In this document: one piece after another, positions 1 to 64,000 of the stretch
Position numbering within the stretch: position 1 is the stretch's first letter
How the letters are laid out: each line of letters begins with the position of its first letter
NCBI GenBank assembly: GCA_964511375.1
Contig: CAZEEW010000002.1
Span: 36,157 to 100,156, forward strand
Length of the DNA: 64,000 bases
Reading direction: 5' to 3'
Origin: an uncultured Gammaproteobacteria bacterium
GTDB taxonomy: Bacteria; Patescibacteriota; Patescibacteriia; Magasanikbacterales; GWA2-37-8
Made by a program: the position numbers and the translations under genes
Notes under the pieces: model-generated
The model's database searches: none
What the model was told of the DNA's origin: nothing
What the model saw: only the letters and a program-made list of their open reading frames with translations

Positions 1-1
1 A

Positions 2-115
2 ATCGTCTATAGGAATACTACTAACCAACACTTGCCAAAGCCTTACGCGAATAATTGGGAAGAAGTTGAAAAAATAGTACGAAAAGAATTCGAGGAGTGG
101 AAGAAGTTAAATTAG
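2..115 (+). CDS. 3' end of an unidentified gene (partial, runs off window start)
   Basis: Open frame from window edge to TAG at 113-115 (…EEVEKIVRKEFEEWKKLN*); followed by hairpin terminator. Confidence 0.3.
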   Translation: MVYRNTTNQHLPKPYANNWEEVEKIVRKEFEEWKKLN

Positions 116-118
116 TTA

Positions 119-152
119 AAAAAGAGTGGGTTACTTGCCCCACTCTTTTTTA
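119..152. terminator. Bidirectional rho-independent terminator (agagtggg…ccactct + T/A runs) shared by upstream gene and tgt
   Basis: GC stem-loop flanked by A-run and T-run; overlaps tgt stop codon. Confidence 0.6.
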
Positions 153-1372
153 AATTCTGGGAATCGATCGTCTACAATACTCTGTCGCATCTGTCGAACC
201 AGATTTAGCATGAAGTAAACATTGTGTAGCGTGATGTGTCGGAGTGCGCTTATTTCGTTTGCCCCTAACAAGTGGTGCAAATAAGCGCGCGAGTAACTCT
301 TACAAGTTGGGCATCCGCAATTTTCTTCAATCGGCTGACTGTCTTTCTCATGAGCAGCATTATTCAAATTAATTCGGTAACTATCTTCTTTGTTTTTTTG
401 CGGCTTAGAAACATAGGCAACACCGTGTCGGGCTAAGCGAGTTGGAGCAACGCAATCAAACATATCAATCCCTCGTTCCACAACTTCAAAGAAATCTAAA
501 GGAGATAGACCAAGCCCCATCGCATAATGTGGTTTGTTTTCTGGTAAGTACGGGTACACCCAGTCTAAAATATTTTTGGTTGCTTCCATGTTGTAACCAA
601 CCGATTCACCACCTAAAGCAATGCCATCAAAATCTTTGGATGCAATAAATCGGGCAGATTCTTCCCTCAGGGATTTAATATTTGAACCCTGGATAATGCC
701 GAATAAAAATCTTTGGTGTGGAGATTTAATAATTCCCTCCTTATTTTCTTTTAATTTTTTATGCTCCGTCAAACACCGTTCCGCCCAGCGATGGGTACGT
801 TCCATTGCCGCCCGGGTATATTCTTCAGGAATTGAGTCAGGTGTACATTCGTCAAAAGCCATAATAATGTCTGCCCCGATTTTGTGTTGGGTTTCAATGG
901 CTTTTTCGGGAGTAAAGCGATGAATACTGCCGTCAATATGTGAATGGAAAGTCACTCCTTCTTCATCGATCTCGACTAACTTAGCATTACTGCTCTTTTT
1001 TCCTTTATCTGTTTTTTCTTTTTGCAAACCTAGACTAAAAACTTGAAAACCACCGGAATCAGTGAGGATCGGGTGCGACCAATTCATAAATTTGTGCAGA
1101 CCGCCAAATTCGTTGACTAAGTCTTCACCTGGTCGTAAATGTAAGTGGTAATTGTTGCCAAGGATAATTTGCGCACCTAAATTTTCCAGATCTTTCGAAT
1201 CTAGTGTTTTGACGGTTGCTTGGGTGCCGACTGGCATAAAGACTGGTGTTTCAATATCTCCGTGGTCAGTATGCATTAAACCCGCTCTAGCACGCGTGTT
1301 TTTATCCTTGTGGATTAGTTGGAAAAATGTCATATTTTGCGCTAGTTTAAACCATTTTGATGATTTTGGCAA
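131..1372 (-). CDS. tgt: Queuine tRNA-ribosyltransferase
   Basis: MHTDHGDIETPVFMPVGTQATVK, DSGGFQ motifs and C-terminal CxCxxC…H zinc site (CGCPTCKSYSRAYLHHL). Confidence 0.9.
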   Translation of the reverse strand: MPKSSKWFKLAQNMTFFQLIHKDKNTRARAGLMHTDHGDIETPVFMPVGTQATVKTLDSKDLENLGAQIILGNNYHLHLRPGEDLVNEFGGLHKFMNWSHPILTDSGGFQVFSLGLQKEKTDKGKKSSNAKLVEIDEEGVTFHSHIDGSIHRFTPEKAIETQHKIGADIIMAFDECTPDSIPEEYTRAAMERTHRWAERCLTEHKKLKENKEGIIKSPHQRFLFGIIQGSNIKSLREESARFIASKDFDGIALGGESVGYNMEATKNILDWVYPYLPENKPHYAMGLGLSPLDFFEVVERGIDMFDCVAPTRLARHGVAYVSKPQKNKEDSYRINLNNAAHEKDSQPIEENCGCPTCKSYSRAYLHHLLGANEISALRHITLHNVYFMLNLVRQMRQSIVDDRFPEFKKEWGK

Positions 1373-1414
1373 GGTATGGTAAGATGAAGTACGTTTAATT
1401 AAAGAATTTATATT

Positions 1415-2077
1415 ATGCCCAATGAATATAATGGTTATGAAGAATTTATGGCAGCGTATGGTTTGCCAGGAGAGAGCGAAGAAACAAAAGAGAGAAGAGA
1501 GGGTAAAAGAAGTAAGTATAATCCTGGGGACAGGTTTAAGGTAAAGTATTCTCCATTTGGTGACCTCTCAGATCCAGAAAATCCGACGGTTCAAGAAAAT
1601 GAAACAAAGCAATTTTATACTTTAGAAGGCGAAGAAGCCATTCTTACGAAAGCCGGTGCGGCTTTATTGAGTGCTGAGTATAGTAAAATGAGGGATAATA
1701 TGAGATCTAATGCTTTGAGAAAGACCTTAGATGTGCCGGGAAAAGGCCGCCAAAGAGATGTTCCCGTCGCCAGACTTAACACAGAGAAGAGATTTGCCTG
1801 GAGAGAAGAATTTAAACAGCTATTAGGGCCAGAGACGCTTGAACTTATGACTAAATATGAGATAACCGCGAAAGTAATAGTTAAAAATGAGGGGACAGAA
1901 GAATACACTCTTCAATTAATACAAGGCGGCGGAATCCTCCTGAAGGAGTATGATTTTAATAGAAATAGTTTTGATAAGGTTTGTAGTAAGGCTATCGCCT
2001 TTATCCAAAGCCAGACAGAAAGTACCGATGGTGAGGGTGCCCAAGAACGGAAAAGTTTTAAACGCAAGCGGAAGTAA
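1415..2077 (+). CDS. Hypothetical charged protein (220 aa), divergent from tgt
   Basis: Long ORF, K/E-rich, no recognisable motif. Confidence 0.5.
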   Translation: MPNEYNGYEEFMAAYGLPGESEETKERREGKRSKYNPGDRFKVKYSPFGDLSDPENPTVQENETKQFYTLEGEEAILTKAGAALLSAEYSKMRDNMRSNALRKTLDVPGKGRQRDVPVARLNTEKRFAWREEFKQLLGPETLELMTKYEITAKVIVKNEGTEEYTLQLIQGGGILLKEYDFNRNSFDKVCSKAIAFIQSQTESTDGEGAQERKSFKRKRK

Positions 2078-2079
2078 AA

Positions 2080-4104
2080 ATGCAAGATTTCACACACGAA
2101 CTTAACCAGGAACAACTAGCCGTCGTTTTACAAGGCGACGGTCCTTGTTTGGTGTTAGCTGGAGCCGGTAGTGGGAAAACTCGGGTTATTACTTACCGCG
2201 TAGCGTATTTGCTTGCCAATGGTACAAGACCAGAAGAAATTCTTTTGGTAACTTTTACCAATAAAGCCGCTGGTGAGATGCTTTCTCGCGTTCAGAAAAT
2301 CACCGGCCATACTGAGCACTTGCCTTGGGCCGGTACTTTCCACCATGTAGCAAATAAAATCTTGCGTCAGTATGCGCCTCTGGTTGGTTATAAAAACAAT
2401 TTTACAATTTTAGACACTGATGACAGCGAGGCACTCCTTAAACTTTGTATTAAAGAATATAAGGATGAAAAGATGGGGAAAAGATTCCCGTCAGCGAAAG
2501 TTTTGAAAGACATTTTCAGTTATGCGAGGAATGCTGAAACTACTGTTGATGACGTGATCGATCGTCGCCATCCAGATTGGTATATTTATGCCGAAAAGAT
2601 CAAGGATATTTGGAGCGCCTATGAACGACGCAAAAAAGAGGCTAATGCCATGGATTTTGATGATCTCCTCTTTAATCTTCTCTTACTTTTAAACCAAGAA
2701 AAAGTTATTGCCAAATTCGCTGATCAATTTAGATATGTTTTAGTCGACGAATACCAGGACACTAATCGATTGCAGGCTTCGATCATCAGTAAATTAGCCA
2801 TAAAACATAAAAATCTTTTGGTCGTGGGAGACGATGCTCAAAGCATCTATTCTTTTCGAGCGGCTGATGTGCAAAATATTTTAGGTTTTAGTAAGGTTTA
2901 CCCAGACGCTAGGGTGTTTAAACTGGAAACCAATTACCGTTCTCATCAAGAAATTTTAAATTTAGCCAATGACGTTATCGCGAATAATTTTAAGCAGCTA
3001 AAGAAAAATCTTCGTACCGCCTTTGAACAAAAGACTAGTTTAGAAAAACCCGCTCTTCATCCCCAAATAGATGAAGCGGACGAAGCCGAGTTTGTAGTCA
3101 GAGAAATTAAAAAGCTAAAAGATAAGGGGGTAAGGCCAGAAGAAATTGCCGTGCTGTTTCGGGCGGCTGGTCATGCCCAGCGTTTAGAAATGGAGTTAGT
3201 AAAAGCCAATATCCCTTATGATTTTCGTGGTGGCCTCAGATTTTTTGAGCGGGCTCATGTTAAAGATGTCTTGTCGTATTTAAGGCTTTTAACCAATCTG
3301 TCTGATACAGCCGCTTGGATGCGAGTGCTTTTACACGAAGAAGGAATTGGCCCAACTGGTGCAACCAAGATTGCGAGTGAAGTAAAAAGATTGGTTGATG
3401 CTCGAGAAATTCTGGGGTTAGATTTGGTTGGGGTATCTGAAAAAGCGAAAGTTGGTTGGAATAACTTTGTAAATATTTTCCGCACCCTTATTAATACTGG
3501 CGCCAAACCCAGTGAATTAATTTCTGCTCTTATTGATTCGCCTTATCGCGATTACCTAGAGACCGAGTTTATTGACGCCGATGAACGAATTGAGGATTTG
3601 GAAGAAATGGCTGGCTTTGCCAGTCAATATGGTACGGTCGAGGATTTTCTAGCTGAGGCAACTTTGCAGGAAAGTTTTATTTTGCAAAAGGATCGTACGA
3701 GTAGCCCGAAGGACAAAGTAATTCTTTCCACCATCCATCAGGCTAAAGGTTTGGAGTGGGAAGCGGTATTTGTCATTAACCTAACCAACGGTGCTTTCCC
3801 TAATGAACGAGCTCTTAAAGAAGACGGTGGTCTAGAAGAAGAGCGTCGTCTGTTTTACGTTGCGGTTACACGTGCAAAAAAACATTTGTTCCTTACTTAC
3901 CCCATGGAACAAAAAGGCTGGGGTGGTCTGGGTGGCCCGAGCCTATTCTTAGATGAAATTGACCGAGATCTTATCGATGATCACTCTTTGCTAGGTGGAA
4001 GTAACTATACCGTGCTAAATGACGACGACGTTACCTACGAGCCAGAGGATCGCCCTTTAAGAATTAAACCCGGCAGTTTCTTACGTGACGTTGACGACCT
4101 CTAG
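2080..4104 (+). CDS. uvrD: ATP-dependent DNA helicase, UvrD/PcrA family
   Basis: Walker A AGAGSGKT, DEYQDTN, helicase motif VGDDAQSIYSFR, C-terminal TRAKK motif. Confidence 0.88.
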   Translation: MQDFTHELNQEQLAVVLQGDGPCLVLAGAGSGKTRVITYRVAYLLANGTRPEEILLVTFTNKAAGEMLSRVQKITGHTEHLPWAGTFHHVANKILRQYAPLVGYKNNFTILDTDDSEALLKLCIKEYKDEKMGKRFPSAKVLKDIFSYARNAETTVDDVIDRRHPDWYIYAEKIKDIWSAYERRKKEANAMDFDDLLFNLLLLLNQEKVIAKFADQFRYVLVDEYQDTNRLQASIISKLAIKHKNLLVVGDDAQSIYSFRAADVQNILGFSKVYPDARVFKLETNYRSHQEILNLANDVIANNFKQLKKNLRTAFEQKTSLEKPALHPQIDEADEAEFVVREIKKLKDKGVRPEEIAVLFRAAGHAQRLEMELVKANIPYDFRGGLRFFERAHVKDVLSYLRLLTNLSDTAAWMRVLLHEEGIGPTGATKIASEVKRLVDAREILGLDLVGVSEKAKVGWNNFVNIFRTLINTGAKPSELISALIDSPYRDYLETEFIDADERIEDLEEMAGFASQYGTVEDFLAEATLQESFILQKDRTSSPKDKVILSTIHQAKGLEWEAVFVINLTNGAFPNERALKEDGGLEEERRLFYVAVTRAKKHLFLTYPMEQKGWGGLGGPSLFLDEIDRDLIDDHSLLGGSNYTVLNDDDVTYEPEDRPLRIKPGSFLRDVDDL

Positions 4105-5507
4105 GCCTTGCTCATCACCCTGAAGCCAAGCTCTTTCCCACGCTTGGCTAGTTTTTTTGTTGGCTTAACCAGGGTAGCGTGTTTGACCACGCGGAGCATG
4201 CCAAAGTCATGCCAAGAATTGCCATAGGCAAAGCTTTTGCCGAGATCAATCTGGTATTCATGGGCCAGATCAACAATTTTTTCTTTCTTAAAATCGTCTT
4301 TCATAATATGCCCAACTACCCGCCCGGTGAATCTTCCTTCTTTTATTTCCGCCCGGGTGCCGTAGCTCGGTATTCCAAGCCAGGTAGCAATTGGCTTCAA
4401 AATTTCTTCTGGCTCTTCGCTCACGATAAACAATAAATTATTCTCCTTGCGGTGTAAGTCTAAGGCCTCGAGCATTTTTGGGAAGAATATATTTGTGTTT
4501 TTTTTATCTAAGTTCTCGTAGAAGTTTCCGATTAATTCTTCTGCCGAAACCCCGCGCAAAGATTTAATTGCTTGTAAATAAAACCACCCATGTTTTTTGA
4601 ATAGTTGGATTAGACCAAGATGGAGAAGCTGTAAGAATAAGCGGGGCGATTTTTTTCGCCAGACGTAGTTTAAAACTATTTCTTGGTAAATATTTTTTTT
4701 AGTTAAAGTCCCATCCAGGTCAAAGAATGCGGCTCGGATCCCTTCTGGATAATGAGGTATACTTTTTTCCGTAACGTATCTCTTTGGTAAGTGTTGGATA
4801 ATTATTTCTTCAATCACCTGGATATCCCGTATCTCGTCTTGTGCTACTTCGTGTAAAAGTATGGGTTTTTCAATCGTTATTTCTAATCCAGTTGGACTAA
4901 GTAGAAATTTGCCAGGTGGGAAAAGTTGGTCAGCCCCTTTTAACACCACTGGCACCACTGGACACTTGGCTTGTAGCGCTATTTTTGCCACCCCAGCGTG
5001 GAAGGGGAGAAGTTTGTGTTTGTACTCACGTGTACCTTCGGGAAAGATTAATAATGATTGACCATTTTGAATTATCTCTACTCCGTTTTTTACCACTTGC
5101 TCGTGGTGTAGGGCGCTTTTGTATTTAAGCTCTTCAAAAATGTCTCTGGCCACCTCAAAGTATTGCATTTTTCTAAACCAGGGAGCAATGGGGAAGGGGA
5201 AAACACCAAACGGTGCCGTAACGGCAATAAACGGCCGGCGTACCAGATGAGAAATAATAAGACCATCTAGATAGCTTTGGTGATTGGCGCAGAATACGGC
5301 TGCCCCGTCTGGAATATTTTCAAGTCCATGTACTTTAATTTTGATTCGACAGGCTTTAAACAAGTTATCTATTACTTTAAGGGATAGGACACGCCATTCT
5401 AACGGACCTTGTTTGTTTGTTAAAATGCCGTATACATAGTAAAGAATAAGTAGACCAGCAAAGACAGAATAGAAATACAATGTAAAAAGAAGATTTTTAA
5501 TTTTCAT
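4101..5507 (-). CDS. Fusion protein: 1-acyl-sn-glycerol-3-phosphate acyltransferase (PlsC-like) N-terminal domain + HAD-superfamily (SerB-like) phosphatase C-terminal domain
   Basis: N-terminal TM, HX4D (NHQSYLDG) and FPEGTR acyltransferase motifs; then HAD motif I FFDLDGTLT and motif IV GNSWHDFGML. Confidence 0.7.
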   Translation of the reverse strand: MKIKNLLFTLYFYSVFAGLLILYYVYGILTNKQGPLEWRVLSLKVIDNLFKACRIKIKVHGLENIPDGAAVFCANHQSYLDGLIISHLVRRPFIAVTAPFGVFPFPIAPWFRKMQYFEVARDIFEELKYKSALHHEQVVKNGVEIIQNGQSLLIFPEGTREYKHKLLPFHAGVAKIALQAKCPVVPVVLKGADQLFPPGKFLLSPTGLEITIEKPILLHEVAQDEIRDIQVIEEIIIQHLPKRYVTEKSIPHYPEGIRAAFFDLDGTLTKKNIYQEIVLNYVWRKKSPRLFLQLLHLGLIQLFKKHGWFYLQAIKSLRGVSAEELIGNFYENLDKKNTNIFFPKMLEALDLHRKENNLLFIVSEEPEEILKPIATWLGIPSYGTRAEIKEGRFTGRVVGHIMKDDFKKEKIVDLAHEYQIDLGKSFAYGNSWHDFGMLRVVKHATLVKPTKKLAKRGKELGFRVMSKA

Positions 5508-7137
5508 AATTCTCGTTAACAGTATTTAATAACGAATATACTTTCTGTTCCCCCATACCTTTAAGATGCAAAGTCCTTTCTTCATACTGGAATTTCTCCA
5601 TTAAGAAGTTTTTTAACTCCCGACCCAAGAGTATTTCGTTTTTTTCGGCATTCTGACACAACCGGGCGGCGTAGTTTACAGTTTCGCCTAAGAAATCCCA
5701 GATCCGTTCATGCTCGGGTCCCACTTCCCCGGAAATAAATTCACCGTATTCTAAACCTACTCGCAGTTGCCAGCCCATCTGGTTAACTAGAGATACTAAT
5801 TTCTGCGCCGCCTCGAGCGCATTTACACACAGAGCCGGGTAATCCTCGTCATCTTTGTACCCACCAAAGACAACCATAATTCCATCGCCTAGATATTTGT
5901 AAACCCAGCCACCGCGTGACTTAACCACACTGTTAGACAGATCAAAGAAACGATTTAAGTCATTTAACATTTCAGTAATGTTGGCGGCCTCATGTACACG
6001 ACCCGAAAAATTGACTAGGTCAGCAAACAAAACTACACCACGATTACGACTCGGTGGCAATTTTTTTGTCGTCATGAGATTAACCAGATCTTCTGGCAAG
6101 TGTGAAGCAAGAATTTGGCTTAGTTGGTTTTTTAATTTTTCAACCTGTCGTTTTTCGTCAGTGATAATCTTGTTTCGCTCTTTAATGGTTTCTTCTAATT
6201 CCTGCGCGTAACTTTGAAAGTAACTAATGCGCTCTTCCAGGTCTTTAAAAGAAACATTAGTTTTTGCAAAAGGATGGGCCAAATTTTTTAGACGCTGTGT
6301 AAAAGGTAAATGCTCCCAACTAATTTTAATAATAAAATACGGCACGTTATATATTTGCCCGGGAATAAGTAGAGGATAGGTTTTATACCAGAGTTCTTTG
6401 GTAATAAGCACACCTTTAGTGGCAAATGGACTTTCGACCGGTTTGGTTTTGCCAAGGCATAGTGAGCCGAGAGAAGTTTCTTCGTTTACCAATTCGACGA
6501 CCTCACCGTAGACCGTATCTTCAATGTACAGTTTATCGTTTCTAAGTTCAGCAAAGATTTGGAATTGGTTACGAAGGAGTTTTACCACATCATATTGCAA
6601 GATTACCTCCTCAACTCTAGCCGGAGGTAAATTCCAGATCTTTGGTAAGCTGGAAAAAACACCTTTCACAAGTGGGCCAGAGATAAAGTCTTCTTCAATG
6701 TCTATACCGCCTCGGAAGCGTACGCGCAGGTAAGCCATGTTCTGGCCGCAAGAAATTACCTCCATGTACTTGGTTCGGTTGAAAAACTGGTTGTATTCAG
6801 GAATTTTTTTAATAACAAAACTGGGATCGGCGAAAGTCGAACCGATTAGCCTCTTCAAAATCTCGACAATGCCAAGCCCCCCTTCCTCAGTGGCCAAAAG
6901 CCCAATCTGGTAAAAGATGTTTGGGTCGTTGTCGATTAAATGCTGAACCCGACTGCAAAGTTTTAAGAAAGTAGGAAGCGAAATCCAATGATCAGGGTTT
7001 TTTAAATAGTCGGCAGGGTAGCCTAAATTATCTAAAATGTCATTTTCAGATAATCCTTTTTTGCGACAATATGTTAGTACAAGACCAACATTACGGTTGC
7101 AAACCAAAAGCTCCTCCTTTTCGTAGGATTTCTCCAT
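5497..7137 (-). CDS. Class III adenylate/guanylate cyclase domain protein with unknown N-terminal domain
   Basis: C-terminal cyclase homology domain: VVLFADLVNFSG … KYLGDGIMVVFGG … NYAARL. Confidence 0.7.
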   Translation of the reverse strand: MEKSYEKEELLVCNRNVGLVLTYCRKKGLSENDILDNLGYPADYLKNPDHWISLPTFLKLCSRVQHLIDNDPNIFYQIGLLATEEGGLGIVEILKRLIGSTFADPSFVIKKIPEYNQFFNRTKYMEVISCGQNMAYLRVRFRGGIDIEEDFISGPLVKGVFSSLPKIWNLPPARVEEVILQYDVVKLLRNQFQIFAELRNDKLYIEDTVYGEVVELVNEETSLGSLCLGKTKPVESPFATKGVLITKELWYKTYPLLIPGQIYNVPYFIIKISWEHLPFTQRLKNLAHPFAKTNVSFKDLEERISYFQSYAQELEETIKERNKIITDEKRQVEKLKNQLSQILASHLPEDLVNLMTTKKLPPSRNRGVVLFADLVNFSGRVHEAANITEMLNDLNRFFDLSNSVVKSRGGWVYKYLGDGIMVVFGGYKDDEDYPALCVNALEAAQKLVSLVNQMGWQLRVGLEYGEFISGEVGPEHERIWDFLGETVNYAARLCQNAEKNEILLGRELKNFLMEKFQYEERTLHLKGMGEQKVYSLLNTVNENYEN

Positions 7138-7242
7138 AAAGTCAATTATTGTCCACTCGGTATATTACTGCTTTTTAGTGGAAAACACAATATACAATTT
7201 GTCAACTTTCGCAGAAAGAAGCGATGTGTTAAAATATATCCA

Positions 7243-8055
7243 ATGTTAAATTATCATTTATATATGAAATACATTGCAAGATTGGGGTTAATAATAGGTG
7301 TAGTGTTATTGCTCGGTGCTTCTTGTGTTCCACAAGGGAATCAAGTACCAAGAACGAATACTCCTGTAAACAATAATGTAGCAAGCACAACAGACTCAAA
7401 TTCTGTCAATTCTGAAGTGCGTAACTCTGCTCCAACTGTTACGGGTTTACCCAAAGCGACTACAACTAGACCAGTAGTTAAACCCGTTACAACTTCCACT
7501 AATCCCTTGCCCTGCAATTCAAATGCTCAGTGTGTGTCTGGTAAGTTGTGTGTTAATAGCGAGTGCGTTCCAGCGGAAACGGTTCTACCAAAAGATCCAG
7601 TAACTGGTGAATTGCTCTGCAACAACAATGCCCAGTGTATTCCTGGGAAGCTTTGTGTGAACCAACACTGTGTACCAGCTGAGACCGCGCTCCCCACCAA
7701 TACCACCACCGGACAATTGCTTTGTAGTAATGATGCCCAATGTGTCCACGGTAAGGTTTGTGTTAATGGGAATTGTGTGGCTTCTTCTACAACTTCAAAA
7801 AGCTTGCCATCAGTTACTAATTGCTCATCAGATAGCCAGTGTAAAACCGGCGAAGCTTGTTTCCAGGGACGATGTACTACTGTGCCAGCAACCTGTAAGT
7901 ACCATACGGAATGTTTAAGCGATGATTATGTTTGTAGTAACGGGACCTGTGTTTGGCCAGGCTCAAGTGGTCATACTTGTCAGAATTCTTCCGGTGAAAG
8001 ATGGCATTGTCTGAATACCCAGAAGTGTGGAGTCAAAGAATTTGAGTGTATATAA
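7243..8055 (+). CDS. Secreted/lipoprotein-like cysteine-rich repeat protein
   Basis: N-terminal signal/lipobox-like LLGASC; S/T/N-rich linker; 3-4 tandem ~35-aa repeats CxxxAQCxxGKxCVNxxCV; alternative start at M8 (7264). Confidence 0.65.
   Translation: MLNYHLYMKYIARLGLIIGVVLLLGASCVPQGNQVPRTNTPVNNNVASTTDSNSVNSEVRNSAPTVTGLPKATTTRPVVKPVTTSTNPLPCNSNAQCVSGKLCVNSECVPAETVLPKDPVTGELLCNNNAQCIPGKLCVNQHCVPAETALPTNTTTGQLLCSNDAQCVHGKVCVNGNCVASSTTSKSLPSVTNCSSDSQCKTGEACFQGRCTTVPATCKYHTECLSDDYVCSNGTCVWPGSSGHTCQNSSGERWHCLNTQKCGVKEFECI
7510..7810 (+). repeat. In-frame degenerate tandem repeats (~105 bp x3) encoding the Cys-rich modules
   Basis: tgcaa(t/c)…aatgc(t/c)cagtgt…ggtaag(t/c)t(t/g)tgtgt(t/g)aa repeated at ~7510, ~7615, ~7720. 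Confidence 0.7.
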
Positions 8056-8068
8056 TTTATCGTAAAAT

Positions 8069-8105
8069 AAACACACCACCAGCTAAACTGGTGGTGTGTT
8101 ATATA
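8069..8105. terminator. Hairpin acacaccaccag/ctggtggtgtgt after Cys-rich gene; start of GC-rich islet 1
   Basis: 12-bp perfect stem, short loop. Confidence 0.5.
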
Positions 8106-8217
8106 CTAAATTCCTGTTCACGCGTATCTCCTTGTTATTCCCCCAAAACTTTAGGAAAATAACGGGCGGCGCGAACGAGGAACTTCGAGGTGGAGAATGC
8201 CACCCGTTGGCGATCGG

Positions 8218-8478
8218 TCAGTAGGTGTAACCTAGCTGCCGACGCCGTTCAGCTTCCGCGCGACGCTCGCGCTCCGCCGGTGCGAGCTTTTCGCACCGCG
8301 GGAGGAGGTTGCAGTCGAAGCAGGTCGACTGGACCTGCCCACCCATGGCGCGGGTGACGCGCTCGACGAAGTCGTGGCACGGGCTGTTCTTCAGTCCGCC
8401 GGCCCTCTTCCTCTCTTGGCCGGCCTTCCTCGTGGCTTCCCGGACTCTCTCGCGAGCCCGCCGCTGTTTCGCTCCCAT
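8218..8478 (-). CDS. GC-rich islet 1: small Arg/Lys-rich protein with Cys cluster (putative zinc-ribbon), 86 aa from ATG (TTG-extended ORF to 8529)
   Basis: ~65% GC segment 8150-8545 in a ~40% GC genome; GGAG 5 nt upstream of ATG; C-x17-C-x2-C-x5-C. Confidence 0.45.
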   Translation of the reverse strand: MGAKQRRARERVREATRKAGQERKRAGGLKNSPCHDFVERVTRAMGGQVQSTCFDCNLLPRCEKLAPAERERRAEAERRRQLGYTY

Positions 8479-8578
8479 GGCTTCTCCATGCACCCAGTAA
8501 ACCGGGGTGCCTCGGTGGACAATATACAACCACTATTTTATCTTGTTGTCAATTGTTTGTTTGCTGGGCTAACTAGGT

Positions 8579-8613
8579 ATTGACAAAAGACAGGGGATAT
8601 AGTAGAATTTCCG
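8579..8613 (+). promoter_or_regulatory. Sigma70-like promoter for rpsL-rpsG-fusA (TTGACA-17-TAGAAT)
   Basis: ttgacaaaagacaggggatatagtagaat. Confidence 0.55.
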
Positions 8614-8684
8614 CAGAACGTTGAACAAAAATCTCGTGGCTGAGCAATTTCGTTCAGCTTTTTTGTATCCAAGTTAATTTATTT

Positions 8685-9113
8685 ATGCCTACATTAAACC
8701 AAATAATGCGCAAAGGCCGAACCCCAAAGGTTCAAAAAACCAAGTCTCCGGCCTTGCAATTTACGGTCGACAACTTACACCGTAAGAAAACAGTTTTTGC
8801 AAAGGGAACCAGTTTTAAGCGTGGTGTTTGTACCAAGGTGTACACCACTACTCCTAAAAAACCAAACTCTGCTTTGCGTAAAGTTGCCAAAGTTCGTTTG
8901 TCCAATGGTATGGAAGTTATCGCTTACATTCCAGGCGAAGGACACAATCTTCAGGAACACTCTATCGTCCTTATCCGCGGTGGTCGTGTAAAAGACTTAC
9001 CAGGTGTCCGCTACCACATTGTACGCGGTGTTTATGATACTCAAGGTGTAGAAAAGAGACGACGTGGTCGCAGTCGTTATGGTGCCAAGAGACCGAAAGA
9101 AGCGAAAAAGTAA
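8685..9113 (+). CDS. rpsL: 30S ribosomal protein S12
   Basis: MPTLNQ…KGR…[10 protein letters not shown] hallmark. Confidence 0.95.
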
Positions 9114-9137
9114 TCTGTATTAGTAATCTAGAATATT

Positions 9138-9614
9138 ATGCGTGGAAATAATACTAAAAAGCGTGCTGTTCAACCAGACTTGAAATATGGTAATGTGAAC
9201 TTAGCACGGTTTATCAACTTCGTAATGCAAAACGGGAAAAAATCTGTTGCTCAACAGATCGTGTATTCCGCACTCGAAAAAGCTTCTCAAGAATTAAAGA
9301 AGGATGCTATTGCAATCTTTGATGAAGTGGTTCGCACAATTTCTCCTCAATTAGAAATTCGTACTCGTCGTGTTGGTGGTGCTAACTACCAAGTTCCAAT
9401 GCCGGTACGTGGTGACCGTCAGGTGGCTCTAGCTTTCCGTTGGATTATTGGCGCTGCTCGCAACAAGAAAGGCAAACCAATGGCAGATAAGCTAGCAACT
9501 GTTTTAGTTGAAAGCTTCCAGGGTGTTGGTGACGCTGTTAAAAAGCGTGATGATGTACATAGAATGGCTGAAGCTAACAAGGCTTTTGCCCACTTCGCCA
9601 ATTTCTCTCGCTAG
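9138..9614 (+). CDS. rpsG: 30S ribosomal protein S7
   Basis: Conserved S7 sequence, position after rpsL. Confidence 0.95.
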   Translation: MRGNNTKKRAVQPDLKYGNVNLARFINFVMQNGKKSVAQQIVYSALEKASQELKKDAIAIFDEVVRTISPQLEIRTRRVGGANYQVPMPVRGDRQVALAFRWIIGAARNKKGKPMADKLATVLVESFQGVGDAVKKRDDVHRMAEANKAFAHFANFSR

Positions 9615-9643
9615 AATAATTATTCAATTCATTTAAATTAATT

Positions 9644-11719
9644 ATGCCTCGAGAATTTAGTTTAGATAAAACTCGTAATATCGGTATTGCCGCGCACATT
9701 GATGCCGGTAAAACCACTACGACCGAACGTGTGCTTTTTTACACAGGTCGTAAACACAAAATTGGTGAGGTGCACGAAGGTGCGGCCGAAATGGACTGGA
9801 TGGAACAGGAAAAAGAACGCGGCATTACCATTACTTCCGCTGCGACTACTTGTTTTTGGAAAGATCACCGCATTAACATCATCGATACACCAGGTCACGT
9901 GGACTTTACTGTAGAAGTAGAACGTTCTTTGCGTGTATTGGATGGTGCAGTGGCTGTTTTCGATGGTTCACAAGGTGTTGAACCGCAGTCTGAAACTGTC
10001 TGGCATCAAGCAGATAAATATCACGTACCTCGTGTTTGTTTTATTAACAAAATGGACAAGATGGGCGCGGACTTTTACATGAGCTTGGATTCTATCCGGG
10101 AACGTTTGTCTCCAAATGCTTTTGCTATTCAGTTACCAATCGGTCAAGAAAGTTCCTTTAGTGGTATCATTGATCTTATTGAAGAAAAAGCTTACAAATT
10201 TGAGGGTATGAATGGTGAAAAAATGATAGAAATTGACATTCCTGAGGACATGAAGGAAAAAGTGAAAGATCATCGCCATAAAATGGTAGAAAAAGTGGCT
10301 GAAGCCTCTGACGATCTCATGACCAAGTATTTGAACGGTGAAGCCTTAAGCATTGAGGAAATTAAAGCTGGGATCCGTGCTTTGGTAGTTAAAAATGCCA
10401 TGCAACCAGTTATCTGTGGCTCTGCTTTAGCCAACATTGGTGTTCAATTAATGTTAGATTCGGTTGTTTGGTACTTACCATCACCATTGGACGTACCTCC
10501 AGTAAAAGGTATTAATCCAAATAATGAACAAGAAGAAGAAAGAAAAACCAGCGACGACGAATCGTTCTCTGCTCTAGCTTTCAAGATTGCCACTGACCCC
10601 TTCGTTGGTAAACTCGCTTTCTTCCGTGTTTATTCTGGTAAGATTTCTGCTGGTAGTTATTTATACAATGCCACGACTGGTAACAAGGAGCGCTTAGGTC
10701 GTATCGTCCGCATGCATGCTAATCATCGGGAAGACGTAACTGATGTTTACGCTGGTGAAATCGCTGCCGCCATTGGTTTGAAAGAAGTTACTACTGGTGA
10801 CACTTTGTGTGATGAGAATAAACCAATTGTTTTGGAAAAGATTACTTTCCCAGAACCGGTTATCTCAGTTGCGATCGAACCAAAAACCAAGGCTGACCAA
10901 GAAAAGATTGGCTTGGCTTTACAGAAATTGGCTGAAGAAGATCCAACCTTCAAAGTCCATACTGACGAAGAAACTCTCCAGACTATTATTTCTGGTATGG
11001 GTGAGTTGCACTTGGATATTATCGTTGACCGCATGAAACGCGAGTTTAAAGTAGAAGCCAACGTCGGTGCCCCACAGGTTGCTTACAAAGAAGCAATTAA
11101 GATGAGCGCTGAAGGTGAAGGTAAATACATTAAACAGTCTGGTGGTCGTGGTCAGTACGGTCATTGTTGGTTACGTGTTGAGCCACAGGAGCGCGGTAAA
11201 GGTTTTGAATTTATTGATGAAGTTAAAGGTGGTGTAGTTCCTCGTGAATACTTACCAGCGATTGAAAAAGGTGTCAAAGAATCCATTTCACGTGGTATCC
11301 AAGCTGGGTACCCGGTTGTAGATGTTAAAGTTACTTGTTTTGATGGTTCTTACCACGAAGTTGACTCTTCAGAAATGGCCTTTAAAATGGCCGGCTCCAT
11401 GGCTTTCCAGGATGCCTGCCATAAAGGTAATCCGGTAATATTGGAACCAATCATGAAGGTGGAAGTAGTCACACCAGAACAATATATGGGTGAAGTAATT
11501 GGTGACCTTAACTCCAAGCGAGGTCAGATTCAAGAAATGACTGATCGTGGCCAGATGAAAGTTGTTCGGGCCATGGTACCCTTGGCAAGCATGTTTGGTT
11601 ATGCCACCTCTTTACGCAGTATGTCTCAGGGTCGCGCTAGTTACGCAATGGAATTCGATCATTACGCTGACGTACCAAACAATGTTGCTCAACAGATTAT
11701 TGAGGGAAAGAAGAAATAG
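9644..11719 (+). CDS. fusA: Elongation factor G
   Basis: [32 protein letters not shown]; 691 aa. Confidence 0.95.
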
Positions 11720-11735
11720 CCTCTTAAACGATGAA

Positions 11736-11764
11736 AGCCTCGCATTGAGCGGGGCTTTTCTTTT
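11736..11764 (+). terminator. Rho-independent terminator after fusA (aagcctcgc-attga-gcggggctt-TTTT)
   Basis: Stem-loop + T-run; near-identical copy at 12461-12487. Confidence 0.7.
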
Positions 11765-11827
11765 GCAACTCTCTTGTTGACTTAAGAAAAATATTTTATA
11801 CTATGACCGTAACTAATTTAGGATATT

Positions 11828-12457
11828 ATGGGAGATAAGCCAGCATTTTTTGGAGACAGAATCCACAACGCACTGGATCAGAAAGAAATTCAATACGAAA
11901 TTAAGACCCCGCCCGTCTGGTATATACAGGGCTCTTATGTCTTGGACAAAATATTTGGTGTACGTTTAGCGAGAGATGTAGACATTTTTGCCCCACAAGG
12001 AGGCAGCCCGCCTCAATTAGAAACTATTGATGATCTGCCTGTCCACCTGACTGAGGTCGGGGATAAATCATATTTTCCGCCTGTGCTTGGCACGTATAAT
12101 ACTGACCGCTATCTGCTTGATCCTGCTGGGCAGGTTATAAAACCAAGCGGTTTCCCGGAGCGGCCCATAAGATTAGAGTTGTTGCCCGGGAGAAAATTAA
12201 GTATTGTTAACGTTGTCCGTGGAGTTAAGGTTTGTAAAAGGTATGGTTTAGAATACTCTCCTGAATTAAAAGATGAGATGACTAAGTCACTACGCAAATT
12301 ACTAAGTAAACAATCGATGGCGATGCTCATGATATTTAGCGAATCAGATTTGGCTGAATTTATTAAAGAAACTGTTGAAGCAGAAACTTCTGAAGAAGAG
12401 AGAGGAAAAGTTTGGCAGGAAATGATAGCCTTGTGCCCGAAATTAGCTAGTAAATAA
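11828..12457 (+). CDS. Nucleotidyltransferase-fold (Pol beta superfamily-like) protein, hypothetical
   Basis: GS-x12-DVD motif (GSYVLDKIFGVRLARDVDIF) typical of minimal NTase fold. Confidence 0.45.
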   Translation: MGDKPAFFGDRIHNALDQKEIQYEIKTPPVWYIQGSYVLDKIFGVRLARDVDIFAPQGGSPPQLETIDDLPVHLTEVGDKSYFPPVLGTYNTDRYLLDPAGQVIKPSGFPERPIRLELLPGRKLSIVNVVRGVKVCKRYGLEYSPELKDEMTKSLRKLLSKQSMAMLMIFSESDLAEFIKETVEAETSEEERGKVWQEMIALCPKLASK

Positions 12458-12460
12458 ATC

Positions 12461-12487
12461 AAAGCCCCGCATTGTGCGGGGCTTTTG
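12461..12487. terminator. Bidirectional terminator (gccccgc-attgt-gcggggc), near-identical to the fusA terminator
   Basis: Perfect 7-bp GC stem + T-run; 24/26 identical to 11736-11761. Confidence 0.7.
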
Positions 12488-12793
12488 TTAGGCCGCTTCC
12501 TTGTTCTCTTCATCATCTGGACTTGAGACATCTGGATCTAATTCCAGTTCTTCATTTTCATCGTTTCCTGGTCCACCGAAAGCATCGCGCCTCAAACTTT
12601 CCTCTGTATCTTCATCATCAAACATCTCGTCTAGACTTTTCCCTGGCACTTCCGTACTTTTCAACTCGTGAACTGCTTTTTGTAAAGGTGTTTCTTTTCT
12701 TTTGGCACCGGGTATTTCTGGTGGTAATTCAGAGGTATCAAAAATCTCGTCTATAGATTTTCCTAGTTTAGGCTCACCATTTTTTCTTAGCAT
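12488..12793 (-). CDS. Small acidic protein with internal repeat (GKSIDEIFD… / GKSLDEMFD…)
   Basis: ORF with two ~35-aa acidic repeats; no known motif. Confidence 0.4.
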   Translation of the reverse strand: MLRKNGEPKLGKSIDEIFDTSELPPEIPGAKRKETPLQKAVHELKSTEVPGKSLDEMFDDEDTEESLRRDAFGGPGNDENEELELDPDVSSPDDEENKEAA

Positions 12794-12798
12794 ATAAA

Positions 12799-13770
12799 TT
12801 ATTTTAAAAATACATTACGAATAACTTGGTCGATTTCGACTTCGTTAATAAGAATATCATCAACCGGAAAATCATTCAAGAGTTTTATGGCAACTTGTTT
12901 CGCTTCTGTCTTTGGCACTTCTAAAACCGTTCGCTGCGGTGTTTTTTCTTTAATATTCCCTAATTTCTCTAAAGAACTATTTTGAATAGGTTCAGTAAAG
13001 GTCACTTCCAAAACTTTGTGATGTACGTATTGGTCGATTAATTTTCTTAGTCCACCATCGTAAATAATATTACCGTGATTAACAATGATTACCCTTTCAC
13101 ACAAAGCTTCAACATCTTCCATATAATGCGAAGTGAGTACGATCGTAATCTTTTTTTCTCTGTTGTACTTTTTTAAGAATTCTCTAATGTTGTTTTGAGA
13201 TATCACATCCAAACCAATCGTCGGCTCGTCCAAGAATAATACCTTGGGGGAATGAATTAAGGCCGCAACTAACTCACATTTCATTCTTTGGCCTAAAGAT
13301 AATTTACGAACTGGAATATCTAAGATGTCTTTAATATCTAGCAAAGTCGTTAATTCCTCTAAGGTTTGTTCAAACTGTTTTTTTGGTATTTCGTAAATTT
13401 CTTTGTTTAAAATAAAACTTTCCATGGCTGGTAAATCCCACCATAGCTGGTTTTTCTGACCCATGACTAGAGCAAATTGTTTCTGGAATTCTGCCTGTCG
13501 TTTCCAAGGAGTAAAGCCTAACACTTTCGCCTCTCCCGAGGTGGGGTAAAGAATACCGGAAAGCATTTTCAGTGTCGTCGTTTTACCGGCACCATTTGGT
13601 CCTAAGAAACCCACCATCTCTCCTTCTTGAATAGTAAAGTCTATTTGTTTTACTGCTTCAGTATAAAGTTTTTGTCGATGGAATAAACTTTTGACTGAGT
13701 TCCACAGCCCAGCTTGTTTTTTGTAATATTCGTAGGTTTTAGATAAACCTTTAACTTCAATAATCGCCAT
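12799..13770 (-). CDS. ABC transporter ATP-binding protein
   Basis: Walker A GPNGAGKTT, signature LSLGQ, Walker B LFLDEPT. Confidence 0.9.
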   Translation of the reverse strand: MAIIEVKGLSKTYEYYKKQAGLWNSVKSLFHRQKLYTEAVKQIDFTIQEGEMVGFLGPNGAGKTTTLKMLSGILYPTSGEAKVLGFTPWKRQAEFQKQFALVMGQKNQLWWDLPAMESFILNKEIYEIPKKQFEQTLEELTTLLDIKDILDIPVRKLSLGQRMKCELVAALIHSPKVLFLDEPTIGLDVISQNNIREFLKKYNREKKITIVLTSHYMEDVEALCERVIIVNHGNIIYDGGLRKLIDQYVHHKVLEVTFTEPIQNSSLEKLGNIKEKTPQRTVLEVPKTEAKQVAIKLLNDFPVDDILINEVEIDQVIRNVFLK

Positions 13771-13793
13771 ATGGTTTGGTTAGATTACTTTTA

Positions 13794-14587
13794 CTAAATG
13801 CCCACTCCCTCATATTTCTTAATACCAAAATGCCATGTGATTTTGATTGCAATAAATAAAATGCCGATCCACATTACTTCGATACCGATCCCTTTCCAAG
13901 CAGTTACTAGAGGCATCCTCCCTAAAAAGATTTGGGCAGGTACAAAGAAACTGTAGGCAAAAGGTAAGAAAAAACTCATAGTAACAAACCAAGTCGGTAA
14001 AAGATTGAGAGGAAAATATCCACCAGCAAAGAAACGGCGCAGGCGTAAGATAATAGTATTCAACCCATGTACTTCATCCTGCCAAAAGTAATAAGACCCG
14101 TAAGATATGAAATGAACATTTCAATTATAAATGATAACGCTACCATTATTAGTATTGTTATAATTACAATTGGATCACTATTTAATTTCAGTCGATCGAG
14201 AAAAAATAAAGTAATGACTAATTGTGTTGTAAAGGCAAGAATAGTTACTAGACCAATCCGACCGATTTCTCGAACTAAAATATATCTAAAATAGCTAATC
14301 GGTTTTAATATATGAGTAGTTAAAAGACCTTCTTTGATATCTCTGGCGACAACTTCATAAAGGAAGTTACGAATTGCGACTGAAATAAGATTGCCAATCA
14401 ATAAATAGGTTAGCATCTCTGGTAGAGTGTACCCACCAATAATATTATTTCCCTGATATATTGCTGACCACATTAATATAACAATGAGCATCTCAGCGAT
14501 ATCACCGAAACGATAAGCCACTATGTCAAAGCGGTAAGTTAACGAACGCTGGAATGCCATTTTGATGATCGTTGCATTTTTGCTCAT
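13794..14587 (-). pseudogene. ABC-2 family permease, third paralog, split by a -1 frameshift at ~14060 (N-part 14060-14587, C-part 13794-14063)
   Basis: 175-aa + 89-aa ORFs overlap by 4 nt; C-part ends GIKKYEGVGI like paralogs (…GIKKYSSEGI, …LKKYSSASS); combined ~264 aa vs 261/265 aa paralogs. Confidence 0.55.
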
Positions 14588-14588
14588 A

Positions 14589-15374
14589 CTAACTCGACGC
14601 GCTTGAATATTTTTTTAAGCTATTATTCCAAAACAGAATTGATCCGTAAATCCAAAGACCGGTAATTAAAAAAGCCAGTAATATATTTTGCCAGCTTAAT
14701 AATCCTAATAGCCCTTTCACGGGGAAAGCCACAATTACGAAAATAGGCAGGATGAAAGTAAAAAAGAATTGAAACGCTGAGTTAAATATTTCCGGTGGAA
14801 AGCTGCCAAGATACAACCCACGACGATACAGCCATATGACACTATCACTTTCTTCGGTCCTAATTGTAATAGCGGCTGTTAAAACATGCATGCCCATTAC
14901 AATTATCATTCCTAATATAATGAGTAATATGTACCATGCCATTTCCGCCCATCCCCAAGTAAGAGGTAACCTCTGGATTACTAGTATTGTGAGTACAATT
15001 AAAATAGAGCTGAAAATAATATCTAGTAGGTCGGTTAAACGGGAGAGGATGTAGAAAAGAGTGTTTACGGGTTTTGGTAAAAGATAATCCAATTGTCCTC
15101 GCTGGATATCGTTTTTAAATACATATACACCACGGAACAAAGCTTGGGCTAATGAATCGATGAGGTTAAATGTTAAAAAGAAAAGCAAGGCTTCGTATTT
15201 ACCGTAGCCAGAGATATTGTCGGTAAAACGAAAGATGGAAAAGATCATGAGGGCGAAGAAACCAAAACGTATAATTTTGCCAATAAAATAGCTTACCGTA
15301 TCAATACGATTTGTCGCATAGCTCATGAAAGCACAGTTGGTAAGTTGTACCCAGACTCGAACGTGTTTAATCAT
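14589..15374 (-). CDS. ABC-2 family transporter permease (paralog 2)
   Basis: 6 TM hydrophobic protein, C-terminal …LKKYSSASS shared motif, adjacent to ABC ATPase. Confidence 0.75.
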   Translation of the reverse strand: MIKHVRVWVQLTNCAFMSYATNRIDTVSYFIGKIIRFGFFALMIFSIFRFTDNISGYGKYEALLFFLTFNLIDSLAQALFRGVYVFKNDIQRGQLDYLLPKPVNTLFYILSRLTDLLDIIFSSILIVLTILVIQRLPLTWGWAEMAWYILLIILGMIIVMGMHVLTAAITIRTEESDSVIWLYRRGLYLGSFPPEIFNSAFQFFFTFILPIFVIVAFPVKGLLGLLSWQNILLAFLITGLWIYGSILFWNNSLKKYSSASS

Positions 15375-16168
15375 ATGCCTTCACTGGAATATTTTTTAAT
15401 TCCCGAATTAAACATCAGTCTATTTAGGCCTACTAAAATTATTAGCCACATCACACCGCCAAAAATGTAAAAAGGCATGTCAGTAAGTATTCCTTTTTTG
15501 AGGAAGATCATGAGTGGGTGGTAGATCATGTAGATGAAAGGTAGTTTATGTAGAATGGAAAAGAAAATCCCACCAGTTAAAATTGAGATTGGGAAATATG
15601 CTCCAGAAGCAAATTCCAGGATCCATTCAAATAAAAATCGCGGCCCCATTGCTTCGCGTGACCAAAAGGCTAGATAATTAAGTAGAGTGCTAAAAAAGAA
15701 GTAAAGTAACTGAGCAAGAATGATCGCCAGGATAAAATAAAACCAGGTTGTGTAACTGGTTGGTATAAACCAGTCAACCTTAAGAAGATAGGTTAAGATT
15801 AGTGTTTCAACTATGGCCGCTAAAGTTCCTACCAGGCGTTCTGCTAATTCTTCAAAATAATAGAAGGCTACAGAATTAAATGGTTTAACCAAATTGACAG
15901 AGTACGTACCTTTGTTGATATCACTCGCCATGCGCCTAGTTTGGCTGCCAAAAACAAAAGCCCGAAGGATGTTTACTAGAAGAACGTAAGTAGCGATTTC
16001 TTCCGGTGTAAACCCAGCAAATCGGCCGGTTTGGCGAGCGAGGGTGACCCAGAGGAAGTACAAAAGAAGAATAGTAACTAAACCTTGCAATCGGCCAATA
16101 AGAAAATTAAGTCGGTAGGCGAAAATCGATCCAATCCGATTCTTAAAAACTAGCCAGTATTTGTTCAT
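15371..16168 (-). CDS. ABC-2 family transporter permease (paralog 1)
   Basis: Polytopic membrane protein, C-terminal GIKKYSSEGI. Confidence 0.75.
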   Translation of the reverse strand: MNKYWLVFKNRIGSIFAYRLNFLIGRLQGLVTILLLYFLWVTLARQTGRFAGFTPEEIATYVLLVNILRAFVFGSQTRRMASDINKGTYSVNLVKPFNSVAFYYFEELAERLVGTLAAIVETLILTYLLKVDWFIPTSYTTWFYFILAIILAQLLYFFFSTLLNYLAFWSREAMGPRFLFEWILEFASGAYFPISILTGGIFFSILHKLPFIYMIYHPLMIFLKKGILTDMPFYIFGGVMWLIILVGLNRLMFNSGIKKYSSEGI

Positions 16169-16171
16169 AAC

Positions 16172-17725
16172 TTAAATTAGCGATTGGCTTGTCATTTCCT
16201 GGGGTTGATCTAAACCAAGTAGAGCGAGAATAGTTGGAGCAATCTGGTTTAAATAACCAGTTTGAGGAAGATTAAGGCCAGGTTTGGTAATGACCAACGG
16301 TACGTGGTTGAAGGTGTGAGCCGTATGAGGTTCCTCTCCGCTCCACATACTTTCGATGTTGCCGTGGTCAGCGGTAATAACCATAGTATATCCCAATTCC
16401 TCTGCCTTGGGAACTATGGAAGACAAAGCTTTATCAACTAATTGTACAGCTGTGGCCGCCGCTGTCATATCTCCACTGTGGCCAACCATGTCTCCATTTG
16501 CGATATTACAGACAATTAGAGAAAACTCATTGCGTTCAATTACGCGCAGTAAGCTGTTCGTTACTTCCGGTAAACTCATTTCTGGATTAGAAGCATAATT
16601 CATGAGACCAAGTGACGGAACCACTAATCTTTCTTCGCCTGGGAAAACGTCTTCGCGTCCGCCATTAAAGAAGTAGGTGATGTGAGCATATTTCTCTGTC
16701 TCGGCTACTCGGAATTGTTTTAATCCTTTTTTGCTTACCCACTCGCCGATGGTGTTAAGGGGAAGCTCATTGGGGAATAACACAGCTACGTTAGTGAAAT
16801 CTTTATCGTATTCAATTAGACTCGCTAAATACAGATTACTTGGTATCTGTAGAGTGTTTTGCACAGTATGTGGTGCACGTTTTGTAAGTAGGCGCACTAA
16901 TTGTCTCATGCGGTCAGCACGGAAATTGAAGAAAATAACGGCGTCGTTTTCTTTAACCACGTCATCACTAAAGCGTGTTGGCTGGATAAACTCGTCAGTG
17001 ATTTCCTCAGAGTATTGGCTGTCTAAGAATACCTCTGGCTTAACTAAAACCAACTCATCTTGTTCGGTCATCGCCTTATAAACAGTCGTGGTTCGATCCC
17101 AGTTTTCACTACGATCCATCGCAATCGCTCGGCCAGTCATTGTCGCAATTCTAATCCCTTCAGACAGGTGGGGCTTTAACGTTTCCAACAATTTTCTAGC
17201 GCTTTTCGGCGCCATGTCGCGGCCATCTAAGAATAAGTGAATCGCGGTTTTCAGGTTGTTATCCTTTGCCCACTCGACTAGGGCAATAATATGATTAATG
17301 TGTGAGTGGATGCCACCGTCGCTAAATAATCCTGCTAGATGCAGTATTCCCTTGTTTAGAGTTAAATGTTTTTTAACCTCTTCTAATTTTGGATTCGTTT
17401 TAAAAGTATTAGTTTCAATTGCGTTGTCGATTTTCGCCGCATTCTGGTAGATAATTCTGCCTGCACCCATGGTCATATGCCCTACTTCCGAACCAGACAA
17501 GCATCCTTTCGGTAAGCCCACTGATTCCTCTTTGGCATGTAAGACCGTGTTGGGGTAATTTTTGAGTAGCTCATTCCAGAATTTTGGTTGAGTTTGAAAA
17601 ATAGCATTGTGTTCATTGTTTTCACCGGTTCCCCAACCGTCTAAAATTAATAAGATTACTTTCTTGTCCCCCAGTTTTTTATGACTCATAAATATATTAG
17701 ATTTTAAACCTGACAGTGAGGGCAA
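16172..17725 (-). CDS. gpmI: 2,3-bisphosphoglycerate-independent phosphoglycerate mutase
   Basis: ILDGWG, 517 aa iPGM architecture, Mn-binding DHGN. Confidence 0.9.
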   Translation of the reverse strand: MPSLSGLKSNIFMSHKKLGDKKVILLILDGWGTGENNEHNAIFQTQPKFWNELLKNYPNTVLHAKEESVGLPKGCLSGSEVGHMTMGAGRIIYQNAAKIDNAIETNTFKTNPKLEEVKKHLTLNKGILHLAGLFSDGGIHSHINHIIALVEWAKDNNLKTAIHLFLDGRDMAPKSARKLLETLKPHLSEGIRIATMTGRAIAMDRSENWDRTTTVYKAMTEQDELVLVKPEVFLDSQYSEEITDEFIQPTRFSDDVVKENDAVIFFNFRADRMRQLVRLLTKRAPHTVQNTLQIPSNLYLASLIEYDKDFTNVAVLFPNELPLNTIGEWVSKKGLKQFRVAETEKYAHITYFFNGGREDVFPGEERLVVPSLGLMNYASNPEMSLPEVTNSLLRVIERNEFSLIVCNIANGDMVGHSGDMTAAATAVQLVDKALSSIVPKAEELGYTMVITADHGNIESMWSGEEPHTAHTFNHVPLVITKPGLNLPQTGYLNQIAPTILALLGLDQPQEMTSQSLI

Positions 17726-18564
17726 AAATGTGTCCCACGACCAACCAGGCGTACTTTTTTAATGATATGTTTTTTACATTTTTTACATTTTTTATTGCCT
17801 CGTCCATAGACATTGAGAAAATCATAATGTTTACCTTTTTGTCCCTTTAGATCAATGTAATTGCTAAAACTTGTTCCTCGGTTTTTAATTCCTAGTTCCA
17901 GTACCCTCCTACAAGCCGCATGCAGTTTTCTAACCTCATAGTCATTTAAAGATCTAGCTGTACGGTCTGGTAAAACTCCAGCGAAGAAGCATGCTTCATC
18001 GGCATAAATATTACCGAGGCCAGCAATCAGTGTTTGGTCTAAAAGTAAAGCCTTTAGTTTTGTTTTTCTTTTTTTTAATAAGTTTTTAAAGTAAGCCAGA
18101 GTAAATTTGTGATCTATTGGTTCAATACCAAATCTAGCGCGCGCTTTTTGTAGACCAACGTCATCGACAACTTGCATGAATCCGAATCGCCGCAAGTCAT
18201 TAAAATACAGTTTTGCCCCGCTGGAAAAACTGAAAACTACCCGGGTAAACTTATTTGGTAAACTGGCTTCAATATTTGTAAAAGGATGCCCACCAGAAAG
18301 ACGTTTCTTTTTTTCTTCCAAAATAAACTGACCAGTCATCTTTAAATGAGTGAGCAAATACTGGTCCTCTTGTAAAACAAAAATTAAGAGCTTACCAACA
18401 CGGTCGATTCTTTTGAAGCAGTTATTAAAAACAGGTTTTTTAAAATCACTAATTTTACCACGGATAGTTTGTGGAGACAGTACTTCAAGAGAAGTAATTT
18501 TTTTATTCAATATATGTGCTTCTAAGTCTCGACGAATTGTTTCGACTTCTGGCAATTCAGGCAT
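17704..18564 (-). CDS. mutM: Formamidopyrimidine-DNA glycosylase
   Basis: N-terminal MPELPEVETIRR, C-terminal zinc finger CxxC…CPHCQ. Confidence 0.9.
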   Translation of the reverse strand: MPELPEVETIRRDLEAHILNKKITSLEVLSPQTIRGKISDFKKPVFNNCFKRIDRVGKLLIFVLQEDQYLLTHLKMTGQFILEEKKKRLSGGHPFTNIEASLPNKFTRVVFSFSSGAKLYFNDLRRFGFMQVVDDVGLQKARARFGIEPIDHKFTLAYFKNLLKKRKTKLKALLLDQTLIAGLGNIYADEACFFAGVLPDRTARSLNDYEVRKLHAACRRVLELGIKNRGTSFSNYIDLKGQKGKHYDFLNVYGRGNKKCKKCKKHIIKKVRLVGRGTHFCPHCQV

Positions 18565-18741
18565 ATAGTTTATTAAATAACCAGTTAATCATATTACTGT
18601 AAAGACAGAAAAAAATCAACAATTTTTTCATTAAAAAGTCAAATTTATGGTCCACTAGCGTTGACTTATTGTACACCTGGGTTACTGTACTAAAATGGTA
18701 TGACTTCGTAGTCCCAGCGCAAGCTGGGGGAGGAGTACAAC

Positions 18742-19656
18742 ATGTGGTGGGTTTTCGTGGCTGCCGTTTCGGCTGCTGTCGGTCAGCCTCCTGACGAGTG
18801 TTGGCAACCGGCCCGAGCCGCGCTGGAATCAGTCGGCGCTGTCTGGACCGGCACGCAGCCAGACGACACCCGTGTCGGCTGCCGTGAGGTGGTCGACGGA
18901 ATGTGGGGATCCTGGGAGTACACTGAGGAGAAGCTGGCCCGCTCAGCCGAAAGAGACGGTTGTCGTGGAGCCAGAGTGCTCCATAGGAGCTATGCTGCTG
19001 GACCCGCCGGGTGCAGTGTCATCTGTGTGCGCCTCAAGTGTTACGCCGAGGATGTTGACCTGGCGCCGGAGATGGAGACCGGCATCGACGAAGTCACGCT
19101 CCTCGCTCTCCTCAGGAAATCGGAACCTGAGGAGCAGCTTCCTGAGGAAGACGACTACGCATCTCTGGAGGCTGCTTCGGAAGAAGCGGTCCACCCAGAC
19201 GAGGAGGAGCTTGTTCCTCCAGACCCTCCGTCTTCGGAGGATCCAGCTCGGCTCGCCGGCGACATGACTGGGCTGGCGGTTCTCCTCGAGAGACAGTCCG
19301 GGTCGTCCGAGACTGAGATGCGCTTTCCTCGTCGGAACGCGAAGCTGGCTCAGCCGGTGTATGAGCCGGAGCCTATCGCTGACTCGGTCGTGGCCGAGGC
19401 GAATCCTCAGCCAATTGCGATACTCGAGCAGGCTCCCTCAGTGCCGGAGTCCCCGCTGCCGGCTGCTTCCCCCGAACTTCGTGCGTTCCAGGTGGAGATT
19501 GGGGGTATGATCGACGAATTTCGCCGCTCGCGTGAGTCTCTCAGGGAGAAGCGGCGGGAGATGCGGGAACGTTCCCGCGCCATTCGCGATGACTGGCGGC
19601 GCAAGCGTGACGCTTTGCGTTTCCAGACTCGCCAACTCGGGGCAGCGCGTCCTTGA
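18742..19656 (+). CDS. GC-rich islet 2: 304-aa Pro/Glu/Arg-rich hypothetical protein
   Basis: ~63% GC block 18716-19735; GGAGG 8 nt upstream of ATG while native genes lack SD; hairpins after stop; no recognised domain. Confidence 0.4.
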   Translation: MWWVFVAAVSAAVGQPPDECWQPARAALESVGAVWTGTQPDDTRVGCREVVDGMWGSWEYTEEKLARSAERDGCRGARVLHRSYAAGPAGCSVICVRLKCYAEDVDLAPEMETGIDEVTLLALLRKSEPEEQLPEEDDYASLEAASEEAVHPDEEELVPPDPPSSEDPARLAGDMTGLAVLLERQSGSSETEMRFPRRNAKLAQPVYEPEPIADSVVAEANPQPIAILEQAPSVPESPLPAASPELRAFQVEIGGMIDEFRRSRESLREKRREMRERSRAIRDDWRRKRDALRFQTRQLGAARP

Positions 19657-19825
19657 AGGGGCAGCTGTCCTTCGCCCCTCGATCTGAGGTATCGGGTCGA
19701 GGGCTGTGTCACGAGCGTCAAATGTTTTGGCTCTGGTGAAACCGTATTCATACACAGTTAATACACACAATTTTCGTTGACGAGACGATATATTTTGTTA
19801 TAATGATGAGGTAATTATTGAATTT

Positions 19826-20308
19826 ATGAATAATAATCAATTGGATAGGGTTTTACGCTTAGTTAAGCGAACAGGAGACAAGGTGGTTGTTTTAGATCGT
19901 GCGAGCGATGCGGCAGTAGTACTCATGGATCTAGATGATTATGAATTATTACTAGAGGAAAGTTTTACGAACGATGGCGTTGGTCCTACGAATTTAGACA
20001 ACGATTCTTTCGCTGACTGGGAAATAGACGATGCACACAATGAAGATCAAGAGACTGAAGAAATAGCTCATGAAGACACAGATGAACCTCTAGCCCCACT
20101 CGATACTCTTGAAGAAGAGTTACCTTTAGAATCCTTCGAAAAGGAAGTTGCTGAACACGGTGACGGAGTAGGAGAAGATCTGGTGGCTGAGCCTATAGTT
20201 GAAGCATTGCCAACTCAAGATAGAAATATTTCGCTAGACAAAGAGGAAAAAATAGATGATTTGCCTGACGACGGCGAAGAAGAGCGCTTCTATTTAGAGC
20301 CGGTTTAG
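19826..20308 (+). CDS. Acidic protein with Phd/YefM-antitoxin-like N-terminus and long D/E-rich tail
   Basis: N-term DRVLRLVKRTGDKVVVLDRASDAAVVLMDLDDYELLLE resembles Phd/YefM fold; no adjacent toxin. Confidence 0.4.
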   Translation: MNNNQLDRVLRLVKRTGDKVVVLDRASDAAVVLMDLDDYELLLEESFTNDGVGPTNLDNDSFADWEIDDAHNEDQETEEIAHEDTDEPLAPLDTLEEELPLESFEKEVAEHGDGVGEDLVAEPIVEALPTQDRNISLDKEEKIDDLPDDGEEERFYLEPV

Positions 20309-20397
20309 TCCGTTTACTGGTCGGATTGAACACTATTTGTATTCAGGGTAGGTCAGTTTTTTCTCAAATTTTGGCCATTTGTCCACAGTTTTTCCCC

Positions 20398-20425
20398 TTG
20401 CCAAAATTTAAATATCTGCTATAAT
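20398..20425 (+). promoter_or_regulatory. Sigma70-like promoter for tuf (TTGCCA-16-TATAAT)
   Basis: ttgccaaaatttaaatatctgctataat. Confidence 0.55.
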
Positions 20426-20434
20426 GCACACGCT

Positions 20435-20453
20435 GTAATTGGTGAACCAATTA
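20435..20453 (+). promoter_or_regulatory. Palindrome gtaattggt-g-accaattac in tuf leader
   Basis: 9-bp inverted repeat arms just downstream of -10. Confidence 0.35.
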
Positions 20454-20556
20454 CGCTATTATTTTGTCTTAATTTATTATTTATATACAATTGTCGCGGC
20501 TGGATAACAAATCTGCACCGACCACTCGGTAGCAGTGCCGTGTAAGTATTAAATGT

Positions 20557-21744
20557 ATGGCTGATTTTCAAAGAAACAAGCCACACGTTAATATCGGTAC
20601 TATTGGTCACGTTGACCATGGTAAAACAACGTTAACTGCAGCTATCTTGCAGGTTTTGACGGCTCATGGCATGACCGCTCAAAAGAAGGGTGTTGATGAT
20701 TTGGATAAAGCTCCAGAATCAAAAGCCCGCGGTATCACCATCTCAACTGCTCATGTTGAGTATGAAACCGAAAAACGCCACTACGCTCACGTTGACTGTC
20801 CAGGTCACGCTGACTACGTAAAGAACATGATTACTGGTGCTGCTCAGATGGATGGTGCAATCTTGGTTGTTTCCGCTGCTGATGGTCCAATGCCTCAGAC
20901 TCGTGAACACATCTTGCTTGCTCGCCAGGTAGGTGTACCTTATATCGTTGTTTTCTTAAACAAAGTTGACCAAGTATCTGATCCAGAACTTGTTGACTTA
21001 GTTGAAGCCGAAGTTCGCGACTTATTAAATAAATACAAATTCCCAGGCGATACCACTCCGATCATCCGTGGTTCCGCTTTGAAAGCTTTAGAAAATCCAT
21101 CAGATCCTGCTGCTTCTCAACCTGTTATGGATCTTATGGCTAAAGTTGATGAATATATTCCAGAGCCAACTCGTGCTACTGACAAGCCAATGTTGATGCC
21201 AGTAGAAGACGTTTTCTCTATCGAAGGTCGTGGTACCGTAGTAACTGGTCGTATTGAGCGCGGCATGATCAGCTTAAACGATGAAGTAGAAATCGTTGGT
21301 TTACGCGATACTCAAAAGACCGTTGTGACTGGTATCGAAATGTTTAACAAGAGCTTAAAAGAAGGCCAAGCTGGTGACAATGCTGGTTTGTTACTTCGCG
21401 GTACTAAGAAAGAAGATGTTGAGCGTGGTATGGTTCTTGCTAAACCAGGTTCCATTACCCCACACACCGAATTCGAGGCCAACGTTTACGTTTTGACCAA
21501 AGAAGAAGGTGGCCGCCACAAACCATTCTTCAAGGGCTATAAGCCACAGTTCTACATCCGTACTACTGACGTAACTGGTGAGGTAGAGTTAGCTGAAGGC
21601 GTTGAAATGGTTATGCCAGGTGACACTGTTAACATCACCGTAAAATTGATCGTACCAGTTGCTATGGAAGAAAAGATGAACTTCGCTATCCGCGAAGGTG
21701 GCCGCACCGTTGGTGCTGGTGTTGTAACCAAGATTATTAAGTAA
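20557..21744 (+). CDS. tuf: Elongation factor Tu
   Basis: [25 protein letters not shown]. Confidence 0.97.
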
Positions 21745-21752
21745 ATTTAATG

Positions 21753-21790
21753 AGGGGGCCGTATTTAAACGGCCCCCTTAATTTAGTTCT
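21753..21790 (+). terminator. Rho-independent terminator after tuf (agggggccg-tatttaaa-cggccccct)
   Basis: 9-bp GC stem. Confidence 0.65.
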
Positions 21791-21804
21791 TTATTCTTTT
21801 TAAC

Positions 21805-22152
21805 ATGACGACAGCCATGAACCCGACCACCCAGAAAAAAGAGGAGCAAGGGAGTAGAATCCGTATCAAGATTCGTGCTTATGATAATCACATTCTTGAC
21901 CAGGCAGTAAAGACCATTATTGAAACTGCTGAACGCAATGACGCGAAAGTAGTTGGTCCAGTACCATTGCCAACGGAAAAGACCAAATTTACCATCCTCC
22001 GCTCCACTTTTGTGCACAAAGATGCTCGTGAACAATATGAAATGAGCGTGCACAAGCGCTTGGTCGACATTATGAACGCTAGCCCAAAATGCATTGATGC
22101 TTTAATGAGCTTATCTTTGCCAGCTGGTGTTGATGTCGAAATCAAGATGTAA
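21805..22152 (+). CDS. rpsJ: 30S ribosomal protein S10
   Basis: RIRIKIRAYD…LPTEKTKFTILRS…HKDAREQYE. Confidence 0.93.
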   Translation: MTTAMNPTTQKKEEQGSRIRIKIRAYDNHILDQAVKTIIETAERNDAKVVGPVPLPTEKTKFTILRSTFVHKDAREQYEMSVHKRLVDIMNASPKCIDALMSLSLPAGVDVEIKM

Positions 22153-22195
22153 AAATTAGGGGTTTTTTGACAACCGGATAGTCTTTCCTTTGTTC

Positions 22196-22224
22196 TTGAC
22201 AAATAGTCGGGTTTGTGTTATTAT
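22196..22224 (+). promoter_or_regulatory. Consensus-like promoter TTGACA-17-TATTAT inside the rpsJ-rplC gap
   Basis: ttgacaaatagtcgggtttgtgttattat; a second TTGACA at 22167 and a third at 22332. Confidence 0.45.
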
Positions 22225-22412
22225 TTTGGCACACCAATTTATCTTTATCTCGCGGTAAATAAGATTTTCTTCTCTCTGGGTAATTCAGAGAGGAAAAAAA
22301 CATTTAGACGAGCAAAAGATAAGAAAGGGTTTTGACAATAGTTAAACGACAATTAAAGCCAATCTTAGAAAAGCCATATTTTATGGCACTTCGGTATATG
22401 CCGGAAAAGAAA

Positions 22413-22467
22413 GGCTAGAAGCCCGGATTAGAAAGTAATATTTTTAGTCAGGGCTTCTAGTTTTTTG
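22413..22467 (+). terminator. Long stem-loop (ggctagaagccc … gggcttctag) + T6, 40 bp upstream of rplC: terminator/attenuator or 3' end of a small RNA
   Basis: 10-12 bp stem, 26-nt loop, followed by tttttt. Confidence 0.5.
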
Positions 22468-22509
22468 TTAAGACCCTCTAGGTCGGGGGTCCGCTAACAC
22501 ATTATATAT

Positions 22510-23256
22510 ATGAAATTCATTTTAGGTAAGAAATTAGGCATGACACAGGTCTTCCTTCCGAATGGCGAGGTAGTACCAGTCACACGCGTCCAAGCTGGAC
22601 CATGCTTTATCACAGCATTGAAGGAGGAAAAGGAGAAGGCGCAAAAAATGGTGCAGATTGGTTTTGGAGAAATTAAAGAATTTCGTTTAAGTAAGCCTGA
22701 AGCGGGTCATTTAAAGGATTTGACGCCAGTCCGCCATTTGCGCGAATTAGCTGTTGAAACTTTAGATAACTTAAAGCGTGGCGATCAAATAGATTTAAAT
22801 ACCTTTGTAACTGGTGATCGAATTGATGTCGTCGGTGAATCAAAAGGTAAAGGTTTTGCTGGCGTTGTAAAACGCCATCACTTTTCTGGTGGTCCAGCTA
22901 GCCATGGTCACAAAGATAACTTACGCGCTCCTGGTTCTATTGGTGCTGGTGGTGTACAACGTGTTTTTAAAGGTATGCGCATGGCTGGTCACATGGGTAG
23001 TGATCGCGTCACAGTTAAAAATTTAGAAATTATTGAGGTCCATCCAGAAACTAATGAGATTTTAGTAAAAGGTGCTGTTCCAGGTGCTCGCAATGGTTTG
23101 TTATTGCTTATTGGTACCGGCGAATTAAAAGTTAAACAAGAAGTTGCTCCAGTTGTTGAACAACCGGTAGCGATTGAAACACCAGTTGAAGAGGTCACTT
23201 CATCTGCTCCAGTTACTCCGGAAGAAACTACTGCTCCAGAAGCTAAAAATGAATAA
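22510..23256 (+). CDS. rplC: 50S ribosomal protein L3 (with low-complexity C-terminal extension)
   Basis: GKKLGMTQVF; tail PVVEQPVAIETPVEEVTSSAPVTPEETTAPEAKNE. Confidence 0.93.
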   Translation: MKFILGKKLGMTQVFLPNGEVVPVTRVQAGPCFITALKEEKEKAQKMVQIGFGEIKEFRLSKPEAGHLKDLTPVRHLRELAVETLDNLKRGDQIDLNTFVTGDRIDVVGESKGKGFAGVVKRHHFSGGPASHGHKDNLRAPGSIGAGGVQRVFKGMRMAGHMGSDRVTVKNLEIIEVHPETNEILVKGAVPGARNGLLLLIGTGELKVKQEVAPVVEQPVAIETPVEEVTSSAPVTPEETTAPEAKNE

Positions 23257-23267
23257 TTTTTACCACT

Positions 23268-23900
23268 ATGAAAGTTAAAGTATACAATTTAGACGGTAAA
23301 GAGAGTAAGGAACTAGAATTAAACGAAGCTATTTTTAACGTCAAAATTAAACCAGCCGTCGTTCATGAAGTTTTTGTCATCCAAAGTGGTAACCAACGCG
23401 AACCATGGGCTGACACCAAGAATCGCGGTGAAGTAAGCGGTGGTGGACGCAAACCCTGGAGACAGAAAGGAACAGGTCGCGCTCGTCATGGTTCTATCCG
23501 TTCTCCGATCTGGAAGGGCGGTGGCGTAACTTTCGGTCCTTTGAGCATTGAAAATTATAGCCGAAAAGTTAACAAGGCTACTCGTCGCTTAGCTACCAAG
23601 ATGTGTTTAAGTGACAAAGCTTTGAATAATTCCTTAGTTGTTTCCGAGAGTTTTGAATTTTCTGAAAAGAAGACCAAATTATTTGCTGGCTTCTTAAAGA
23701 AGTTGCCAGCTCAGTTTAAGCGTTATTTGGTTTTGACAGGTGAGAACGAGAAAGAATTATATAAGCAAACCCGTAACTTAGCTAAGGTGGTTACAATGCC
23801 GGCAGCTGATGTTAATGTCATGGAGTTAGTCGAGAACGAAGCGGTCGTTGTAAGTATGGATGGTTTGAAAACCTTAGAAAAAGTTTTTGCTAAAAAATAA
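23268..23900 (+). CDS. rplD: 50S ribosomal protein L4
   Basis: Order after L3; GGGRKPWRQKGTGRAR motif. Confidence 0.93.
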   Translation: MKVKVYNLDGKESKELELNEAIFNVKIKPAVVHEVFVIQSGNQREPWADTKNRGEVSGGGRKPWRQKGTGRARHGSIRSPIWKGGGVTFGPLSIENYSRKVNKATRRLATKMCLSDKALNNSLVVSESFEFSEKKTKLFAGFLKKLPAQFKRYLVLTGENEKELYKQTRNLAKVVTMPAADVNVMELVENEAVVVSMDGLKTLEKVFAKK

Positions 23901-23911
23901 TCTAGACTAAT

Positions 23912-24370
23912 TTGAACAATATGGGTTTACTAGATAAATGGACAAAAAAGAAAAAAGACGAACAACTAAAGGAAGTTGTTGACTCAGATCAGAAGGCCGC
24001 TGCTCCAGTTGTCAAAAAAGTTGTTGAAAAAGACGATAAAGCAGAAGAGGCTAAGACTACAGTCAAAGCTCCGGTGGCGCCAGAGAGCCAAGCTTACAAA
24101 GTACTCGTCCGTCCACTTGTGACTGAAAAATCGACTATCGCAGAAAGTCACAATCAGTACAGCTTTTTAGTCGCTAACGACACCACTAAAACCAAGATTA
24201 AAGAAGCGATAGAAAAAGTTTACGGTGTCAGACCAGTTAATGTCCGCATTATTAATGTTCAAGGCAAAATCGTTCGCTTCGGTCGTTCCTATGGTCGTCG
24301 TGGTGATTTCAAAAAAGCCGTGGTCGCTTTACCAAAGGGCAAGACCTTGAATTTACACGAAGGAGTGTAA
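23912..24370 (+). CDS. rplW: 50S ribosomal protein L23 (with ~60-aa K/E-rich N-terminal extension)
   Basis: Core YKVLVRPLVTEKS…; position between L4 and L2. Confidence 0.85.
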   Translation: MNNMGLLDKWTKKKKDEQLKEVVDSDQKAAAPVVKKVVEKDDKAEEAKTTVKAPVAPESQAYKVLVRPLVTEKSTIAESHNQYSFLVANDTTKTKIKEAIEKVYGVRPVNVRIINVQGKIVRFGRSYGRRGDFKKAVVALPKGKTLNLHEGV

Positions 24371-24398
24371 GAAATTAAAAACTTTTCTTCAAAGGATT

Positions 24399-25235
24399 AT
24401 GCCAATTAAAGTTTACAAACCAACAACCAGTGGACGTCGTGGTGCCAGCGTCGACGCTTTTAAGGATGTTACAAAATTTGAGCCAGAGAAGTCTTTGGTG
24501 AAAATTTTAAAACCAAAGTCTGGTCGTAACAACCAAGGTCACATTACTGTTCGCCATCAAGCTGGTGGAGCCAAGAAGTATTACCGTCTGGTGGATTTCA
24601 AGGGCCAGAAGTTTGATGTCGAAGCCACTGTTACTGCAATCGAATACGATCCAATCCGTGGACCTCGTATTGCTTTAATCCAATATACCGATGGAACTAA
24701 ATCCTACATTCTTTGCCCACAAGATTTGAAGGTTGGCGACAAAGTTATGTCTTCTCAGAAAGCCATTGAGGCAAAAGTAGGAAACCGCATGCCGCTAAAA
24801 CATATTCCAATCGGTTTATTTGTGTATAATATTGAACTAACCGCTGGTAAAGGTGGGCAGTTAGTCCGTGGCGCTGGTTTAGCCGCTCAGTTAGTTGGTC
24901 ATGAGGGGGACTATGCTCAGATCAAGTTGCCATCTGGTGAAATTCGTATGATCTCCAATGAGTGTGCCGCTTCTGTCGGTATGATGGGAAATCCAGATCA
25001 TCGCTTGGTTCGCCTTGGTAAGGCTGGTCGTATGAGACATCTTGGTGTTAAGCCACGCGTTAAAGGTAAAAACATGAACCCAGTTGACCACCCACATGGT
25101 GGTGGTGAGGGTCACTCTCCAATTGGTCAGAAACGTGGTCCACAGACTGTATATGGTAAGACTGCTATGGGTGTCCGAACTCGAAAACCAGATAAATGGA
25201 GCGATAAATTTATCATTAAATCTCGTAGAAAGTAA
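24399..25235 (+). CDS. rplB: 50S ribosomal protein L2
   Basis: HPHGGGEG motif, 278 aa. Confidence 0.95.
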
Positions 25236-25240
25236 TCTCT

Positions 25241-25570
25241 ATGTCCAGAAGTTTAAAAAAAGGACCATTTATTGATCCAAAGTTACAAGCTAAAGTAGCG
25301 GCTTTAAAAGCCAGCGGAAAACGCGAGAGTATCAAAACCTGGGCACGCGCTTCCGTTATAACTCCGGAAATGGTTGGTATGACTTTTATGGTTCATAACG
25401 GCAAGAATTTTATTAATGTTTTTGTTGAAGAAAACATGGTCGGCCACAAGTTGGGTGAATTTGCTTTAACTCGCAAGTTCATTGCCCATGGTGGTAAGAT
25501 GGCAAAAGAACAAGCCACTGCGGCAGCTGCAAAACCAGCTGCTCCAGCTGCCCCGGCTGCTAAAAAGTAA
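25241..25570 (+). CDS. rpsS: 30S ribosomal protein S19 (Ala/Pro-rich C-terminal tail)
   Basis: [10 protein letters not shown]; tail [16 protein letters not shown]. Confidence 0.93.
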
Positions 25571-25580
25571 TATTTAATAT

Positions 25581-25940
25581 ATGTCACAGGAAGTAACCGC
25601 TAATCTAAGATTTCTACGTATTGGCCCACGCAAGGTTAGACTCGTGGCTGATGCGATTCGTGGTCGAAAAGCAACCTTTGCGATCGATGTTTTGGAGATG
25701 ATGAACAAACGTGCTGCCAAGCCGATGATCAAATTGCTGAAGAGCGCTATTGCTAACGCTAAGCACAATCATAATTTAGAAGTGGAAACCTTGCGTGTGA
25801 AAAGCGTTATGGTCGATGGTGGACCAGTTTTAAAACGCTGGATGCCACGGGCCCATGGTCGAGCCACCCCAGTTCGCGAGCGTACTTCCCACATTAATCT
25901 AGTTTTATCTGAAATTGTTAAAAAAGATAAGCAGAAGTAA
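25581..25940 (+). CDS. rplV: 50S ribosomal protein L22
   Basis: Conserved L22 sequence and position. Confidence 0.92.
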   Translation: MSQEVTANLRFLRIGPRKVRLVADAIRGRKATFAIDVLEMMNKRAAKPMIKLLKSAIANAKHNHNLEVETLRVKSVMVDGGPVLKRWMPRAHGRATPVRERTSHINLVLSEIVKKDKQK

Positions 25941-25969
25941 ACTTTCTAAAATTTCTTTCTAATAATTCT

Positions 25970-26674
25970 ATGGGTCACAAAGTCCATCCGAAAATTCATC
26001 GCACCCCACTTATCTACGCTTGGGATTCCAAATGGTACGCCAAAGATGCAGTTCTACCAACTGTTTTGAAACAGGAAATCTTAACCCGTGAATATTTGGG
26101 TAAAAAATTAAGGGAGGCCGGTATTGATGCTATTTCAATCGAACGTACACCGAAGGAGGCTGTGGTTAATATTTTAGCGGCTAAACCCGGTGTGATCATT
26201 GGTCGTTCTGGCCAGGAATTGGATGAGATTAGAAAACATTTAGAGAAAAAGATTTTCCAGTTTAAGAGCAAGGTAAAGATTAACGTTTTGCCTTTACAAC
26301 AGCCAGCTTTGTCTGCTTCCGTTGTTGCTCAGAACGCTGCGACTGAAATCGAAAAACGTATTCCTTTCCGCCGAGTCATGAAGCAAGCTATCGAACGAGT
26401 TATGTCAGCTGGTGCTTTGGGTGTAAAGATCAAAATGGCTGGTCGTTTGAATGGTGTAGAAATTGCTCGCCGTGAAGTTTTAGGCGCTGGTAAAATGTCT
26501 TTGATTACCCTTCGCAGTGATGTTGATTATGCTTTTGTCGAAGCTAATACGATCTACGGAAAGATTGGTATCAAAGTCTGGATTTATAAAGGTGAATCAT
26601 TTGGTCGCCGCGACAAATTTGGTGTTAAAAACACCGAAGAGGCTACTAAAGAAAAACCGCGTAAACAGAGATAA
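25970..26674 (+). CDS. rpsC: 30S ribosomal protein S3
   Basis: MGHKVHP, KH domain. Confidence 0.95.
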   Translation: MGHKVHPKIHRTPLIYAWDSKWYAKDAVLPTVLKQEILTREYLGKKLREAGIDAISIERTPKEAVVNILAAKPGVIIGRSGQELDEIRKHLEKKIFQFKSKVKINVLPLQQPALSASVVAQNAATEIEKRIPFRRVMKQAIERVMSAGALGVKIKMAGRLNGVEIARREVLGAGKMSLITLRSDVDYAFVEANTIYGKIGIKVWIYKGESFGRRDKFGVKNTEEATKEKPRKQR

Positions 26675-26686
26675 TTTTCAACCTGT

Positions 26687-27100
26687 ATGTTAATACCAAA
26701 GAAAGTACAGCACCGTAAATGGCATAAAGGCCGCCGCCGTGGACTTGGTCTAGCCCAACGCGCCAATGGCGTTGATTTCGGTGAATTCGGTTTAAAGAGC
26801 GAAGACCATGGTCGTATCACTAGTCGTCAGATTGAATCTGCTCGTCGTGTTTTGACAAGATATGTTCGCCGTGGTGGAAAAATCTGGATTCGCATTTTTC
26901 CTGATCGTCCAATTACTAAAAAAGGTAATGAGACCCCGATGGGTGGTGGTAAAGGCGCTCCGGATCATTATGTTGCCGTGGTAAAACCAGGTACCGTTTT
27001 ATTCGAAATGGGTGGTATTACCAAAGAGTCAGCTAAGGAAGCAATGAATCTGGCTGGTTATAAATTTGGTGTTAAGACCAAATTCGTAGAAAGACAATAA
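26687..27100 (+). CDS. rplP: 50S ribosomal protein L16
   Basis: [16 protein letters not shown]. Confidence 0.95.
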
Positions 27101-27109
27101 TCTAAACTT

Positions 27110-27295
27110 ATGGATTACGCTGAATTAAAAAATAAAGGTGTCGCCGAACTGAATGAAATGTTAGGATCTTTGCGCGAAGAGGTTCGTGTTGCTAAAGCGG
27201 GGGCTCGCCTGGGTTCTTATCGACAAAATCATAAAATTAAAGAGTTACGCAAAACGATTGCTCGGATTAATTCCTTAATCAAGAGCACAAAATAA
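27110..27295 (+). CDS. rpmC: 50S ribosomal protein L29
   Basis: 61 aa, position and helical K/E composition. Confidence 0.85.
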   Translation: MDYAELKNKGVAELNEMLGSLREEVRVAKAGARLGSYRQNHKIKELRKTIARINSLIKSTK

Positions 27296-27296
27296 T

Positions 27297-27566
27297 TTGT
27301 ATACTATGGAAAAAACCGAGACAAAAAAAATGACCCGTGTAATTGAAGGTAAAGTGGTTTCTGCGAGCATGACAAAGACCATCACCGTTTTGGTTGAGAG
27401 CGTAAAAACCAACCTCAAGTATAAGAGAAAATATAAAACAACGAAGAAATTCCCAGTTCACGATGAAAAGGGTTTGGCTAAAGTTGGTGATGTTGTTCGC
27501 TTTATCGAATGCCGACCATTATCTAAGACCAAACGCTGGAGAATTTTCGAAGTGGTAAAGAAATAA
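27297..27566 (+). CDS. rpsQ: 30S ribosomal protein S17
   Basis: [14 protein letters not shown] motif. Confidence 0.92.
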
Positions 27567-27597
27567 TTATTATTCAAAAGTTTCTAGAGTTAAAAGT

Positions 27598-27969
27598 ATG
27601 ATCCAACACCGAACCATGTTGAATGTCGCCGATAACACTGGTGCTAAAAAGTTACAGTGCATCCGCGTTTTAGGTGGCTACAAAAAGCGTTATGCCCAAG
27701 TCGGAGACATTTTTACCGCTGTTGTTAAGGTCGCTGCTCCTCGTGGCATGGTTAAAAAGAGTGAAGTGGTACATGCGGTCGTTGTTCGCCAACACAAGGA
27801 GATTCGTCGACCCGATGGTACTTATATTCGTTTTGACGAAAATGCCGCGGTAATCGTCGATAAGAAATCAAAGGAACCAAAAGGTACACGTATTTTCGGC
27901 GGCGTTTGCCGTGAACTACGTGCTAAGGGATTCCAAAAGATCATTTCTTTAGCTCCGGAAGTTTTATAA
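27598..27969 (+). CDS. rplN: 50S ribosomal protein L14
   Basis: [17 protein letters not shown]. Confidence 0.95.
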
Positions 27970-27981
27970 CCAATTACCAAT

Positions 27982-28290
27982 ATGAAAATTAAAACTAACG
28001 ACCAAGTAAAAATTATTCAAGGCAAAGACCGCGGGAAAACCGGCAAGGTGATCCAGGTTTTTAAGGCTGAAAACAAAGTGGTCGTAGAAGGAATGAACAA
28101 AATTAAAAAACACCTCCGCGCTCGAAAGCAAGGCGAAAAAGGTCAGACTATTGAATTGTCTGCCCCCATGTCCGTGAGCAATGTGATGCTAGTTTGCGGA
28201 AAATGCCAAGCCGGAGCTCGCGTTGGTTATAAACTTGAAGGCGACAAAAAGATGCGTGTTTGCCGCAAGTGTAAAGAGGTAATTGACTAA
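27982..28290 (+). CDS. rplX: 50S ribosomal protein L24 (KOW + C-terminal CxxC…CxxC zinc ribbon)
   Basis: KIKTNDQVKIIQGKDRGKTGKV; CGKC…CRKC. Confidence 0.9.
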   Translation: MKIKTNDQVKIIQGKDRGKTGKVIQVFKAENKVVVEGMNKIKKHLRARKQGEKGQTIELSAPMSVSNVMLVCGKCQAGARVGYKLEGDKKMRVCRKCKEVID

Positions 28291-28296
28291 TCCTAT

Positions 28297-28839
28297 ATGA
28301 ATAACGCCTTATATCAACAATATAAAGAGAAGGTTGTCCCAGCTGTAATGACGGAGTTGAATTTAAAAAATCGCATGCAAGTGCCAAAAATCAAAAAAGT
28401 GGTTATCAATGTTGGTGTTGGTAAATTTGTAAAAGATACTGGTTATATCGATAACGTTGAAAAGACCCTTTTGAAAATTACTGGTCAGAAACCAGTGCGA
28501 ACCAAAGCGAAGAAAGCCATCTCCAACTTCAAGATCCGTGAAAACCAGGAGATTGGGGTGATGGTCACACTTCGTGGTCCACGCATGTATGACTTTTTAC
28601 AAAAATTGTTAGTGGTTACTTTTCCACGTGTTCGTGACTTTCATGGTATTTCTGACAAAGGTTTTGACCGCCAAGGAAATTTGACCATTGGTTTTAAGGA
28701 AAATGTTGCTTTCCCAGAAGTTAAGAACGATGAATTGGATAAGGTCCATGGTTTAGAAATTGTAATCAATACCAATGCCAAAGATCGTACTGCTGGAAAG
28801 GCATTATTAACTCACATGGGATTCCCTTTTATCAAATAA
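28297..28839 (+). CDS. rplE: 50S ribosomal protein L5
   Basis: Conserved L5 sequence, position. Confidence 0.93.
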   Translation: MNNALYQQYKEKVVPAVMTELNLKNRMQVPKIKKVVINVGVGKFVKDTGYIDNVEKTLLKITGQKPVRTKAKKAISNFKIRENQEIGVMVTLRGPRMYDFLQKLLVVTFPRVRDFHGISDKGFDRQGNLTIGFKENVAFPEVKNDELDKVHGLEIVINTNAKDRTAGKALLTHMGFPFIK

Positions 28840-28842
28840 GAT

Positions 28843-29028
28843 ATGGCGACACAAGCACAAAAAGCAAAATCCAATCGCAAACCAAAATTTTCCACTCGAG
28901 TTGTTCGTCGTTGTTGGAAATGTGGTCGAGGCCGTAGTGTGATTGGTAAATTCGAGCTCTGTCGTATTTGTTTTCGCGAATTAGCGAATGATGGAAAGAT
29001 TCCGGGTGTTCATAAATCTAGCTGGTAA
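28843..29028 (+). CDS. rpsZ: 30S ribosomal protein S14 type Z (zinc-binding)
   Basis: 61 aa, CWKCGRG…CRIC. Confidence 0.92.
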
Positions 29029-29067
29029 TTTATTTCTAAAAGCAATAATATATAATCACTTAATGTT

Positions 29068-29457
29068 ATGTTGACTGATCCTATCGCTGACATGTTAACC
29101 AGAATCCGCAATGCCTCTATGGCTCATAAGAAAGAGGTAGTGATGCCATTTTCCAAATTGAAATTGGCGATTGCGGAAATTTTGGTTCGCGAAGGCTATC
29201 TTTTAAAGGCCGAAGTAAGCGAAGAAAATCCAAAGACCTTAGCGGTTACTTTGAAATATAATCATGGTACCCCAGCTATCCAATCTTTGGTTCGCAAAAG
29301 TACTCCTGGCCACCGTCAATATGTAAAGAAGACGGAAATTAAGTCGGTTTTGAACGGCTATGGTTTGTCGATTTTATCTACTCCTGCCGGAATCAAGACT
29401 AACAAAGAGGCCATTAAAGAAAATGTTGGCGGCGAATTGCTTTGTGAAGTATATTAA
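29068..29457 (+). CDS. rpsH: 30S ribosomal protein S8
   Basis: MLTDPIADMLTRIRNA. Confidence 0.95.
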   Translation: MLTDPIADMLTRIRNASMAHKKEVVMPFSKLKLAIAEILVREGYLLKAEVSEENPKTLAVTLKYNHGTPAIQSLVRKSTPGHRQYVKKTEIKSVLNGYGLSILSTPAGIKTNKEAIKENVGGELLCEVY

Positions 29458-29468
29458 AGAATAATAAT

Positions 29469-30017
29469 ATGTCACGTATTGGAAAAAAAATTCGACCGAT
29501 TCCAACTGGAGTTACAGTCGAAATCAATAAAGTAAATTTGAAAGTTAAAGGGCCAAAAGGCGAATTAACTTTGAAATTACACCCTCGTGTAATCGTAACC
29601 CAAAAGGACAATAATTTAGAATTTTCTGTTCGGAATGAAAATGATAAGAACGAACGGGCACTTTGGGGTACTTTCTCCAGTCTAGTAAATAACATGATAG
29701 ACGGTGTAACCAACGGTTTTAAAAAAGAATTAGAAATTAATGGTGTTGGTTTCCGTGCTAGTATGAAAGGCCAAAATCTTAGTTTAGAAATTGGTTTTTC
29801 TCATCCGGTTGAAGTTAAACCAATGCCCGGAACTAGTTTGAAAGTAGAAAAGAACGTTATTACTGTTGAAGGAACAGATAAACAAGTAGTCGGTGAAATG
29901 GCCGCTATCATTCGGGGACTTAAGAAACCAGAGCCATATAAAGGTAAAGGTATTAAATATATGGATGAAGTGGTTCGTCGCAAGGCCGGTAAGACTGCCG
30001 CTAAGGGTGCTAAATAA
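29469..30017 (+). CDS. rplF: 50S ribosomal protein L6
   Basis: MSRIGKK…, two-domain L6. Confidence 0.93.
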   Translation: MSRIGKKIRPIPTGVTVEINKVNLKVKGPKGELTLKLHPRVIVTQKDNNLEFSVRNENDKNERALWGTFSSLVNNMIDGVTNGFKKELEINGVGFRASMKGQNLSLEIGFSHPVEVKPMPGTSLKVEKNVITVEGTDKQVVGEMAAIIRGLKKPEPYKGKGIKYMDEVVRRKAGKTAAKGAK

Positions 30018-30039
30018 TTAGGAACTAATAAGGATACAT

Positions 30040-30414
30040 ATGCGAAGAATTTTCAATAAATCTAAAAACAGTTTACGCCAAGTCCGTCACAGTCGCGTTC
30101 GTGCTCGTGTGGTAGGCTCAGCAACAATCCCGCGTTTATCGGTCTTTCGTGGTTTGCGCTCAATGGTCGCACAGTTAATTGATGACACTAAAGGTCAAAC
30201 TTTGTGCCAAGCTACTTCCAAGGAAGTGCAGGGCAAGAAAGCTGAAGGCCGAACTGGCAAGGTCGCAGAAAGCTATTTACTTGGTCAATTACTAGCTGAA
30301 AAAGCCAAAGCTAAAGGTGTTTCCGTCGTTGTCTTTGATCGTGGTGGTTACAGCTATCACGGCCGTGTGGCAGCTTTAGCTGACGGTGCTCGCGAAGGCG
30401 GCTTAAAATTCTAA
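30040..30414 (+). CDS. rplR: 50S ribosomal protein L18
   Basis: Position; …VFDRGGYSYHGRVAALADGAREGGLKF. Confidence 0.92.
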   Translation: MRRIFNKSKNSLRQVRHSRVRARVVGSATIPRLSVFRGLRSMVAQLIDDTKGQTLCQATSKEVQGKKAEGRTGKVAESYLLGQLLAEKAKAKGVSVVVFDRGGYSYHGRVAALADGAREGGLKF

Positions 30415-30428
30415 TAATTCTTTGAACT

Positions 30429-30908
30429 ATGAGTAAACCTTTAAGTAGAGGACGCCGTGATGGCCGACCAGTCGAGAAACCCGAGTTTGATCAAAATATT
30501 TTAGATCTTGCTCGTGTTACTCGTGTTACCGAAGGCGGCAAACATTTAAGTTTTCGCGCTTGTGTGGTCCTAGGTGATCGCAAGGGACGTGTAGGTATTG
30601 GCTTGGCCAAAGGTAAGGATGTGCAGCTTGGCGTTGAGAAAGCTGTGAACAAGGCCAAGAAAAGTATGATCCGCGTGCCAGTATTAAAAGAAACGATTCC
30701 CCACGCTGTTGTAAAGAAGTTTAAGGCAGCCAAAATTATGTTAAAGCCAGCACCTCCTGGTTCTGGTATTATTGCTGGTGGTGCTGTACGTGTTGTTCTT
30801 GAACTAGCCGGTGTACCTAATGTTTCTTCCAAAATTTTAGGTAAGACAAAAAATAAAATCTCAATTGCTAAAGCCACTTTCCAAGCTTTGCAGTTGTTTA
30901 AAAAATAA
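30429..30908 (+). CDS. rpsE: 30S ribosomal protein S5
   Basis: Conserved S5 domains; followed directly by L15 (no L30). Confidence 0.93.
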   Translation: MSKPLSRGRRDGRPVEKPEFDQNILDLARVTRVTEGGKHLSFRACVVLGDRKGRVGIGLAKGKDVQLGVEKAVNKAKKSMIRVPVLKETIPHAVVKKFKAAKIMLKPAPPGSGIIAGGAVRVVLELAGVPNVSSKILGKTKNKISIAKATFQALQLFKK

Positions 30909-30913
30909 TTATT

Positions 30914-31354
30914 ATGACTTTACGAGCCCATACCTTGAAACCGGCTCCGGGCGCCCGCCACTCTTTAAAGCGAGTTGGTCGTGGCAATGCCTCAGGACAC
31001 GGTAACTACTCTGGCCATGGTGGCAAGGGTCAAACCGCTCGCTCTGGTGGTAACGCTGGTTTGAAACTCAAAGGTTTTAAAATGTTGTTACAATCAACTC
31101 CAAAGCTACGTGGCTTCAAGAGTTTATCTAACAAACCACGCACCTTGACCTTAACGGACTTAGAAAAGAATTTTAATGAAGGTGAGGTAGTAACAATCGC
31201 AACTCTTCGTGAAAAGAAGGTTGTTGGTAAAACCGTTAGTGCTGTAAAAGTAGTTAATACCGGTGAATTGAAAAAGAAGTTAGTTCTTGAAGGTATTAAG
31301 ACTACTAAAACCGTAATGGAAAAAATCACGAGTTTAGGCGGTGAAGTTAAATAG
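30914..31354 (+). CDS. rplO: 50S ribosomal protein L15
   Basis: GRGNASGHGNYSGHGGKGQTARSG. Confidence 0.93.
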   Translation: MTLRAHTLKPAPGARHSLKRVGRGNASGHGNYSGHGGKGQTARSGGNAGLKLKGFKMLLQSTPKLRGFKSLSNKPRTLTLTDLEKNFNEGEVVTIATLREKKVVGKTVSAVKVVNTGELKKKLVLEGIKTTKTVMEKITSLGGEVK

Positions 31355-31391
31355 GGGATAAACATTTCCCCTTTTTCCTTATCTAATTACT

Positions 31392-32666
31392 ATGTGGGAA
31401 AAATTTAAACAAATTTGGCAGATTAAGGAATTACGAAACAAAATCTTATTTGTTCTTGCTCTTTTAGTTGTCTTCCGTCTGGTTGCTCATATTCCGATTC
31501 CTGGTGTAAATGTAGAGAATCTACGTAACTTTTTCCAAAGCAATCAGTTGCTTGGATTATTGAATGCGTTTACCGGTGGTACGATGGAAAACTTTTCTGT
31601 AGTCATGCTTGGTGTTGGCCCTTACATTACTGCTTCGATCATCTTCCAGCTTTTAGCGATGATCGTGCCGAAACTTGAAGAAATGACCAAAGAAGGCGAA
31701 TCTGGACAACAGAAAATTAACATGTACACTCGCTGGCTTACTGTTCCCTTAGCTTTTCTACAGGCTTATAGCATGATCAAGTTGTTAGGCCAGTCTTCTC
31801 AACCAATCATTGGAAATCTCGATACTTTCCAGTTTATTACTGTCATGTTAACCATTACCGCTGGTACCATGTTTCTTATGTGGATCGGTGAAATCATTAC
31901 TGAACAAAAGGTTGGTAATGGCATCTCTCTTTTAATCTTTGCTGGTATTGTGTCTGGTTTACCTGGCGCTGTACGTAATGTTTTTTTGAACTACACCTCA
32001 GCTGACCTTTACACCGTCATTCTCTTTGCGGCTATTGCGGTTCTAACTGTTGTTGGTGTTGTATTCATTAACGAAGGTCAAAGAAATATTCCGGTTAGCT
32101 ACGCTAAACAGGTCCGTGGTAACAAGATATATGGTGGTTCTAACACTCACTTGCCAATGCGCGTTAACATGGCTGGTGTTATCCCAATCATCTTTGCTAT
32201 CTCTTTAGTTTTGTTCCCGCCGATGATCGCACAATTCTTTGTAAACGCGAGAACGGCGTGGGTTGCTAACCTGGCTGAATGGGTTATTACTACTTTCCAG
32301 AATCAAGTTTTCTACGCTATTGCTTACTTCTTACTAGTTTTTGGTTTTACCTATTTCTACACTGCCGTCGTATTTCATCCTCAGAAGATTGCTGAGAATT
32401 TGCAAAAGCAAGGTGGTTTTATTCCTGGTATTCGACCGGGCAAAGAGACTGAGAACTACTTACATCGCACCATGAATCGCATTAACCTAATCGGAGCATT
32501 GTTTCTGGGTGTAATCGCCATCCTCCCTCTTATCTTACAAGGTGCTCTTGGTACACAAAGTCTAGCCATTGGTGGTACCAGTTTGCTGATCGTGGTGGCT
32601 GTTGCGATTGAAACAGCTAAGCAGATCGAAGCCCAGGTAACAATGCATGAGTACGATAGGATATAA
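31392..32666 (+). CDS. secY: Preprotein translocase subunit SecY
   Basis: 10-TM protein, position after L15. Confidence 0.95.
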   Translation: MWEKFKQIWQIKELRNKILFVLALLVVFRLVAHIPIPGVNVENLRNFFQSNQLLGLLNAFTGGTMENFSVVMLGVGPYITASIIFQLLAMIVPKLEEMTKEGESGQQKINMYTRWLTVPLAFLQAYSMIKLLGQSSQPIIGNLDTFQFITVMLTITAGTMFLMWIGEIITEQKVGNGISLLIFAGIVSGLPGAVRNVFLNYTSADLYTVILFAAIAVLTVVGVVFINEGQRNIPVSYAKQVRGNKIYGGSNTHLPMRVNMAGVIPIIFAISLVLFPPMIAQFFVNARTAWVANLAEWVITTFQNQVFYAIAYFLLVFGFTYFYTAVVFHPQKIAENLQKQGGFIPGIRPGKETENYLHRTMNRINLIGALFLGVIAILPLILQGALGTQSLAIGGTSLLIVVAVAIETAKQIEAQVTMHEYDRI

Positions 32667-32694
32667 TGACAAGACAGAACTAAAACTAGAAATC

Positions 32695-32735
32695 AAAAAC
32701 CCAGTACTATATAGTGCTGGGTTTTATTGTTTCGG
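32695..32735 (+). terminator. Terminator after secY (aaaaacccagtact-atat-agtgctgggttttattgtt); near-duplicate after asnS
   Basis: Stem + T-run; same frame aaaacccag…ctgggttttattgt as 37478-37512. Confidence 0.6.
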
Positions 32736-32741
32736 TTTATA

Positions 32742-32797
32742 CTTCTCGACTCTCCAGAAAAGTCTATCTTAAACTTCTCTGGAGTCCAGTCGAGAAG
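32742..32797. repeat. Imperfect ~20-bp-arm inverted repeat (cttctcgactctccaga … tctggagtccagtcgagaag) at edge of GC-rich islet 3
   Basis: Seen directly; no T-run, so not an obvious terminator. Confidence 0.5.
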
Positions 32798-32834
32798 CGC
32801 GGGGTGAAGGCGCGACGCGTCTGTCCTCCGCCCC

Positions 32835-33125
32835 TTAGGTCAAGAATGCCTCGAGCAGGGCTCTGACGATCGTTCGTCCGAGCTGGTTCTGCAGGGTCGG
32901 CATTGCCGAGCCCGTCATCCCGGCTAGGAAGAAAATCGCCGCAACCGCACCGAGCGCTACCCCGGTAAGGGGAGGGTGCGGAGGGTTCTTGAGTCCGTCG
33001 TTAATCGCTGCCGCAGTTGCGACAGCAAGCGTCAGTGCTCCTAGTACGGTCCAGATCATATTCTTTCCTCCTCTTGTTTCCGTTGCGAAACAGCCAACTT
33101 TATCACAAACTCCGCCCATTGTCAA
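32835..33125 (-). CDS. GC-rich islet 3: small two-TM membrane protein (74 aa from ATG at 33059 with AGGAGG SD; longer 96-aa ORF to 33125)
   Basis: ~62% GC block between secY and adk; strong SD; two hydrophobic helices with G/A-rich faces. Confidence 0.45.
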   Translation of the reverse strand: MTMGGVCDKVGCFATETRGGKNMIWTVLGALTLAVATAAAINDGLKNPPHPPLTGVALGAVAAIFFLAGMTGSAMPTLQNQLGRTIVRALLEAFLT

Positions 33126-33147
33126 GTCTAAAAACCTATGGTATAAT
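33119..33147 (+). promoter_or_regulatory. Sigma70-like promoter for adk (TTGTCA-17-TATAAT)
   Basis: ttgtcaagtctaaaaacctatggtataat. Confidence 0.5.
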
Positions 33148-33225
33148 CCTTTTTGTTGGAAATTAGGCTAAATATAGCCCATGCCCCTTTTGGGGCGTTT
33201 TTCTTTCAGAACATTAATTATTATC

Positions 33226-33885
33226 ATGAAAAAAGTAATAATTCTTATCGGTCCTCCTGGATCAGGTAAAGGTACGCAAGCTAAGAGATTGGCGGCTAAG
33301 TTTAGGTATGGACATATATCCACTGGAGATTTACTGCGTCGTTTAATGACGAAAGGAAATAACGAACCAGAAATTGAAGTAATCTTAGAAGAGGTGCGCT
33401 CCGGTAAACTTGCTCCTGATTGGCTTATTTACAAACTTGCCTTTGAAGAAATGGATAAATATCTAGACGAAGATAAAGGAGTTGTCCTAGACGGTGCAAT
33501 TCGTAATACACTCCAAGCAGAAAAGTACGAAGAATATTTTAAAAATAAAAATTTGGAAACCGAAGTGGTGGCAATCGAGATTGCTTTGTCCGACGAAGAA
33601 TCTTACAAGCGTCTAACTCGACGCAAGGTCTGCAACGGTTGTGGGGATATTGTTACCTGGACAAAATTTACCGGTCAGGTTGAAAAGTGTATTAAGTGTG
33701 GTGGCAACTTAGTCATTCGCATGGATGATAATCCGGAAACAGTGAAGAAGAGAATAGCGAGCCAAGGGAATGCTGCTATGGCCCCAATTGTCGATTTTTA
33801 TAGCAATCTAGGCCTGTTACAACGTGTTGATGGAGCAGTTAGCATCCCTGAGGTGGACAAACAAATCGAACAAGTGTTACAGTAA
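33226..33885 (+). CDS. adk: Adenylate kinase (zinc-lid type); ORF also open from 33181
   Basis: MKKVIILIGPPGSGKGTQA; lid CNGCGD…CIKCGG. Confidence 0.92.
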   Translation: MKKVIILIGPPGSGKGTQAKRLAAKFRYGHISTGDLLRRLMTKGNNEPEIEVILEEVRSGKLAPDWLIYKLAFEEMDKYLDEDKGVVLDGAIRNTLQAEKYEEYFKNKNLETEVVAIEIALSDEESYKRLTRRKVCNGCGDIVTWTKFTGQVEKCIKCGGNLVIRMDDNPETVKKRIASQGNAAMAPIVDFYSNLGLLQRVDGAVSIPEVDKQIEQVLQ

Positions 33886-33909
33886 AGTGGTAAAACTAAT
33901 CTTTATCCC

Positions 33910-34734
33910 ATGCTAATAAAGGCCAAAGAAGATATTAAATCCCTGGAAAAAAGCGGCAAAATCATTGGCGAAATTCTTGAAGAACTCGGTAAAATGTGTA
34001 AGGCTGGTGTTTCCACCTACGACATTGATGTTGCTGCCGAAAAAATGATTCTTGAAGCTGGTGGCCGTCCTGCTTTTAAAGGTTATTGTGCCTCTTCTAC
34101 CGACACTCCTTTTCCAGGTACGATTTGCGCTTCTTTAAATCATGAAATTGTTCATGGTATTCCTCGACCGGAAATTGTTTTAAAAAATGGAGACATTTTT
34201 ACGATTGACATTGGTATGGAATGGCCGTATGCTAAAAAGTCACGTGGTAAACAAAAACAAAAAAGAGGGGTGTATACCGACACCGCGATTACAGTCGCCA
34301 TTGGTGACATAAATGAAAAAGTGCAGAAATTGATGCGCGTGACCCAAGAAGCTTTAGAGATGGCTATTCAAGCTGTTGTACCTGGCCATACTATCGCGAG
34401 CATTGGTAAAGCCGTTGAAGAATACGTGAAAAGCCAAGGTAAATATGGGATTATTCGGGATTTAGTGGGACACGGTGTTGGTTATGCCGTGCATGAGGAA
34501 CCCCGTATTCCGAATTATTATGATCAGCGTTTAGAAAGCTGGCTAATCCAACCTGGTATGGTTTTAGCACTTGAGCCCATGATTGCACTCGGTGATCATC
34601 GAATTGCTTCTGGTGCCGACGGTTGGACCATTGAGACTCTCGATCGTTCGCTTTGTGCCCATTACGAGCACACTGTTGTTGTTACTAACAAGGGTTGCAA
34701 AGTAATTACTCGTCGACCAGAAGAATTAGTATGA
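33910..34734 (+). CDS. map: Methionine aminopeptidase type I
   Basis: Pita-bread fold with metal-ligand D/H/E motifs (GHGVG, EPM); position after adk. Confidence 0.9.
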   Translation: MLIKAKEDIKSLEKSGKIIGEILEELGKMCKAGVSTYDIDVAAEKMILEAGGRPAFKGYCASSTDTPFPGTICASLNHEIVHGIPRPEIVLKNGDIFTIDIGMEWPYAKKSRGKQKQKRGVYTDTAITVAIGDINEKVQKLMRVTQEALEMAIQAVVPGHTIASIGKAVEEYVKSQGKYGIIRDLVGHGVGYAVHEEPRIPNYYDQRLESWLIQPGMVLALEPMIALGDHRIASGADGWTIETLDRSLCAHYEHTVVVTNKGCKVITRRPEELV

Positions 34735-35117
34735 ACATTTTAGCTATTGATTTCGGGACAAAAAATATTGGTTTAGCTTGGGCGGACACTGGTATTGGCA
34801 CGGCTCTACCATTTGGTTTAGTAGATAGCCGAGATAAGGGAAAAAGGAATCGTGAATTAGAGAAACTGGTAGAAAGAGAAAGTATCGACAAAATTGTGAT
34901 TGGTTTACCGCTCGGCATGGATGGAAAAGAGAATGACAACACCGCCCGTGTTAGAAAATTTGCCGAGGAACTGGAAGAGTTTGTACCTGTCCCCATAGAT
35001 TTCTTTGATGAGCGCTTAAGTTCATATGAAGCTGATCGGGCTGGAGACACAGGAGTGTCTCGCGATGAAATGTCAGCGGTCGTAATCTTGAATGCCTATT
35101 TGGAGAAAATAAAATAA
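34731..35117 (+). CDS. ruvX: Holliday junction resolvase-like protein RuvX/YqgF
   Basis: MNILAIDFGTKNIGLAWAD; start overlaps map stop (ATGA). Confidence 0.85.
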   Translation: MNILAIDFGTKNIGLAWADTGIGTALPFGLVDSRDKGKRNRELEKLVERESIDKIVIGLPLGMDGKENDNTARVRKFAEELEEFVPVPIDFFDERLSSYEADRAGDTGVSRDEMSAVVILNAYLEKIK

Positions 35118-35118
35118 T

Positions 35119-35850
35119 ATGCAAGCCATTATCTTGCGTCGCCAAGATTTCCGGGAATATGATGAGATTATTACGTTATACACCCTAGAAGGAGGCAAAG
35201 TAAACGCCCTGGCGAGAAGCGTAAAAAAAATTACCAGTAAAAATTCGGCTCATCTTGAGCCTTTTTCTTTAGTCGAAGCGGAGATTATTAAGGGCCAGGA
35301 AGTCCAACATATTATTAAGGCCCGCGGTTTGAATATCTTCTTAGGCTTAAGAAACAATCTTAAGAAAATGTCCATGGCGGCATTTATTGTTCATCTTTTT
35401 GACCAGCTTTTAGAAGTGGGGGAAAGAGATGAACAGCTTTTTTATCTGCTGCAAAGTTGGTTGGAGTTTCTGGATGTTTGTCATACTCCAAATAATATCC
35501 TAGTTTTAGGCTTAGAGATTAAGTTACTGCAACGCTTAGGTTTTACACCAATTCTCGACGACTGTGGCTTGGACCATGAGCGCCTTGGAGAAACTAATTT
35601 CTTTTTTTACCCAGCTGGTGGGATGTTGCTTTGTGAAAGTTGCGCCAAATTTAAAAGACAAAGCAACGAGGAATTGGTTGTTTTTAATCGAGGTCTTCAA
35701 GATGGTTTGAAAGTTTTGTTATATGGTGATTGGAAGAAAATTAGTGAATTAACTTTGAGCGAAAAAGAGATGAAGCACTTAGAAATTTCAGTATACTTGT
35801 TTTTGCGTTACCACACAGAGAAAAAGATTATAAGATTTAAAGGAGTTTAA
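35119..35850 (+). CDS. recO: DNA repair protein RecO
   Basis: N-terminal OB region MQAIILRRQDFREYDEIITLYT, CxxC zinc motif. Confidence 0.8.
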   Translation: MQAIILRRQDFREYDEIITLYTLEGGKVNALARSVKKITSKNSAHLEPFSLVEAEIIKGQEVQHIIKARGLNIFLGLRNNLKKMSMAAFIVHLFDQLLEVGERDEQLFYLLQSWLEFLDVCHTPNNILVLGLEIKLLQRLGFTPILDDCGLDHERLGETNFFFYPAGGMLLCESCAKFKRQSNEELVVFNRGLQDGLKVLLYGDWKKISELTLSEKEMKHLEISVYLFLRYHTEKKIIRFKGV

Positions 35851-35858
35851 TTAGAGAA

Positions 35859-35880
35859 CCCCACGACCGTGGTCGTGGGG
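35859..35880. terminator. Perfect GC hairpin ccccacgacc-gt-ggtcgtgggg after recO; edge of GC-rich islet 4
   Basis: 10-bp perfect stem; no T-run. Confidence 0.45.
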
Positions 35881-35906
35881 GCTGTGGGCCTTGCGCTTGG
35901 ACGGGT

Positions 35907-36041
35907 TTAACCACCACAAGCTGCTCGCAGGGCCAGGACAATAAATCCGACGATGATCAGGGCGCCAATCGCCCTAAATATCCCGCCGAAGATGAGGCAG
36001 ATCAGGCCGAGCGCAAACCCGGCCAAAAACCAACTTAGCAT
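35907..36041 (-). CDS. GC-rich islet 4: 44-aa hydrophobic single/double-TM peptide (MLSWFLAGFALGLICLIFGGIFRAIGALIIVGFIVLALRAACGG); below the ORF-track size cutoff
   Basis: GGAGG 5 nt upstream of ATG; ~62% GC; translated by hand. Confidence 0.4.
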   Translation of the reverse strand: MLSWFLAGFALGLICLIFGGIFRAIGALIIVGFIVLALRAACGG

Positions 36042-36153
36042 TTGTCCCTCCTAGTCGCCTTATTGAATTTTATATCATTCTATCCTCTTCAGCAAAACTT
36101 GCTAAAATTAGCGAAAAATGGTAAGCTAAAAAGGCTTTAAGCTTTGAAAACAT

Positions 36154-37446
36154 ATGTATTCCCTAATAAAAGATTTATCTAAACATGTTGGTGAAGAAGT
36201 AGTAATAAAAGGGTGGTTGTATAACAAGCGTTCTTCTGGCCCGATTGCTTTTCTTGAACTTCGAGATGGTTATGGTTGGGTACAGGGCGTGGTTGTTAAA
36301 AACGACGTCTCTGAGAAAGTGTGGCAAGACGCTGAGAAATTAACACAAGAGTCTTCTCTTGAATTAGTCGGTGTTGTGACTAAACATCCTAAAAAGGAAA
36401 ATATTTTTGAACTCCAAGTTAAAGACATTAAAGTAATTCAAATATCAGGAGAATATCCAATTGCTTTAAAAGAACATGGCCCGGACTTTTTAATGGATAA
36501 CCGTCATTTGTGGCTAAGAAGTAAAAAACAATGGGCGCTCTTACGTCTCAGGGATGCAATTATTACTGCTGTTAATGAATATCTGCATCAAGAGAATTTT
36601 ATTAAAGTTGATTCACCGATTTTTACACCAAATGCTTGTGAAGGCACAACCACATTATTCCCGGTGCCATATTTTGATCTTGGTACAGCTTATTTGTCTC
36701 AATCCGGTCAGTTGTATATTGAGGCTGCTATTGCTTCCGTTGGCCGTTGTTATGACTTTGGTCCAGTGTTTCGCGCCGAGAAGAGTAAGACCAAGCGCCA
36801 TTTAACCGAATTTTGGATGATGGATGCCGAAGGTGCCTTTATGGAGCATGAGGATAATTTAAAAAACCAAGAGGGTTTAGTACGTTATGTCGTACGTTAC
36901 GTTTTAGAACATTGTGATGAAGAATTAACTGTAATGGAAAGAGATAAAGAAAGATTGCGTCAAGCTGATGCTCCATTTACACGATTGACATATGACCAAG
37001 CGATTGAAAAACTTCATGAATTAGGATCAGATATTAAGTACGGTGAAGATCTGGGTAATGACGATGAAGGTCTTTTGACCAAAGATAGTGTTGTGCCAGT
37101 GTTTATTGAAAAATGGCCGAAAAGTATTAAGCCGTTTTACATGAAGCGTGACCCAAATAATGCTGAGCTGGTTTTAAATGACGACCTAATTGCCACCGAT
37201 GGTGGGGGAGAATTAATTGGTGGTAGCCAGCGCGAAGATAATTTTGATCTTTTGCTTGAACGTATTAAACATGAAGGCCTCCCAGTGGAAGATTATGAGT
37301 GGTATTTAGATTTACGTCGCTACGGCGCAGTGCCACATTCAGGATTTGGTATTGGTCTAGAACGCACTGTGCGCTGGATCTCTGGTACCGAACACATTCG
37401 TGAGTGTATCCCATTCCCGAGGACGATTGGAAGATTGAAACCGTAA
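36154..37446 (+). CDS. asnS: Asparaginyl-tRNA synthetase (class IIb)
   Basis: Motif 2 FRAEKSKTKRHLTEFWMMDAE, motif 3 GFGIGLERTV, 430 aa. Confidence 0.8.
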   Translation: MYSLIKDLSKHVGEEVVIKGWLYNKRSSGPIAFLELRDGYGWVQGVVVKNDVSEKVWQDAEKLTQESSLELVGVVTKHPKKENIFELQVKDIKVIQISGEYPIALKEHGPDFLMDNRHLWLRSKKQWALLRLRDAIITAVNEYLHQENFIKVDSPIFTPNACEGTTTLFPVPYFDLGTAYLSQSGQLYIEAAIASVGRCYDFGPVFRAEKSKTKRHLTEFWMMDAEGAFMEHEDNLKNQEGLVRYVVRYVLEHCDEELTVMERDKERLRQADAPFTRLTYDQAIEKLHELGSDIKYGEDLGNDDEGLLTKDSVVPVFIEKWPKSIKPFYMKRDPNNAELVLNDDLIATDGGGELIGGSQREDNFDLLLERIKHEGLPVEDYEWYLDLRRYGAVPHSGFGIGLERTVRWISGTEHIRECIPFPRTIGRLKP

Positions 37447-37477
37447 CGAGAAAAGGAGCATTAAAGTTCAAGAAACA

Positions 37478-37512
37478 AAAACCCAGCGCTAATTGCACTG
37501 GGTTTTATTGTG
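37478..37512 (+). terminator. Terminator after asnS (aaaacccagcgc-taatt-gcactgggttttattgt)
   Basis: Near-duplicate of secY terminator. Confidence 0.6.
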
Positions 37513-37525
37513 TTCCTTGATCTTA

Positions 37526-37583
37526 CGCTTCGCAGTTGATCTGAAATAACAATTGTTATTATCTCAGACCGACACTGCGAAGC
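37526..37583. repeat. Inverted repeat cgcttcgcagt … actgcgaagc enclosing a perfect 16-bp palindrome AATAACAATTGTTATT (37545-37560)
   Basis: Seen directly; operator-like symmetric site at the edge of GC-rich islet 5. Confidence 0.6.
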
Positions 37584-37612
37584 ATCGGACGCGCACACGC
37601 GCATGTTGGGGA

Positions 37613-38002
37613 TCAGAATCGGAGGGGGGTCGATGCCAGCTTGTCCCGTAAGTCCTTGAGGACCTGGTTTCGGTAGGGGAAGTACTCTGACCCGGTGCTG
37701 AGCTCGAGCCACATGCACCGCTCGCCGTGCTGTAGGTAGACTTCTACCGCGTCGTTGGAACAGCTTGGTGCACACCAGGGATCGATCTTGTACATCTCTG
37801 GGATGCGATCGAAGCTGTTCTCCAGCGCGTAGAAGACACCCTTGTCACAGTAAGACTTGACGACGAGCAGACGCCCTTCAGTTTGCGAGCGCAGAACTTG
37901 GTTGCTCTCGCGGTACAGCCGTGGACAAAACCACCCGAACAAGAACCAGATCACCGCGATCGTCGTCGCCGTCTTCATCGCCGCCGAGGTAAGCCTTTTC
38001 AT
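37613..38002 (-). CDS. GC-rich islet 5: 129-aa signal-anchored/secreted protein with 4+ Cys
   Basis: GGAG 7 nt upstream of ATG; N-terminal hydrophobic MKTATTIAVIWFLFGWF; ~60% GC. Confidence 0.45.
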   Translation of the reverse strand: MKRLTSAAMKTATTIAVIWFLFGWFCPRLYRESNQVLRSQTEGRLLVVKSYCDKGVFYALENSFDRIPEMYKIDPWCAPSCSNDAVEVYLQHGERCMWLELSTGSEYFPYRNQVLKDLRDKLASTPLRF

Positions 38003-38119
38003 CACTTAACTCCATGCGCCATCCAGGCGCTCTGTTGTCGAGGAACAAGTGATTATAGCAAAGAGAGAGAGAGTTGTCAAGATGGTCTAACAGAATTGTC
38101 TTTAATATTACCCAAAAAA

Positions 38120-38156
38120 TAACAAAACAAGCCTGGTTTCGAGGCTTGTTTTTTAT
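38120..38156. terminator. Bidirectional terminator (caagcct-ggtttcg-aggcttg) after metallophosphoesterase gene
   Basis: 7-bp stem with A-run upstream and T-run downstream. Confidence 0.65.
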
Positions 38157-38168
38157 CCTTTTTCGCTA

Positions 38169-39131
38169 TTATTTTAAATTTAACTGTACCACTTCAGGTG
38201 CGGCCATAAAGCGTAAAGGTCCACCAGATTCGCCCGCTCCAACTGAGGTATAAATTGGAATGCCTTTGTAGTAATTTAATCCACGATAATAGTTCTTCCA
38301 AAGGTCAATCTCCGCATCGCCCAAAGGTCCAATTAGTGGCAACCAGACCTGCCCACCGTGGGTATGTCCGGATAAAACAAGATCTGGATGCTTCGTGTTT
38401 TCTGGCCAGGTGAGAATGCCGTCAGGGTTATGCACTAAGAAAATTAAGGGAATATTTTGATCCCAGTCTTTAAGTTCCTCAAAATTAGGATTACCACCCC
38501 AGATATCGTCTAGACCAAAGATGCAAATTTTTTGGGACTTAATTTCCGGGCAAATCAAGTTGTTCTTTAGAAGGGGGATACCAATTTGTTCCATTTCTTT
38601 TACCACCTCAGGTGCACGGTTGCCGGTTTGTCTTTCCGGAAATTTAATCACTCGGCGACTAACTCCATATTCGTGATTACCCAAGACATAATATGTCGGA
38701 TATTTACCAACCAAATTTTCTAACGGTGCTAAGTATTTTTCTTCACCAGGAGGGGTGCCTTCGTTGTCAATCATATCACCGCCAAAGAGTATTAAATCAG
38801 GCTTAAGTTCATCAACTCTTTTTGCAACTTTCTCCATCCAGTCAGCTTTTTTATGGTTACCGACTTGTGGATCAGTTATTAGAATCACTTTTAAGTCTGA
38901 TATTTCTCTTATGTTTATATCCACTCTTGTTGTTACTAGGCGCCAGGGTTCGATGAAACGAGCATAAATTAGGGCTAGCAATACTAAAAAAGTAATTGAA
39001 ATTAAGGTCCATCCGAACCAGCGGTGTTTGCCTAAGAAATAGTCGGGTCTTTTCTGGTCGCGAAAAAAAATAGCGATGAGAACCAAGGATACTACCATTA
39101 GACCGACAGATAAAATAGAGTACAGATTCAT
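38169..39131 (-). CDS. Membrane-anchored calcineurin-like metallophosphoesterase
   Basis: N-terminal TMs; GDMIDNEG, GNHEY, GHTHGGQ motifs. Confidence 0.8.
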   Translation of the reverse strand: MNLYSILSVGLMVVSLVLIAIFFRDQKRPDYFLGKHRWFGWTLISITFLVLLALIYARFIEPWRLVTTRVDINIREISDLKVILITDPQVGNHKKADWMEKVAKRVDELKPDLILFGGDMIDNEGTPPGEEKYLAPLENLVGKYPTYYVLGNHEYGVSRRVIKFPERQTGNRAPEVVKEMEQIGIPLLKNNLICPEIKSQKICIFGLDDIWGGNPNFEELKDWDQNIPLIFLVHNPDGILTWPENTKHPDLVLSGHTHGGQVWLPLIGPLGDAEIDLWKNYYRGLNYYKGIPIYTSVGAGESGGPLRFMAAPEVVQLNLK

Positions 39132-39132
39132 G

Positions 39133-39705
39133 TTAATCTTTGACTAGTTTAATCAATTTAATAAAAATGTCAGTATTTTTTGAAATACGAATATTATATC
39201 TAATTTTACCTTTTGTTTTGATTTTGTAAAGATGTGCTGGTATAGAAAGAGATTCTAACATTTTCATTACATCTCGAGCTAAGTTAGGTATCATAGACAC
39301 AAAATTTACCATTTTGTATCCTCTGTCGATATATATTGACCCGTCTGTTTGGAATAAACCACGTAAACATTCAATTACTGTTTGTTCCTTTTTCATAATC
39401 CAGGTTGGAACCGACACTCCTTGTTTTTCTTTTGATCCACCTAGGGTTTTCCAGCCTAATAAACTTTCCCATTTGTTAGAATAGCAGCTTATATCTTTGC
39501 AATTTCTTTTAATGTTAATTATGTTAACTTTATTCCTTGGCATAAATGATCTTAAGGAATCGGCTATTGTTCGGATTAAATTCGGGTACTTAAGATCACA
39601 GGAAATTCTAAGACGGACCGCCCTACGATTAGGGTTAGAAAGATTGCCGTCCCCAAGTGCAAGGCCGGTAATATACGCCAGAAGCTTTTCCTCCTTTTTA
39701 AGCAT
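39133..39705 (-). CDS. Free-standing double-motif LAGLIDADG homing endonuclease
   Basis: Two LAGLIDADG motifs: LAYITGLALGDGNL and LRGLFQTDGSI; 190 aa; starts 7 nt after tRNA-Leu 3' end. Confidence 0.8.
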   Translation of the reverse strand: MLKKEEKLLAYITGLALGDGNLSNPNRRAVRLRISCDLKYPNLIRTIADSLRSFMPRNKVNIINIKRNCKDISCYSNKWESLLGWKTLGGSKEKQGVSVPTWIMKKEQTVIECLRGLFQTDGSIYIDRGYKMVNFVSMIPNLARDVMKMLESLSIPAHLYKIKTKGKIRYNIRISKNTDIFIKLIKLVKD

Positions 39706-39711
39706 AAGTCG

Positions 39712-39793
39712 TGCCGATGGTGGGAATCGAACCCACAGGCCTTACGGCACACGATTTTGAGTCGTGCATGTTTACCAATTTCATCACATCGGC
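39712..39793 (-). tRNA. tRNA-Leu (anticodon CAA), type II with long variable arm
   Basis: Hand-folded: acceptor GCCGATG/CATCGGC, anticodon stem CACGA/TCGTG, loop CTCAAAA, variable hairpin GCC-GTAA-GGC, T-arm GTGGG-TTCGATT-CCCAC; CCA not encoded. Confidence 0.75.
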
Positions 39794-39871
39794 ATTTTGT
39801 GACTGGCATTATACCCGAATTTTGCTTGGTTGTCAATTGTATGGTATAATTACTGCACTTAAAGAATAGTT

Positions 39872-40645
39872 ATGTCCGTTATTATTTCTATCGTTAACCA
39901 AAAGGGTGGGGTGGGCAAAACTACAACGGCCGTTAACTTGGCTGCTGCCCTTTCTGAGGCGGGTAAATTTGTGCTTTTAGTAGATTTAGACCCTCAAGCT
40001 AATGCAACTTCTGGATTAGGCATTAAACACAAGGAATTAGATAAGGGTTTATACCATTCGCTCATGGGCATTCATCGACTGCATGACGTTGTGCATAATA
40101 GTGCTCATGCTGGTTTGCGTGTAGTACCGTCCACGACCGATTTGGCCGGGGCAAATGTGGAACTAGTTAGTGTTGAAGGTCGCGAGTCTAAGCTGTCCGA
40201 CATACTTAGTGAGGCCCGTCATGCCTATGATTACATTATTATTGATTCACCCCCATCGCTTGGTCTATTGACACTAAACGGCTTAGTGGCGGCTGATCAT
40301 ATCCTTATCCCGGTCCAAGCTGAGTACTATGCCCTTGAAGGCCTTGGACAACTATTAAAAACAATAGAACTGGTTAGAGATAATATTAAGCCCAATCTCC
40401 AAGTACTCGGTGCGGTTTTAACAATGTTTGACGGTCGTAACCGTTTAAGCGAAGAGGTTTTACAAGAACTTTACAAATATTTTCCAAACAATATTTTCCG
40501 AACCGTTATCCCGCGTACGGTTCGCTTGGCTGAAGCTCCGAGCTTTGGGCAAAGTATTTTCCATTATGAACCACGCGGTAAAGCTGCCAAAGCCTACGAG
40601 CGTTTAGGTCGGGAAATTATGGATATTTTTGAAATCAAAGAATAA
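39872..40645 (+). CDS. parA: Chromosome partitioning ATPase ParA/Soj
   Basis: KGGVGKTTT deviant Walker A. Confidence 0.9.
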   Translation: MSVIISIVNQKGGVGKTTTAVNLAAALSEAGKFVLLVDLDPQANATSGLGIKHKELDKGLYHSLMGIHRLHDVVHNSAHAGLRVVPSTTDLAGANVELVSVEGRESKLSDILSEARHAYDYIIIDSPPSLGLLTLNGLVAADHILIPVQAEYYALEGLGQLLKTIELVRDNIKPNLQVLGAVLTMFDGRNRLSEEVLQELYKYFPNNIFRTVIPRTVRLAEAPSFGQSIFHYEPRGKAAKAYERLGREIMDIFEIKE

Positions 40646-40666
40646 TTTAGTAGTAAATAAAAATAT

Positions 40667-41512
40667 ATGGCACTAGGGAGAGGATTGGGCGCCTTGATCT
40701 CCTCAACTGGCCCCCAAAAATCTAAAGAATCTTCAAGCGATCTACAAAAAGTATGGCATGTTGCAATAGACAAAATTACTCCTAACCGCCAACAGCCCCG
40801 TACGGAATTTGATCCAGAAGCTTTAAAAGAGCTGTCTGATTCAATACGTGTTCACGGCGTTATTCAACCGTTAGTTGTTGTGGAAGACGCTAGCGGGGGT
40901 TATGAGTTAATCGCCGGCGAACGACGCCTGCGTGCTTCAAAATTAGCCGGTTTGAAAGAAGTACCGGTAATTGTGAAAAATCACTTAGAGGATCAGGCTA
41001 AGCTTGAAATTGCGCTAATTGAAAATATTCAACGCGCCGATCTAAATCCTATTGAAGAAGCCAAGGCTTACCGCGAACTAGCTGACGTGTTTGGTTTGAC
41101 CCAACAGGAAATTGCCGATAAAATGGGGCGTAGTCGTCCGGCCGTAGCTAACATCATGCGTTTACTAGATTTGCCAATTGAGGTTCAGAATGCCTTAAGT
41201 GAGGGCAAGATAAATACAGGCCAGGCACGTGCACTTCTCACATTAGAGAATCGCGAAAAGCAGTTAGAGATGCTCCAGTCTATGCTAGGTCAAAAGATTA
41301 GCGTACGTGAACTGGAGCGAGAAGCAGTAAAACAAAATCCCGCCCATGCTAGGCGGGATCCGAATATAATGTATCTGGAAGAAAAGTTACGATTAGCTCT
41401 CGGGACGAAAGTGTCCATCACTGAAAAGAGTGGAAAGGGGCAAATTACTGTTAGTTATTACTCAAAAGACGAACTGAAAAATCTTGTCTCCAGAATCGGC
41501 GGCGACCATTAA
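40667..41512 (+). CDS. parB: Chromosome partitioning protein ParB/Spo0J
   Basis: ParB box GERRLRA, HTH. Confidence 0.9.
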   Translation: MALGRGLGALISSTGPQKSKESSSDLQKVWHVAIDKITPNRQQPRTEFDPEALKELSDSIRVHGVIQPLVVVEDASGGYELIAGERRLRASKLAGLKEVPVIVKNHLEDQAKLEIALIENIQRADLNPIEEAKAYRELADVFGLTQQEIADKMGRSRPAVANIMRLLDLPIEVQNALSEGKINTGQARALLTLENREKQLEMLQSMLGQKISVRELEREAVKQNPAHARRDPNIMYLEEKLRLALGTKVSITEKSGKGQITVSYYSKDELKNLVSRIGGDH

Positions 41513-43011
41513 TGCTCTCGATTTGGTAAGATAATCTTTAGCCAGTTCTTAACCGCAGAATTCAAATTGTTTTTGATGTGGTTTCTAGCCACATGGGTCT
41601 TCACAAACTTTAACCAATTTGGACTTGGTCCTTTTCGGTTTTTGTCGACCATGATTTCAATCACATCGCCACTTTTCAAAGCCGTGTCCAAACTAACGAT
41701 TTGGTCATTAACTTTTGCTCCACCGCATTTATTACCAATGTCGGTATGAATGTGGTAGGCAAAATCAATTGGAGTTGCATTCTCGGGTAGGTCAATAACA
41801 TCTCCCCTGGGAGTAAAGACAAAGATACGATTCTGGAAAAAGTCGACTTTAATTTCTTCTAAATCCGAGAGATTGTTTAGCACCTCTTTTTGTAAACGCG
41901 CTAGTTCTTTAGCCCATTCAATATCTCTCGGTGCCATGCGGACTCCTTTTTCATCATAATGCCAATGGGCCGCGATACCATACTCGGCTTCGTTGTGCAT
42001 GTCTACGGTCCGAATTTGGAATTCCACCATTTTACCATCATCACAGAAAACCGTTGTGTGTAAAGATTGGTAGCCATTGGGTTTCGGTTGCGCTATGTAG
42101 TCCTTGATACGCCCTTTAATAGGCCGCCACAACTTATGGATTATACCTAGTGCCGCATAACAGTCACCGACATCTTGGACTAACACACGTAGAGCAAATA
42201 TATCGTAAATATTTTCCGTATCCCAGCCTTTTTTCATCAACTTTTGGTATAAGCTGTAAAGCTGCTTTTGTCTGCCCTGCACCTCGGCGGTCTTAAATCC
42301 CGCTTTATACAGCTCACCTTTAACTGTTTTCATTATTTTACTAATATATGCTTCTTGCCCAGTAACAATTCTTTCGCGAAGAGATTTTACTTTCTCAAAT
42401 TCTTTCGGATAAACATGCTTAAAGGATAAATCCTCGAGCATCCCCTTTATTTCATTCATGCCGAGACGGTTAGCAATTGGCGCATAGATTTCTAAACTCT
42501 CAAGGGCAATGCGGTAACGTTTTTTTTCCGGTAGCGCCTCAAGGGTGCTTAGATTATGGATACGATCGGCAAATTTAATAATCATGACCCGAACGTCTTC
42601 AGCCATGGCGACGAACATTTTGCGAAGGTTCTCGATATATCTTTCAACGCCACGGTATTTTAGTTTACCTAATTTGGTGATGCCTTTGATCAAAGAGGCA
42701 ATGTCTTCGCCAAAGTTTTTTTCAACGTCCTCGATCGTGACCGGCGTATCTTCCGGGACATCGTGTAGTATACCAGCGGTGACTAGATTAAGATCAAAAC
42801 GCATACCCGCTAAAATATATGCCGTCATTAAAGGGTGTTGGATATATGGTTCGCCAGATTTACGGGCTTGTCCAGCATGAGCCTTTTCGGCGTAATCATA
42901 AGCCAAACGAACTAATTCTATTTCTTTAGCCGTGTTGTATTTTTTGAGACTAGCGATGAGATCGTCGATAGTCACTGGCTTAGTTGTCGAGAGTAATGTT
43001 TCTAGGTCCAT
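41509..43011 (-). CDS. relA: RelA/SpoT-homolog (p)ppGpp synthetase/hydrolase (HD + synthetase + TGS), 500 aa
   Basis: HD motif ILHDVPEDT, synthetase domain motifs, C-terminal TGS-like region. Confidence 0.85.
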   Translation of the reverse strand: MDLETLLSTTKPVTIDDLIASLKKYNTAKEIELVRLAYDYAEKAHAGQARKSGEPYIQHPLMTAYILAGMRFDLNLVTAGILHDVPEDTPVTIEDVEKNFGEDIASLIKGITKLGKLKYRGVERYIENLRKMFVAMAEDVRVMIIKFADRIHNLSTLEALPEKKRYRIALESLEIYAPIANRLGMNEIKGMLEDLSFKHVYPKEFEKVKSLRERIVTGQEAYISKIMKTVKGELYKAGFKTAEVQGRQKQLYSLYQKLMKKGWDTENIYDIFALRVLVQDVGDCYAALGIIHKLWRPIKGRIKDYIAQPKPNGYQSLHTTVFCDDGKMVEFQIRTVDMHNEAEYGIAAHWHYDEKGVRMAPRDIEWAKELARLQKEVLNNLSDLEEIKVDFFQNRIFVFTPRGDVIDLPENATPIDFAYHIHTDIGNKCGGAKVNDQIVSLDTALKSGDVIEIMVDKNRKGPSPNWLKFVKTHVARNHIKNNLNSAVKNWLKIILPNREH

Positions 43012-43096
43012 ACATTGTTATTAAACCGCAAAATTCACCTTTTGGCAAGTACAAAAAAACGCTACTTTACAATTAAAGCAGCGTTTTTTGGTGTGT

Positions 43097-45319
43097 TTAT
43101 TCGGCCATTTTTGTAAAGTCGCATTCTTTACTGCTGCACTTTATTTGCCCTTTAGCAGCAAAGATTAAGAGAGAAGAACATTTTGGGCACTTTTCTCCGT
43201 TTGGTTTTTCCCAGAGAGCAAAATCGCAGTTTGGATATTGGTTACAGGCATAGAAAATTTTCCCGCGTTTACTTCGTTTCTCAATAATATCTCCTTTTTC
43301 ACACTTTGGACATTTAACATTGGTTTTTTTCTCAATACTTTTAATTGTCTTACATTCTGGATAATTAGAACAACTTAAGAAAGGTCCAAAGCGGCCAACT
43401 TTTTGCACCATTGGACTGCCACATTTTTCACATTTTTCGTCAGTTGGTACAGCGATGGGAGCCGCAGCGCTTCCCTCACCAGCTAATTGCTTGGTGCTTT
43501 TGCAATCTGGGTAGCCAGTGCAGGCCAAGAATTTTCCAAAGCGACCCATTTTAATGACCATGGGTTTACCACATTTATCGCAAGTCTCTTCTGTCGCAGT
43601 TTCGGTTAATTCTTTTTTGTTTAACTCTTGATCTTTAGCTAAAAGATTTTCTTTAAACGGCGTATAAAAACTTTTAATGATCGGTTGCCATTCCTTTTTC
43701 CCCTCAGCGATTTCGTCCAAGTTATTCTCCATCTCAGCAGTGAAGTTAAAATCCACAATATGCGGAAAATGTTCAACTAAAAGGTCGTTAACCACATAAG
43801 CTATTTCCGTTGGTTTTAAGCGCTTTTTTTCATCACGCTCGATATATCCACGATCTTCAATGGTCGCGATAGTTGGCGCATAGGTGGACGGGCGGCCAAT
43901 GCCGTACTCTTCAAGTGTTTTAACTAGTGTGGCATCAGAATAGCGGGCTGGTGGCTCAGTAAAATGCTGCTCTGGTTTCAATTCTAAGCAGTTAATTTTT
44001 TCGCCAATCGAAACAACTGGTAAAATATTCTCCTTGGCTTTATCGGGGTATAGTTTTAGGAAACCATCAAAAACAATTGTTTGACCAGTGGCGCGGAATG
44101 TATAGTCGCCACTTTTGATGTCAATATTTTTAGCCGACAATTCTGCAGCAGCCATCTGGGTCGCAAGGGCTCGTCGCCAGATTAAGTCATATAGCTTAAA
44201 CAGCTTTGGCTCGACAAATGGCTTGATTAATTCTGGGGAGCGGGAAGCGCTAGTAGGGCGGATTGCCTCATGGGCTTCTTGAGCATTTTTACTTTTCTTT
44301 TTATAAGAGCGAACTGATTCTAAGGCATACTTGTTTCCGAAACTTTTTGTAATCTCTGTCTTGGCTTCTTGGAGGAATTTATCTGACAAGTTTACCGAAT
44401 CTGTACGCATATAAGTGATTAAACCCACTGATCCTTCACTGCCTAATTCCACACCTTCGTAAAGTTGTTGGGCTAAACGCATGGTTTGTTTAGCTGAAAA
44501 ACCCAAGTGGTTGTTCGCCTCTTGTTGTAAAGAAGAAGTAGTAAAAGGGGGAGAAGGATTGCGTTTAACAGTTTTTTCCTCAAGATTGCTAACTTCGTAA
44601 TTAGCCCCAGTTAAGGATTTAATAATCTCATCTACTCCGTCTTTGTTTTTAAGATCTAATTTATCTAGTTTTTTGTCTTTGATCGCTTGTAACCTTGCGA
44701 TGATCTGTTCCTTAGAATCTAATTTTTCAAAAGTGGCCTCAAGCGACCAGTATTCGACCGGTTTGAAGTTTTGGATTTCTCTTTCCCGTTCTACAACCAG
44801 ACGGACAGATACGGATTGTACACGCCCAGCCGACAAACCCTTTGCGACCTTGCGCCAGAGAAAAGGGGAGAGCTCGTAACCAACTAAACGGTCTAGGACG
44901 CGACGAGCTTGTTGGGCGTCCACCAAGCGTAGGTTTAAGGCCCTTGGGTGCTCTAAAGCATCTTTAATAGCATGTTCAGTAATTTCATGAAAAACCATGC
45001 GCTCGGCTTTGTCTGGATTAATACCTAAAACATGGGCGAGGTGCCAGGAAATAGCCTCACCCTCACGGTCCTCATCAGTTGCGAATATGACACCGTCACT
45101 TTTTTGAGCAAGTTCTTTCAGCTTTTTTACTTGAGCGCTTTTATCTCGGGGAATAACATAGCTTGGTTCAAAAGTTTGCCCTTCAATGTCTACTCCCATT
45201 TTGCTTTTTGGTAGATCGCGGATATGGCCAAAAGAAGACTCGACTTTGAAGCCTTTTCCTAGGAATTTTGTAATTGTTTTTGCCTTTGTTGGGGACTCAA
45301 CAATGATTAATTTAGCCAT
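43097..45319 (-). CDS. topA: DNA topoisomerase I with multiple C-terminal zinc ribbons
   Basis: TOPRIM N-terminus, active-site region, four CxxC…CxxC zinc ribbons. Confidence 0.92.
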   Translation of the reverse strand: MAKLIIVESPTKAKTITKFLGKGFKVESSFGHIRDLPKSKMGVDIEGQTFEPSYVIPRDKSAQVKKLKELAQKSDGVIFATDEDREGEAISWHLAHVLGINPDKAERMVFHEITEHAIKDALEHPRALNLRLVDAQQARRVLDRLVGYELSPFLWRKVAKGLSAGRVQSVSVRLVVEREREIQNFKPVEYWSLEATFEKLDSKEQIIARLQAIKDKKLDKLDLKNKDGVDEIIKSLTGANYEVSNLEEKTVKRNPSPPFTTSSLQQEANNHLGFSAKQTMRLAQQLYEGVELGSEGSVGLITYMRTDSVNLSDKFLQEAKTEITKSFGNKYALESVRSYKKKSKNAQEAHEAIRPTSASRSPELIKPFVEPKLFKLYDLIWRRALATQMAAAELSAKNIDIKSGDYTFRATGQTIVFDGFLKLYPDKAKENILPVVSIGEKINCLELKPEQHFTEPPARYSDATLVKTLEEYGIGRPSTYAPTIATIEDRGYIERDEKKRLKPTEIAYVVNDLLVEHFPHIVDFNFTAEMENNLDEIAEGKKEWQPIIKSFYTPFKENLLAKDQELNKKELTETATEETCDKCGKPMVIKMGRFGKFLACTGYPDCKSTKQLAGEGSAAAPIAVPTDEKCEKCGSPMVQKVGRFGPFLSCSNYPECKTIKSIEKKTNVKCPKCEKGDIIEKRSKRGKIFYACNQYPNCDFALWEKPNGEKCPKCSSLLIFAAKGQIKCSSKECDFTKMAE

Positions 45320-45369
45320 ATTTTAGAGCAATTCTCGCTATTTTACCGGATTTATCTACCCCTGTCAAA

Positions 45370-46701
45370 CTAGAAGGTGTTTTTAACTAAATTACCCCGG
45401 AGTTCCCCGCTGATGAAAATAGAGCCAGTTACGAGTATTAAGTCGTCCTTTTTGGCCTTTCCTTTGGCTGCTTCAAAAGCCTCTTGGGGGTCGAGAAATA
45501 TGGGGGTAGGAGTTTGTGGTAAGAGCTTCTTAAAATCTTGCGCCATGGTTTGCGGACTTAACACTTTACGGAATGGATTCATGGTGTTCCGAGAGCAGTA
45601 GACAACTTTTGGTTTTAAGGTACTTAAATATTTCATCATCAGGCGGGTGTTTTTGTTTTCCGAACTGCCAATTATGAGATAGATGTCTTTAATGTTTTTC
45701 AATTGTTTAACGGCATCAACGGTTGTTTTGATTTTGTCTGGATTGTGAGCTGCGTCAAGGATAATCAGGGGATTGTGTTTAACTATTTCTAACCGCAATG
45801 GTTGGTCAACCTTTTTAAGTCCTTCGTAAATATGCTGGTACTTTATCTTAAGATGTTTGGTTATCTCAATACAAAGAACAGCATTTTTTATCTGGTGCAC
45901 CCCGAACATTGGTAAAGAGTATTCCTCGTTGTTATATACAAACCTTGTGTTCGCAAAGCTGGATTCAATGACTTTAAACTTCGGAATGTTAAAAACGTTT
46001 AACTTCACTCGTTGTTTCTTACATTCCCTTTCAAAAATGGCTCGAATGTTTTTGTCTCGTTCGCTTGTAAATACGCTACAGTTTGGTTTAATTATACCCG
46101 CTTTTTCATAAGCAATTTCACGTTTGTTATTGCCAATAATACCAATATGATCAACCCCAACGTTAGTAATAACAGCCACATCTTTATGCGGAATAATATT
46201 TGTTGCATCATACCTACCACCACAGGCAACTTCCATTACCGCCCACTTTACTTTGTTTTTTGCAAACCAGAGCATACCCAAGACCTCGGTCAATTCAAAG
46301 AAAGATAGCATGTCGTAAGGAGTTGTCCTAATATATTCGTCTAATTTTGGTTTGAGATATGTAACTAGCTCAATAAATTCACTACGTGTCATATACCGAT
46401 TACCAATTTTCCACCGCTCGTTGATGTAGGTTGGGTGAGGTGAAAAAGTGGCACCAACTTTTTGTCCACTGGCATTGAGAATGCTGTGTAAGTAAGCAGT
46501 GACTGAGCCTTTGCCGCTTGTACCAGTAACGTGGATGTAATGGGGGATCTTTTTCTCGGGGTTGCCAATCATGTTCAAAAAGAACTGGACGCGCTTTAAA
46601 TAAATTCCGGTATGTCTTGGGTCACGCATGTATTCCAGGCGAGGCAAGTTACCAAAAGACAGTACGTAATTGTAAGCCTCTTCAAAGGTCATTTTTTTCA
46701 T
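45370..46701 (-). CDS. folC: Mur ligase family protein, folylpolyglutamate synthase-like
   Basis: P-loop HVTGTSGKGS typical of FolC; 443 aa. Confidence 0.65.
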   Translation of the reverse strand: MKKMTFEEAYNYVLSFGNLPRLEYMRDPRHTGIYLKRVQFFLNMIGNPEKKIPHYIHVTGTSGKGSVTAYLHSILNASGQKVGATFSPHPTYINERWKIGNRYMTRSEFIELVTYLKPKLDEYIRTTPYDMLSFFELTEVLGMLWFAKNKVKWAVMEVACGGRYDATNIIPHKDVAVITNVGVDHIGIIGNNKREIAYEKAGIIKPNCSVFTSERDKNIRAIFERECKKQRVKLNVFNIPKFKVIESSFANTRFVYNNEEYSLPMFGVHQIKNAVLCIEITKHLKIKYQHIYEGLKKVDQPLRLEIVKHNPLIILDAAHNPDKIKTTVDAVKQLKNIKDIYLIIGSSENKNTRLMMKYLSTLKPKVVYCSRNTMNPFRKVLSPQTMAQDFKKLLPQTPTPIFLDPQEAFEAAKGKAKKDDLILVTGSIFISGELRGNLVKNTF

Positions 46702-46716
46702 ATATACTTTAAAAAA

Positions 46717-47580
46717 TTATTGTAAAGCCTGTATTACGTCCAGGCTAGTAGTAATGACTCTGGCTCCTAGTTTAAGCAGATTATTGTTTCCTTGTCCAGT
46801 CTCTGAAGTTAAAGAGTGGGGGATGGCCATAACCTCGCGATTGTAATCTAAAGCTAATCTGGCAGTAATTAGCGCACCAGATCGTTCTGGTGCCTCAATT
46901 AATAATAGTCCTTGAGACAGACCGGCCACAATGCGGTTTCTCTCTGGAAAGGTGTATTTGGTTGGCAGAAAGCCGGGTGGGTATTCAGATATGAGTGCTC
47001 CACCAGAATCAATTATTTCCCTTGCCATTTTTAGATGTTCCCGAGGATAAATTGTTTCGTCGCCTATTCCACCGCCGAGGACAGCATAAGTAATCCCTTG
47101 GTTGTCCAACGTTGTCTGGTGGGCAATGCCGTCAATACCAAGGGCCAAGCCGCTGACAATTTGTAGACCGGCTTTTACCAATTCACTAACAATATTCTCG
47201 CAAGTCTCTTTGCCATAGGCTGTATATTTTCTGGTGCCAACTATGGATAATAGAATACGGGGTGATGTCGGTAAAGTGCCACGGTAAAATAAGGTATGTG
47301 GCGGGTCAGTAATTTCTTTCAAGAGCCGGGGATAGTCTGGTTCACTTAAGGAAACAGTTTTAATATTATGCTGTAATAGATTGTGCGCAATTTGTTGTAG
47401 CGAAGTATTGTGACGCCAGGATAGAAAATCGTGAGCAACCTTTTCTTCCAGTCCAGCGTGGATTAAGTCAGAAAACTTGGCCTGCCAGAGTTCGCTTAAA
47501 TGATTAAAATAAGCCGCCAAAAGGCGGTAACGTCGGTAAGTAATTTTAGGGAAGTGGGCAAGTGCCGCGTGGTAGTTCAC
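46717..47580 (-). CDS. dprA: DNA processing protein DprA/Smf
   Basis: Rossmann-like VSGLALGIDGIAHQ motif. Confidence 0.82.
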   Translation of the reverse strand: MNYHAALAHFPKITYRRYRLLAAYFNHLSELWQAKFSDLIHAGLEEKVAHDFLSWRHNTSLQQIAHNLLQHNIKTVSLSEPDYPRLLKEITDPPHTLFYRGTLPTSPRILLSIVGTRKYTAYGKETCENIVSELVKAGLQIVSGLALGIDGIAHQTTLDNQGITYAVLGGGIGDETIYPREHLKMAREIIDSGGALISEYPPGFLPTKYTFPERNRIVAGLSQGLLLIEAPERSGALITARLALDYNREVMAIPHSLTSETGQGNNNLLKLGARVITTSLDVIQALQ

Positions 47581-47583
47581 AGA

Positions 47584-48105
47584 CTAGACCATTTCGGAAA
47601 GTCTCACAGTAATTTCCGAAAATATTTTTTTAAGTCGCTTTTTTTCTTCACTGTTAAAGTTTGCTACCACAAAGTCCGCTGTATCACCATTAATGCCATC
47701 CTTTGGCAGCACGCCAATTCTAATGCGGGTAAAATTTTGTGTTCCAAGGTGCTCGATCAATGAACGAATTCCATTGTGCCCGGCTGGCCCGCGATCAGTT
47801 TGAATTTTGAATTCACCAAAGGCAATGTCTTTATCGTCCTGGATTATGATCAGATCACTTGGCTTCAGGTTATATTTTTTTAAAGCCTGGGCAACCGCAA
47901 CTCCGGAGTTGTTCATATAGGTCATCGGTTTCAAAACTTCTATCTCTTTTCCTTCAAATTCTACAGCAGTGTATTCACTTTTAAGTTTGTCGCTTTTATG
48001 CCACTTAGCTTTAGGGAAAATAGAATCCAAAAATATCCACCCAATATTATGTCTGGTCTGTTCGTACTTTTTACCGGGGTTACCTAAACCAACAACTAGT
48101 TTCAT
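47584..48105 (-). CDS. pth: Peptidyl-tRNA hydrolase
   Basis: MKLVVGLGNPGKKYEQTRHNIGW. Confidence 0.92.
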   Translation of the reverse strand: MKLVVGLGNPGKKYEQTRHNIGWIFLDSIFPKAKWHKSDKLKSEYTAVEFEGKEIEVLKPMTYMNNSGVAVAQALKKYNLKPSDLIIIQDDKDIAFGEFKIQTDRGPAGHNGIRSLIEHLGTQNFTRIRIGVLPKDGINGDTADFVVANFNSEEKKRLKKIFSEITVRLSEMV

Positions 48106-49481
48106 AATGGACGTCGTAACTTAGTCATCTTAATTATAATCGGATTGGCAAAAAAACTATATTTCTCCCGTAGCCGGTTGGTTAAATAGTTTACGTAGGA
48201 AGAATGCAGGGAGGTCTTTTGTTTAATAACGATGTCAAACATTGGTGGGCCGCTTGCAATTTGTCGCATAGCCAAAATATCTGGTTGGCGAACACCTTTG
48301 CCGCGTGTTGGTAATCTTTTGCTCTTAACATTTTTTAAAAACGCCTTTAATTCGTCATCGGGTATTTCAATGTTTCGCTCTTTCCAAGCACGGGCAATGA
48401 GTGGGAATATTTGGTGAACACGGTAGCCGCTCTTCGCACTAATGAATACTATTGGTGCATAGCGTAGGTGGGGGAAGGAGTGATAAATTCTTTCCTCGAC
48501 TTCGCGGCGGAAAGCATCGTCATTATCTTCCGCTAAGTCCCACTTGTTAATGATAATAATTACACTTTTGGTGTGCTCACGCAACAATCCGGCTAACTGT
48601 TGGTCTTGATCGGTGATGGGTTCAGAAGTATCTAAAAGTAATAGTACAATGTCGGCACGTTTAATTGCCTCAATACTTTTCCCAATGCCGTATCTCTCTA
48701 ATTCACCTTTGACTTTGGTCTTTCGGCGGATGCCAGCAGTATCAACAAAAAGGTAGTGTTGCCCGTCGGTCTCTACCAAAGTATCGTGAGGTTCGCGAGT
48801 AGTATGTGGCATGTCAGAGACGATCACTCTTTCCTCGCCAATCAGCTTGTTGAACAAAGTAGATTTGCCAACGTTTGGTTTCCCTACCAAGGCGATGCTA
48901 ACCGGTTTAAAATCCAAAGATTCTTTGGCCTTTTTAATTCCTTTTTTCCCAAAGTGTTTGTAAATCAAATCCAACATGTCGCCTACATTGCCACCGTTAG
49001 CAGCCGAAACTGGTAATGGTTCGCCAAAACCAAGCGACTTCCATTCTGGGTCATAAATTCTTAAACGGATATTGGCATGATCAGCTTTGTTGGAAACTAA
49101 AACCACTGGCTTGTTTTTGTATTTACGTCGAATCAGTTTAGCCAGTTCTCTTTCTTGGGCCAACACACCGGATTGTAAATCAGTTACAAACACAATGACA
49201 TCTGCCGTATCAAGTGCTTTTTCTGTCTGTTCAACAATGTCCTTTTCTAGGGGTACGTCTTCATCAAAAGTTAACCCACCAGTATCTACCAAAACAAAAT
49301 TCTTACCTCGCCACATAGCTTCTTTAATGTTGCGCGTGCGAGTCGTACCAGGAATATCCGAAACAATTGCCTGACTGGTTTCAGTAATACGGTTAAATAG
49401 GGTGGATTTACCAACATTAACACGGCCAACTAGAACAACATTTGGCAAATTTTGATCAACTATCTTGGCAGGTGTTGGCAT
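48102..49481 (-). CDS. der: GTPase Der/EngA (tandem GTPase domains + KH-like)
   Basis: Two G1 motifs GRVNVGKSTLFN and GKPNVGKSTLFN. Confidence 0.92.
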   Translation of the reverse strand: MPTPAKIVDQNLPNVVLVGRVNVGKSTLFNRITETSQAIVSDIPGTTRTRNIKEAMWRGKNFVLVDTGGLTFDEDVPLEKDIVEQTEKALDTADVIVFVTDLQSGVLAQERELAKLIRRKYKNKPVVLVSNKADHANIRLRIYDPEWKSLGFGEPLPVSAANGGNVGDMLDLIYKHFGKKGIKKAKESLDFKPVSIALVGKPNVGKSTLFNKLIGEERVIVSDMPHTTREPHDTLVETDGQHYLFVDTAGIRRKTKVKGELERYGIGKSIEAIKRADIVLLLLDTSEPITDQDQQLAGLLREHTKSVIIIINKWDLAEDNDDAFRREVEERIYHSFPHLRYAPIVFISAKSGYRVHQIFPLIARAWKERNIEIPDDELKAFLKNVKSKRLPTRGKGVRQPDILAMRQIASGPPMFDIVIKQKTSLHSSYVNYLTNRLREKYSFFANPIIIKMTKLRRPL

Positions 49482-49490
49482 AAAAAAAGA

Positions 49491-50984
49491 TTAAATATTT
49501 AAATCGTTCCCAACAATAATTAAGATATCCGTATCCAAACTGTGTTTTAAACCAAATTCACTTTCTGGTGTGTCGGGATTATCGTATTCCTCTCCCAACC
49601 ATTCGGGTAGAGAAGTGGCAGCTTTGAGGCCAGTTTCTTTTTCTAAAGATTTAATTACGTCTCCTGAAATATTACTTCTTAATAAATAGATTTTACTTGC
49701 GTCAACTGGCCGGTAAACACTGTTGCCAATCGTCACAACTGTAAAGCCTTTGTCTTCTAATTTTTTTTGAAATTTACTAGCCAAGCCCACTTTCCATGTG
49801 CCGTTTTGTATTTCAAGCTTGGCACTTGGGAATACACTTTTATTAGCTTCGGGTACAGCTGTGGTTGTGGTAGCTATAGTGTAGTTCTCATTGAAGATAT
49901 TTTCAATGGCATCATTAATTTCGTTAAAGTTACCAGTACGGGGAGAAAGAATGTATGCACCGGACGGCGAGATGCTGTTGGTTAATAATCCAGTGCCGCC
50001 ATTGTCTAAAACTAAGGTTTTGCTCACCCCGCTCGTTTCTCGAGCCAGGCTGGCGAGATACATAATTTGTCCAAAGTTTAAATTGGTGCTGACGTGGTTA
50101 GACAATGATTCTAGCATTTTTTGCACTTTCACTGGGTTGGTATATGTCCCAAAGGATAGCAGGCGTTCTTTTAAAGCGACGATTATTTGCTGTTGTCGTT
50201 TGGCCCGCGCAAAGTCAGAACCTTCACCATTGTTACCATGGCGGGAGCGCGCGTATTGCAGAGCCTGTGTGCCATTCATGGCTTGAACACCGGCTTGGAA
50301 ACTAACAGTTTGGTAAGAATGGTTAGGTCCAGGAAACTGTGTATCGGTAAAAGCTCGTTCGACATTCACTTCTACGCCACCCACCTCGTCAATTAGTTCA
50401 GTAAATGCAGCAAAGTCAACTCGGATATAATACGGAATGTCTAGATCAAAAGTTTCGGCAAAGATTTTTCTGGCGTAATCTCCTCCCTGACCGGATTTTT
50501 CTATTTCACCAAAAGAATTGGCGTGATTAATTTTTCTCCAGCCATATTGGTTAATTTTCACCCCCAAATCACGGGGTACGGAAACCATGGCTACGGTTTT
50601 TTCTCTCGGCTTAATGCTTAAGATAATATTGGTATCCGTTAGGTATGGTCCGTCATGTCCCGGGCCACCCATACCAAGTAATAATATGTTAATGCGATCT
50701 TCCTTTTGCCCTTCCAAAATATTATCTGAATTGAAAATAAAGTTTTTAACAGTTTGTAAAAGCCCTACTTTTTTTGGTTGTAGGGTAATTGGGTCGTAAG
50801 CACTTCCATCGTTTGCTTGCCTGGCAGAGGAAAAAGCCTTAAAAGTGTAAACTAAGGCAATAATAAGCAAAATAACAACAAAAAAAGAAAAGAAGGGCTT
50901 CTTTTTTTTTGGTGGTTCCTCCAACCCACCACCGTTTAGTTCATCAGGTTTTAGAAAGTTAATTTGTGTACGGTACATAGCCAT
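49491..50984 (-). CDS. LytR-CpsA-Psr (LCP) family cell-envelope protein with N-terminal TM and extra C-terminal domain
   Basis: TM anchor, LCP core (INILLLGMGGPGHDGPYLTDTNIILSI…VSVPRDL). Confidence 0.8.
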   Translation of the reverse strand: MAMYRTQINFLKPDELNGGGLEEPPKKKKPFFSFFVVILLIIALVYTFKAFSSARQANDGSAYDPITLQPKKVGLLQTVKNFIFNSDNILEGQKEDRINILLLGMGGPGHDGPYLTDTNIILSIKPREKTVAMVSVPRDLGVKINQYGWRKINHANSFGEIEKSGQGGDYARKIFAETFDLDIPYYIRVDFAAFTELIDEVGGVEVNVERAFTDTQFPGPNHSYQTVSFQAGVQAMNGTQALQYARSRHGNNGEGSDFARAKRQQQIIVALKERLLSFGTYTNPVKVQKMLESLSNHVSTNLNFGQIMYLASLARETSGVSKTLVLDNGGTGLLTNSISPSGAYILSPRTGNFNEINDAIENIFNENYTIATTTTAVPEANKSVFPSAKLEIQNGTWKVGLASKFQKKLEDKGFTVVTIGNSVYRPVDASKIYLLRSNISGDVIKSLEKETGLKAATSLPEWLGEEYDNPDTPESEFGLKHSLDTDILIIVGNDLNI

Positions 50985-51121
50985 TCACGAGTAAAAATAA
51001 CCGTTTCAGATATAATATCACACCCGGGGAATAGGGAGTAAAGGGAGAAGATCAAACAGGTAAAAGAATTATATCAGACCGGAGGGTTTTAGACAAGCCG
51101 GGGATAAGCCAAATTTTCCCC

Positions 51122-51150
51122 TTGATTTTCTCAAATTCTTGTGGTATACT
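51122..51150 (+). promoter_or_regulatory. Promoter for tRNA-Val (TTGATT-17-TATACT)
   Basis: ttgattttctcaaattcttgtggtatact. Confidence 0.5.
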
Positions 51151-51172
51151 CCCCCTAGGTTTCGCGAAAAGG

Positions 51173-51246
51173 GGTCGCATGGCTCAGTTGGTTAGAGCGT
51201 CGCATTCACATTGCGAAGGTCCCTGGTTCGAATCCAGGTGCGACCA
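51173..51246 (+). tRNA. tRNA-Val (anticodon CAC)
   Basis: Hand-folded: acceptor GGTCGCA/TGCGACC, D-stem GCTC/GAGC, anticodon stem TCGCA/TGCGA loop TTCACAT, T-arm CCTGG-TTCGAAT-CCAGG. Confidence 0.8.
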
Positions 51247-51295
51247 CTGACCATTGAAAACCTCCAAACGCACCTTTCACAGCTAAAACTAATCT

Positions 51296-51802
51296 ATGCC
51301 AAAAGATATCCATAAAGAAGACGTTAATCCAGGCAAGGTTGTTTTTGAATGGACCGTGAAGGAATACGAGGAACAAGAGCGAGAAAGGCGCTGGTACTAC
51401 CTCATGGGAGTAATTGCAGTCGCCCTAGTCGTCTATGCGTTAATCGCTCAAAATTATTTGTTTGCTCTTGTCGTGGTACTTTTCGGCATCATCCTGTTCT
51501 TACAGGATATACAAAAGCCCAAAGAAGTATATTTCGCCCTTACTCAAAGTGGTATAATTGTGAGTTCCAGGTTTTACCGCTTTAGCGAAATAAAGAATTT
51601 TTGGTTGATATATAATCCACCAACGGTAAAGAATCTTTACTTCTCTTTAAATAGTGTGGTAAAGCATCGTTTACAGGTACCGCTTTTGGATTATGATCCC
51701 CGGCCGATTCGGGACTTCCTAAAACAGTATTTAGAGGAAGATCTTGAACAAGAAGATGAACCAGTAAGTGACAAGTTGGGTAGAATTTTAAAATTACACT
51801 AA
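51296..51802 (+). CDS. Hypothetical two-TM membrane protein (168 aa) flanked by tRNA genes
   Basis: Central hydrophobic hairpin; no known motif. Confidence 0.5.
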   Translation: MPKDIHKEDVNPGKVVFEWTVKEYEEQERERRWYYLMGVIAVALVVYALIAQNYLFALVVVLFGIILFLQDIQKPKEVYFALTQSGIIVSSRFYRFSEIKNFWLIYNPPTVKNLYFSLNSVVKHRLQVPLLDYDPRPIRDFLKQYLEEDLEQEDEPVSDKLGRILKLH

Positions 51803-51813
51803 TTACATAGTAC

Positions 51814-51885
51814 GCACCCGTCGTTCAACGGATAGGACACTGGCCTGCGAAGCCGGAAATTTAGGTTCGATTCCTAACGGGTGCA
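51814..51885 (+). tRNA. tRNA-Arg (anticodon read as GCG)
   Basis: Hand-folded: acceptor GCACCCG/CGGGTGC, anticodon stem CTGGC/GCCGG loop CTGCGAA, T-arm TTAGG-TTCGATT-CCTAA. Confidence 0.65.
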
Positions 51886-51995
51886 CTAAAAATGACGCTG
51901 TAAGGCGTTATTTTTATTATCTGTTTGATCTTTAAGATTTAATAAGCTAAAATCATTTTGGAATAAACTGGAACCTTTGGTTGTATTAAACTAAT

Positions 51996-52565
51996 ATGGA
52001 GACCAACCTAACGGACGAAGAGCTAATTGAAGAAATACGCGCTAAAGACAAAGAATTATACAGTGAAATTATTCGGCGCTATGAGACTAAGCTAGCCCAT
52101 TATTTGCGCAAGTTTTTTCGTGATAGCGACCAGTTGGCAGATGTTTTACAAGAGGTGTTCATTAAAGCTTATAGGAATTTGTATGGCTTTGACATAAAAA
52201 AACGTTTCTCCCCCTGGATCTACCGCATTGCGCACAATGAAGCCTTAAATCATATTAAAAAAAATCGTCGGGAATCAGTTTCCTTGGACGAATCGGAGTG
52301 GGAAATTATTGATGAAGATATTGATTTGAAAAAAGAAGTTGATGCTACTTTGTTAAAAGAGAAAATGGAGGTCGCTTTGCTGAGAATTAAAGAAAAATAC
52401 CGCGAACCAATTATATTGTATTATTTTGAACAAAAAACTTATGAAGAAATTTCCGACATCCTGCGTTTGCCTCGTAATACCGTCGGCACCCTAATTATGC
52501 GCGGAAAAAAAATGTTAAAAGAATTTTTGTTACAAGAAATGTATGGAGTCAAAACAAAATCCTAA
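51996..52565 (+). CDS. RNA polymerase ECF-type sigma factor (sigma-70 regions 2 and 4)
   Basis: Region 2 YRIAHNEALNHIKKNRR; region 4 HTH EISDILRLPRNTVGTLIMRGKKMLKE. Confidence 0.85.
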   Translation: METNLTDEELIEEIRAKDKELYSEIIRRYETKLAHYLRKFFRDSDQLADVLQEVFIKAYRNLYGFDIKKRFSPWIYRIAHNEALNHIKKNRRESVSLDESEWEIIDEDIDLKKEVDATLLKEKMEVALLRIKEKYREPIILYYFEQKTYEEISDILRLPRNTVGTLIMRGKKMLKEFLLQEMYGVKTKS

Positions 52566-53358
52566 CCTGGAAGATCAGGTGATGGGAAAAATTAAATGCG
52601 GACAGGTTAAGTTACGATCACGTTATATTTTTCTCGCCGAAAAGCTTGGTATCGGAAGCGTGTTAGTATTTACGGTATTACTCGCTGTGTTGCTTTTTTC
52701 GCTGGCCCTTTTTTATCTTCAGGCCACTGACAATTTGTGGTACTTAAGTTTTGGGTCTCGAGGTATCTATGCTTTTTTGGAATCATTTCCGTACTTTTTA
52801 GTAGTATGTCTAGTTCTAGTTATACTTTTATCTGGTTGGATTTTAAAAAAGAGCGGAGTTTTTTACCAAAAACCGTTCACTTATTCAATCATTGGCCTTC
52901 TGTGTCTAATATTTTTTGTCGGAACAGCTCTGGCTTTTACCGGTTTATCTGAAAAGATTGAAAATGAAACTTTTAGCAACGGTGATGCAGCAATATTTTT
53001 CCGGCCTTTCATTGGTCATGGAATAAAGCAGCGACAAAAAGGAACCGCCGGTAAGATTATTGAGGTGGGGGATGGGTATATACAGATTCAAACGCCGGCT
53101 TGTCAAAAGAAAGTATACTTAAACCGTCTAGTTCGACCGCTAGAAACAGATCTTAAACCAGGAATGTTTGTGGTGGCCGTGGGTGGACATGATGGCCCTG
53201 AATTTGTTGCTTATGACATGCGTATACTGGCCGAAGAGGATCTCCCAATGATCAAACGTGGCATTAGACGAGAATTTGGCCCAAATAATAACCGCCGCCC
53301 ACTTTTACCTTGCGGGAGTCCGGAAAACAACTTTAAGACAAAAATAATTGTTCAGTAA
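52543..53358 (+). CDS. Polytopic membrane protein, putative anti-sigma factor partner
   Basis: Overlaps sigma gene 3' end; 4+ TM helices; soluble C-terminal domain. Confidence 0.5.
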   Translation: MESKQNPNLEDQVMGKIKCGQVKLRSRYIFLAEKLGIGSVLVFTVLLAVLLFSLALFYLQATDNLWYLSFGSRGIYAFLESFPYFLVVCLVLVILLSGWILKKSGVFYQKPFTYSIIGLLCLIFFVGTALAFTGLSEKIENETFSNGDAAIFFRPFIGHGIKQRQKGTAGKIIEVGDGYIQIQTPACQKKVYLNRLVRPLETDLKPGMFVVAVGGHDGPEFVAYDMRILAEEDLPMIKRGIRREFGPNNNRRPLLPCGSPENNFKTKIIVQ

Positions 53359-53375
53359 ATGTATTAATAAATTTT

Positions 53376-53771
53376 TTGGTTATGCAAAAATTGGGTTTGT
53401 TAGGAGGAATGTTGGTTTTTGCAACATTGTTATCTGGTTGCGGGGCAACTTCGCTCACAGAGCCAGTTACTTCGAATGCTGATATCAATAGCAATGCGGT
53501 TGTCACTAATAACAGTGGACAAACAGCAGCACCAACTACTTTTACCATGGATGACGTGGCGAAGCACAATGTCAAAGAAGATTGTTACACAGTTGTCAAT
53601 GGATCGGTGTATAATCTAACTACTGCCATCTCCTCCCACCCGGGCGGTCCGCTTGCCGTCATTGGTTTGTGTGGTAAAGACGGAACAGAAAAATTCATTA
53701 ATAAACATGGTGGGCAAGACGGACCAGAGGCTAATATGGCCAAATTAAAAATTGGCGAGCTGGTGAATTAA
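53376..53771 (+). CDS. Lipoprotein with cytochrome b5-like heme-binding domain
   Basis: Lipobox LLSGC; b5 signature DVAKHN…CYTVVNGSVYNLT…HPGG. Confidence 0.7.
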   Translation: MVMQKLGLLGGMLVFATLLSGCGATSLTEPVTSNADINSNAVVTNNSGQTAAPTTFTMDDVAKHNVKEDCYTVVNGSVYNLTTAISSHPGGPLAVIGLCGKDGTEKFINKHGGQDGPEANMAKLKIGELVN

Positions 53772-53788
53772 ATTATCACCTTATATAA

Positions 53789-53820
53789 TACGAGCCGCTT
53801 AAACGGCTCGTATTAATTTC
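53789..53820 (+). terminator. Hairpin acgagccg-cttaa-acggctcgt after b5-like gene
   Basis: 9-bp stem; weak T-run. Confidence 0.45.
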
Positions 53821-53930
53821 TCTTGAAATTTGAAATAAATTATTTTCTTTGTGTGTATTAATAGTAGGTAACCACATATTTGAGAGGATTAGTGGATACT
53901 GGCTAGCCATTTAATTAACTTAACATATAT

Positions 53931-54386
53931 TTGTCTATGAAGAAAAAAGCTTTAATTATCGTTCCTGCCATTGCTTTGTTTACGCTTTTTGGTGCTACGA
54001 CTGCCTTTGCCCACGGGGGTTTTGGCGGAATGTGGAAGTCTGACCCCGCTGCTGCCGCTACTCATTGGGAGAATATGATCAAAGAGCAGGCCGGCTTACT
54101 AGGCATATCTCAAGATGAGATGAGATCTAAGTGGGCAGAAGGGAAGACTTTAAGAGAAATTGCTGCTGAAAAAGGAATATCGGAAACAGATTTGCACACA
54201 AAAATGAAAGCCGCGCGTGAAAAAGAGATGAAAGAACAATTACAGAGTTTGGTTAGCCAGGGTAAATTAACTCAAGCTCAGGCTGATGCTCGATTAAAAT
54301 TCATGCAGGCACAGCAAGAGAAAATGAATGGGAAGAAAATGGGTGGTGGCCGTCATGGGGGAATGGGCATGATGAGGGGTCTCTAA
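53931..54386 (+). CDS. Secreted protein with His/Gly/Met-rich termini (HGGFGGMW … GGGRHGGMGMMRGL), putative metal-binding periplasmic protein
   Basis: Signal peptide MKKKALIIVPAIALFTLFGATTAFA; Met/His clusters. Confidence 0.5.
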   Translation: MSMKKKALIIVPAIALFTLFGATTAFAHGGFGGMWKSDPAAAATHWENMIKEQAGLLGISQDEMRSKWAEGKTLREIAAEKGISETDLHTKMKAAREKEMKEQLQSLVSQGKLTQAQADARLKFMQAQQEKMNGKKMGGGRHGGMGMMRGL

Positions 54387-54401
54387 AGTTTAATTTTTAC
54401 G

Positions 54402-54438
54402 CAAACCTTGTTTCTTAAAGAAACAAGGTTTTGTTTTA
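54402..54438 (+). terminator. Rho-independent terminator (aaccttgtttc-ttaaa-gaaacaaggtt-TTTGTTTT)
   Basis: 11-bp perfect stem + T-run. Confidence 0.75.
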
Positions 54439-54498
54439 TTGACCGTTTTGTAATTTTAATATATATTAAAGGCATTAGACCTAATTACAAGGAAATAT

Positions 54499-54897
54499 AT
54501 GCATGGTTACAAAGACAACATTGAAAAACTTACTTTAGAAAATGATAATTTTCGTAAAGTATTATATAGCGGTCCATACAGTCAGTTAGTACTAATGAGT
54601 CTTCGTCCAGGCGAAGAAATAGGTTTGGAAGTTCACACGGAGAACGACCAATTTTTTCGTTTTGAAGCCGGAAACGGTAAAGTCGTAATTGATGATGCTG
54701 AATACACTGTCGGAGATGGTGATGCCGTAGTTGTGCCGGCCGGTGCTAAGCACAATGTCACTAATATTTCCGAAACTGAAAGTCTTAAGTTGTATACCAT
54801 CTACTCTCCAGCACACCATAAAGATGGAATTGTGCGGGCAACCCGTGAAGAAGCGATGACCAACGAAGCAGAATTTGACGGTAAAACGACCGAGTAA
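54499..54897 (+). CDS. Cupin-2 domain protein
   Basis: Cupin motifs G-x5-HxH… (EVHTEND) and VVVPAGAKHNVTN. Confidence 0.7.
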   Translation: MHGYKDNIEKLTLENDNFRKVLYSGPYSQLVLMSLRPGEEIGLEVHTENDQFFRFEAGNGKVVIDDAEYTVGDGDAVVVPAGAKHNVTNISETESLKLYTIYSPAHHKDGIVRATREEAMTNEAEFDGKTTE

Positions 54898-54907
54898 AAT
54901 TAAACTT

Positions 54908-54940
54908 TAAAACAGCTTTACCAAAGGCTGTTTTTTTGTT
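54908..54940 (+). terminator. Rho-independent terminator (acagcttt-accaa-aggctgt-TTTTTTT)
   Basis: Stem + T7. Confidence 0.7.
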
Positions 54941-54967
54941 AAAATTTAAGTATATTTATCGCTAATT

Positions 54968-57076
54968 ATGCAGCTAAATACGCCGGTTGGCGCTTTAACT
55001 AGAGTAGGAGTTGCGACCCAAAAGTATTTGGCTCGCTTGGGTGTAAAAAATGCCCGTGATCTTTTATTTTACTTTCCTTTTCGGTACGAGGACTATAGTC
55101 GATTATTAAAAATCAAAGAAGTTCATGAAGGGGAGATAGTTACTGTAAAAGTCAAAATAGAATTGATTTCTAATAAACGTACCCCGCGTTGGAAAAAAAT
55201 TATTACTGAAGCACTAGTTTCCGATGATACCGGTAGTTTACGAGTTGTGTGGTTTAACCAACCCTTTTTAATAAAAAATCTTAAACCGGGTGATTTGGTT
55301 TACTTGTCCGGTAAGGTGCAAACTGACATGATTGGTCCGGAATTAGTTAGCCCAACCTATGAGAAAGTAACAATTAAGGAAACCGCCAATACTGCCAGGT
55401 TAGTGCCTATTTATCCGTTAACAGATGGTATTACACAAAAACAGCTTCGTTTCCTAGTTACTCAGGTCATTGATCTCGTCGAACGTTTAACCGAGTGGAT
55501 TCCGGATATAATTAGACAAGAATTTAACTTGGTTAAACTCCCTGACGCTATAAAAGGCATTCATTTCCCTGATGACCAGAGACATTTGGATCTCGCCACT
55601 CGGCGGTTAAAATTTGATGAGATATTTATACTTCAGTTGCAGGCTGAATTAGCACGGCGCGAGAAAAACACTATTACCGCTCCGGCGATAAAATTCAAAG
55701 AAAAAGAAATTAAGGAATTTGTACAGAATTTACCTTTTACTTTAACTAATGCTCAAAAAATAGCCACCTGGGAAATTCTCAAGGATACTGGTCAAGCTCG
55801 TCCAATGAATCGTTTGTTATCTGGTGACGTTGGGTCAGGTAAAACAGTTATCGCGGCAGTCTCTGTTTTGAACGCGGTCCTAAATGGTTTTCAGGCCACG
55901 CTCATGGCGCCAACAGAAATATTAGCGAAACAACATTTTGATTCTTTCACTAAGCTTTTAGGAGATAAAATAACGATCGCGTTATTGACCAGGAGTCAGA
56001 TATGTTTGCATGGTGCAACTTTTGCGTCTCAAACTAAAAAAGGCCAGAAAGAGGAGTTGTTGGCTAAAATAAGAAGTGGCGAAGTCGAGACAGTTATTGG
56101 CACTCACGCTCTTTTAAGTGAAAATATTGCTTACCAAAATTTGGGATTAGTGGTCGTTGACGAGCAGCATCGTTTTGGTGTTAACCAGAGACGAATAATT
56201 AAAGAAAAAGGGGAAGGGGTGCACTTTTTGAGTATGACCGCTACACCTATTCCGCGCTCTCTGGCTTTAATGTTGTATGGTGATCTCGATGTCTCGGTTT
56301 TAAACGAAATGCCGGTGGGGAGGAAGAAAATTTTAACTCGACTAGTGGAACCACATAATCGAAACAAGGCCTATGAATTTATTCGAGCACAGGTTAAAGC
56401 GGGCCGACAAGTATTTGTAATCTGCCCTCTAATCCAAAACAAGAATGGGGAGGAAAACGGGACTGAAAATTTTTTGTCTCCCTTTGCACTTGCCAATGAA
56501 AAGAAAACAGTCATGAGTGAATATGAAAAACTGTCTAAAAAAGTTTTTCCGGATTTAAAAGTTAACTATCTGCATGGAAAGATGAGAGGGGAGGAGAAGG
56601 AGAAAATAATGCAGGATTTTAAGAATCAGGTTTTTGATATCCTTGTTTCTACCTCAGTGGTTGAAGTCGGCGTTGATGTGCCCAATTCTTCAGTTATGAT
56701 GATCGAAGATGCCGAAAAATTTGGTCTGGCACAGCTGCACCAATTCCGGGGACGAGTTGGTCGCTCTGTTTACCAGTCATATTGTTTCGTCTTTACGAGT
56801 AATAGTACTAAAAAAGTCTTGGAAAGGTTAAAGTTTTTTGAAGCAACTAGCGATGGATTTAAATTGGCTGAAAAAGACCTGGAGAATCGCGGACCTGGTG
56901 AAGTTTACGGCACTGTTCAGAGCGGTTTAATGAATTTTCGCTTGGCGAAATTGACTGATCGGGATATAATAAAGTCCGCTCGGGACGCGGCTAAGATTGT
57001 TGTGGAAGGCTGGGAAAAGTATCCAGCCATACATAAGGAACTCAAAGAATGGGAGGATAAAGTACATTTGGAATAA
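54968..57076 (+). CDS. recG: ATP-dependent DNA helicase RecG
   Basis: Wedge domain, GDVGSGKTV, DEQHRFGV, 702 aa. Confidence 0.9.
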   Translation: MQLNTPVGALTRVGVATQKYLARLGVKNARDLLFYFPFRYEDYSRLLKIKEVHEGEIVTVKVKIELISNKRTPRWKKIITEALVSDDTGSLRVVWFNQPFLIKNLKPGDLVYLSGKVQTDMIGPELVSPTYEKVTIKETANTARLVPIYPLTDGITQKQLRFLVTQVIDLVERLTEWIPDIIRQEFNLVKLPDAIKGIHFPDDQRHLDLATRRLKFDEIFILQLQAELARREKNTITAPAIKFKEKEIKEFVQNLPFTLTNAQKIATWEILKDTGQARPMNRLLSGDVGSGKTVIAAVSVLNAVLNGFQATLMAPTEILAKQHFDSFTKLLGDKITIALLTRSQICLHGATFASQTKKGQKEELLAKIRSGEVETVIGTHALLSENIAYQNLGLVVVDEQHRFGVNQRRIIKEKGEGVHFLSMTATPIPRSLALMLYGDLDVSVLNEMPVGRKKILTRLVEPHNRNKAYEFIRAQVKAGRQVFVICPLIQNKNGEENGTENFLSPFALANEKKTVMSEYEKLSKKVFPDLKVNYLHGKMRGEEKEKIMQDFKNQVFDILVSTSVVEVGVDVPNSSVMMIEDAEKFGLAQLHQFRGRVGRSVYQSYCFVFTSNSTKKVLERLKFFEATSDGFKLAEKDLENRGPGEVYGTVQSGLMNFRLAKLTDRDIIKSARDAAKIVVEGWEKYPAIHKELKEWEDKVHLE

Positions 57077-57096
57077 AAAATTTTAAATAATATATT

Positions 57097-59652
57097 ATGA
57101 TTGAATTTGGCCCTAAACCGGAGGGGCTAAAGATAGAAGCAAAAGAGCAAGAAAGGGTTAATGATGTCGCTCGGGTTTTTTTAGTTACAACCAGAACCTC
57201 AAGAGAGTTAACGCCCGATTATATCGAAGATCTAGGTGGTTTATCCCAAGTATTTTTAACAACTGGTTTATGGCTGGAAAAAGGGGAGGGTAGCGTTAAT
57301 GAGGGGCAGGTGATGCCAGTCGGTGGTAACAGAAAACTGAGGAAAAACGGTGAACCCGCAGAATCACTAAGAGCAACCGCCAGCCGCGAAAGTCGAGAAG
57401 AAGCCAGGTTAAATGTGGAGGAAAGCAGCCTCAAGGAATTGGGAGACGTTAAATATGTCATTGACCATCCTACAAAAGGGAGGTTAAAAATTAAGAGTCA
57501 TTATTATTTGGGTCGAATAAGCCCTCACGACGAAGCGCGTCAGTTGTATGAAGATGAAGACAAGATTCGCAATTTTTTACGGTTAGATGCACTCGGCCAT
57601 GCCACGTTGATGGGAGGGGTACGAGTAGACCAGAGGACAGAAGATGAATTCAAAGGGTGGGTCCGTGATCCCAGATTATTAGACAGTCTACAAAGTCCAT
57701 CCTTACCTAGTCGACCAAATTTATTGCCGACAAAAAATAAAGTGGCCCAAGCAGTTTTTGTAAACCCGGGTGAGGACAAGACCTTGACCACTGAAGAGAA
57801 AAAGAAGGCTGAAATAGAGTATGACGAGTCAGTACGCACCTTACAGATGAACTTAATGGTCGAGATGCAAAAGATCGAGGCAGATACAAAGCTTGCTATT
57901 TTAAGGGCTTTTTTAAGAAATTACCCACCAGAATCTGAGGAGTTAGAATACCAAAAGTTTGCACAGTTATTAAATAATAATGATGAAGAAGTATTAACCC
58001 CGGGCATCGTTGTTGGCGATCTTTGGCCTGGGATGATTAGATACCTTGAAAAAAGATATTCTAAGAGCGTGATACGCAAAAAATTTTACGAAGAGTTGGA
58101 CAAACAAAATTTAAATTTTGATGTTGAAGCAGCGGAGTCGCCGGCGGAAATTGTAATTAGATCAGTGTACACTCTCCTTGAATCTCATAATTTTTCGGGC
58201 GAATATTTTACGAGCAGTCGCCCAGAAATGAAAAAATTTGTTGAATCTATTATGAGGTTTATTGACGATGTAATTAAAAAATACGGATTAACTAAGCCGA
58301 AAAGACTAGGTCTGGCTGAGAAAATGGGCTACGTCAAAGATCTATTGGAGGATGTGGCGGGCGAGCCTCGAAAATGCGAAAAAGTTGAACAGATGTTTGC
58401 TCGCGATTTGGATTTACCCGAGAGACAGCTGGTTGAATTTAGAAACTCAGTTAATAATTTCCTAGTAATAATGGCGAATAAGATTATTGAGCGTTATCAG
58501 AGGCTACATAAAGGTAAAGCTGTCGCGGTCGACCCCGATCCTTTAAACGATATTAAAGACGGTGCGTTAGTTGATGTGATAAATGTTGCTTTGCCCGATT
58601 CCAGCAAGGGTGTGCGGCGAGATTGGAAAGTGCGAGAAAAGGTAGGAGAAGAGGAAGACGCAAAAAATAATTTACGACGAAAAGTTTTTGAGGCTAGACG
58701 TCTAATCGCTCTTATGTACTCCTTAAATCGTAGCTTTGATTTTTATAATCGTACAATTCTTAATGGTCGCGCACCAGTTGAGCGTATTTTTACCAGTTTA
58801 ACCAGTGGTGCAGAACAACGAAGAAAAAGAATAAAAATTGCGCAAGGTAAAAAAGGTGGATATATTGAAAATGTTGAGATTTTAAGTAGCGATAAACAAA
58901 GGGAGGAAAATAGCAGCCCAGTTGTTCTGCGTCAGGCCAGAGGTGTTTTGGCTGAATTATCCCCGGGCTTAAAAATGGAGGTGGATTCCCATGTCAAAAC
59001 TTTGCCATCATTTTATCGCAAAATACTACAATTCCGATTTGATGACGACCCCTCTACAAAAGTGCAAGACATATACCGTCGCGCGCTTACTCTTGAAAAC
59101 AGTAGCTTAAAACGGGTCGTAATTTCTGAAAGAATGGGTAAATATATTGCCGACGGTAAATTTACCATGGTTGAACCAAGATCAAAATTACAGAAAACTG
59201 TCTCGGCGGACGAACCAGACTACGAAGATGCCTTAAACATTGCGGAAGCGATTTTAATCGAAGGAAATCAGCACCCTGGGCAGCAGGTAAGAGTCATCGA
59301 TTATCGTCCTTGTGCGGCTGAAGGTGCAGGTTATGAAAGTCCATTTGGATCAGGAAGAATTCGTTTCAGTAAGTTTACGATTGAGCATACGGACGAAAAA
59401 GGTAATAAACGCTACGAGGAAGTCCAAATATATTTCCCAACTAGCGACGGCAAAAGTGCCTTTTATTGGAAAGAATTAAAAAAACGCGATGATGAATTCT
59501 TTTTCTTCGATCGCATTTTAAAAAGTCCTTACGCTCATTCTTTGGCAGATTTACTATTCCCGCCACAAATCTATGGAGAACTAGTGCATTTAGTGCACTA
59601 TAAGGATAAACAACAAGAGCTAGAAGATTTGATGAGTTTAAAAATTGGATAG
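57097..59652 (+). CDS. Large (851 aa) hypothetical protein with degenerate Nudix-like N-terminal domain
   Basis: N-term VARVFLVTT…GLWLEKGEG…GGNRKLRKNGEPAESLRATASRESREEARL (E-x7-REUxEE remnant of Nudix box); remaining ~700 aa unmatched. Confidence 0.5.
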   Translation: MIEFGPKPEGLKIEAKEQERVNDVARVFLVTTRTSRELTPDYIEDLGGLSQVFLTTGLWLEKGEGSVNEGQVMPVGGNRKLRKNGEPAESLRATASRESREEARLNVEESSLKELGDVKYVIDHPTKGRLKIKSHYYLGRISPHDEARQLYEDEDKIRNFLRLDALGHATLMGGVRVDQRTEDEFKGWVRDPRLLDSLQSPSLPSRPNLLPTKNKVAQAVFVNPGEDKTLTTEEKKKAEIEYDESVRTLQMNLMVEMQKIEADTKLAILRAFLRNYPPESEELEYQKFAQLLNNNDEEVLTPGIVVGDLWPGMIRYLEKRYSKSVIRKKFYEELDKQNLNFDVEAAESPAEIVIRSVYTLLESHNFSGEYFTSSRPEMKKFVESIMRFIDDVIKKYGLTKPKRLGLAEKMGYVKDLLEDVAGEPRKCEKVEQMFARDLDLPERQLVEFRNSVNNFLVIMANKIIERYQRLHKGKAVAVDPDPLNDIKDGALVDVINVALPDSSKGVRRDWKVREKVGEEEDAKNNLRRKVFEARRLIALMYSLNRSFDFYNRTILNGRAPVERIFTSLTSGAEQRRKRIKIAQGKKGGYIENVEILSSDKQREENSSPVVLRQARGVLAELSPGLKMEVDSHVKTLPSFYRKILQFRFDDDPSTKVQDIYRRALTLENSSLKRVVISERMGKYIADGKFTMVEPRSKLQKTVSADEPDYEDALNIAEAILIEGNQHPGQQVRVIDYRPCAAEGAGYESPFGSGRIRFSKFTIEHTDEKGNKRYEEVQIYFPTSDGKSAFYWKELKKRDDEFFFFDRILKSPYAHSLADLLFPPQIYGELVHLVHYKDKQQELEDLMSLKIG

Positions 59653-59659
59653 GCAATCT

Positions 59660-61033
59660 TTACTGGTTAACTACTTTCTCCACGACTTCTTGAACATTTT
59701 TTATAGGGGCAAGTTTGAGACCAACTGCTTTTCCGTATTTTGATCCAGTTGGGAATACAGCAAATTCAAAACCCATATTCTTTATTTCGTTTAATCTTTT
59801 ATCGGTCTGGTTCACACTCCTTACCTCGCCACCTAAACCCACCTCGCCAAAGGCAGCGAGGTTTTTTGGTAAAGTCTTATTTTTTATACCTGAAGCAATA
59901 GCGAGAACAACTGCCAGATCGGCTGCTGGCTCATCCGCTTGCAGGCCGCCAACTACATTTAGAAATACATCGTAGGAGTCTAAGGGTAGGCCGGCTCGAC
60001 GGGAGAGTACGCCAATTAATACCTGAAGGCGGTTTAAATCAAAGCCTGATGCGCGTCGCTGCGGATACCCAAAGTTCGTTTTGGTTACCAAGGCCTGTAC
60101 TTCAACCAGAATAGGCCGTGTTCCTTCTAATAAACAAGTAATAACACTACCCGGAACATTATCACCGCGTTCAGCTAGAAACACAGCAGAAGGGCTTTTA
60201 ACTTCTTTGAGGCCGTTTTCTTCCATCGAAAACACTCCCACTTCGTCTATCGAGCCGAAACGATTTTTAGCGGCCCTTAAAATTCGGTGTTCATGGAATC
60301 GATCTCCTTCAAGATAGAGAACAGTATCAACTAAATGCTCAAGTGTTTTCGGGCCAGCCACCAAACCTTCTTTTGTAACTTGACCGATAATGACCACAGT
60401 AACACTACTAGTTTTAGCTAGATCCATCAATTTAGTAGTGCAGGCGCGAACCTGGTTCACATTTCCTGGAGTGCCTTCAACTTCGTCAGTATACACAGTT
60501 TGGATAGAATCTACGATCACTAAGTTCGGACGGTCATTATTTTTTATCAAATCATTAATCGTGGCAATAATACTGTCAATATTTGTGGCACTGGCCAGTC
60601 GTAAATTAGTATAGGTTAATTTTAATCTTTCCGAACGCAGTTTAACCTGTTCAGCAGATTCTTCACCAGAAAAATATACACAGTTAGGTGAAGAGATGGC
60701 TATTTGTAAGGCTAAAGTAGATTTTCCAATACCCGGCTCGCCACCAAGTAAGATTAGAGAGCCAGGAACAATCCCGCCTCCCAATACCCGATCAAGTTCA
60801 CTGTTGCTGGTTGAAAATCTTTTAAAGTTTGCAGCCTTAATCTCTTTTAGAGCAGAGATTTTTAAAGCGGCGTGACTCTTTCCGTCAGAAGTTGAAGAAA
60901 AACGGATCTTTTCTTCAGGTTGTTCTTCAACAACTGTACCCCATTTTCCGCATTCTAGACACTTGCCCATCCATTTATGGAATTGGGCTCCACAGTTGGT
61001 ACAGGTAAATAGTTTATCAGCATTTTTAGGCAT
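59660..61033 (-). CDS. radA: DNA repair protein RadA/Sms
   Basis: N-terminal C4 zinc finger CTNCGAQF…CLECGKW, Walker A GGEPGIGKST, Lon-like C-domain. Confidence 0.92.
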   Translation of the reverse strand: MPKNADKLFTCTNCGAQFHKWMGKCLECGKWGTVVEEQPEEKIRFSSTSDGKSHAALKISALKEIKAANFKRFSTSNSELDRVLGGGIVPGSLILLGGEPGIGKSTLALQIAISSPNCVYFSGEESAEQVKLRSERLKLTYTNLRLASATNIDSIIATINDLIKNNDRPNLVIVDSIQTVYTDEVEGTPGNVNQVRACTTKLMDLAKTSSVTVVIIGQVTKEGLVAGPKTLEHLVDTVLYLEGDRFHEHRILRAAKNRFGSIDEVGVFSMEENGLKEVKSPSAVFLAERGDNVPGSVITCLLEGTRPILVEVQALVTKTNFGYPQRRASGFDLNRLQVLIGVLSRRAGLPLDSYDVFLNVVGGLQADEPAADLAVVLAIASGIKNKTLPKNLAAFGEVGLGGEVRSVNQTDKRLNEIKNMGFEFAVFPTGSKYGKAVGLKLAPIKNVQEVVEKVVNQ

Positions 61034-61034
61034 A

Positions 61035-62801
61035 TTAGTTTGGTCGGAATGTTTTAATCAATGGTTTCATTTTATCTCCGCAAGCAGTCTTTAGGCAAGT
61101 CTCACTGAGGCGTGCTGGTTTTCCAGCACTACCATTCAGTGTGATGGCCCATCCACTACTTGCATCACCATTTTTCCAGCCTAGAAACATACCGGTATGC
61201 AAACCAGACGAATAAACTGTTTTTTCACCAATCACTTGTCCCTTTTTATCCTTAATTTTTTTAATTGAAGTTACCCCCAGAGAGTTTGCGTTATATATCC
61301 AGTAAGAATCCCCTGGTTGCAACTCGTTTGCCCACTCGTCAGGCCAACCAGGAATTCCTGCCGCCCTGATACCGGCCGCGGCCTTTTTCATTGCCTCTTC
61401 TTGAGTCTTGCTGCACGTAGGGCAGTTATACTTTTCGCCGGTTGAAAGTACTATTTCTTTTGGAAGGGACTTCATCCCTCTAGCTGATTGTAAAATACTG
61501 CAGCCACCTTTAATAAATAAACATGATGGGTCGTAGGCGCCAGTATTAGCACGGGCAAGACGGTAAATAGTTCCAGCAGTTCTTCCACATGAACCAAAAT
61601 GCACGTTGCATTTTAGAGCTGCATCGGCGACTTGTTTAACTCTTTCTGCCACTGACCCGCCGGTTACAATCTTGCTAACGCTATTAAAGAATTCTTTATT
61701 TCGAGGTTCAGACTCTGGATGGCCTGAAGGATTAAACGGTGACGTTAGTGGTAATGGACAATCGGGATATGCTGAAGAATAACTTCCAGTGTAGGCAGGG
61801 GTTGCCACACTTCCCGTACTGGCGAACGAACCTGAATCAGAAATATTTGTAGTATCAAATTCAGTTGTTTGCATTTCCTCAAAAGCGGGGAGGTCCTCTT
61901 GCTCTATGTATAGGATTTTTAAGCTTTTAAATCTGACAAGCTCAGGGTTGATTGTATATAAAATAACGTATGATCCCCACATGACTATCAAGCCGATCAC
62001 CGCCTTTGTAATTCCTTTGTAGGCTTCGCTTTTGGCTGATCCACCAGCAGAAACAACTACCTTAGCTCCTTGGATTATTATCATTACCACAGCTACAATA
62101 CTAACTATACCCAAGGCAAAATTAAATATTGCTCCCATATATTCACCAATCCAGGGTATTAGGATAAAAGTACCTTCTGGTTCTTCTACAACATTTTTAC
62201 TTACGTCGCTAAAACCACCCGATAAAGTGGGGAGCTTAATATTAGTTTTAGGCTGGAATAGTTCAATGTCAGATTTAATTACTGGGAGCTGGTTCGCCTG
62301 ACTTTGTTGGTAAAATGCAAATGACTGCTCAGTTAGATAACAACTTCCACCCATACATTTATTATTTGGGTCAGTACCTAAAACACGACATAAGGTATCA
62401 TCATCTTGTTCAGCATCATTTTTGCATTCTTTGGTAGATTTTTTTAAACACAAGCCGCCGGTGTTTGGAGCATTGTTACACAGCTCACCAACTGCACAGA
62501 TAACCTGACCGCAGGTATGTGCGGTTGGTGCCTTGCAGATTTTTGTAGTGCCACTTTGTAATAAACACGTTAATCCACTACGGCAATCTGAGGTGTACTG
62601 GCAGACTGCACCTTCACCGCCTGGTGGTTGGCAAGTGTGCCCGGCAATTGCTGAACATATAAGAGCCGGTAGACAATCTGAAGTGTCTTGACACTGATCA
62701 CCCGTGCTTCCAACTGCCAAGACCTGGGCCGGTAAGAGAAAGAGTATTGAAAATAATACCCCTAAACTTGATGCTGCGATTTTATTTTTAAATAGATTCA
62801 T
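61035..62801 (-). CDS. Secreted Cys-rich surface protein (paralog 1) with two-TM hairpin module and C-terminal CHAP/NlpC-P60-like putative peptidoglycan peptidase domain; start taken at MNLFKNK signal peptide (ORF extends to 62873)
   Basis: Signal peptide; ~20-Cys module; hairpin AIFNFALGIVSIVAVVMIIIQGAKVVVSAGGSAKSEAYKGITKAVIGLIVMWGSYVIL; C-terminal Cys (GSCGRTAGTIY) … His (GLHTGMFLGW) pair. Confidence 0.6.
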   Translation of the reverse strand: MNLFKNKIAASSLGVLFSILFLLPAQVLAVGSTGDQCQDTSDCLPALICSAIAGHTCQPPGGEGAVCQYTSDCRSGLTCLLQSGTTKICKAPTAHTCGQVICAVGELCNNAPNTGGLCLKKSTKECKNDAEQDDDTLCRVLGTDPNNKCMGGSCYLTEQSFAFYQQSQANQLPVIKSDIELFQPKTNIKLPTLSGGFSDVSKNVVEEPEGTFILIPWIGEYMGAIFNFALGIVSIVAVVMIIIQGAKVVVSAGGSAKSEAYKGITKAVIGLIVMWGSYVILYTINPELVRFKSLKILYIEQEDLPAFEEMQTTEFDTTNISDSGSFASTGSVATPAYTGSYSSAYPDCPLPLTSPFNPSGHPESEPRNKEFFNSVSKIVTGGSVAERVKQVADAALKCNVHFGSCGRTAGTIYRLARANTGAYDPSCLFIKGGCSILQSARGMKSLPKEIVLSTGEKYNCPTCSKTQEEAMKKAAAGIRAAGIPGWPDEWANELQPGDSYWIYNANSLGVTSIKKIKDKKGQVIGEKTVYSSGLHTGMFLGWKNGDASSGWAITLNGSAGKPARLSETCLKTACGDKMKPLIKTFRPN

Positions 62802-62802
62802 A

Positions 62803-64000
62803 CTAGTGATAAAACTTCGGGAATGGGCACTTGTTATACATTTCAATCGCCCGATCAACTGACGCCTCACCAAGGCCCATACAGAACCACATCGCTTTTA
62901 GATCGCGATTAGCATGAGCTGTTTGACAGTCTTTCCTTTTGAATTTTTGTAAATGCCAATCCATCAAAGCACGAGTAGAACCCTCAATGTTGAGTAAATC
63001 AGTAACGGTATAAAAATGTTCACCAAATTGTATAGCCCACTCATCGCCATTCGGTCCTTTGACTTTAATAGGCCTTTTGGCTGGATTAATTGTAATTTGT
63101 CGAAGTCCCAAACCCTTCGAAAAACGCCAGTCATAACCGTAATCTGGCGGTTCGTTTTTCTTCGGATTCTTTGTAAAGTCACCAGTGCCGGGAGCGTCAT
63201 TCATAATTTTGTAGCCATCTGGAGTGCGCGCATCGTTATGACAGTGGGTGTAGTTAACGTTTGGATCCGGAAGTTTAACTAATTTGTCTTTGGGGTAGGG
63301 GTTAAGTTTGCTTGAACAGTCAGACGTATCCGGTCCCCATAAATCTTTGGTATCAAATGTTTTGCCTGAATATTTTACACCAGACATTATGAATTGACGG
63401 CGGGCAGCGATTTTCGCTGGACGGCCTTTTCTATCTGTTGTTTTGGCGACGTTTTCATCTATGCCGACGCGTTGTACCGATCGAGATTCTTTACGTACGC
63501 CTGCCCAGAGGAAGCAGCGATCTAGCTTGGACCCGTCAGGCAGAGTAGCAGCATCGGCTAATCCGGCAATTTGGGCGTCAGTTAGTGTTCCGTCTGGTCC
63601 AGTGTTTGCAGCATGAGTGAAATTATCTGAAAATGTAACCGGAACTATATTGCCACTGAAAACCGTTGTGTCATCCCAAGTGTTGTCCTCATTTATTTCT
63701 ATTTCGTCAACTTCAATCGGGTCAATGTATTGGATTTTTAAAGCCTTGAATTTTACTAAATCCGGATTGATTGTATAGAGTAGAGCGTAGGATATCCAAA
63801 GAATGGAAAGACCAATCGCAATCTTTGTTACCTTTTTATACGCCTCACTTTTACCCGAGCCGCCAGCTGAAACTACGACTTTGGCACCCTGGACAATAAT
63901 CATAACGACTCCGACGATGCTTGCTACAGCCAAGCCGAAATTATAAATTCCGGCCAGATATTCGCCGACCCAGGGCAGATGGAGGTAACCTTCTTCGTCA
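62803..64000 (-). CDS. Paralog 2 of the surface protein (5' end beyond window): same two-TM module + C-terminal lytic-transglycosylase (SLT)-like domain
   Basis: Frame stays open to window end (…LPWVGEYLAGIYNFGLAVASIV…); shared hairpin VVMIIVQGAKVVVSAGGSGKSEAYK…; SLT-like ES (VRKESRS) and GLGLRQI motifs; stop 1 nt before paralog 1 start. Confidence 0.55.
   Translation of the reverse strand, partial: DEEGYLHLPWVGEYLAGIYNFGLAVASIVGVVMIIVQGAKVVVSAGGSGKSEAYKKVTKIAIGLSILWISYALLYTINPDLVKFKALKIQYIDPIEVDEIEINEDNTWDDTTVFSGNIVPVTFSDNFTHAANTGPDGTLTDAQIAGLADAATLPDGSKLDRCFLWAGVRKESRSVQRVGIDENVAKTTDRKGRPAKIAARRQFIMSGVKYSGKTFDTKDLWGPDTSDCSSKLNPYPKDKLVKLPDPNVNYTHCHNDARTPDGYKIMNDAPGTGDFTKNPKKNEPPDYGYDWRFSKGLGLRQITINPAKRPIKVKGPNGDEWAIQFGEHFYTVTDLLNIEGSTRALMDWHLQKFKRKDCQTAHANRDLKAMWFCMGLGEASVDRAIEMYNKCPFPKFYH

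Follow-up and report, generated by a model that had tools for sequence, protein, structure and literature searches.

The perfect 16-bp palindrome AATAACAATTGTTATT downstream of asnS is, in our reading, the apex of a 61-nt stem-loop in the 3' untranslated region (3'UTR) of an autonomous minus-strand expression cassette, an interpretation to which we give a probability of roughly 60%. This cassette is made up of a sigma-70 promoter, a 5' stem-loop, a GC-rich ORF, a short hairpin, a two-tier stem-loop and a bidirectional terminator. Comparison with related genomes demonstrates, at the level of sequence, a stem whose pairing is kept, greater stability on the sense strand, the same tail on unrelated cargo genes and a clade-specific insertion that takes up a different intergenic slot in relatives. 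The initial annotation had taken the symmetry of the palindrome as typical of a dimeric-repressor operator or a recombinase site. We conclude that the palindrome very probably does not serve as a repressor operator, and that the whole stem-loop, not the 16-mer, is the significant feature.

The window (the whole stretch of DNA analysed, 64,000 nucleotides) has a GC content of 41.6% and carries a ribosomal-protein gene block from rpsL to secY, followed by adk, map, ruvX, recO and asnS; dprA was also found in it. Candidatus Magasanikbacteria (Patescibacteria) are the nearest named relatives of its proteins. G+C segmentation of the window gave five sharp GC-rich islets, of which no description was found in the literature searched:

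8163-8520: islet 1
18707-19719: islet 2 in the list
32777-33054: islet 3
35859-36024: islet 4 in the list
37563-38043: islet 5, 58% GC versus 41.6% in the window

An assembly chimera as the origin of these islets was ruled out, the same cassette being present in independent ENA, JGI and NCBI assemblies. The neighbours of the palindrome are asnS, a metallophosphoesterase gene and a LAGLIDADG ORF. The comparison covered these 64 kb and short stretches of relatives (designated by L numbers); an Adk scan of genome and metagenome collections yielded four useful relatives. The whole islet 5 unit, from promoter to terminator, occupies about 37471-38080 on the minus strand; its features, with the neighbouring slot-side flank, are as follows:

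38052..38080, minus strand: cassette promoter, TTGACA-17-TATAAT, a 12/12 match in the promoter scan, with TG ahead of the -10 box
38062-38073: (AG)6/(CT)6 tract within the promoter spacer
38010..38030, minus strand: 5'UTR, with a GGAG ribosome-binding site at 38010-38013 and the stem-loop GCGCC-UGGAU-GGCGC directly upstream at 38016-38030
37613..38002, minus strand: ORF of the 129-aa orphan protein, ATG at 38002, GC3 0.77
37590..37602, minus strand: short GC hairpin GCGCGUGUGCGC, directly after the stop codon; L009 has the same gcgcacacgcgc
37525..37585, minus strand: two-tier 3'UTR stem-loop of 61 nt, with the 16-bp palindrome (37545-37560) as its apex
37513..37524, minus strand: spacer between terminator and long hairpin, GTTCCTTGATCT on the plus strand, near-identical GTTCCTTATTTT in L001 and L009
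37478..37512, both strands: type A bidirectional intrinsic terminator, AAAACCCAG..CTGGGTTTT, ending asnS (plus) and the cassette (minus)
38124..38152, both strands: bidirectional terminator of the metallophosphoesterase gene, a slot-side flank outside the moved unit

The palindrome and the stem-loop around it

The symmetric elements of the initial annotation were found as described: the 16-mer at 37545-37560 is a perfect palindrome, the arms of the outer inverted repeat, GCTTCGCAGT (37527-37536) and ACTGCGAAGC (37574-37583), are complementary at 10 of 10 positions, and the GC-rich minus-strand gene for a 129-aa 4-Cys protein (ORF 37613..38002) adjoins the palindrome region. Four perfect 16-bp palindromes are present in the window; dinucleotide shuffles had a mean of 1.38, with at least one in 70% of shuffles, and the 16-mer by itself is not beyond chance.

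The structure of which it forms the apex, by contrast, is strongly non-random. Its outer stem has 12 bp and its inner stem 15 bp, three of them G.U pairs; a 3-nt bulge separates the two stems and a 3-nt loop closes the inner one, and the terminator hairpin with its U-run follows some 10 nt further along. The stem-loop is placed between the stop codon of the minus-strand 129-aa gene and the bidirectional terminator common with asnS. Minus-strand RNA from 37470-37612 folded at -69.8 kcal/mol versus -33.3 +/- 3.5 kcal/mol for shuffles (z = -10.4), and the orthologous hairpin of L001 had a fold z of -8.0. On the plus strand the hairpin lies beyond the asnS terminator and on the minus strand it lies ahead of the terminator, so that only the cassette transcript should carry it.

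At the palindrome site L001, L004 and L009 read AATAACAAGTAAATTATTAT (wider sequence in relatives ...TCTGAAATAACAAGTAAATTATTATCTCAGA...), in which the half-sites are not kept and the flanking stem is. The hairpin loop is CAA in the window and UUUAC in L001 and L009, with the DNA palindrome destroyed, and the paired register that is kept across relatives is offset from the DNA dyad and dependent on G.U pairs. The outer-stem pair G35-C81 is U-A in L001/L009, a compensatory alteration of both sides, while changes on one side (A-U to G.U, U.G to C-G) keep pairing in the cassette sense only; set against L001, the window has one double change and two to three such wobble changes. RNAalifold on four hairpins found five pairs altered on both sides, in a sample of four to five distinct hairpins (two orthologue pairs plus a further hairpin) that falls short of what a formal test needs and is small because the Adk scans yielded only four useful relatives. 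A 13-bp inner stem, two G.U pairs included, is identical in the window and L001/L009, and this full identity may mean that a factor reads the sequence itself, beyond stability alone.

The stability of the hairpin also depends on the strand. Cassette-sense RNA folded more strongly than antisense RNA in 5/5 hairpins (-35.9 versus -26.0 kcal/mol in the window; -34.7/-21.9, -36.9/-27.9, -35.5/-33.6 and -31.8/-21.0 in the others), the gap ranging from 1.9 to 12.8 kcal/mol, and the five hairpins contained 2-4 G.U pairs on the sense strand versus 0-2 on the antisense strand. Within this small sample, the stem-loop thus combines compensatory and wobble changes with strand-specific stability, as a structured RNA would. 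Folded as DNA, the two window strands were about equal (-16.2 and -16.4 kcal/mol, z about -5 to -6), and a role at the DNA level could therefore still be accommodated.

These data bear on the proposal that the palindrome is an operator bound by a dimeric DNA-binding repressor, for which the perfect 16-bp dyad would speak. That dyad is lost in the orthologous cassettes with the base-paired stem kept, about 1.4 perfect 16-bp palindromes per window are expected by chance, and the conserved RNA register, offset from the dyad, uses G.U pairs. The site is in the 3'UTR, past the stop codon and downstream of the asnS terminator, with the nearest promoter, that of the cassette, ~490 bp away. No regulator gene that could serve an operator lies nearby: genes for regulators, recombinases, transposases, integrases and reverse transcriptases were absent among the window proteins scanned, the window ORFs outside that scan being the ribosomal-protein/translation-gene block, assigned by reading alone. 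The lost half-sites, the kept helix, the sense-strand stability and the position together argue against an operator and for a 3'UTR RNA element, and a recombinase site read from the dyad is not supported either; we regard a repressor operator here as scarcely credible.

Another reading takes the hairpin as a selfish element, of the miniature inverted-repeat or REP-like kind, whose place beside the islets is due to chance. REP, ERIC and Correia elements are frequent downstream of genes, in their 3' regions, and form folds within mRNA, and the hairpin is a ~60-bp inverted repeat whose outer arms recur in related form at two loci of the window and in relatives. However, the outer-arm motif occurs only twice in 64 kb, both times at a cassette tail. 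A covariance model built from four hairpins, which matched hairpins at 60-74 bits, turned up no additional copy when window and relatives (171 kb) were searched, no target-site duplication is evident, and position and sequence are kept with the cassette across genomes with saturated synonymous sites. We consider a selfish repeat very unlikely. Searches of Rfam at gathering and permissive thresholds gave no match for the hairpin. Both the hairpin pattern and the 129-aa protein were absent from the viral contigs searched, with no sign of phage carriage.

The 3'UTR reading is also consistent with the conservation of the unit as a whole. The noncoding framework (promoter, 5'UTR, hairpin and spacer) is ~85-90% identical between the window and L001, despite saturated synonymous sites in secY, adk, asnS and recO (pS 0.72-0.75) and a cassette protein that is only ~60% identical; the noncoding framework is therefore under strong constraint. 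We infer that the hairpin is transcribed and would act on the cassette mRNA. It might serve as a 3'-end stabiliser that blocks 3' exonucleases, as a processing site for a double-strand-specific RNase III-type enzyme, or as both.

The transcription unit and its orphan protein

The spacer of the cassette promoter differs between lineages by whole AG units: it is 15 bp with (AG)5 in L001-L004, 17 bp with (AG)6 in the window and 19 bp with (AG)7 in L009. A repeat tract within the -35/-10 spacer, with a unit number that differs across lineages, is an arrangement familiar from phase-variable promoters, and the (AG)n tract may make the cassette promoter phase-variable. The spacer was 15 bp in 4/4 assemblies of the L001 species, with no length variation within the species, and switching of the promoter is for this reason put forward here as a hypothesis. 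Downstream, the 5'UTR stem-loop has a counterpart in L001 and L009, in which the stem is kept and the loop altered.

The N-terminus of the 129-aa protein is basic and leads into a hydrophobic helix, a membrane anchor or signal sequence that contains one Cys; past the anchor comes a domain of about 100 aa with four conserved Cys. Codon comparison with L001 and L009 gave a dN/dS of about 0.23, which marks the ORF as a real gene evidently under purifying selection. Its GC3 of 0.77 (0.77-0.85 including L001/L009) compares with 0.31-0.46 for secY, adk, asnS and recO. Among 5.8 billion proteins there was one homologous cluster (P0002, 58% identical), and the homologue was located in a species represented by four assemblies (L001-L004) and, as a third lineage, in L009. 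When a profile was run against 1.8 billion representative proteins, no further credible homologue emerged; P0003, a 679-aa repeat protein, was a weak match (HMMER E = 3e-5) and was judged spurious. Neither the 129-aa protein nor the other cargo proteins matched Pfam, PHROG, PADLOC, NCBIfam or PDB, apart from the L011 cargo, which had a sub-threshold match to an acidic double-disulfide repeat. The AlphaFold2 model of the 4-Cys protein, from a 2-sequence alignment, was unusable (pLDDT 43.7, pTM 0.23). The targets of diversity-generating retroelements have a hairpin after the variable region. Such a target was ruled out here, the C-terminus being conserved and a reverse transcriptase being absent among the window proteins scanned.

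The terminator at 37478-37512 has the features of an intrinsic terminator on both strands. In the minus direction the terminator scan gave a stem of 12 pairs (6 G-C), a loop of 5 nt and the tail TGTTTCTT; in the plus direction the stem is followed by TTTTATTGT, and an A-run and a T-run are present on both sides. The long hairpin, by comparison, lacks a U-run at its 3' side, being followed by GUAAGAUCAAGGAAC in the cassette sense and by ATCGGACGCG on the plus strand, and it therefore falls outside the usual definition of an intrinsic terminator.

A further view gives the long stem-loop the main role of a barrier to transcription, at which additional pausing or termination would back the bidirectional terminator between the cassette and asnS. 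The hairpin is always accompanied by a bidirectional terminator 8-12 nt away, in a convergent arrangement beside secY, asnS or the gene upstream of rpsL, and the cassette promoter is a perfect consensus. Against this, the long hairpin has no U-tract, and 12 pairs and a U-run are already present in the adjoining terminator. A barrier overlaps with our preferred reading of a 3'UTR element and does not exclude it; as the main role of the stem-loop we think it distinctly unlikely. As part of the role of a 3'UTR element, the stem-loop and terminator together may spare asnS antisense transcription from the strong convergent cassette promoter.

Sister cassettes, cargo exchange and relocation

Two other islets of the window are built on the same plan:

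32696..33125, minus strand: islet 3 cassette in the secY/adk spacer, with a type A terminator at 32696-32725 and a two-tier hairpin at 32741-32798
32835..33059, minus strand: islet 3 cargo, a 74-aa membrane orphan, with the cassette promoter at 33097-33125
8070..8545, minus strand: islet 1 cassette upstream of rpsL, with a type B terminator at 8070-8100 and a long hairpin at about 8108-8182
8218..8478, minus strand: islet 1 cargo, an 86-aa basic Cys-containing orphan

A homologue search with the 74-aa membrane orphan of islet 3 found none. Islets 1, 3 and 5, as well as L005 and L011, share a tail in which a two-tier hairpin precedes a bidirectional terminator, next to unrelated cargo genes, and the outer arms are related in the hairpins of islet 3, islet 5, L001 and L005 (GCUUCUCG.. 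or GCUUCGCAG..). When the window was folded in sliding steps, the only long AT-rich hairpins of this kind were those of islets 1, 3 and 5, together with one long terminator at 22401-22470. The motif AATAACAA is present in three cassette tails and is not enriched (9 copies versus 5.9 expected).

The initial annotation had described the terminators of asnS (37478-37512) and secY (32695-32735) as near-copies, each followed by an antisense GC islet, and had suggested a repeated insertion target or a co-mobilised unit. The two terminators are indeed near-copies (blastn, 83% identity over 47 nt), the pattern AACCCAG-N(8-20)-CTGGGTT matches just these two sites within the 64 kb where 0 are expected, and both are followed by an antisense GC islet. 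Type A terminators (AAAACCCAG..CTGGGTTTT) are found at asnS and secY in the window and at secY in L005, and type B terminators (AACACCNCC..GGTGGTGTTTTA) at secY in L001 and L009, at asnS in L011 and in islet 1 of the window. In the genomes compared, the terminator type goes with the cassette and not with the locus. The slots themselves were compared with those of more distant Magasanikbacteria, used as outgroups, whose spacers lack cassettes:

asnS to phosphoesterase gene spacer: 33-41 bp with one common bidirectional terminator in outgroups L015 and L016; cargo is the 4-Cys cassette in the window and a 221-aa secreted Cys-rich protein in L011 and L012
secY to adk spacer: 109-145 bp in outgroups L013, L015 and L016; antisense GC-rich cargo is a 74-aa membrane protein in the window (minus strand), the 4-Cys protein cassette in L001, L004 and L009, and a 249-aa Cys-rich secreted protein in L005
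recO to asnS spacer: 27-75 bp in outgroups L013, L015 and L016

The slots that hold cassettes are, in the outgroups, spacers of about 30-140 bp next to essential genes. With an outgroup asnS/phosphoesterase spacer of only 33-41 bp, the islet 5 unit is a clade-specific insertion. The 4-Cys cassette, which lies at asnS in the window, lies at secY/adk in L001, L004 and L009. On the phosphoesterase side of the slot, 38075-38155 is orthologous in the window and L011, from TTGTCAAG to the phosphoesterase terminator, though the asnS-side terminators of the two differ. A terminator type that follows the cassette and not the locus, together with these short outgroup spacers and the changed slot, supports the idea of a co-mobilised unit. 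As a possible target duplication, the 6-bp direct repeat TCAAGA (37468-37473 and 38077-38082) was considered and rejected, its right copy lying in a -35 box that is common to other slots; no target-site duplication is evident at the islet 5 unit.

Such exchange could also be taken to mean that recombination acts on the hairpin as single-stranded DNA, in the style of integron attC or IS200/IS605, with a recombinase encoded elsewhere inserting, excising or swapping the cargo genes. The cargo of a given slot varies between genomes, whereas the outer stem (GCTTCTCG../..CGAGAAGC), terminator and promoter stay in place; homology breaks exactly at the 5' base of the hairpin, immediately after GAGAAGCG; and the 4-Cys cassette has switched slot. 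The one-sided 3-nt bulge loosely resembles the unpaired bases of attC, and the hairpin folds as DNA too, with the z of about -5 to -6 given above. On the other side, attC core sites are absent (GTTCCTT does not fit GTTRRRY, and RYYYAAC is lacking), the window proteins scanned include no integrase, transposase or reverse transcriptase, and the cassettes are single and dispersed, each with its own promoter and none in an array. The strand-asymmetric wobble pairs suit RNA better. Moreover, the relocated unit includes the terminator beyond the hairpin, so that the hairpin is not the end of the unit, which counts against a recombination site. This reading is in our view unlikely, though it deserves to be kept in mind.

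For a cassette whose hairpin acts as a 3'UTR element, relocation may instead use recombination at the common terminator and -35 ends, and would then need no element-encoded enzyme. The -35 box TTGACA of the islet 3 cassette (33125-33120) and the adk promoter -35 box TTGTCA (33119-33124) are reverse complements of each other, and cTTGTCAAa, similar to the adk -35 box, is already present in the empty secY/adk site of L015. Given this -35-like site in an empty slot, a cargo gene arriving in secY/adk would find a half-promoter ready.

Likeness to known systems and meaning

Stem-loops that stabilise or process mRNA from the 3'UTR include the REP elements of E. coli mRNAs, the Correia/nemis and ERIC hairpins processed by RNase III, and lambda sib; helices of this sort commonly contain bulges and G.U pairs. 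The hairpin of the cassette is like them in being a long imperfect RNA helix between stop codon and terminator, with pairing kept and not sequence. Unlike REP, Correia and ERIC elements, it is not high-copy (within 64 kb), has no Rfam match and is tied to a small family of GC-rich orphan-gene cassettes in one Magasanikbacteria clade. The terminator at 37478-37512, with its G+C stem and A-run/T-run flanks between asnS and the cassette ORF, is in the same way like the bidirectional terminators of convergent genes; unlike the usual ones, types A and B appear to travel with cassettes and are common to different loci and genomes.

The promoter recalls phase-variable promoters with a repeat in the spacer, such as the TA repeats of H. 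influenzae hifA/hifB and the poly-G tract of N. meningitidis porA (PMC3899988). As in these, the repeat lies within the -35/-10 spacer, and the 17-bp form of the cassette has a perfect consensus promoter; unlike in these, the tract has only 5-7 units and is uniform within the L001 species.

Taken as units, the cassettes resemble integron gene cassettes in being modular, with a single ORF followed by an imperfect hairpin and with unrelated cargo at the same site in relatives. They differ in having their own promoter and terminator per unit, in the lack of an array and of an integrase among the window proteins scanned, and in being single, dispersed over 30 kb and set in housekeeping-gene spacers. 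The hairpin differs from attC as well: the base of its stem is GCTTCGC/GCGAAGC, and the nearby GTTCCTT has pyrimidines where GTTRRRY needs purines. Replacement-type flexible genomic islets carry strain-specific genes between conserved flanks and are swapped by homologous recombination. The cassettes share with these the conserved flanks (secY/adk, asnS/phosphoesterase) and the variable, strain-specific content, and dprA is encoded in the window. Unlike flexible islets, however, each holds one gene in 0.3-1.1 kb, the GC3 of this cargo reaching a striking 0.85 where the genome has 41% GC, and one cassette changed slot, for which flank homology alone is no explanation.

The hairpin and the terminator are thus known kinds of element; what is unusual is the packing of GC-rich orphan genes as swappable, relocatable promoter-to-terminator units in the housekeeping spacers of a reduced CPR genome. 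To read the palindrome as an operator would be an error, and the palindrome alone is ordinary. A broader proposal, rather speculative and in its entirety unlikely, is that the clade possesses a class of mini-cassettes new to the literature (GC3 0.6-0.85), with fast-evolving secreted or membrane orphans, that would be captured, exchanged and shifted between a few intergenic slots beside essential genes via their hairpin/terminator and -35 ends, integron-like without a linked integrase, and whose expression would be toggled by the repeat. The persistence of high GC3 in the cassettes deserves specialist attention. If it is true that the units encode switched and exchanged surface or secreted proteins, these would be candidate mediators of the episymbiotic lifestyle of Patescibacteria, and the cassettes would offer a tractable case for the entry and movement of orphan genes in minimal genomes.

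Composition and strand of the islet genes

The open reading frames of the five GC-rich islets, including that at 37613-38002, have a GC3 of 0.62-0.79 (up to 0.85 in L001, an assembly of a related species), whereas the GC3 of the housekeeping genes is 0.31-0.46. Synonymous sites have diverged almost to saturation between the window and L001, yet the high GC3 has persisted. All but one of the five islets lie on the minus strand, opposed to the adjacent housekeeping genes. Two regions encode further proteins:

18707-19719, islet 2, the largest of the five (63% GC)
7243-8055, plus strand, low-GC gene for a 270-aa secreted protein, directly upstream of islet 1

Islet 2 encodes a 304-aa orphan on the plus strand, for which no family match was found; its N-terminus is hydrophobic, a Cys-containing domain and an acidic linker rich in Pro come next, and its C-terminal helix is basic. 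Two GC-rich hairpins lie 3' of the ORF. The 270-aa protein next to islet 1 has about five Cys-rich repeats that are Dickkopf_N / DUF7107-like.

Gene content of other spacers

The recO-asnS spacer contains GC-rich genes for small hydrophobic peptides:

Window 35907-36041, minus strand, one copy
L001 2721-2858 and 3013-3156, two copies in tandem
L005 (a relative of the same clade) about 6590-7010, two copies in tandem

The peptides are 44-47 aa long and end in ACGG in all three, with a GC hairpin following every gene copy. The outgroup spacer measures just 27-75 bp. The L005 contig, CAZRZQ010000049.1, is recorded as 'uncultured Gammaproteobacteria bacterium'. Despite that label, the order of its genes and its SecY and Adk proteins (85% identity for Adk) agree with the window's Patescibacteria clade, and the contig has therefore probably been mis-binned.

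Two more spacers were compared with L011, another relative:

Window 39133-39705, minus strand, LAGLIDADG-domain ORF between the phosphoesterase gene and parA
Window 39711-39793, minus strand, tRNA-Leu(CAA), directly adjoining this ORF
L011 2567-3754, GC-rich (61%) gene for a 345-aa orphan in the topA-relA spacer

The phosphoesterase-parA spacer is also variable, since L011 has a nucleotidyltransferase/HepT-like toxin-antitoxin pair in place of the LAGLIDADG ORF. The 345-aa orphan gene has a TTGACA promoter of its own, whereas the window's topA-relA spacer is only 86 bp (43011-43097).

Hairpins, palindromes and promoters

Besides those at islets 1, 3 and 5, the sole long AT-rich hairpin in the window is an unusually long terminator. 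Beyond the perfect 16-bp palindrome at 37545-37560, the window holds three more. The terminator and these three palindromes are:

22401-22470, plus strand, terminator (AAAGGCTAGAAGCCC..GGGCTTCTAGTTTTTT), about 25 bp in two tiers
19563-19578, palindrome GCGGGAACGTTCCCGC, within the islet 2 ORF
54455-54470, palindrome TTTAATATATATTAAA
58105-58120, palindrome CAAAATTTAAATTTTG

At 33119-33125, the adk -35 element (TTGTCA, plus strand) and that of the islet-3 cassette (TTGACA, minus strand) consist of the same nucleotides, each read from its own strand; the empty secY-adk spacer of the outgroup genome L015 already contains a similar cTTGTCAAa. The islet 5 cassette promoter has a repeat between its -35 and -10 elements:

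38062-38073, (AG)6 tract within the 38058-38074 spacer

This spacer is 17 bp long in the window, 15 bp in L001-L004 (four assemblies of one related species) and 19 bp in the relative L009, varying by entire AG units. The cassette promoter with its AG tract looks like a candidate phase-variable promoter.

Follow-up and report, generated by a model that had tools for sequence, protein, structure and literature searches.

Predicted free-standing LAGLIDADG endonuclease genes that adjoin tRNA-Leu in Patescibacteria and in phage tRNA clusters

The tRNA-Leu(CAA) locus and the encoded protein

The DNA analysed here, called the window, is a stretch of 64,000 nucleotides from an uncultured Patescibacteriota bacterium (contig CAZEEW010000002.1). 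Its minus strand carries a tRNA-Leu(CAA) gene, an endonuclease ORF of 190 amino acids and a metallophosphoesterase gene in close succession, bounded by a promoter and a terminator-like hairpin. The features are as follows, in the direction of transcription.

39808..39836, minus strand: sigma-70-type promoter, TTGACA-17-TATAAT, 12/12 match to the consensus
39712..39793, minus strand: tRNA-Leu(CAA), type II (Rfam RF00005, 61.7 bits)
39706..39711, minus strand: 6-nt spacer CGACTT, from the discriminator to the ATG
39133..39705, minus strand: LAGLIDADG endonuclease ORF, 190 aa, single-chain (two-domain), ATG start, TAA stop
39640..39675, minus strand: LAGLIDADG motif 1, YITGLALGDGNL, aa 11-22
39334..39369, minus strand: LAGLIDADG motif 2, CLRGLFQTDGSI, aa 113-124
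38169..39131, minus strand: metallophosphoesterase gene (Pfam Metallophos)
38124..38152, both strands: bidirectional terminator-like hairpin

A preliminary description of this DNA placed the ORF co-oriented with and directly 3' of a type II tRNA-Leu(CAA), and both ARAGORN (39711-39793, minus strand) and Rfam agree with it. The discriminator A of the tRNA is position 39712 and CCA is not encoded. The spacing, given there as 7 nt, has to be corrected to 6 nt with the Rfam end or 5 nt with the ARAGORN end. Both motifs that had been read in the ORF, LALGDGNL and LFQTDGSI, are present (G-LALGDGNL at aa 14-22, G-LFQTDGSI at aa 116-124), and the gene is indeed free-standing and intact. It lies outside any intron or intein, with a complete tRNA on its 5' side and the separate metallophosphoesterase gene on its 3' side, the ATG of which follows the endonuclease stop after 1 nt (TAA-C-ATG). 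No intron families or rRNA are found in the window by an Rfam scan. Upstream of the tRNA are ParA and ParB, which are divergent, and then RelA/SpoT. The GC content of the ORF is 0.34 compared with 0.44 in its flanks.

The -10 hexamer of the promoter ends 14 nt 5' of the tRNA start, and this is the sole promoter-like site positioned for the tRNA and the endonuclease ORF. The first intergenic terminator-like site 3' of the tRNA is the hairpin at 38124-38152, past the metallophosphoesterase gene, and it thus closes a tRNA-endonuclease-phosphoesterase unit. This layout agrees with expression of the ORF by read-through from the tRNA promoter, a reading which is supported by these sequence signals. 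The metallophosphoesterase is a co-transcribed host gene outside the insertion. The spacer between the tRNA and the ATG is too short for a ribosome-binding site. Since only 6 of the 58 genes in the window have a Shine-Dalgarno site, its absence before the endonuclease ORF is uninformative by itself. Furthermore, MiaA, ParB and one further ORF also begin 0-9 nt past tRNA-Leu(CAA) in relatives that have no endonuclease ORF, and thus the tRNA-abutting layout is general and not specific to the endonuclease.

The 190-aa protein matches the Pfam family LAGLIDADG_3 (PF14528) with 47.4 bits (E = 2.4e-12), above the curated cut-off of 22.5, and it is also recognised by the PADLOC HEase and PHROG endonuclease profiles. 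Weak matches to WhiA models are obtained from Pfam and NCBIfam, and some sources label the homologues WhiA. A sequence search of the PDB with the protein gave nothing significant, so a fold search was needed. The AlphaFold (AF2) model from 30 homologues (pLDDT 93.5, pTM 0.90) predicts two alpha-beta-beta-alpha-beta-beta-alpha halves, with the order of secondary-structure elements expected for the LAGLIDADG fold. Foldseek places I-DmoI first (E = 1e-8), with PI-PfuI and PI-SceI (endonuclease domains) next and TM values of 0.72-0.77; bI3 and I-AniI are also among the fold matches, and WhiA appears only at rank 50. The LAGLIDADG fold presumed in the preliminary description is therefore borne out by both the profile and the model. 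Among the 30 sequences 44 columns are invariant, namely D19, D121 and 42 others, and many of them sit on predicted beta strands, which in the LAGLIDADG fold are the DNA-contacting strands. D19 in motif 1 aligns with the GDG aspartate of I-DmoI motif 1, and D121 ends motif 2. By its motifs, profile match and predicted fold, the protein is a member of the LAGLIDADG endonuclease superfamily, of the single-chain, I-DmoI-like type. The hallmark of LAGLIDADG endonucleases is site-specific DNA cleavage that leaves 4-nt 3' overhangs.

Like the window protein, I-DmoI is about 190 aa long, folds into two pseudo-symmetric domains and has two motifs that carry acidic catalytic residues. However, the two proteins are only 18-20% identical, and I-DmoI is encoded in an intron of archaeal 23S rRNA and targets rDNA, whereas the window protein is free-standing beside a tRNA gene. 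WhiA (DUF199) also has two LAGLIDADG-like domains, but it is the product of a fixed core gene, possesses a C-terminal helix-turn-helix and no longer has the catalytic residues. In contrast, the model of the window protein comprises two LAGLIDADG domains only, with no C-terminal helix-turn-helix, both aspartates are kept, and the gene is absent from most relatives.

Linkage to tRNA-Leu in Patescibacteria and in phages

A word-indexed protein search with the window protein gave at least 879 matches. The best 120 of these 879 are about 174-283 aa long, most of them near 190 aa, and are 53-63% identical to the query when the self-match is excluded; the named sources among these 120 are Patescibacteria. 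In a library clustered at 50% identity the family amounts to 23 representatives at E <= 1e-30. The linkage to the tRNA was surveyed in 80 species-representative genomes of the Patescibacteria/CPR, with the following arrangements.

68 of 80 loci: tRNA-Leu(CAA) immediately upstream of the ORF, same strand
3 of 80 loci (L035, L056, L085): tRNA-Leu(CAA) directly downstream of the ORF, same strand
2 of 80 loci (L021, L043): tRNA-Leu(CAA) adjacent but inverted
2 of 80 loci (L029, L071): tRNA-Leu(CAA) absent despite full flanks
5 of 80 loci: upstream side cut by a contig end, arrangement not judged

The tRNA-Leu(CAA) is directly against the ORF in 73 of the 75 loci with sufficient flanks, and the recurrence of the window's arrangement in 68 of 80 is far beyond chance. 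Measured from the ARAGORN end of the tRNA, the first in-frame start lies within 5 nt in 42 of 71 loci and within 22 nt in all but four. Recurrent neighbours in the related loci are ParB, ParA, RelA, MiaA, PAP2, TopA and GlyA.

Beyond this CPR family, HMMER detects proteins of about 250 aa with 29-42% identity (most 30-38%), which consist of the same core and an additional N-terminal helix-turn-helix-like segment. One of these longer relatives, P0165, starts 12 nt past a tRNA-Leu(UAA) on a contig that looks phage-derived, with many short ORFs and a tRNA array of 10 genes. A scan of IMG/VR with the ~250-aa group identified 22 loci. The longer relatives, L195 counted, directly abut a tRNA-Leu in 17 of the 19 loci with a solid match, or in 13 of 15 non-redundant ones. 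On the phage contigs the anticodon of this tRNA-Leu is UAA, CAA or UAG, and the tRNA is found on either side of the gene, often 1-40 nt away. Leu genes are a minority in several of the phage tRNA arrays that bear these proteins. Close homologues of the CPR family were found neither in IMG/VR, searched with CPR-family patterns, nor in the GenBank phage collection; the viral relatives are only the more distant proteins that bear the helix-turn-helix. Because the phage relatives also abut tRNA-Leu, the association is a property of the whole clade and not a frozen accident of CPR gene order.

Occupied and empty tRNA-Leu loci

A metagenome collection was scanned with a 31-nt core of the tRNA, by which loci are ascertained independently of the ORF. 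The scan gave 108 loci, 88 of them with enough downstream sequence to judge. The ORF is located directly 3' of the tRNA in 27 of these 88 loci, including one stub and two copies cut by a contig end, and the remaining 61 (69%) have no ORF after the tRNA. Two of the 61 empty loci show just a weak LAGLIDADG match of 27% identity, about 4 kb off on the opposite strand. Empty loci share with occupied ones the arrangement of ParB, ParA, RelA, TopA and MiaA (relA-parB-parA synteny), and both come from related CPR bacteria of the Parcubacteria type. The preliminary description had left it between a mobile insertion and a domesticated nuclease, and had named universal conservation at this position as a sign of the latter. 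The gene is not universal here. Its absence from 61 of 88 matched loci, including the two nearest to the window, marks it as a dispensable insertion and not as a fixed domesticated gene; the domesticated alternative is only weakened by this, because selection on the ORF is strong (see below).

The two nearest loci, L169 and L157, are similar to the window in their proteins, with 97-98% identity for ParA and 94% for AsnRS in both and 96% for RelA in L169. Their DNA identity to the window is about 78-85%, which makes them the closest sampled empty allele, and at that distance within-population polymorphism is not seen. In both loci the tRNA is followed by a spacer of 77-78 nt and then by the same phosphoesterase gene; the spacer holds a terminator-like hairpin and a promoter-like TTGACC...TACAAT. 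The extent of the insertion can be read from loci where MiaA is the downstream gene. MiaA starts 1-8 nt past the tRNA when the locus is empty and about 579-598 nt past it when occupied, and in several occupied loci its start overlaps the endonuclease stop (ATGA or TTGA). Thus the insertion, of about 580 bp, consists essentially of the ORF alone and separates the 3' end of tRNA-Leu(CAA) from the host gene that follows.

No ORF remnants are found in the empty sites when the family HMM is compared with their six-frame translations. Only two damaged copies were seen: L119, counted as occupied, has only the first 35 or so residues left, followed by a terminator, and L013 has an internal stop in the endonuclease ORF. 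On a neighbour-joining tree of ParB from 39 tRNA-ascertained loci, presence and absence of the ORF require 11 Fitch changes, compared with 11.2 +/- 1.2 after shuffling. Presence is scattered over the tree without phylogenetic clustering, and gain or loss is frequent enough for a random-looking distribution at the family level. Within the metagenome set there are no occupied/empty pairs above about 76% DNA identity.

Two further candidate features were rejected. A tRNA variant conferring immunity is not observed, as the comparison of 27 occupied with 58 empty alleles gave no discriminating column and identical tRNAs occur in both states; thus self-protection is not explained by an immune variant. 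A co-conversion tract next to the ORF seemed indicated by the phosphoesterase, which shares 72% identity with that of L169, compared with 94-97% in the case of ParA and AsnRS. At the DNA level, however, identity is no more than 71-81% throughout the flanks, and the low value of the phosphoesterase simply reflects a faster-evolving gene.

A duplication of tRNA-Leu, considered in the preliminary description as a trace of homing, has no counterpart in the window, where neither a tRNA-Leu duplicate nor a repeat of the tRNA 3' end was found; relatives, by contrast, do have partial tRNA-Leu copies beside the ORF. Local alignment with 200 control windows per locus, applied to 86 loci, detected partial and diverged copies of the tRNA 3' part directly past the ORF stop in eight of them at p <= 0.01, with lengths of, for example, 38 nt in L078, 39 nt in L140, 35 nt in L120, 20 nt in L027, 16 nt in L007 and 15 nt in L034. 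With a tRNA-Leu model, nhmmer finds partial copies in the occupied loci L120, L140 and L078 and in the empty loci L151 and L177, whereas 432 control segments gave none. For four of the five (L120, L140, L151 and L177), the start of the copy is at tRNA positions 31-35, in the anticodon loop. This common start suggests a break near the anticodon stem-loop. In addition, L140 contains a second, nested tRNA fragment. The copy in L078 differs from the resident tRNA by paired changes in the T-stem (GTGGG/CCCAC vs GAGGG/CCCTC), and such compensatory changes point to an origin in a different functional tRNA allele. Rfam gave no credible match on these scarred relatives or on the GC-rich islet.

Homing at tRNA-Leu genes and its alternatives

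As judged from sequence comparison, the ORF is most likely a free-standing homing endonuclease gene specialised on tRNA-Leu genes, similar to SegB of phage T4 and expressed by read-through from the tRNA promoter. We would assign this reading a probability of roughly 0.7. The enzyme would recognise and cut the tRNA-Leu gene of ORF-less DNA, its presumed target; the probable place of the cut is close to the anticodon stem-loop, given that a number of the partial tRNA copies start there. Repair off the ORF-bearing copy would then transfer the ORF and, at times, a new 3' half of the tRNA as replacement. Among close relatives, the flanking homology provided by parB/parA on one side and miaA or the phosphoesterase on the other would suffice. 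In distant lineages the tRNA itself would serve as homology, leaving a duplicated 3' half. Expression of the endonuclease would ride on the strong tRNA promoter, and 3' processing of the tRNA would free an mRNA that begins 0-6 nt before its AUG. Low expression, and not an immune sequence variant, probably limits self-cleavage, as has been proposed for SegB of T4.

SegB is a free-standing homing endonuclease of the GIY-YIG family in the tRNA gene cluster of T4. Its recognition site of 27 bp lies within a tRNA gene, and related phages are without SegB (PMC2330249). It is also able to cut the tRNA genes of T4 itself, for which its authors invoke tightly limited expression (PMC2330249). This precedent removes the main objection to homing here, namely that occupied and empty loci have identical tRNAs. 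The CPR genes resemble SegB in being free-standing among tRNA genes, in the promoter upstream of the tRNA, in being missing from related genomes and in carrier tRNA genes without sequence immunity. They differ in the enzyme family, which is LAGLIDADG. Furthermore, SegB acts on several tRNA genes through the generic T-psi-C motif, whereas the CPR clade is tied to tRNA-Leu; and SegB is a phage gene with cleavage shown, whereas the window copy resides on a bacterial chromosome and its cleavage is predicted.

A wider version of this reading is tentative. In this version, a self-contained gene drive would work by 'tRNA-half-swapping' at tRNA-Leu and shape the tRNA loci of both CPR and phages. The cut would fall at the anticodon stem-loop and the cassette would be copied with a replacement tRNA 3' half. 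No homology beyond the tRNA would be needed, and the gene could cross genera as well as pass from phage tRNA arrays to CPR chromosomes or the other way. A direct repeat would be left by the displaced 3' half; it might later allow precise excision by single-strand annealing and so account for the many clean empty sites. If this is true, one dedicated nuclease lineage shapes the tRNA-Leu loci in CPR and in phage tRNA clusters.

The main alternative to a homing endonuclease is a 'domesticated' LAGLIDADG protein that the host selects as an accessory nuclease or for DNA binding. Such a gene would descend vertically from an early Parcubacteria ancestor, stay adjacent to tRNA-Leu(CAA) only through the shared promoter and be lost frequently in streamlined genomes. 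Vertical descent and selection both speak for it. The identity of the endonucleases climbs with that of ParA, from 54% at a ParA identity of 45-55% to 62% at 75-85%, 70% at 85-95% and 85% at 98%, and the signal is thus mostly vertical. Nearly all of the most similar endonuclease pairs with flanks available for comparison have similar flanking proteins too. The exceptions are L027 with L065 and L027 with L043, where the endonucleases are 71% identical and ParB only 41-45%; they are the only pairs that hint at transfer between ParB-divergent hosts, and neither is clear-cut. An excess of AT over the flanks, which favours an insertion, is seen for the ORF in 99 of 101 loci, with a mean of 8.1 points, yet its GC content tracks that of the host (r = 0.83). 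Between close endonuclease pairs dN/dS is 0.04-0.15, at dS of 0.7-2.8. The gene is under selection and mostly co-diverges with its hosts. The 44 invariant columns, which include beta-sheet residues expected to touch DNA, the conserved relA-parB-parA synteny and the rarity of damaged copies would also suit a domesticated protein. Nevertheless we consider it unlikely. The gene is missing from 69% of the tRNA-matched loci without phylogenetic clustering, and adjacency to tRNA-Leu persists where co-transcription is broken (L021, L043) or where the ORF lies 5' of the tRNA (L035, L056, L085). Shared CPR-operon ancestry cannot explain that phage relatives keep the tRNA-Leu rule. Moreover, tRNA-half duplicates stand beside some copies, and the catalytic aspartates are kept, unlike in WhiA.

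The direct repeats could also be taken as attL/attR, with the ORF as passenger or remnant of an integrase-type element that entered tRNA-Leu at its 3' end. In some relatives the ORF is indeed followed by repeats of the tRNA 3' part, and perfect 19-nt repeats are observed at other insertions at the same tRNA end (L086, L104, L165). This explanation is nevertheless highly improbable. Neither an integrase nor a recombinase is found near the window ORF, where the adjacent genes are the metallophosphoesterase, ParA and ParB, or among the recurrent neighbours of the related loci. The insert is one ORF, several of the repeats are diverged, not exact att cores, and begin in the anticodon loop, and the window lacks any repeat.

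An RNA-directed factor, either a maturase-like helper for CPR group I introns or a tRNA-Leu processing factor, might be considered because some LAGLIDADG proteins are maturases, with bI3 and I-AniI among our fold matches, and CPR genomes are intron-rich (PMC13011429, PMC11270868), but it can hardly be upheld, as the adjacent tRNA is intron-free, the catalytic aspartates that a pure maturase does not need are invariant, the gene is dispensable in most relatives and the phage relatives reside in intron-free tRNA arrays.

As a homing endonuclease, the window protein would join the LAGLIDADG enzymes of CPR rRNA insertions, for example I-ShaI, with which it has host group, superfamily and homing logic in common (PMC11270868). 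However, enzymes of the I-ShaI type sit in rRNA introns or insertion sequences and are mostly single-domain LAGLIDADG_1/2 homodimers (PMC11270868). The same study noted a few LAGLIDADG_3 proteins in CPR and did not mention tRNAs (PMC11270868). A study of tRNA introns in Patescibacteria reported HNH endonucleases, not LAGLIDADG, in tRNA-Asn introns (PMC13011429). In the literature on LAGLIDADG together with tRNA-Leu, Patescibacteria/CPR, free-standing genes and phage tRNA clusters, the association was not found described. We found no paper on a clade of tRNA-Leu-adjoining free-standing LAGLIDADG genes, present in hundreds of CPR genomes and in phage tRNA clusters, which in this sense is previously undescribed.

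The family is a large clade of free-standing LAGLIDADG genes, tightly conserved with most positions common to the database matches, and has a specific tRNA gene as its genomic address. Homing at tRNA genes without an intron, for which the earlier record is the GIY-YIG enzyme SegB, would be extended past the T-even phages. The clade is a candidate cause of turnover at tRNA-Leu loci and inside phage tRNA clusters. It would also provide a natural panel of diverse, compact single-chain meganucleases, as predicted, probably with one common target. In addition, the locus offers a testable case of tRNA-punctuated, near-leaderless expression in bacteria that scarcely use Shine-Dalgarno sites.

GC-rich islet downstream of the phosphoesterase gene

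Downstream of the metallophosphoesterase gene, which itself follows the endonuclease gene, a 700-bp islet is found at 37450-38170 of the window. Its GC content is 0.51-0.575, while that of the genome is about 0.42. Terminator-like hairpins lie on its flanks, and it contains the following features:

38080 to 38052, minus strand: perfect promoter
37613-38005, minus strand: ORF of 130 aa with a hydrophobic N-terminus

Searches of the ORF product against Pfam, PADLOC and PHROG returned no matches, and an Rfam search of the islet gave no credible match. In L169 and L157, the ORF-less loci closest to the window, the interval between the phosphoesterase and AsnRS genes does not align to the islet stretch. 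The islet probably represents a foreign gene of recent acquisition.

Further elements at and near tRNA genes of related loci

Three related loci carry a GC-rich insert after tRNA-Leu, and two loci with an empty tRNA-Leu(CAA) site carry a second LAGLIDADG ORF:

L086 3571-3805, and equivalent positions in L165 and L104: GC-rich insert after tRNA-Leu
L160 9474-9959 and L174 4723-5208: second, distant LAGLIDADG ORF (27% identical)

Measured to its terminal repeat, the insert is 134-281 nt long, and in all three loci its last 19 nt repeat the tRNA 3' end perfectly and in the same orientation. The insert in L086 and L165 opens with an inverted copy of the tRNA 3' end, interrupted by a hairpin, and the two inserts have a conserved inner block in common, GGAGYCATGTCCCCGCAGGGACAGG. 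Neither Rfam nor ARAGORN gave a match to the insert. It may specify a structured RNA; alternatively, it may be a small element that uses the same insertion hot spot. The distant LAGLIDADG ORF lies about 4 kb from the empty site, on the opposite strand.

An unusual array of tRNA calls is also observed in related loci:

L054 3614-4043 and L049 3916-4078: tandem array of four 'tRNA-Ser(ACT)' units that overlap and recur every 89 nt, called by ARAGORN

Both the anticodon and the array are odd. The array adjoins tRNA-Thr(TGT), just downstream of the endonuclease gene. In the phage contigs L197 and L204-L207, which carry the HTH-LAGLIDADG relatives, tmRNA genes are located beside tRNA-Leu genes.

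Translation starts and mRNA 5' ends

A Shine-Dalgarno-like motif precedes only six of the 58 window ORFs that are 120 aa or longer, and A/T-rich leaders are found in place of such motifs. Thus, translation initiation in this organism is largely independent of Shine-Dalgarno pairing. In the endonuclease ORFs of L014, L036/L126, L065 and L082, the stretch from the end of the tRNA to the conserved LAYIIG helix lacks ATG, GTG and TTG, and the frame remains open backwards through the tRNA; these ORFs may start at a non-canonical codon. Some gene-caller products elsewhere carry translated tRNA as an N-terminal extension, for example ...GSSPTSGT in the protein P0055.

Genes starting 0-9 nt past the 3' end of tRNA-Leu(CAA) are also present in eight ORF-less loci (L131, L193, L182, L186, L134, L158, L113 and L101). 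These genes, which include MiaA, ParB and several further ORFs, are unrelated. This arrangement suggests that mRNA 5' ends are set routinely by tRNA processing in these bacteria.

Follow-up and report, generated by a model that had tools for sequence, protein, structure and literature searches.

A Patescibacteria family of ECF sigma factors and membrane partners, with a small predicted regulon that includes a cytochrome b5 lipoprotein

In B. subtilis, the ECF sigma factor SigW is co-transcribed with a membrane partner, RsiW, an anti-sigma factor of class I with a zinc-binding domain and one transmembrane helix, and the operon yknWXYZ is SigW-dependent. A different arrangement is found in CnrY, which is small, crosses the membrane once, and depends on CnrX as its sensor, and modulators such as rseB usually lie inside the sigma/anti-sigma operon. 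The YknWXYZ complex is a MacB-like toxin efflux pump (PMC4887032), and the promoter recognized by SigW reads TGAAAC / CGTA (PMC5758882). Cytochrome b5 domains have been documented in genomes of the candidate phyla radiation (bioRxiv 10.1101/2021.11.17.468889; PMC8080830), where they recur, often near Fre-type ferric reductases (bioRxiv 10.1101/2021.11.17.468889). Almost nothing is known of gene regulation in Patescibacteria: a full-text literature search for ECF sigma factors in Patescibacteria or Parcubacteria returned nothing relevant, and the ECF re-classification paper does not mention Patescibacteria. The present analysis, obtained by computation throughout, adds a family of sigma factors and partners, a promoter motif defined precisely, and a predicted regulon of small size, and it does not overturn current understanding.

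The window, i.e., the whole 64-kb stretch of DNA that was analyzed, comes from a patescibacterial host. All five open reading frames that the preliminary description had reported were recovered, with their positions, on the plus strand. The features of the locus are as follows.

51887..51916, + strand: terminator-like hairpin after tRNA-Arg (51814-51886); folding -14.0 kcal/mol, z -5.3
51958..51989, + strand: P1, predicted ECF-type autoregulatory promoter; matrix score 27.7 bits; -35 TGGAAT (51959-51964), -10 TTGTAT (51981-51986)
51996..52565, + strand: ECF (group IV) sigma-70 family sigma factor, 189 aa; Pfam r2 and r4_2, TIGR02937 above cutoff
52543..53358, + strand: AS, presumed anti-sigma factor, 271 aa; 23-nt overlap with the sigma gene; AlphaFold model
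53382..53771, + strand: cytochrome b5-domain lipoprotein; probable ATG at 53382 (the reading frame opens with TTG at 53376); PF00173 5.2e-15
53786..53815, + strand: terminator hairpin after b5, 12-bp stem; folding -18.8 kcal/mol, z -7.1
53830..53861, + strand: P2, predicted second ECF promoter copy, for MH; matrix score 23.0 bits; -35 TGAAAT (53831-53836), -10 GTGTAT (53853-53858)
53901..53908, + strand: palindrome GGCTAGCC in the MH 5' leader; core GCTAGC in 11 of 23 MH leaders, background 0.11 per kb
53937..54386, + strand: MH, secreted all-helical protein; probable ATG at 53937 (the reading frame opens with TTG at 53931); 47 homologues
54403..54431, + strand: terminator hairpin after MH; folding -16.1 kcal/mol, z -5.0
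54439..54467, + strand: sigma-70-type promoter of the cupin, TTGACC-17-TATATT, not the ECF motif; the cupins of L011, L023, L042, and L076 likewise have sigma-70 or extended -10 promoters
54499..54897, + strand: Cupin_2 protein, cytoplasmic; Cupin_2 1.3e-15

The sigma factor belongs to the ECF (group IV) class by its sigma-2 and sigma-4 domains alone (Pfam Sigma70_r2, 3e-17, residues 25-92; Sigma70_r4_2, 1.5e-12, residues 123-174), by its length of 189 aa (about 170-200 expected), and by predicted co-transcription with a presumed regulator behind a predicted autoregulatory bipartite promoter, in which the bases are AAT/TGT and the textbook ones AAC/CGT. It scored 100.4 bits against the NCBIfam ECF superfamily model TIGR02937 (cutoff 42.9). 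SigW (5wuq, 4.7e-21) was among the nearest solved sigma factors, together with 8z6g and the sigma-H entry 6in7 (both 2e-21) and RpoE (1or7). A designation as the SigW equivalog was rejected, the protein falling far below the cutoffs of PRK09641 (101.5 vs 209 bits) and TIGR02948 (91.2 vs 243.1 bits). The pairing of a sigma-24-like factor with an overlapping polytopic membrane partner, as it was originally noticed, proved to be a real module. The two genes share 23 nt, and by this overlap AS is translationally coupled to the sigma gene.

A bipartite promoter, TGAAATAAA-N13-TTGTAT(T/A)A, was found upstream of the sigma gene in 62 of 71 related loci, with a fixed spacing and an unconserved spacer sequence. 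When a matrix trained on 54 other loci, with the window left out, was run over both strands of the 64 kb, P1 and P2 were the only sites above 12 bits (next best 11.8), and 50 shuffles used as a null reached a maximum of 17.0 bits. The -10 element of P1 ends 9 nt, and the whole site 7 nt, before the sigma start codon, so that the sigma mRNA made from P1 is probably leaderless or nearly so. P2 lies about 75 nt before MH, and a similar arrangement precedes MH in 16 of the 23 MH loci. Outside the training set, sites occurred just downstream of AS, before MH, other small secreted proteins, or a pump adaptor; among the hits of at least 15 bits in related loci, a single one had no recognizable target and none was on the opposite strand. 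A metagenome scan for the exact motif returned 78 sites with a downstream reading frame, about 20 of them before recognizable targets (12 sigma genes, two pump adaptors, one MH, and about five genes from another family of small secreted proteins); b5, cupin, and reductase genes were absent from the targets, and the remaining sites looked like chance matches.

The AAC-N16-CGT-like motif anticipated in the preliminary description was absent in its literal form (AAC-N15-18-CGT was tried) upstream of the sigma, b5, MH, and cupin genes, and across the window it has a background frequency of 0.73 per kb. In its place stands a T-variant, TGAAAT-N17-TGTAT, which is laid out nearly as the autoregulated SigW promoter of B. 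subtilis, TGAAAC-N16-CGTA, and differs from it by C-to-T changes at key bases. The motifs themselves are plainly present, and we infer that they are used by this sigma factor.

As P1 and P2 are the only two strong promoter sites, two transcription units were predicted: the first runs from P1 through the sigma, AS, and b5 genes to a hairpin, and the second from P2 through MH to another. The sigma operon is predicted to be insulated against transcription from upstream by the hairpin that follows tRNA-Arg, and stable hairpins were found 3' of b5, of MH, and of the cupin. The b5 gene starts 17-23 nt after the AS gene with neither a promoter nor a terminator in the gap, and it is therefore predicted to be co-transcribed with the sigma and AS genes. 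Some read-through past the b5 hairpin is possible because the T-tract behind it is weak (ATTTCTCTT). In the MH leader, no significant folding was observed (z -0.6), and an Rfam scan of 51000-55200 returned two tRNAs only, with no riboswitch in this leader.

In the AlphaFold model, AS has a cytoplasmic helix at its N-terminus, crosses the membrane by three helices, and carries at its C-terminus a beta domain of the OB-fold on the extracytoplasmic side. The cytoplasmic part is about 26 residues long and forms just one helix, of 12 residues, ahead of the membrane-spanning ones; its sequence includes one Cys only. AS matched no Pfam or NCBIfam family and no recognized anti-sigma domain; in a Pfam search at E up to 0.1 the sole match was a spurious one to PDR_assoc. 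A class I anti-sigma factor of the RsiW type was rejected, as both Pfam and NCBIfam were silent and the model has one 12-residue helix in place of a four-helix domain, which often bears an HxxxCxxC motif and is recognized by the Pfam models zf-HC2 or of the RskA type. Unlike RsiW, AS thus has no zinc-binding anti-sigma domain, spans the membrane three times instead of once, and ends in an OB-fold outer domain. There is a likeness in layout to short class II anti-sigma factors of the CnrY type, which also have a very short cytoplasmic segment that could bind a sigma factor and a membrane segment directly after it. However, no sequence similarity to CnrY was detected, and AS differs from it in having three transmembrane helices and its own outer domain. 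The best-conserved part of AS is a membrane-proximal motif, YLSFGxxGxxAFLESFPY; one would not expect this of a simple anti-sigma factor, and it hints at a further activity or a further partner. From the genomic coupling of the two genes, AS is presumed to hold the ECF sigma factor inactive. If AS does bind sigma, the range of anti-sigma factors now known would grow to include a protein that crosses the membrane three times, carries an OB-fold outer domain, and lacks any known anti-sigma domain.

Together, sigma and AS make up a large and unannotated family, almost entirely of the tiny-celled Patescibacteria. The AS family comprised 1,207 representative clusters, and in essentially all of the 80 genome loci the sigma gene directly preceded AS, often with an overlap. 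Nearly all of these loci were patescibacterial, including the cultured Minisyncoccus archaeiphilus (L086). The locus scan was run with the 12 closest sequences. In 49 of 71 loci, a gene for a YknX-like adaptor lay no more than 4 kb 3' of AS in the same orientation, the gap often being only 5-100 nt, and pump genes of the YknXYZ or MacAB type were present, for example, in the relatives L002-L004. The window itself has no homologue of such an efflux operon (tblastn, E<1e-2), so that the link to efflux is drawn from the relatives. The metal/redox role suggested in the preliminary description would be at most a candidate one, for what the family conserves as its output is the MacB-type efflux pump together with small secreted proteins; since the promoter or operon of the relatives drives these genes, the output looks like an envelope-stress and efflux response. 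A YknX/MacB-type pump among the targets is a further likeness to the SigW regulon of B. subtilis, compared with which the regulon predicted in the window is very small.

These observations are best explained by a sigma-factor signalling module of Patescibacteria, which we consider the probable reading as a whole. AS, with its cytoplasmic helix, three membrane helices, and outer OB-fold, would keep the sigma factor inactive until an envelope signal frees it, and the freed sigma factor would then read the bipartite promoters. From P1 this would give positive autoregulation and an almost leaderless mRNA of sigma, AS, and b5, with its 3' end at the hairpin at 53786-53815, and from P2 the secreted helical MH with its Gly/His/Met-rich ends, while the cupin would be transcribed apart from a housekeeping-type promoter. 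In most relatives, genes of an ABC efflux pump of the YknX/MacB type come after the sigma and AS genes, as part of their operon or with a copy of their promoter, and the response would consist of export and small secreted proteins, as a reaction to envelope stress or toxic compounds comparable to that of SigW. In the small clade of the window only, b5 would have been recruited into the sigma operon, most likely as an effector that is induced, tethered to the membrane, and active outside the cytoplasm as a haem protein or electron carrier. The module is real, and the predicted targets of its switch are its own genes, the added gene for a haem protein, and a single secreted protein.

The secreted protein bears on a different reading, in which the locus is a metal-stress (Cu/Zn/Ag) regulon, MH is a ZraP-like metal-binding chaperone acting through its His/Met/Gly-rich ends, the adaptors of the relatives bind soft metals by Met-rich tails, and b5 is an extracytoplasmic metal reductase or electron donor. 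We regard this as unlikely. The Gly/His/Met-rich termini originally pointed out in MH were confirmed, with a signal peptide that ends AFA|HGGFGGMW and a C-terminus of GGGRHGGMGMMRGL. The mature N-terminus, HGGxG(G)MW, and this C-terminus closely resemble, and would on the metal-stress reading mirror, those of E. coli ZraP, which read AFA|HGGHGMW and GGGGHMGMGHW. Similarly, 25 of 48 YknX-like adaptors of these modules end in tails such as GGxDMMMMTR, MH contains one LTXXQ-like motif (LTQAQ, read from the sequence), and on another patescibacterial contig a b5 protein lies beside a Fre/NOX-type reductase. As with E. coli ZraP, CpxP, and Spy, MH is small, secreted, and all-helical (five helices with disordered ends in the AlphaFold model), and it is encoded beside an envelope signalling system and apparently controlled by one. 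However, the likeness to ZraP is limited to the end motifs (hhalign probability 18% over 16 columns, at the N-terminus only), and homology is not supported. The CpxP/Spy/ZraP core was not found either: Pfam LTXXQ and Metal_resist were unmatched, a PDB profile search returned no member, no structural match to the solved members was seen, and the NCBIfam CpxP model PRK12750 gave 20.3 bits against a cutoff of 148. In addition, the neighborhood has no conserved metal transporter or metal regulator, and the substrates known for MacB-type pumps are peptides, toxins, and macrolides rather than metals (PMC4887032). MH appeared instead to be weakly related to DUF2680 (PF10925), as judged from weak matches in 24 of 37 family members (best 9.7e-6); the window protein scored 16.8 bits (threshold 25), and a literature search on DUF2680 returned nothing relevant.

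The b5 signature proposed from the HPGG motif was borne out by the PF00173 profile, with 55.7 bits against a cutoff of 23.7 over profile positions 1-73 of 74, and the designation as a lipoprotein by a signal peptide that closes with the lipobox L-S-G-C (MQKLGLLGGMLVFATLLSGC) in the translation. The lipobox is followed by a low-complexity linker of about 35 residues and then the b5 domain. HPGG and the axial residues H88 (of HPGG) and H111 are invariant in eight homologues and align with the ligands of solved b5 structures, the PDB matches including bacterial b558 (1CXY). By these residues the protein is a classical bis-His b5, predicted to bind haem, and not of the tyrosine-ligated MAPR-like type (bioRxiv 10.1101/2021.11.17.468889). 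It shares the fold signature, HPGG, the two axial His, and export with Ectothiorhodospira vacuolata b558 and the b5 proteins of the candidate phyla radiation; unlike these, it is a lipoprotein whose gene lies within an ECF sigma/anti-sigma operon, and no Fre-like or DoxX partner is present within the 64 kb, where tblastn (E<1e-2) found no homologue of a Fre-type reductase, DoxX, or YknX. The preliminary description called b5 unexpected in such a cell; it is less unexpected than claimed, given the documented cases cited above and the further examples found here. With this operon, the unexplained set of extracytoplasmic b5 proteins in these reduced bacteria gains a case that is predicted to be regulated.

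The order sigma-AS-b5 was also found in L001, L003, and L006, and it is retained between lineages whose AS proteins are 72-73% identical. This retention, the position of b5 inside the sigma/AS operon, where modulators such as rseB would be expected, and its tethering on the same membrane face as the OB-fold domain of AS (from the lipobox and the topology) would also suit a sensing partner of AS, in an RseB- or CnrX-like role that feeds a haem or redox signal to the sigma switch. We consider such a role quite improbable, as the gene is confined to the small clade of the window: about 70 loci farther out in the family do without b5, as does L011 within the clade, and the slot right after AS normally holds an effector, the pump adaptor, in the relatives. 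A more elaborate version, to which we would give only a slim chance, has b5 not as passive cargo but as a partner that scavenges haem or senses redox state for the OB-fold anti-sigma factor, in a cell presumably unable to make haem. An envelope-stress sigma factor would then be tuned by haem from a host or by redox conditions outside the cell, and in addition the OB-fold of AS might read the Gly/Met-rich C-terminal tails shared by MH and the pump adaptors as a feedback signal, in parallel to the E. coli sigma-E pathway, which is triggered by the C-termini of outer-membrane proteins. The effector role of b5 is preferred over both.

Most doubtful of all is that AS is an accessory subunit of a MacB-type pump, in the position of YknW in yknWXYZ, with the sigma factor regulated otherwise: AS does lie between the sigma and pump genes in many loci, lacks a recognizable anti-sigma domain, and carries a membrane motif of unusual conservation, but it always accompanies the sigma gene and is translationally coupled to it even where no pump is nearby (the window and L011), it does not match Yip1, the family of YknW (Pfam, E up to 0.1), and no other regulator adjoining sigma is conserved.

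The original proposal of a sigma factor with a downstream regulon thus stood in part. b5 is tied to the sigma operon by its short, uninterrupted distance to AS, and MH by the second copy of the promoter of the sigma gene; the cupin is not tied to it. Its membership in the regulon was rejected on the sigma-70-type promoter found in all five cupin-carrying loci, the terminator that lies between, the missing signal peptide, and the absence of the ECF motif. For lack of a signal peptide in its sequence, it is also not the envelope protein it was thought to be. Its identification as a cupin was secure in the Cupin_2 profile search (PF07883, 57.3 bits against a threshold of 27.2), and the nearest solved structure was BH2720 (2OA2, 3e-22). 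Motif 2, G-x5-P-x-G-x2-H-x3-N, is intact, and motif 1 reads H-T-E as compared with H-P-H in the BH2720 homologue. Besides the window, the cupin is a recurrent neighbor of the module in L011, L023, L042, and L076.

The window carries a member of a conserved family of ECF sigma factors and membrane partners that is largely restricted to one phylum. The main value of the locus is this family, together with its defined promoter and its predicted regulon, which is small. The five same-strand open reading frames given in the preliminary description, where they were taken as an ECF sigma/anti-sigma pair followed by three envelope genes of an envelope or metal/redox-stress regulon, were present exactly as stated.

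Features of the module in the window
51958-51989 (+): P1, predicted ECF-type promoter before sigma; matrix score 27.7 bits
51996-52565 (+): sigma; both ECF sigma domains, NCBIfam ECF superfamily model passed
52543-53358 (+): AS, membrane partner of sigma; 23-nt overlap with the sigma gene
53376-53771 (+), likely ATG 53382: b5, cytochrome b5-like lipoprotein; PF00173, 5.2e-15
53830-53861 (+): P2, second promoter copy, before MH; matrix score 23.0 bits
53931-54386 (+), likely ATG 53937: MH, protein with Gly/His/Met-rich ends; cleavable signal peptide
54499-54897 (+): cupin; clear Cupin_2 protein
After tRNA-Arg (+): hairpin, -14.0 kcal/mol
After b5 (+): hairpin, -18.8 kcal/mol, z -7.1
After MH (+): hairpin, -16.1 kcal/mol, z -5.0
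After cupin (+): hairpin, -12.8 kcal/mol, z -3.2

The pairing of sigma with a membrane partner was borne out by the ECF domains and the gene overlap. No NCBIfam equivalog cutoff was reached by sigma, SigW included, and AS matched no family in Pfam or NCBIfam. Upstream, between tRNA-Val (51173-51247) and tRNA-Arg (51814-51886), an ORF (51296-51802, +) encodes a 168-amino acid membrane protein that has two hydrophobic helices and matched no family significantly.

When 1.8 billion representative proteins were searched with HMMER, 1207 AS-related clusters were obtained at E<1e-3, or 296 at the stricter limit of E<1e-10; most are 240-290 amino acids long and align over their full length. With one genome per species, 80 loci were recovered, nearly all from Patescibacteria (Magasanikbacteria, Paceibacterota, Falkowbacteria, Kuenenbacteria, and Minisyncoccales, including the cultured Minisyncoccus archaeiphilus) and a few from bins labelled Aerophobetes or Clostridia. 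An ECF sigma gene was found directly 5' of AS in essentially every locus. MH followed AS in about 24 loci and preceded sigma in one organism (L007/L068), and a close cupin homologue adjoined the module in L011, L023, L042, and L076. The module also occurred in many bins titled 'uncultured Gammaproteobacteria bacterium' (L018, L021-L024, L027, L035, L036, L042, L044, L065, L066, L068, L074, and L082); among these, L027 and the close relative L002 are one and the same contig. These labels look unreliable, the module being otherwise almost confined to Patescibacteria.

The AlphaFold model of AS was confident (pLDDT 85.8, pTM 0.77) and consisted, from N to C, of a 12-residue helix, three membrane-spanning helices, a pair of short helices with the most conserved motif of the family (YLSFGxxGxxAFLESFPY), and a C-terminal beta barrel. 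Judging by the charge distribution, the N-terminus would be cytoplasmic and the OB fold extracytoplasmic. No recognised anti-sigma domain was found in AS; we infer that it is an anti-sigma factor because its translational coupling to sigma is invariable.

A promoter motif, TGAAATAAA-N13 (rarely N12)-TTGTAT(T/A)A, was identified 5' of sigma in 62 of 71 loci, among which the upstream regions were unalignable outside the motif. When a 32-position matrix built from 54 loci, excluding the window, was run over both strands of the entire window, P1 and P2 were the sole outstanding sites; the next best site reached 11.8 bits, and 50 Markov shuffles gave at most 17.0 bits. The literal AAC-N16-CGT motif suggested earlier was absent. 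P1 ends 7 nt before the sigma ATG and its -10 element 9 nt before it, a distance suggesting that the predicted sigma mRNA is leaderless or nearly so. Many Paceibacterota loci (L046, L051, L055, L056, L060, L063, L064, L078, and L083) have, 5' of sigma and some 10 nt 3' of the ECF -10, a further element resembling an extended -10 (TGgTATTAT or ggTATAAT), which points to an ECF and a housekeeping promoter in tandem before the sigma operon of these loci.

P2 is located just past the b5 terminator, about 75 nt 5' of the MH start. No matrix site preceded the cupin gene in the window; its promoter there is TTGACC-17-TATATT, and the cupin genes of four other loci likewise have sigma-70 or extended -10 promoters. 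The AS-b5 gap of 17-23 nt contains no promoter. The predicted transcription units are therefore P1-sigma-AS-b5, P2-MH, the cupin gene under its sigma-70 promoter, and recG. The regulon proposed earlier thus holds for b5, within the P1 operon, and for MH, behind P2, and excludes the cupin, which has no signal peptide and is therefore cytoplasmic rather than an envelope protein. The 'metal/redox' label remains a minority hypothesis. Directly 3' of recG, an 851-amino acid ORF (57097-59652, +) matched no NCBIfam family, its sole match being a sub-threshold NUDIX domain (residues 86-166, E 0.0016).

The b5 assignment was upheld by the Pfam match and by the HPGG motif and both axial histidines, which are invariant among homologues. 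Among the solved classical b5 proteins to which it aligns is the secreted bacterial b558 (1CXY), and the last residues of its signal peptide form a lipobox, LSGC. The gene was confined to the window and its nearest relatives, with the sigma-AS-b5 order kept on contigs bearing exact or near copies (L001, L003, L006), and was missing from about 70 more distant loci. AS identities place the window as an outgroup to (L011, (L003, L006)). Of these four, L011 alone lacks b5; its gene order is conserved in all other respects (AS-MH-cupin-recG, with sigma cut short by the contig edge). This pattern is most simply explained if the clade ancestor gained b5 once and L011 later lost it, and the placement of b5 inside the ECF operon is a local variation. 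The b5-bearing L002-L004 and L006 also carry, on the minus strand between b5 and MH, a 341-amino acid Lys/Glu-rich gene (for example, L003 1441-2466) that has no Pfam match and is absent from the window and L011. Directly past the AS stop codon, TGTATTAA (window 53360-53367) is identical to the ECF promoter -10; it has no matching -35 element, scores below 8 bits, and may be left over from a promoter that stood there before b5 was inserted.

A b5 protein had been called unexpected in such a cell, but prior reports and further examples make it nothing new. Ferric-reductase domains (PF01794) are reported in 1427 of 7645 candidate-phyla-radiation genomes, and 185 of those 1427 have a b5-domain gene within 10 kb of the domain (bioRxiv 10.1101/2021.11.17.468889), and cytochrome b5 has been noted in Absconditabacteria (PMC8080830). 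Prokaryotes commonly encode exported b5 proteins: 250 matches were obtained at E<1e-8, tandem b5 proteins among them, as well as fusions with DUF2231 or FN3 domains. On another patescibacterial contig (L093 3675-5843 / L094 922-3090), a 438-amino acid Fre/NOX-like gene (Ferric_reduct, FAD_binding_8, and NAD_binding_1) is followed 10 nt later by a 280-amino acid double-b5 protein, and the pair adjoins a YknX/MacB pump. This adjacency of reductase and double-b5 genes points to a route by which electrons would cross the membrane to extracytoplasmic b5 in patescibacteria. One further contig, of unassigned taxon, has a b5 gene before DoxX.

Mature MH begins with HGGFGGMW and ends with GGGRHGGMGMMRGL. 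Its family shares a helical core (LLGISxDExKxxWAxGK...EIAxEKGIS...ITQAQADARLKFM) between variable Gly/His/Met/basic ends, and 24 of 37 members gave weak DUF2680 matches. The only solved sequence relative was a designed 'CAP repeat' protein. Both ends of the protein are very similar to those of E. coli ZraP. MH may act as ZraP does, and is at most a candidate member of that family. The MH leader showed no significant structure. An 8-bp palindrome, GGCTAGCC (core GCTAGC; window 53901-53908), is situated 3' of the ECF -10 and 5' of the MH start codon in 11 of 23 MH loci (window, L003, L007, L009, L011, L031, L035, L042, L045, L049, and L072) against a background of 0.11 per kb, with GGGCCC at its position in L036 and L057; it could be an operator or RNA element.

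Outside the training set, matrix matches occurred almost exclusively just 3' of AS, before MH, a second small secreted family, or a YknX-like adaptor (about 600 amino acids) of a MacB-type ABC pump. At the strict setting, 16 of 23 MH loci had the promoter, and TGTAGT or N12-spacing variants account for some of the others. In 49 of 71 loci the adaptor gene lay no more than 4 kb 3' of AS and in the same orientation; the gap was often only 5-100 nt, which puts the adaptor within the sigma operon. In the b5-bearing L002-L004, MH is followed by adaptor, ATPase, and permease genes; no pump homologue was found within the 64-kb window. An unbiased search of metagenomes for the exact motif again gave these target classes and, among its recognisable matches, no other, amid a background of chance matches. 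The predicted family-level output of sigma is therefore an efflux pump and small secreted proteins.

This output resembles that of SigW, whose regulon includes YknWXYZ, and the solved sigma factors nearest to that of the window include SigW. Written as TGAAAT-N17-TGTAT, the family promoter equals the B. subtilis SigW promoter (-35 TGAAAC, -10 CGTA; PMC5758882) with C-to-T changes, and YknWXYZ is a toxin pump (PMC4887032).

The second secreted family has a signal peptide, the motif AY(Q/R)GDPxVxGPNxTxERHEAMxxAFENxDYxAWKE, and a Gly-rich tail, and stands behind one or two strong promoter copies in loci that lack MH (L033 1571-2038, L043 2750-3160, L060 6224-6700, and L085 6214-6681; also L109, L142, L147, and L205). 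The adaptors of L012-L088 (for example, L055 5914-7695 and L080 6089-7975) end in a Ser/Thr/Asn-rich linker and a Gly-rich, Met-rich, basic tail such as GGGGVDMMMMTR, GGAMMMMR, or GGDMMRMMR, with at least two Met within the last 15 residues in 25 of 48. This tail resembles the MH C-terminus (window 54342-54383), a likeness between two unrelated targets of one promoter.
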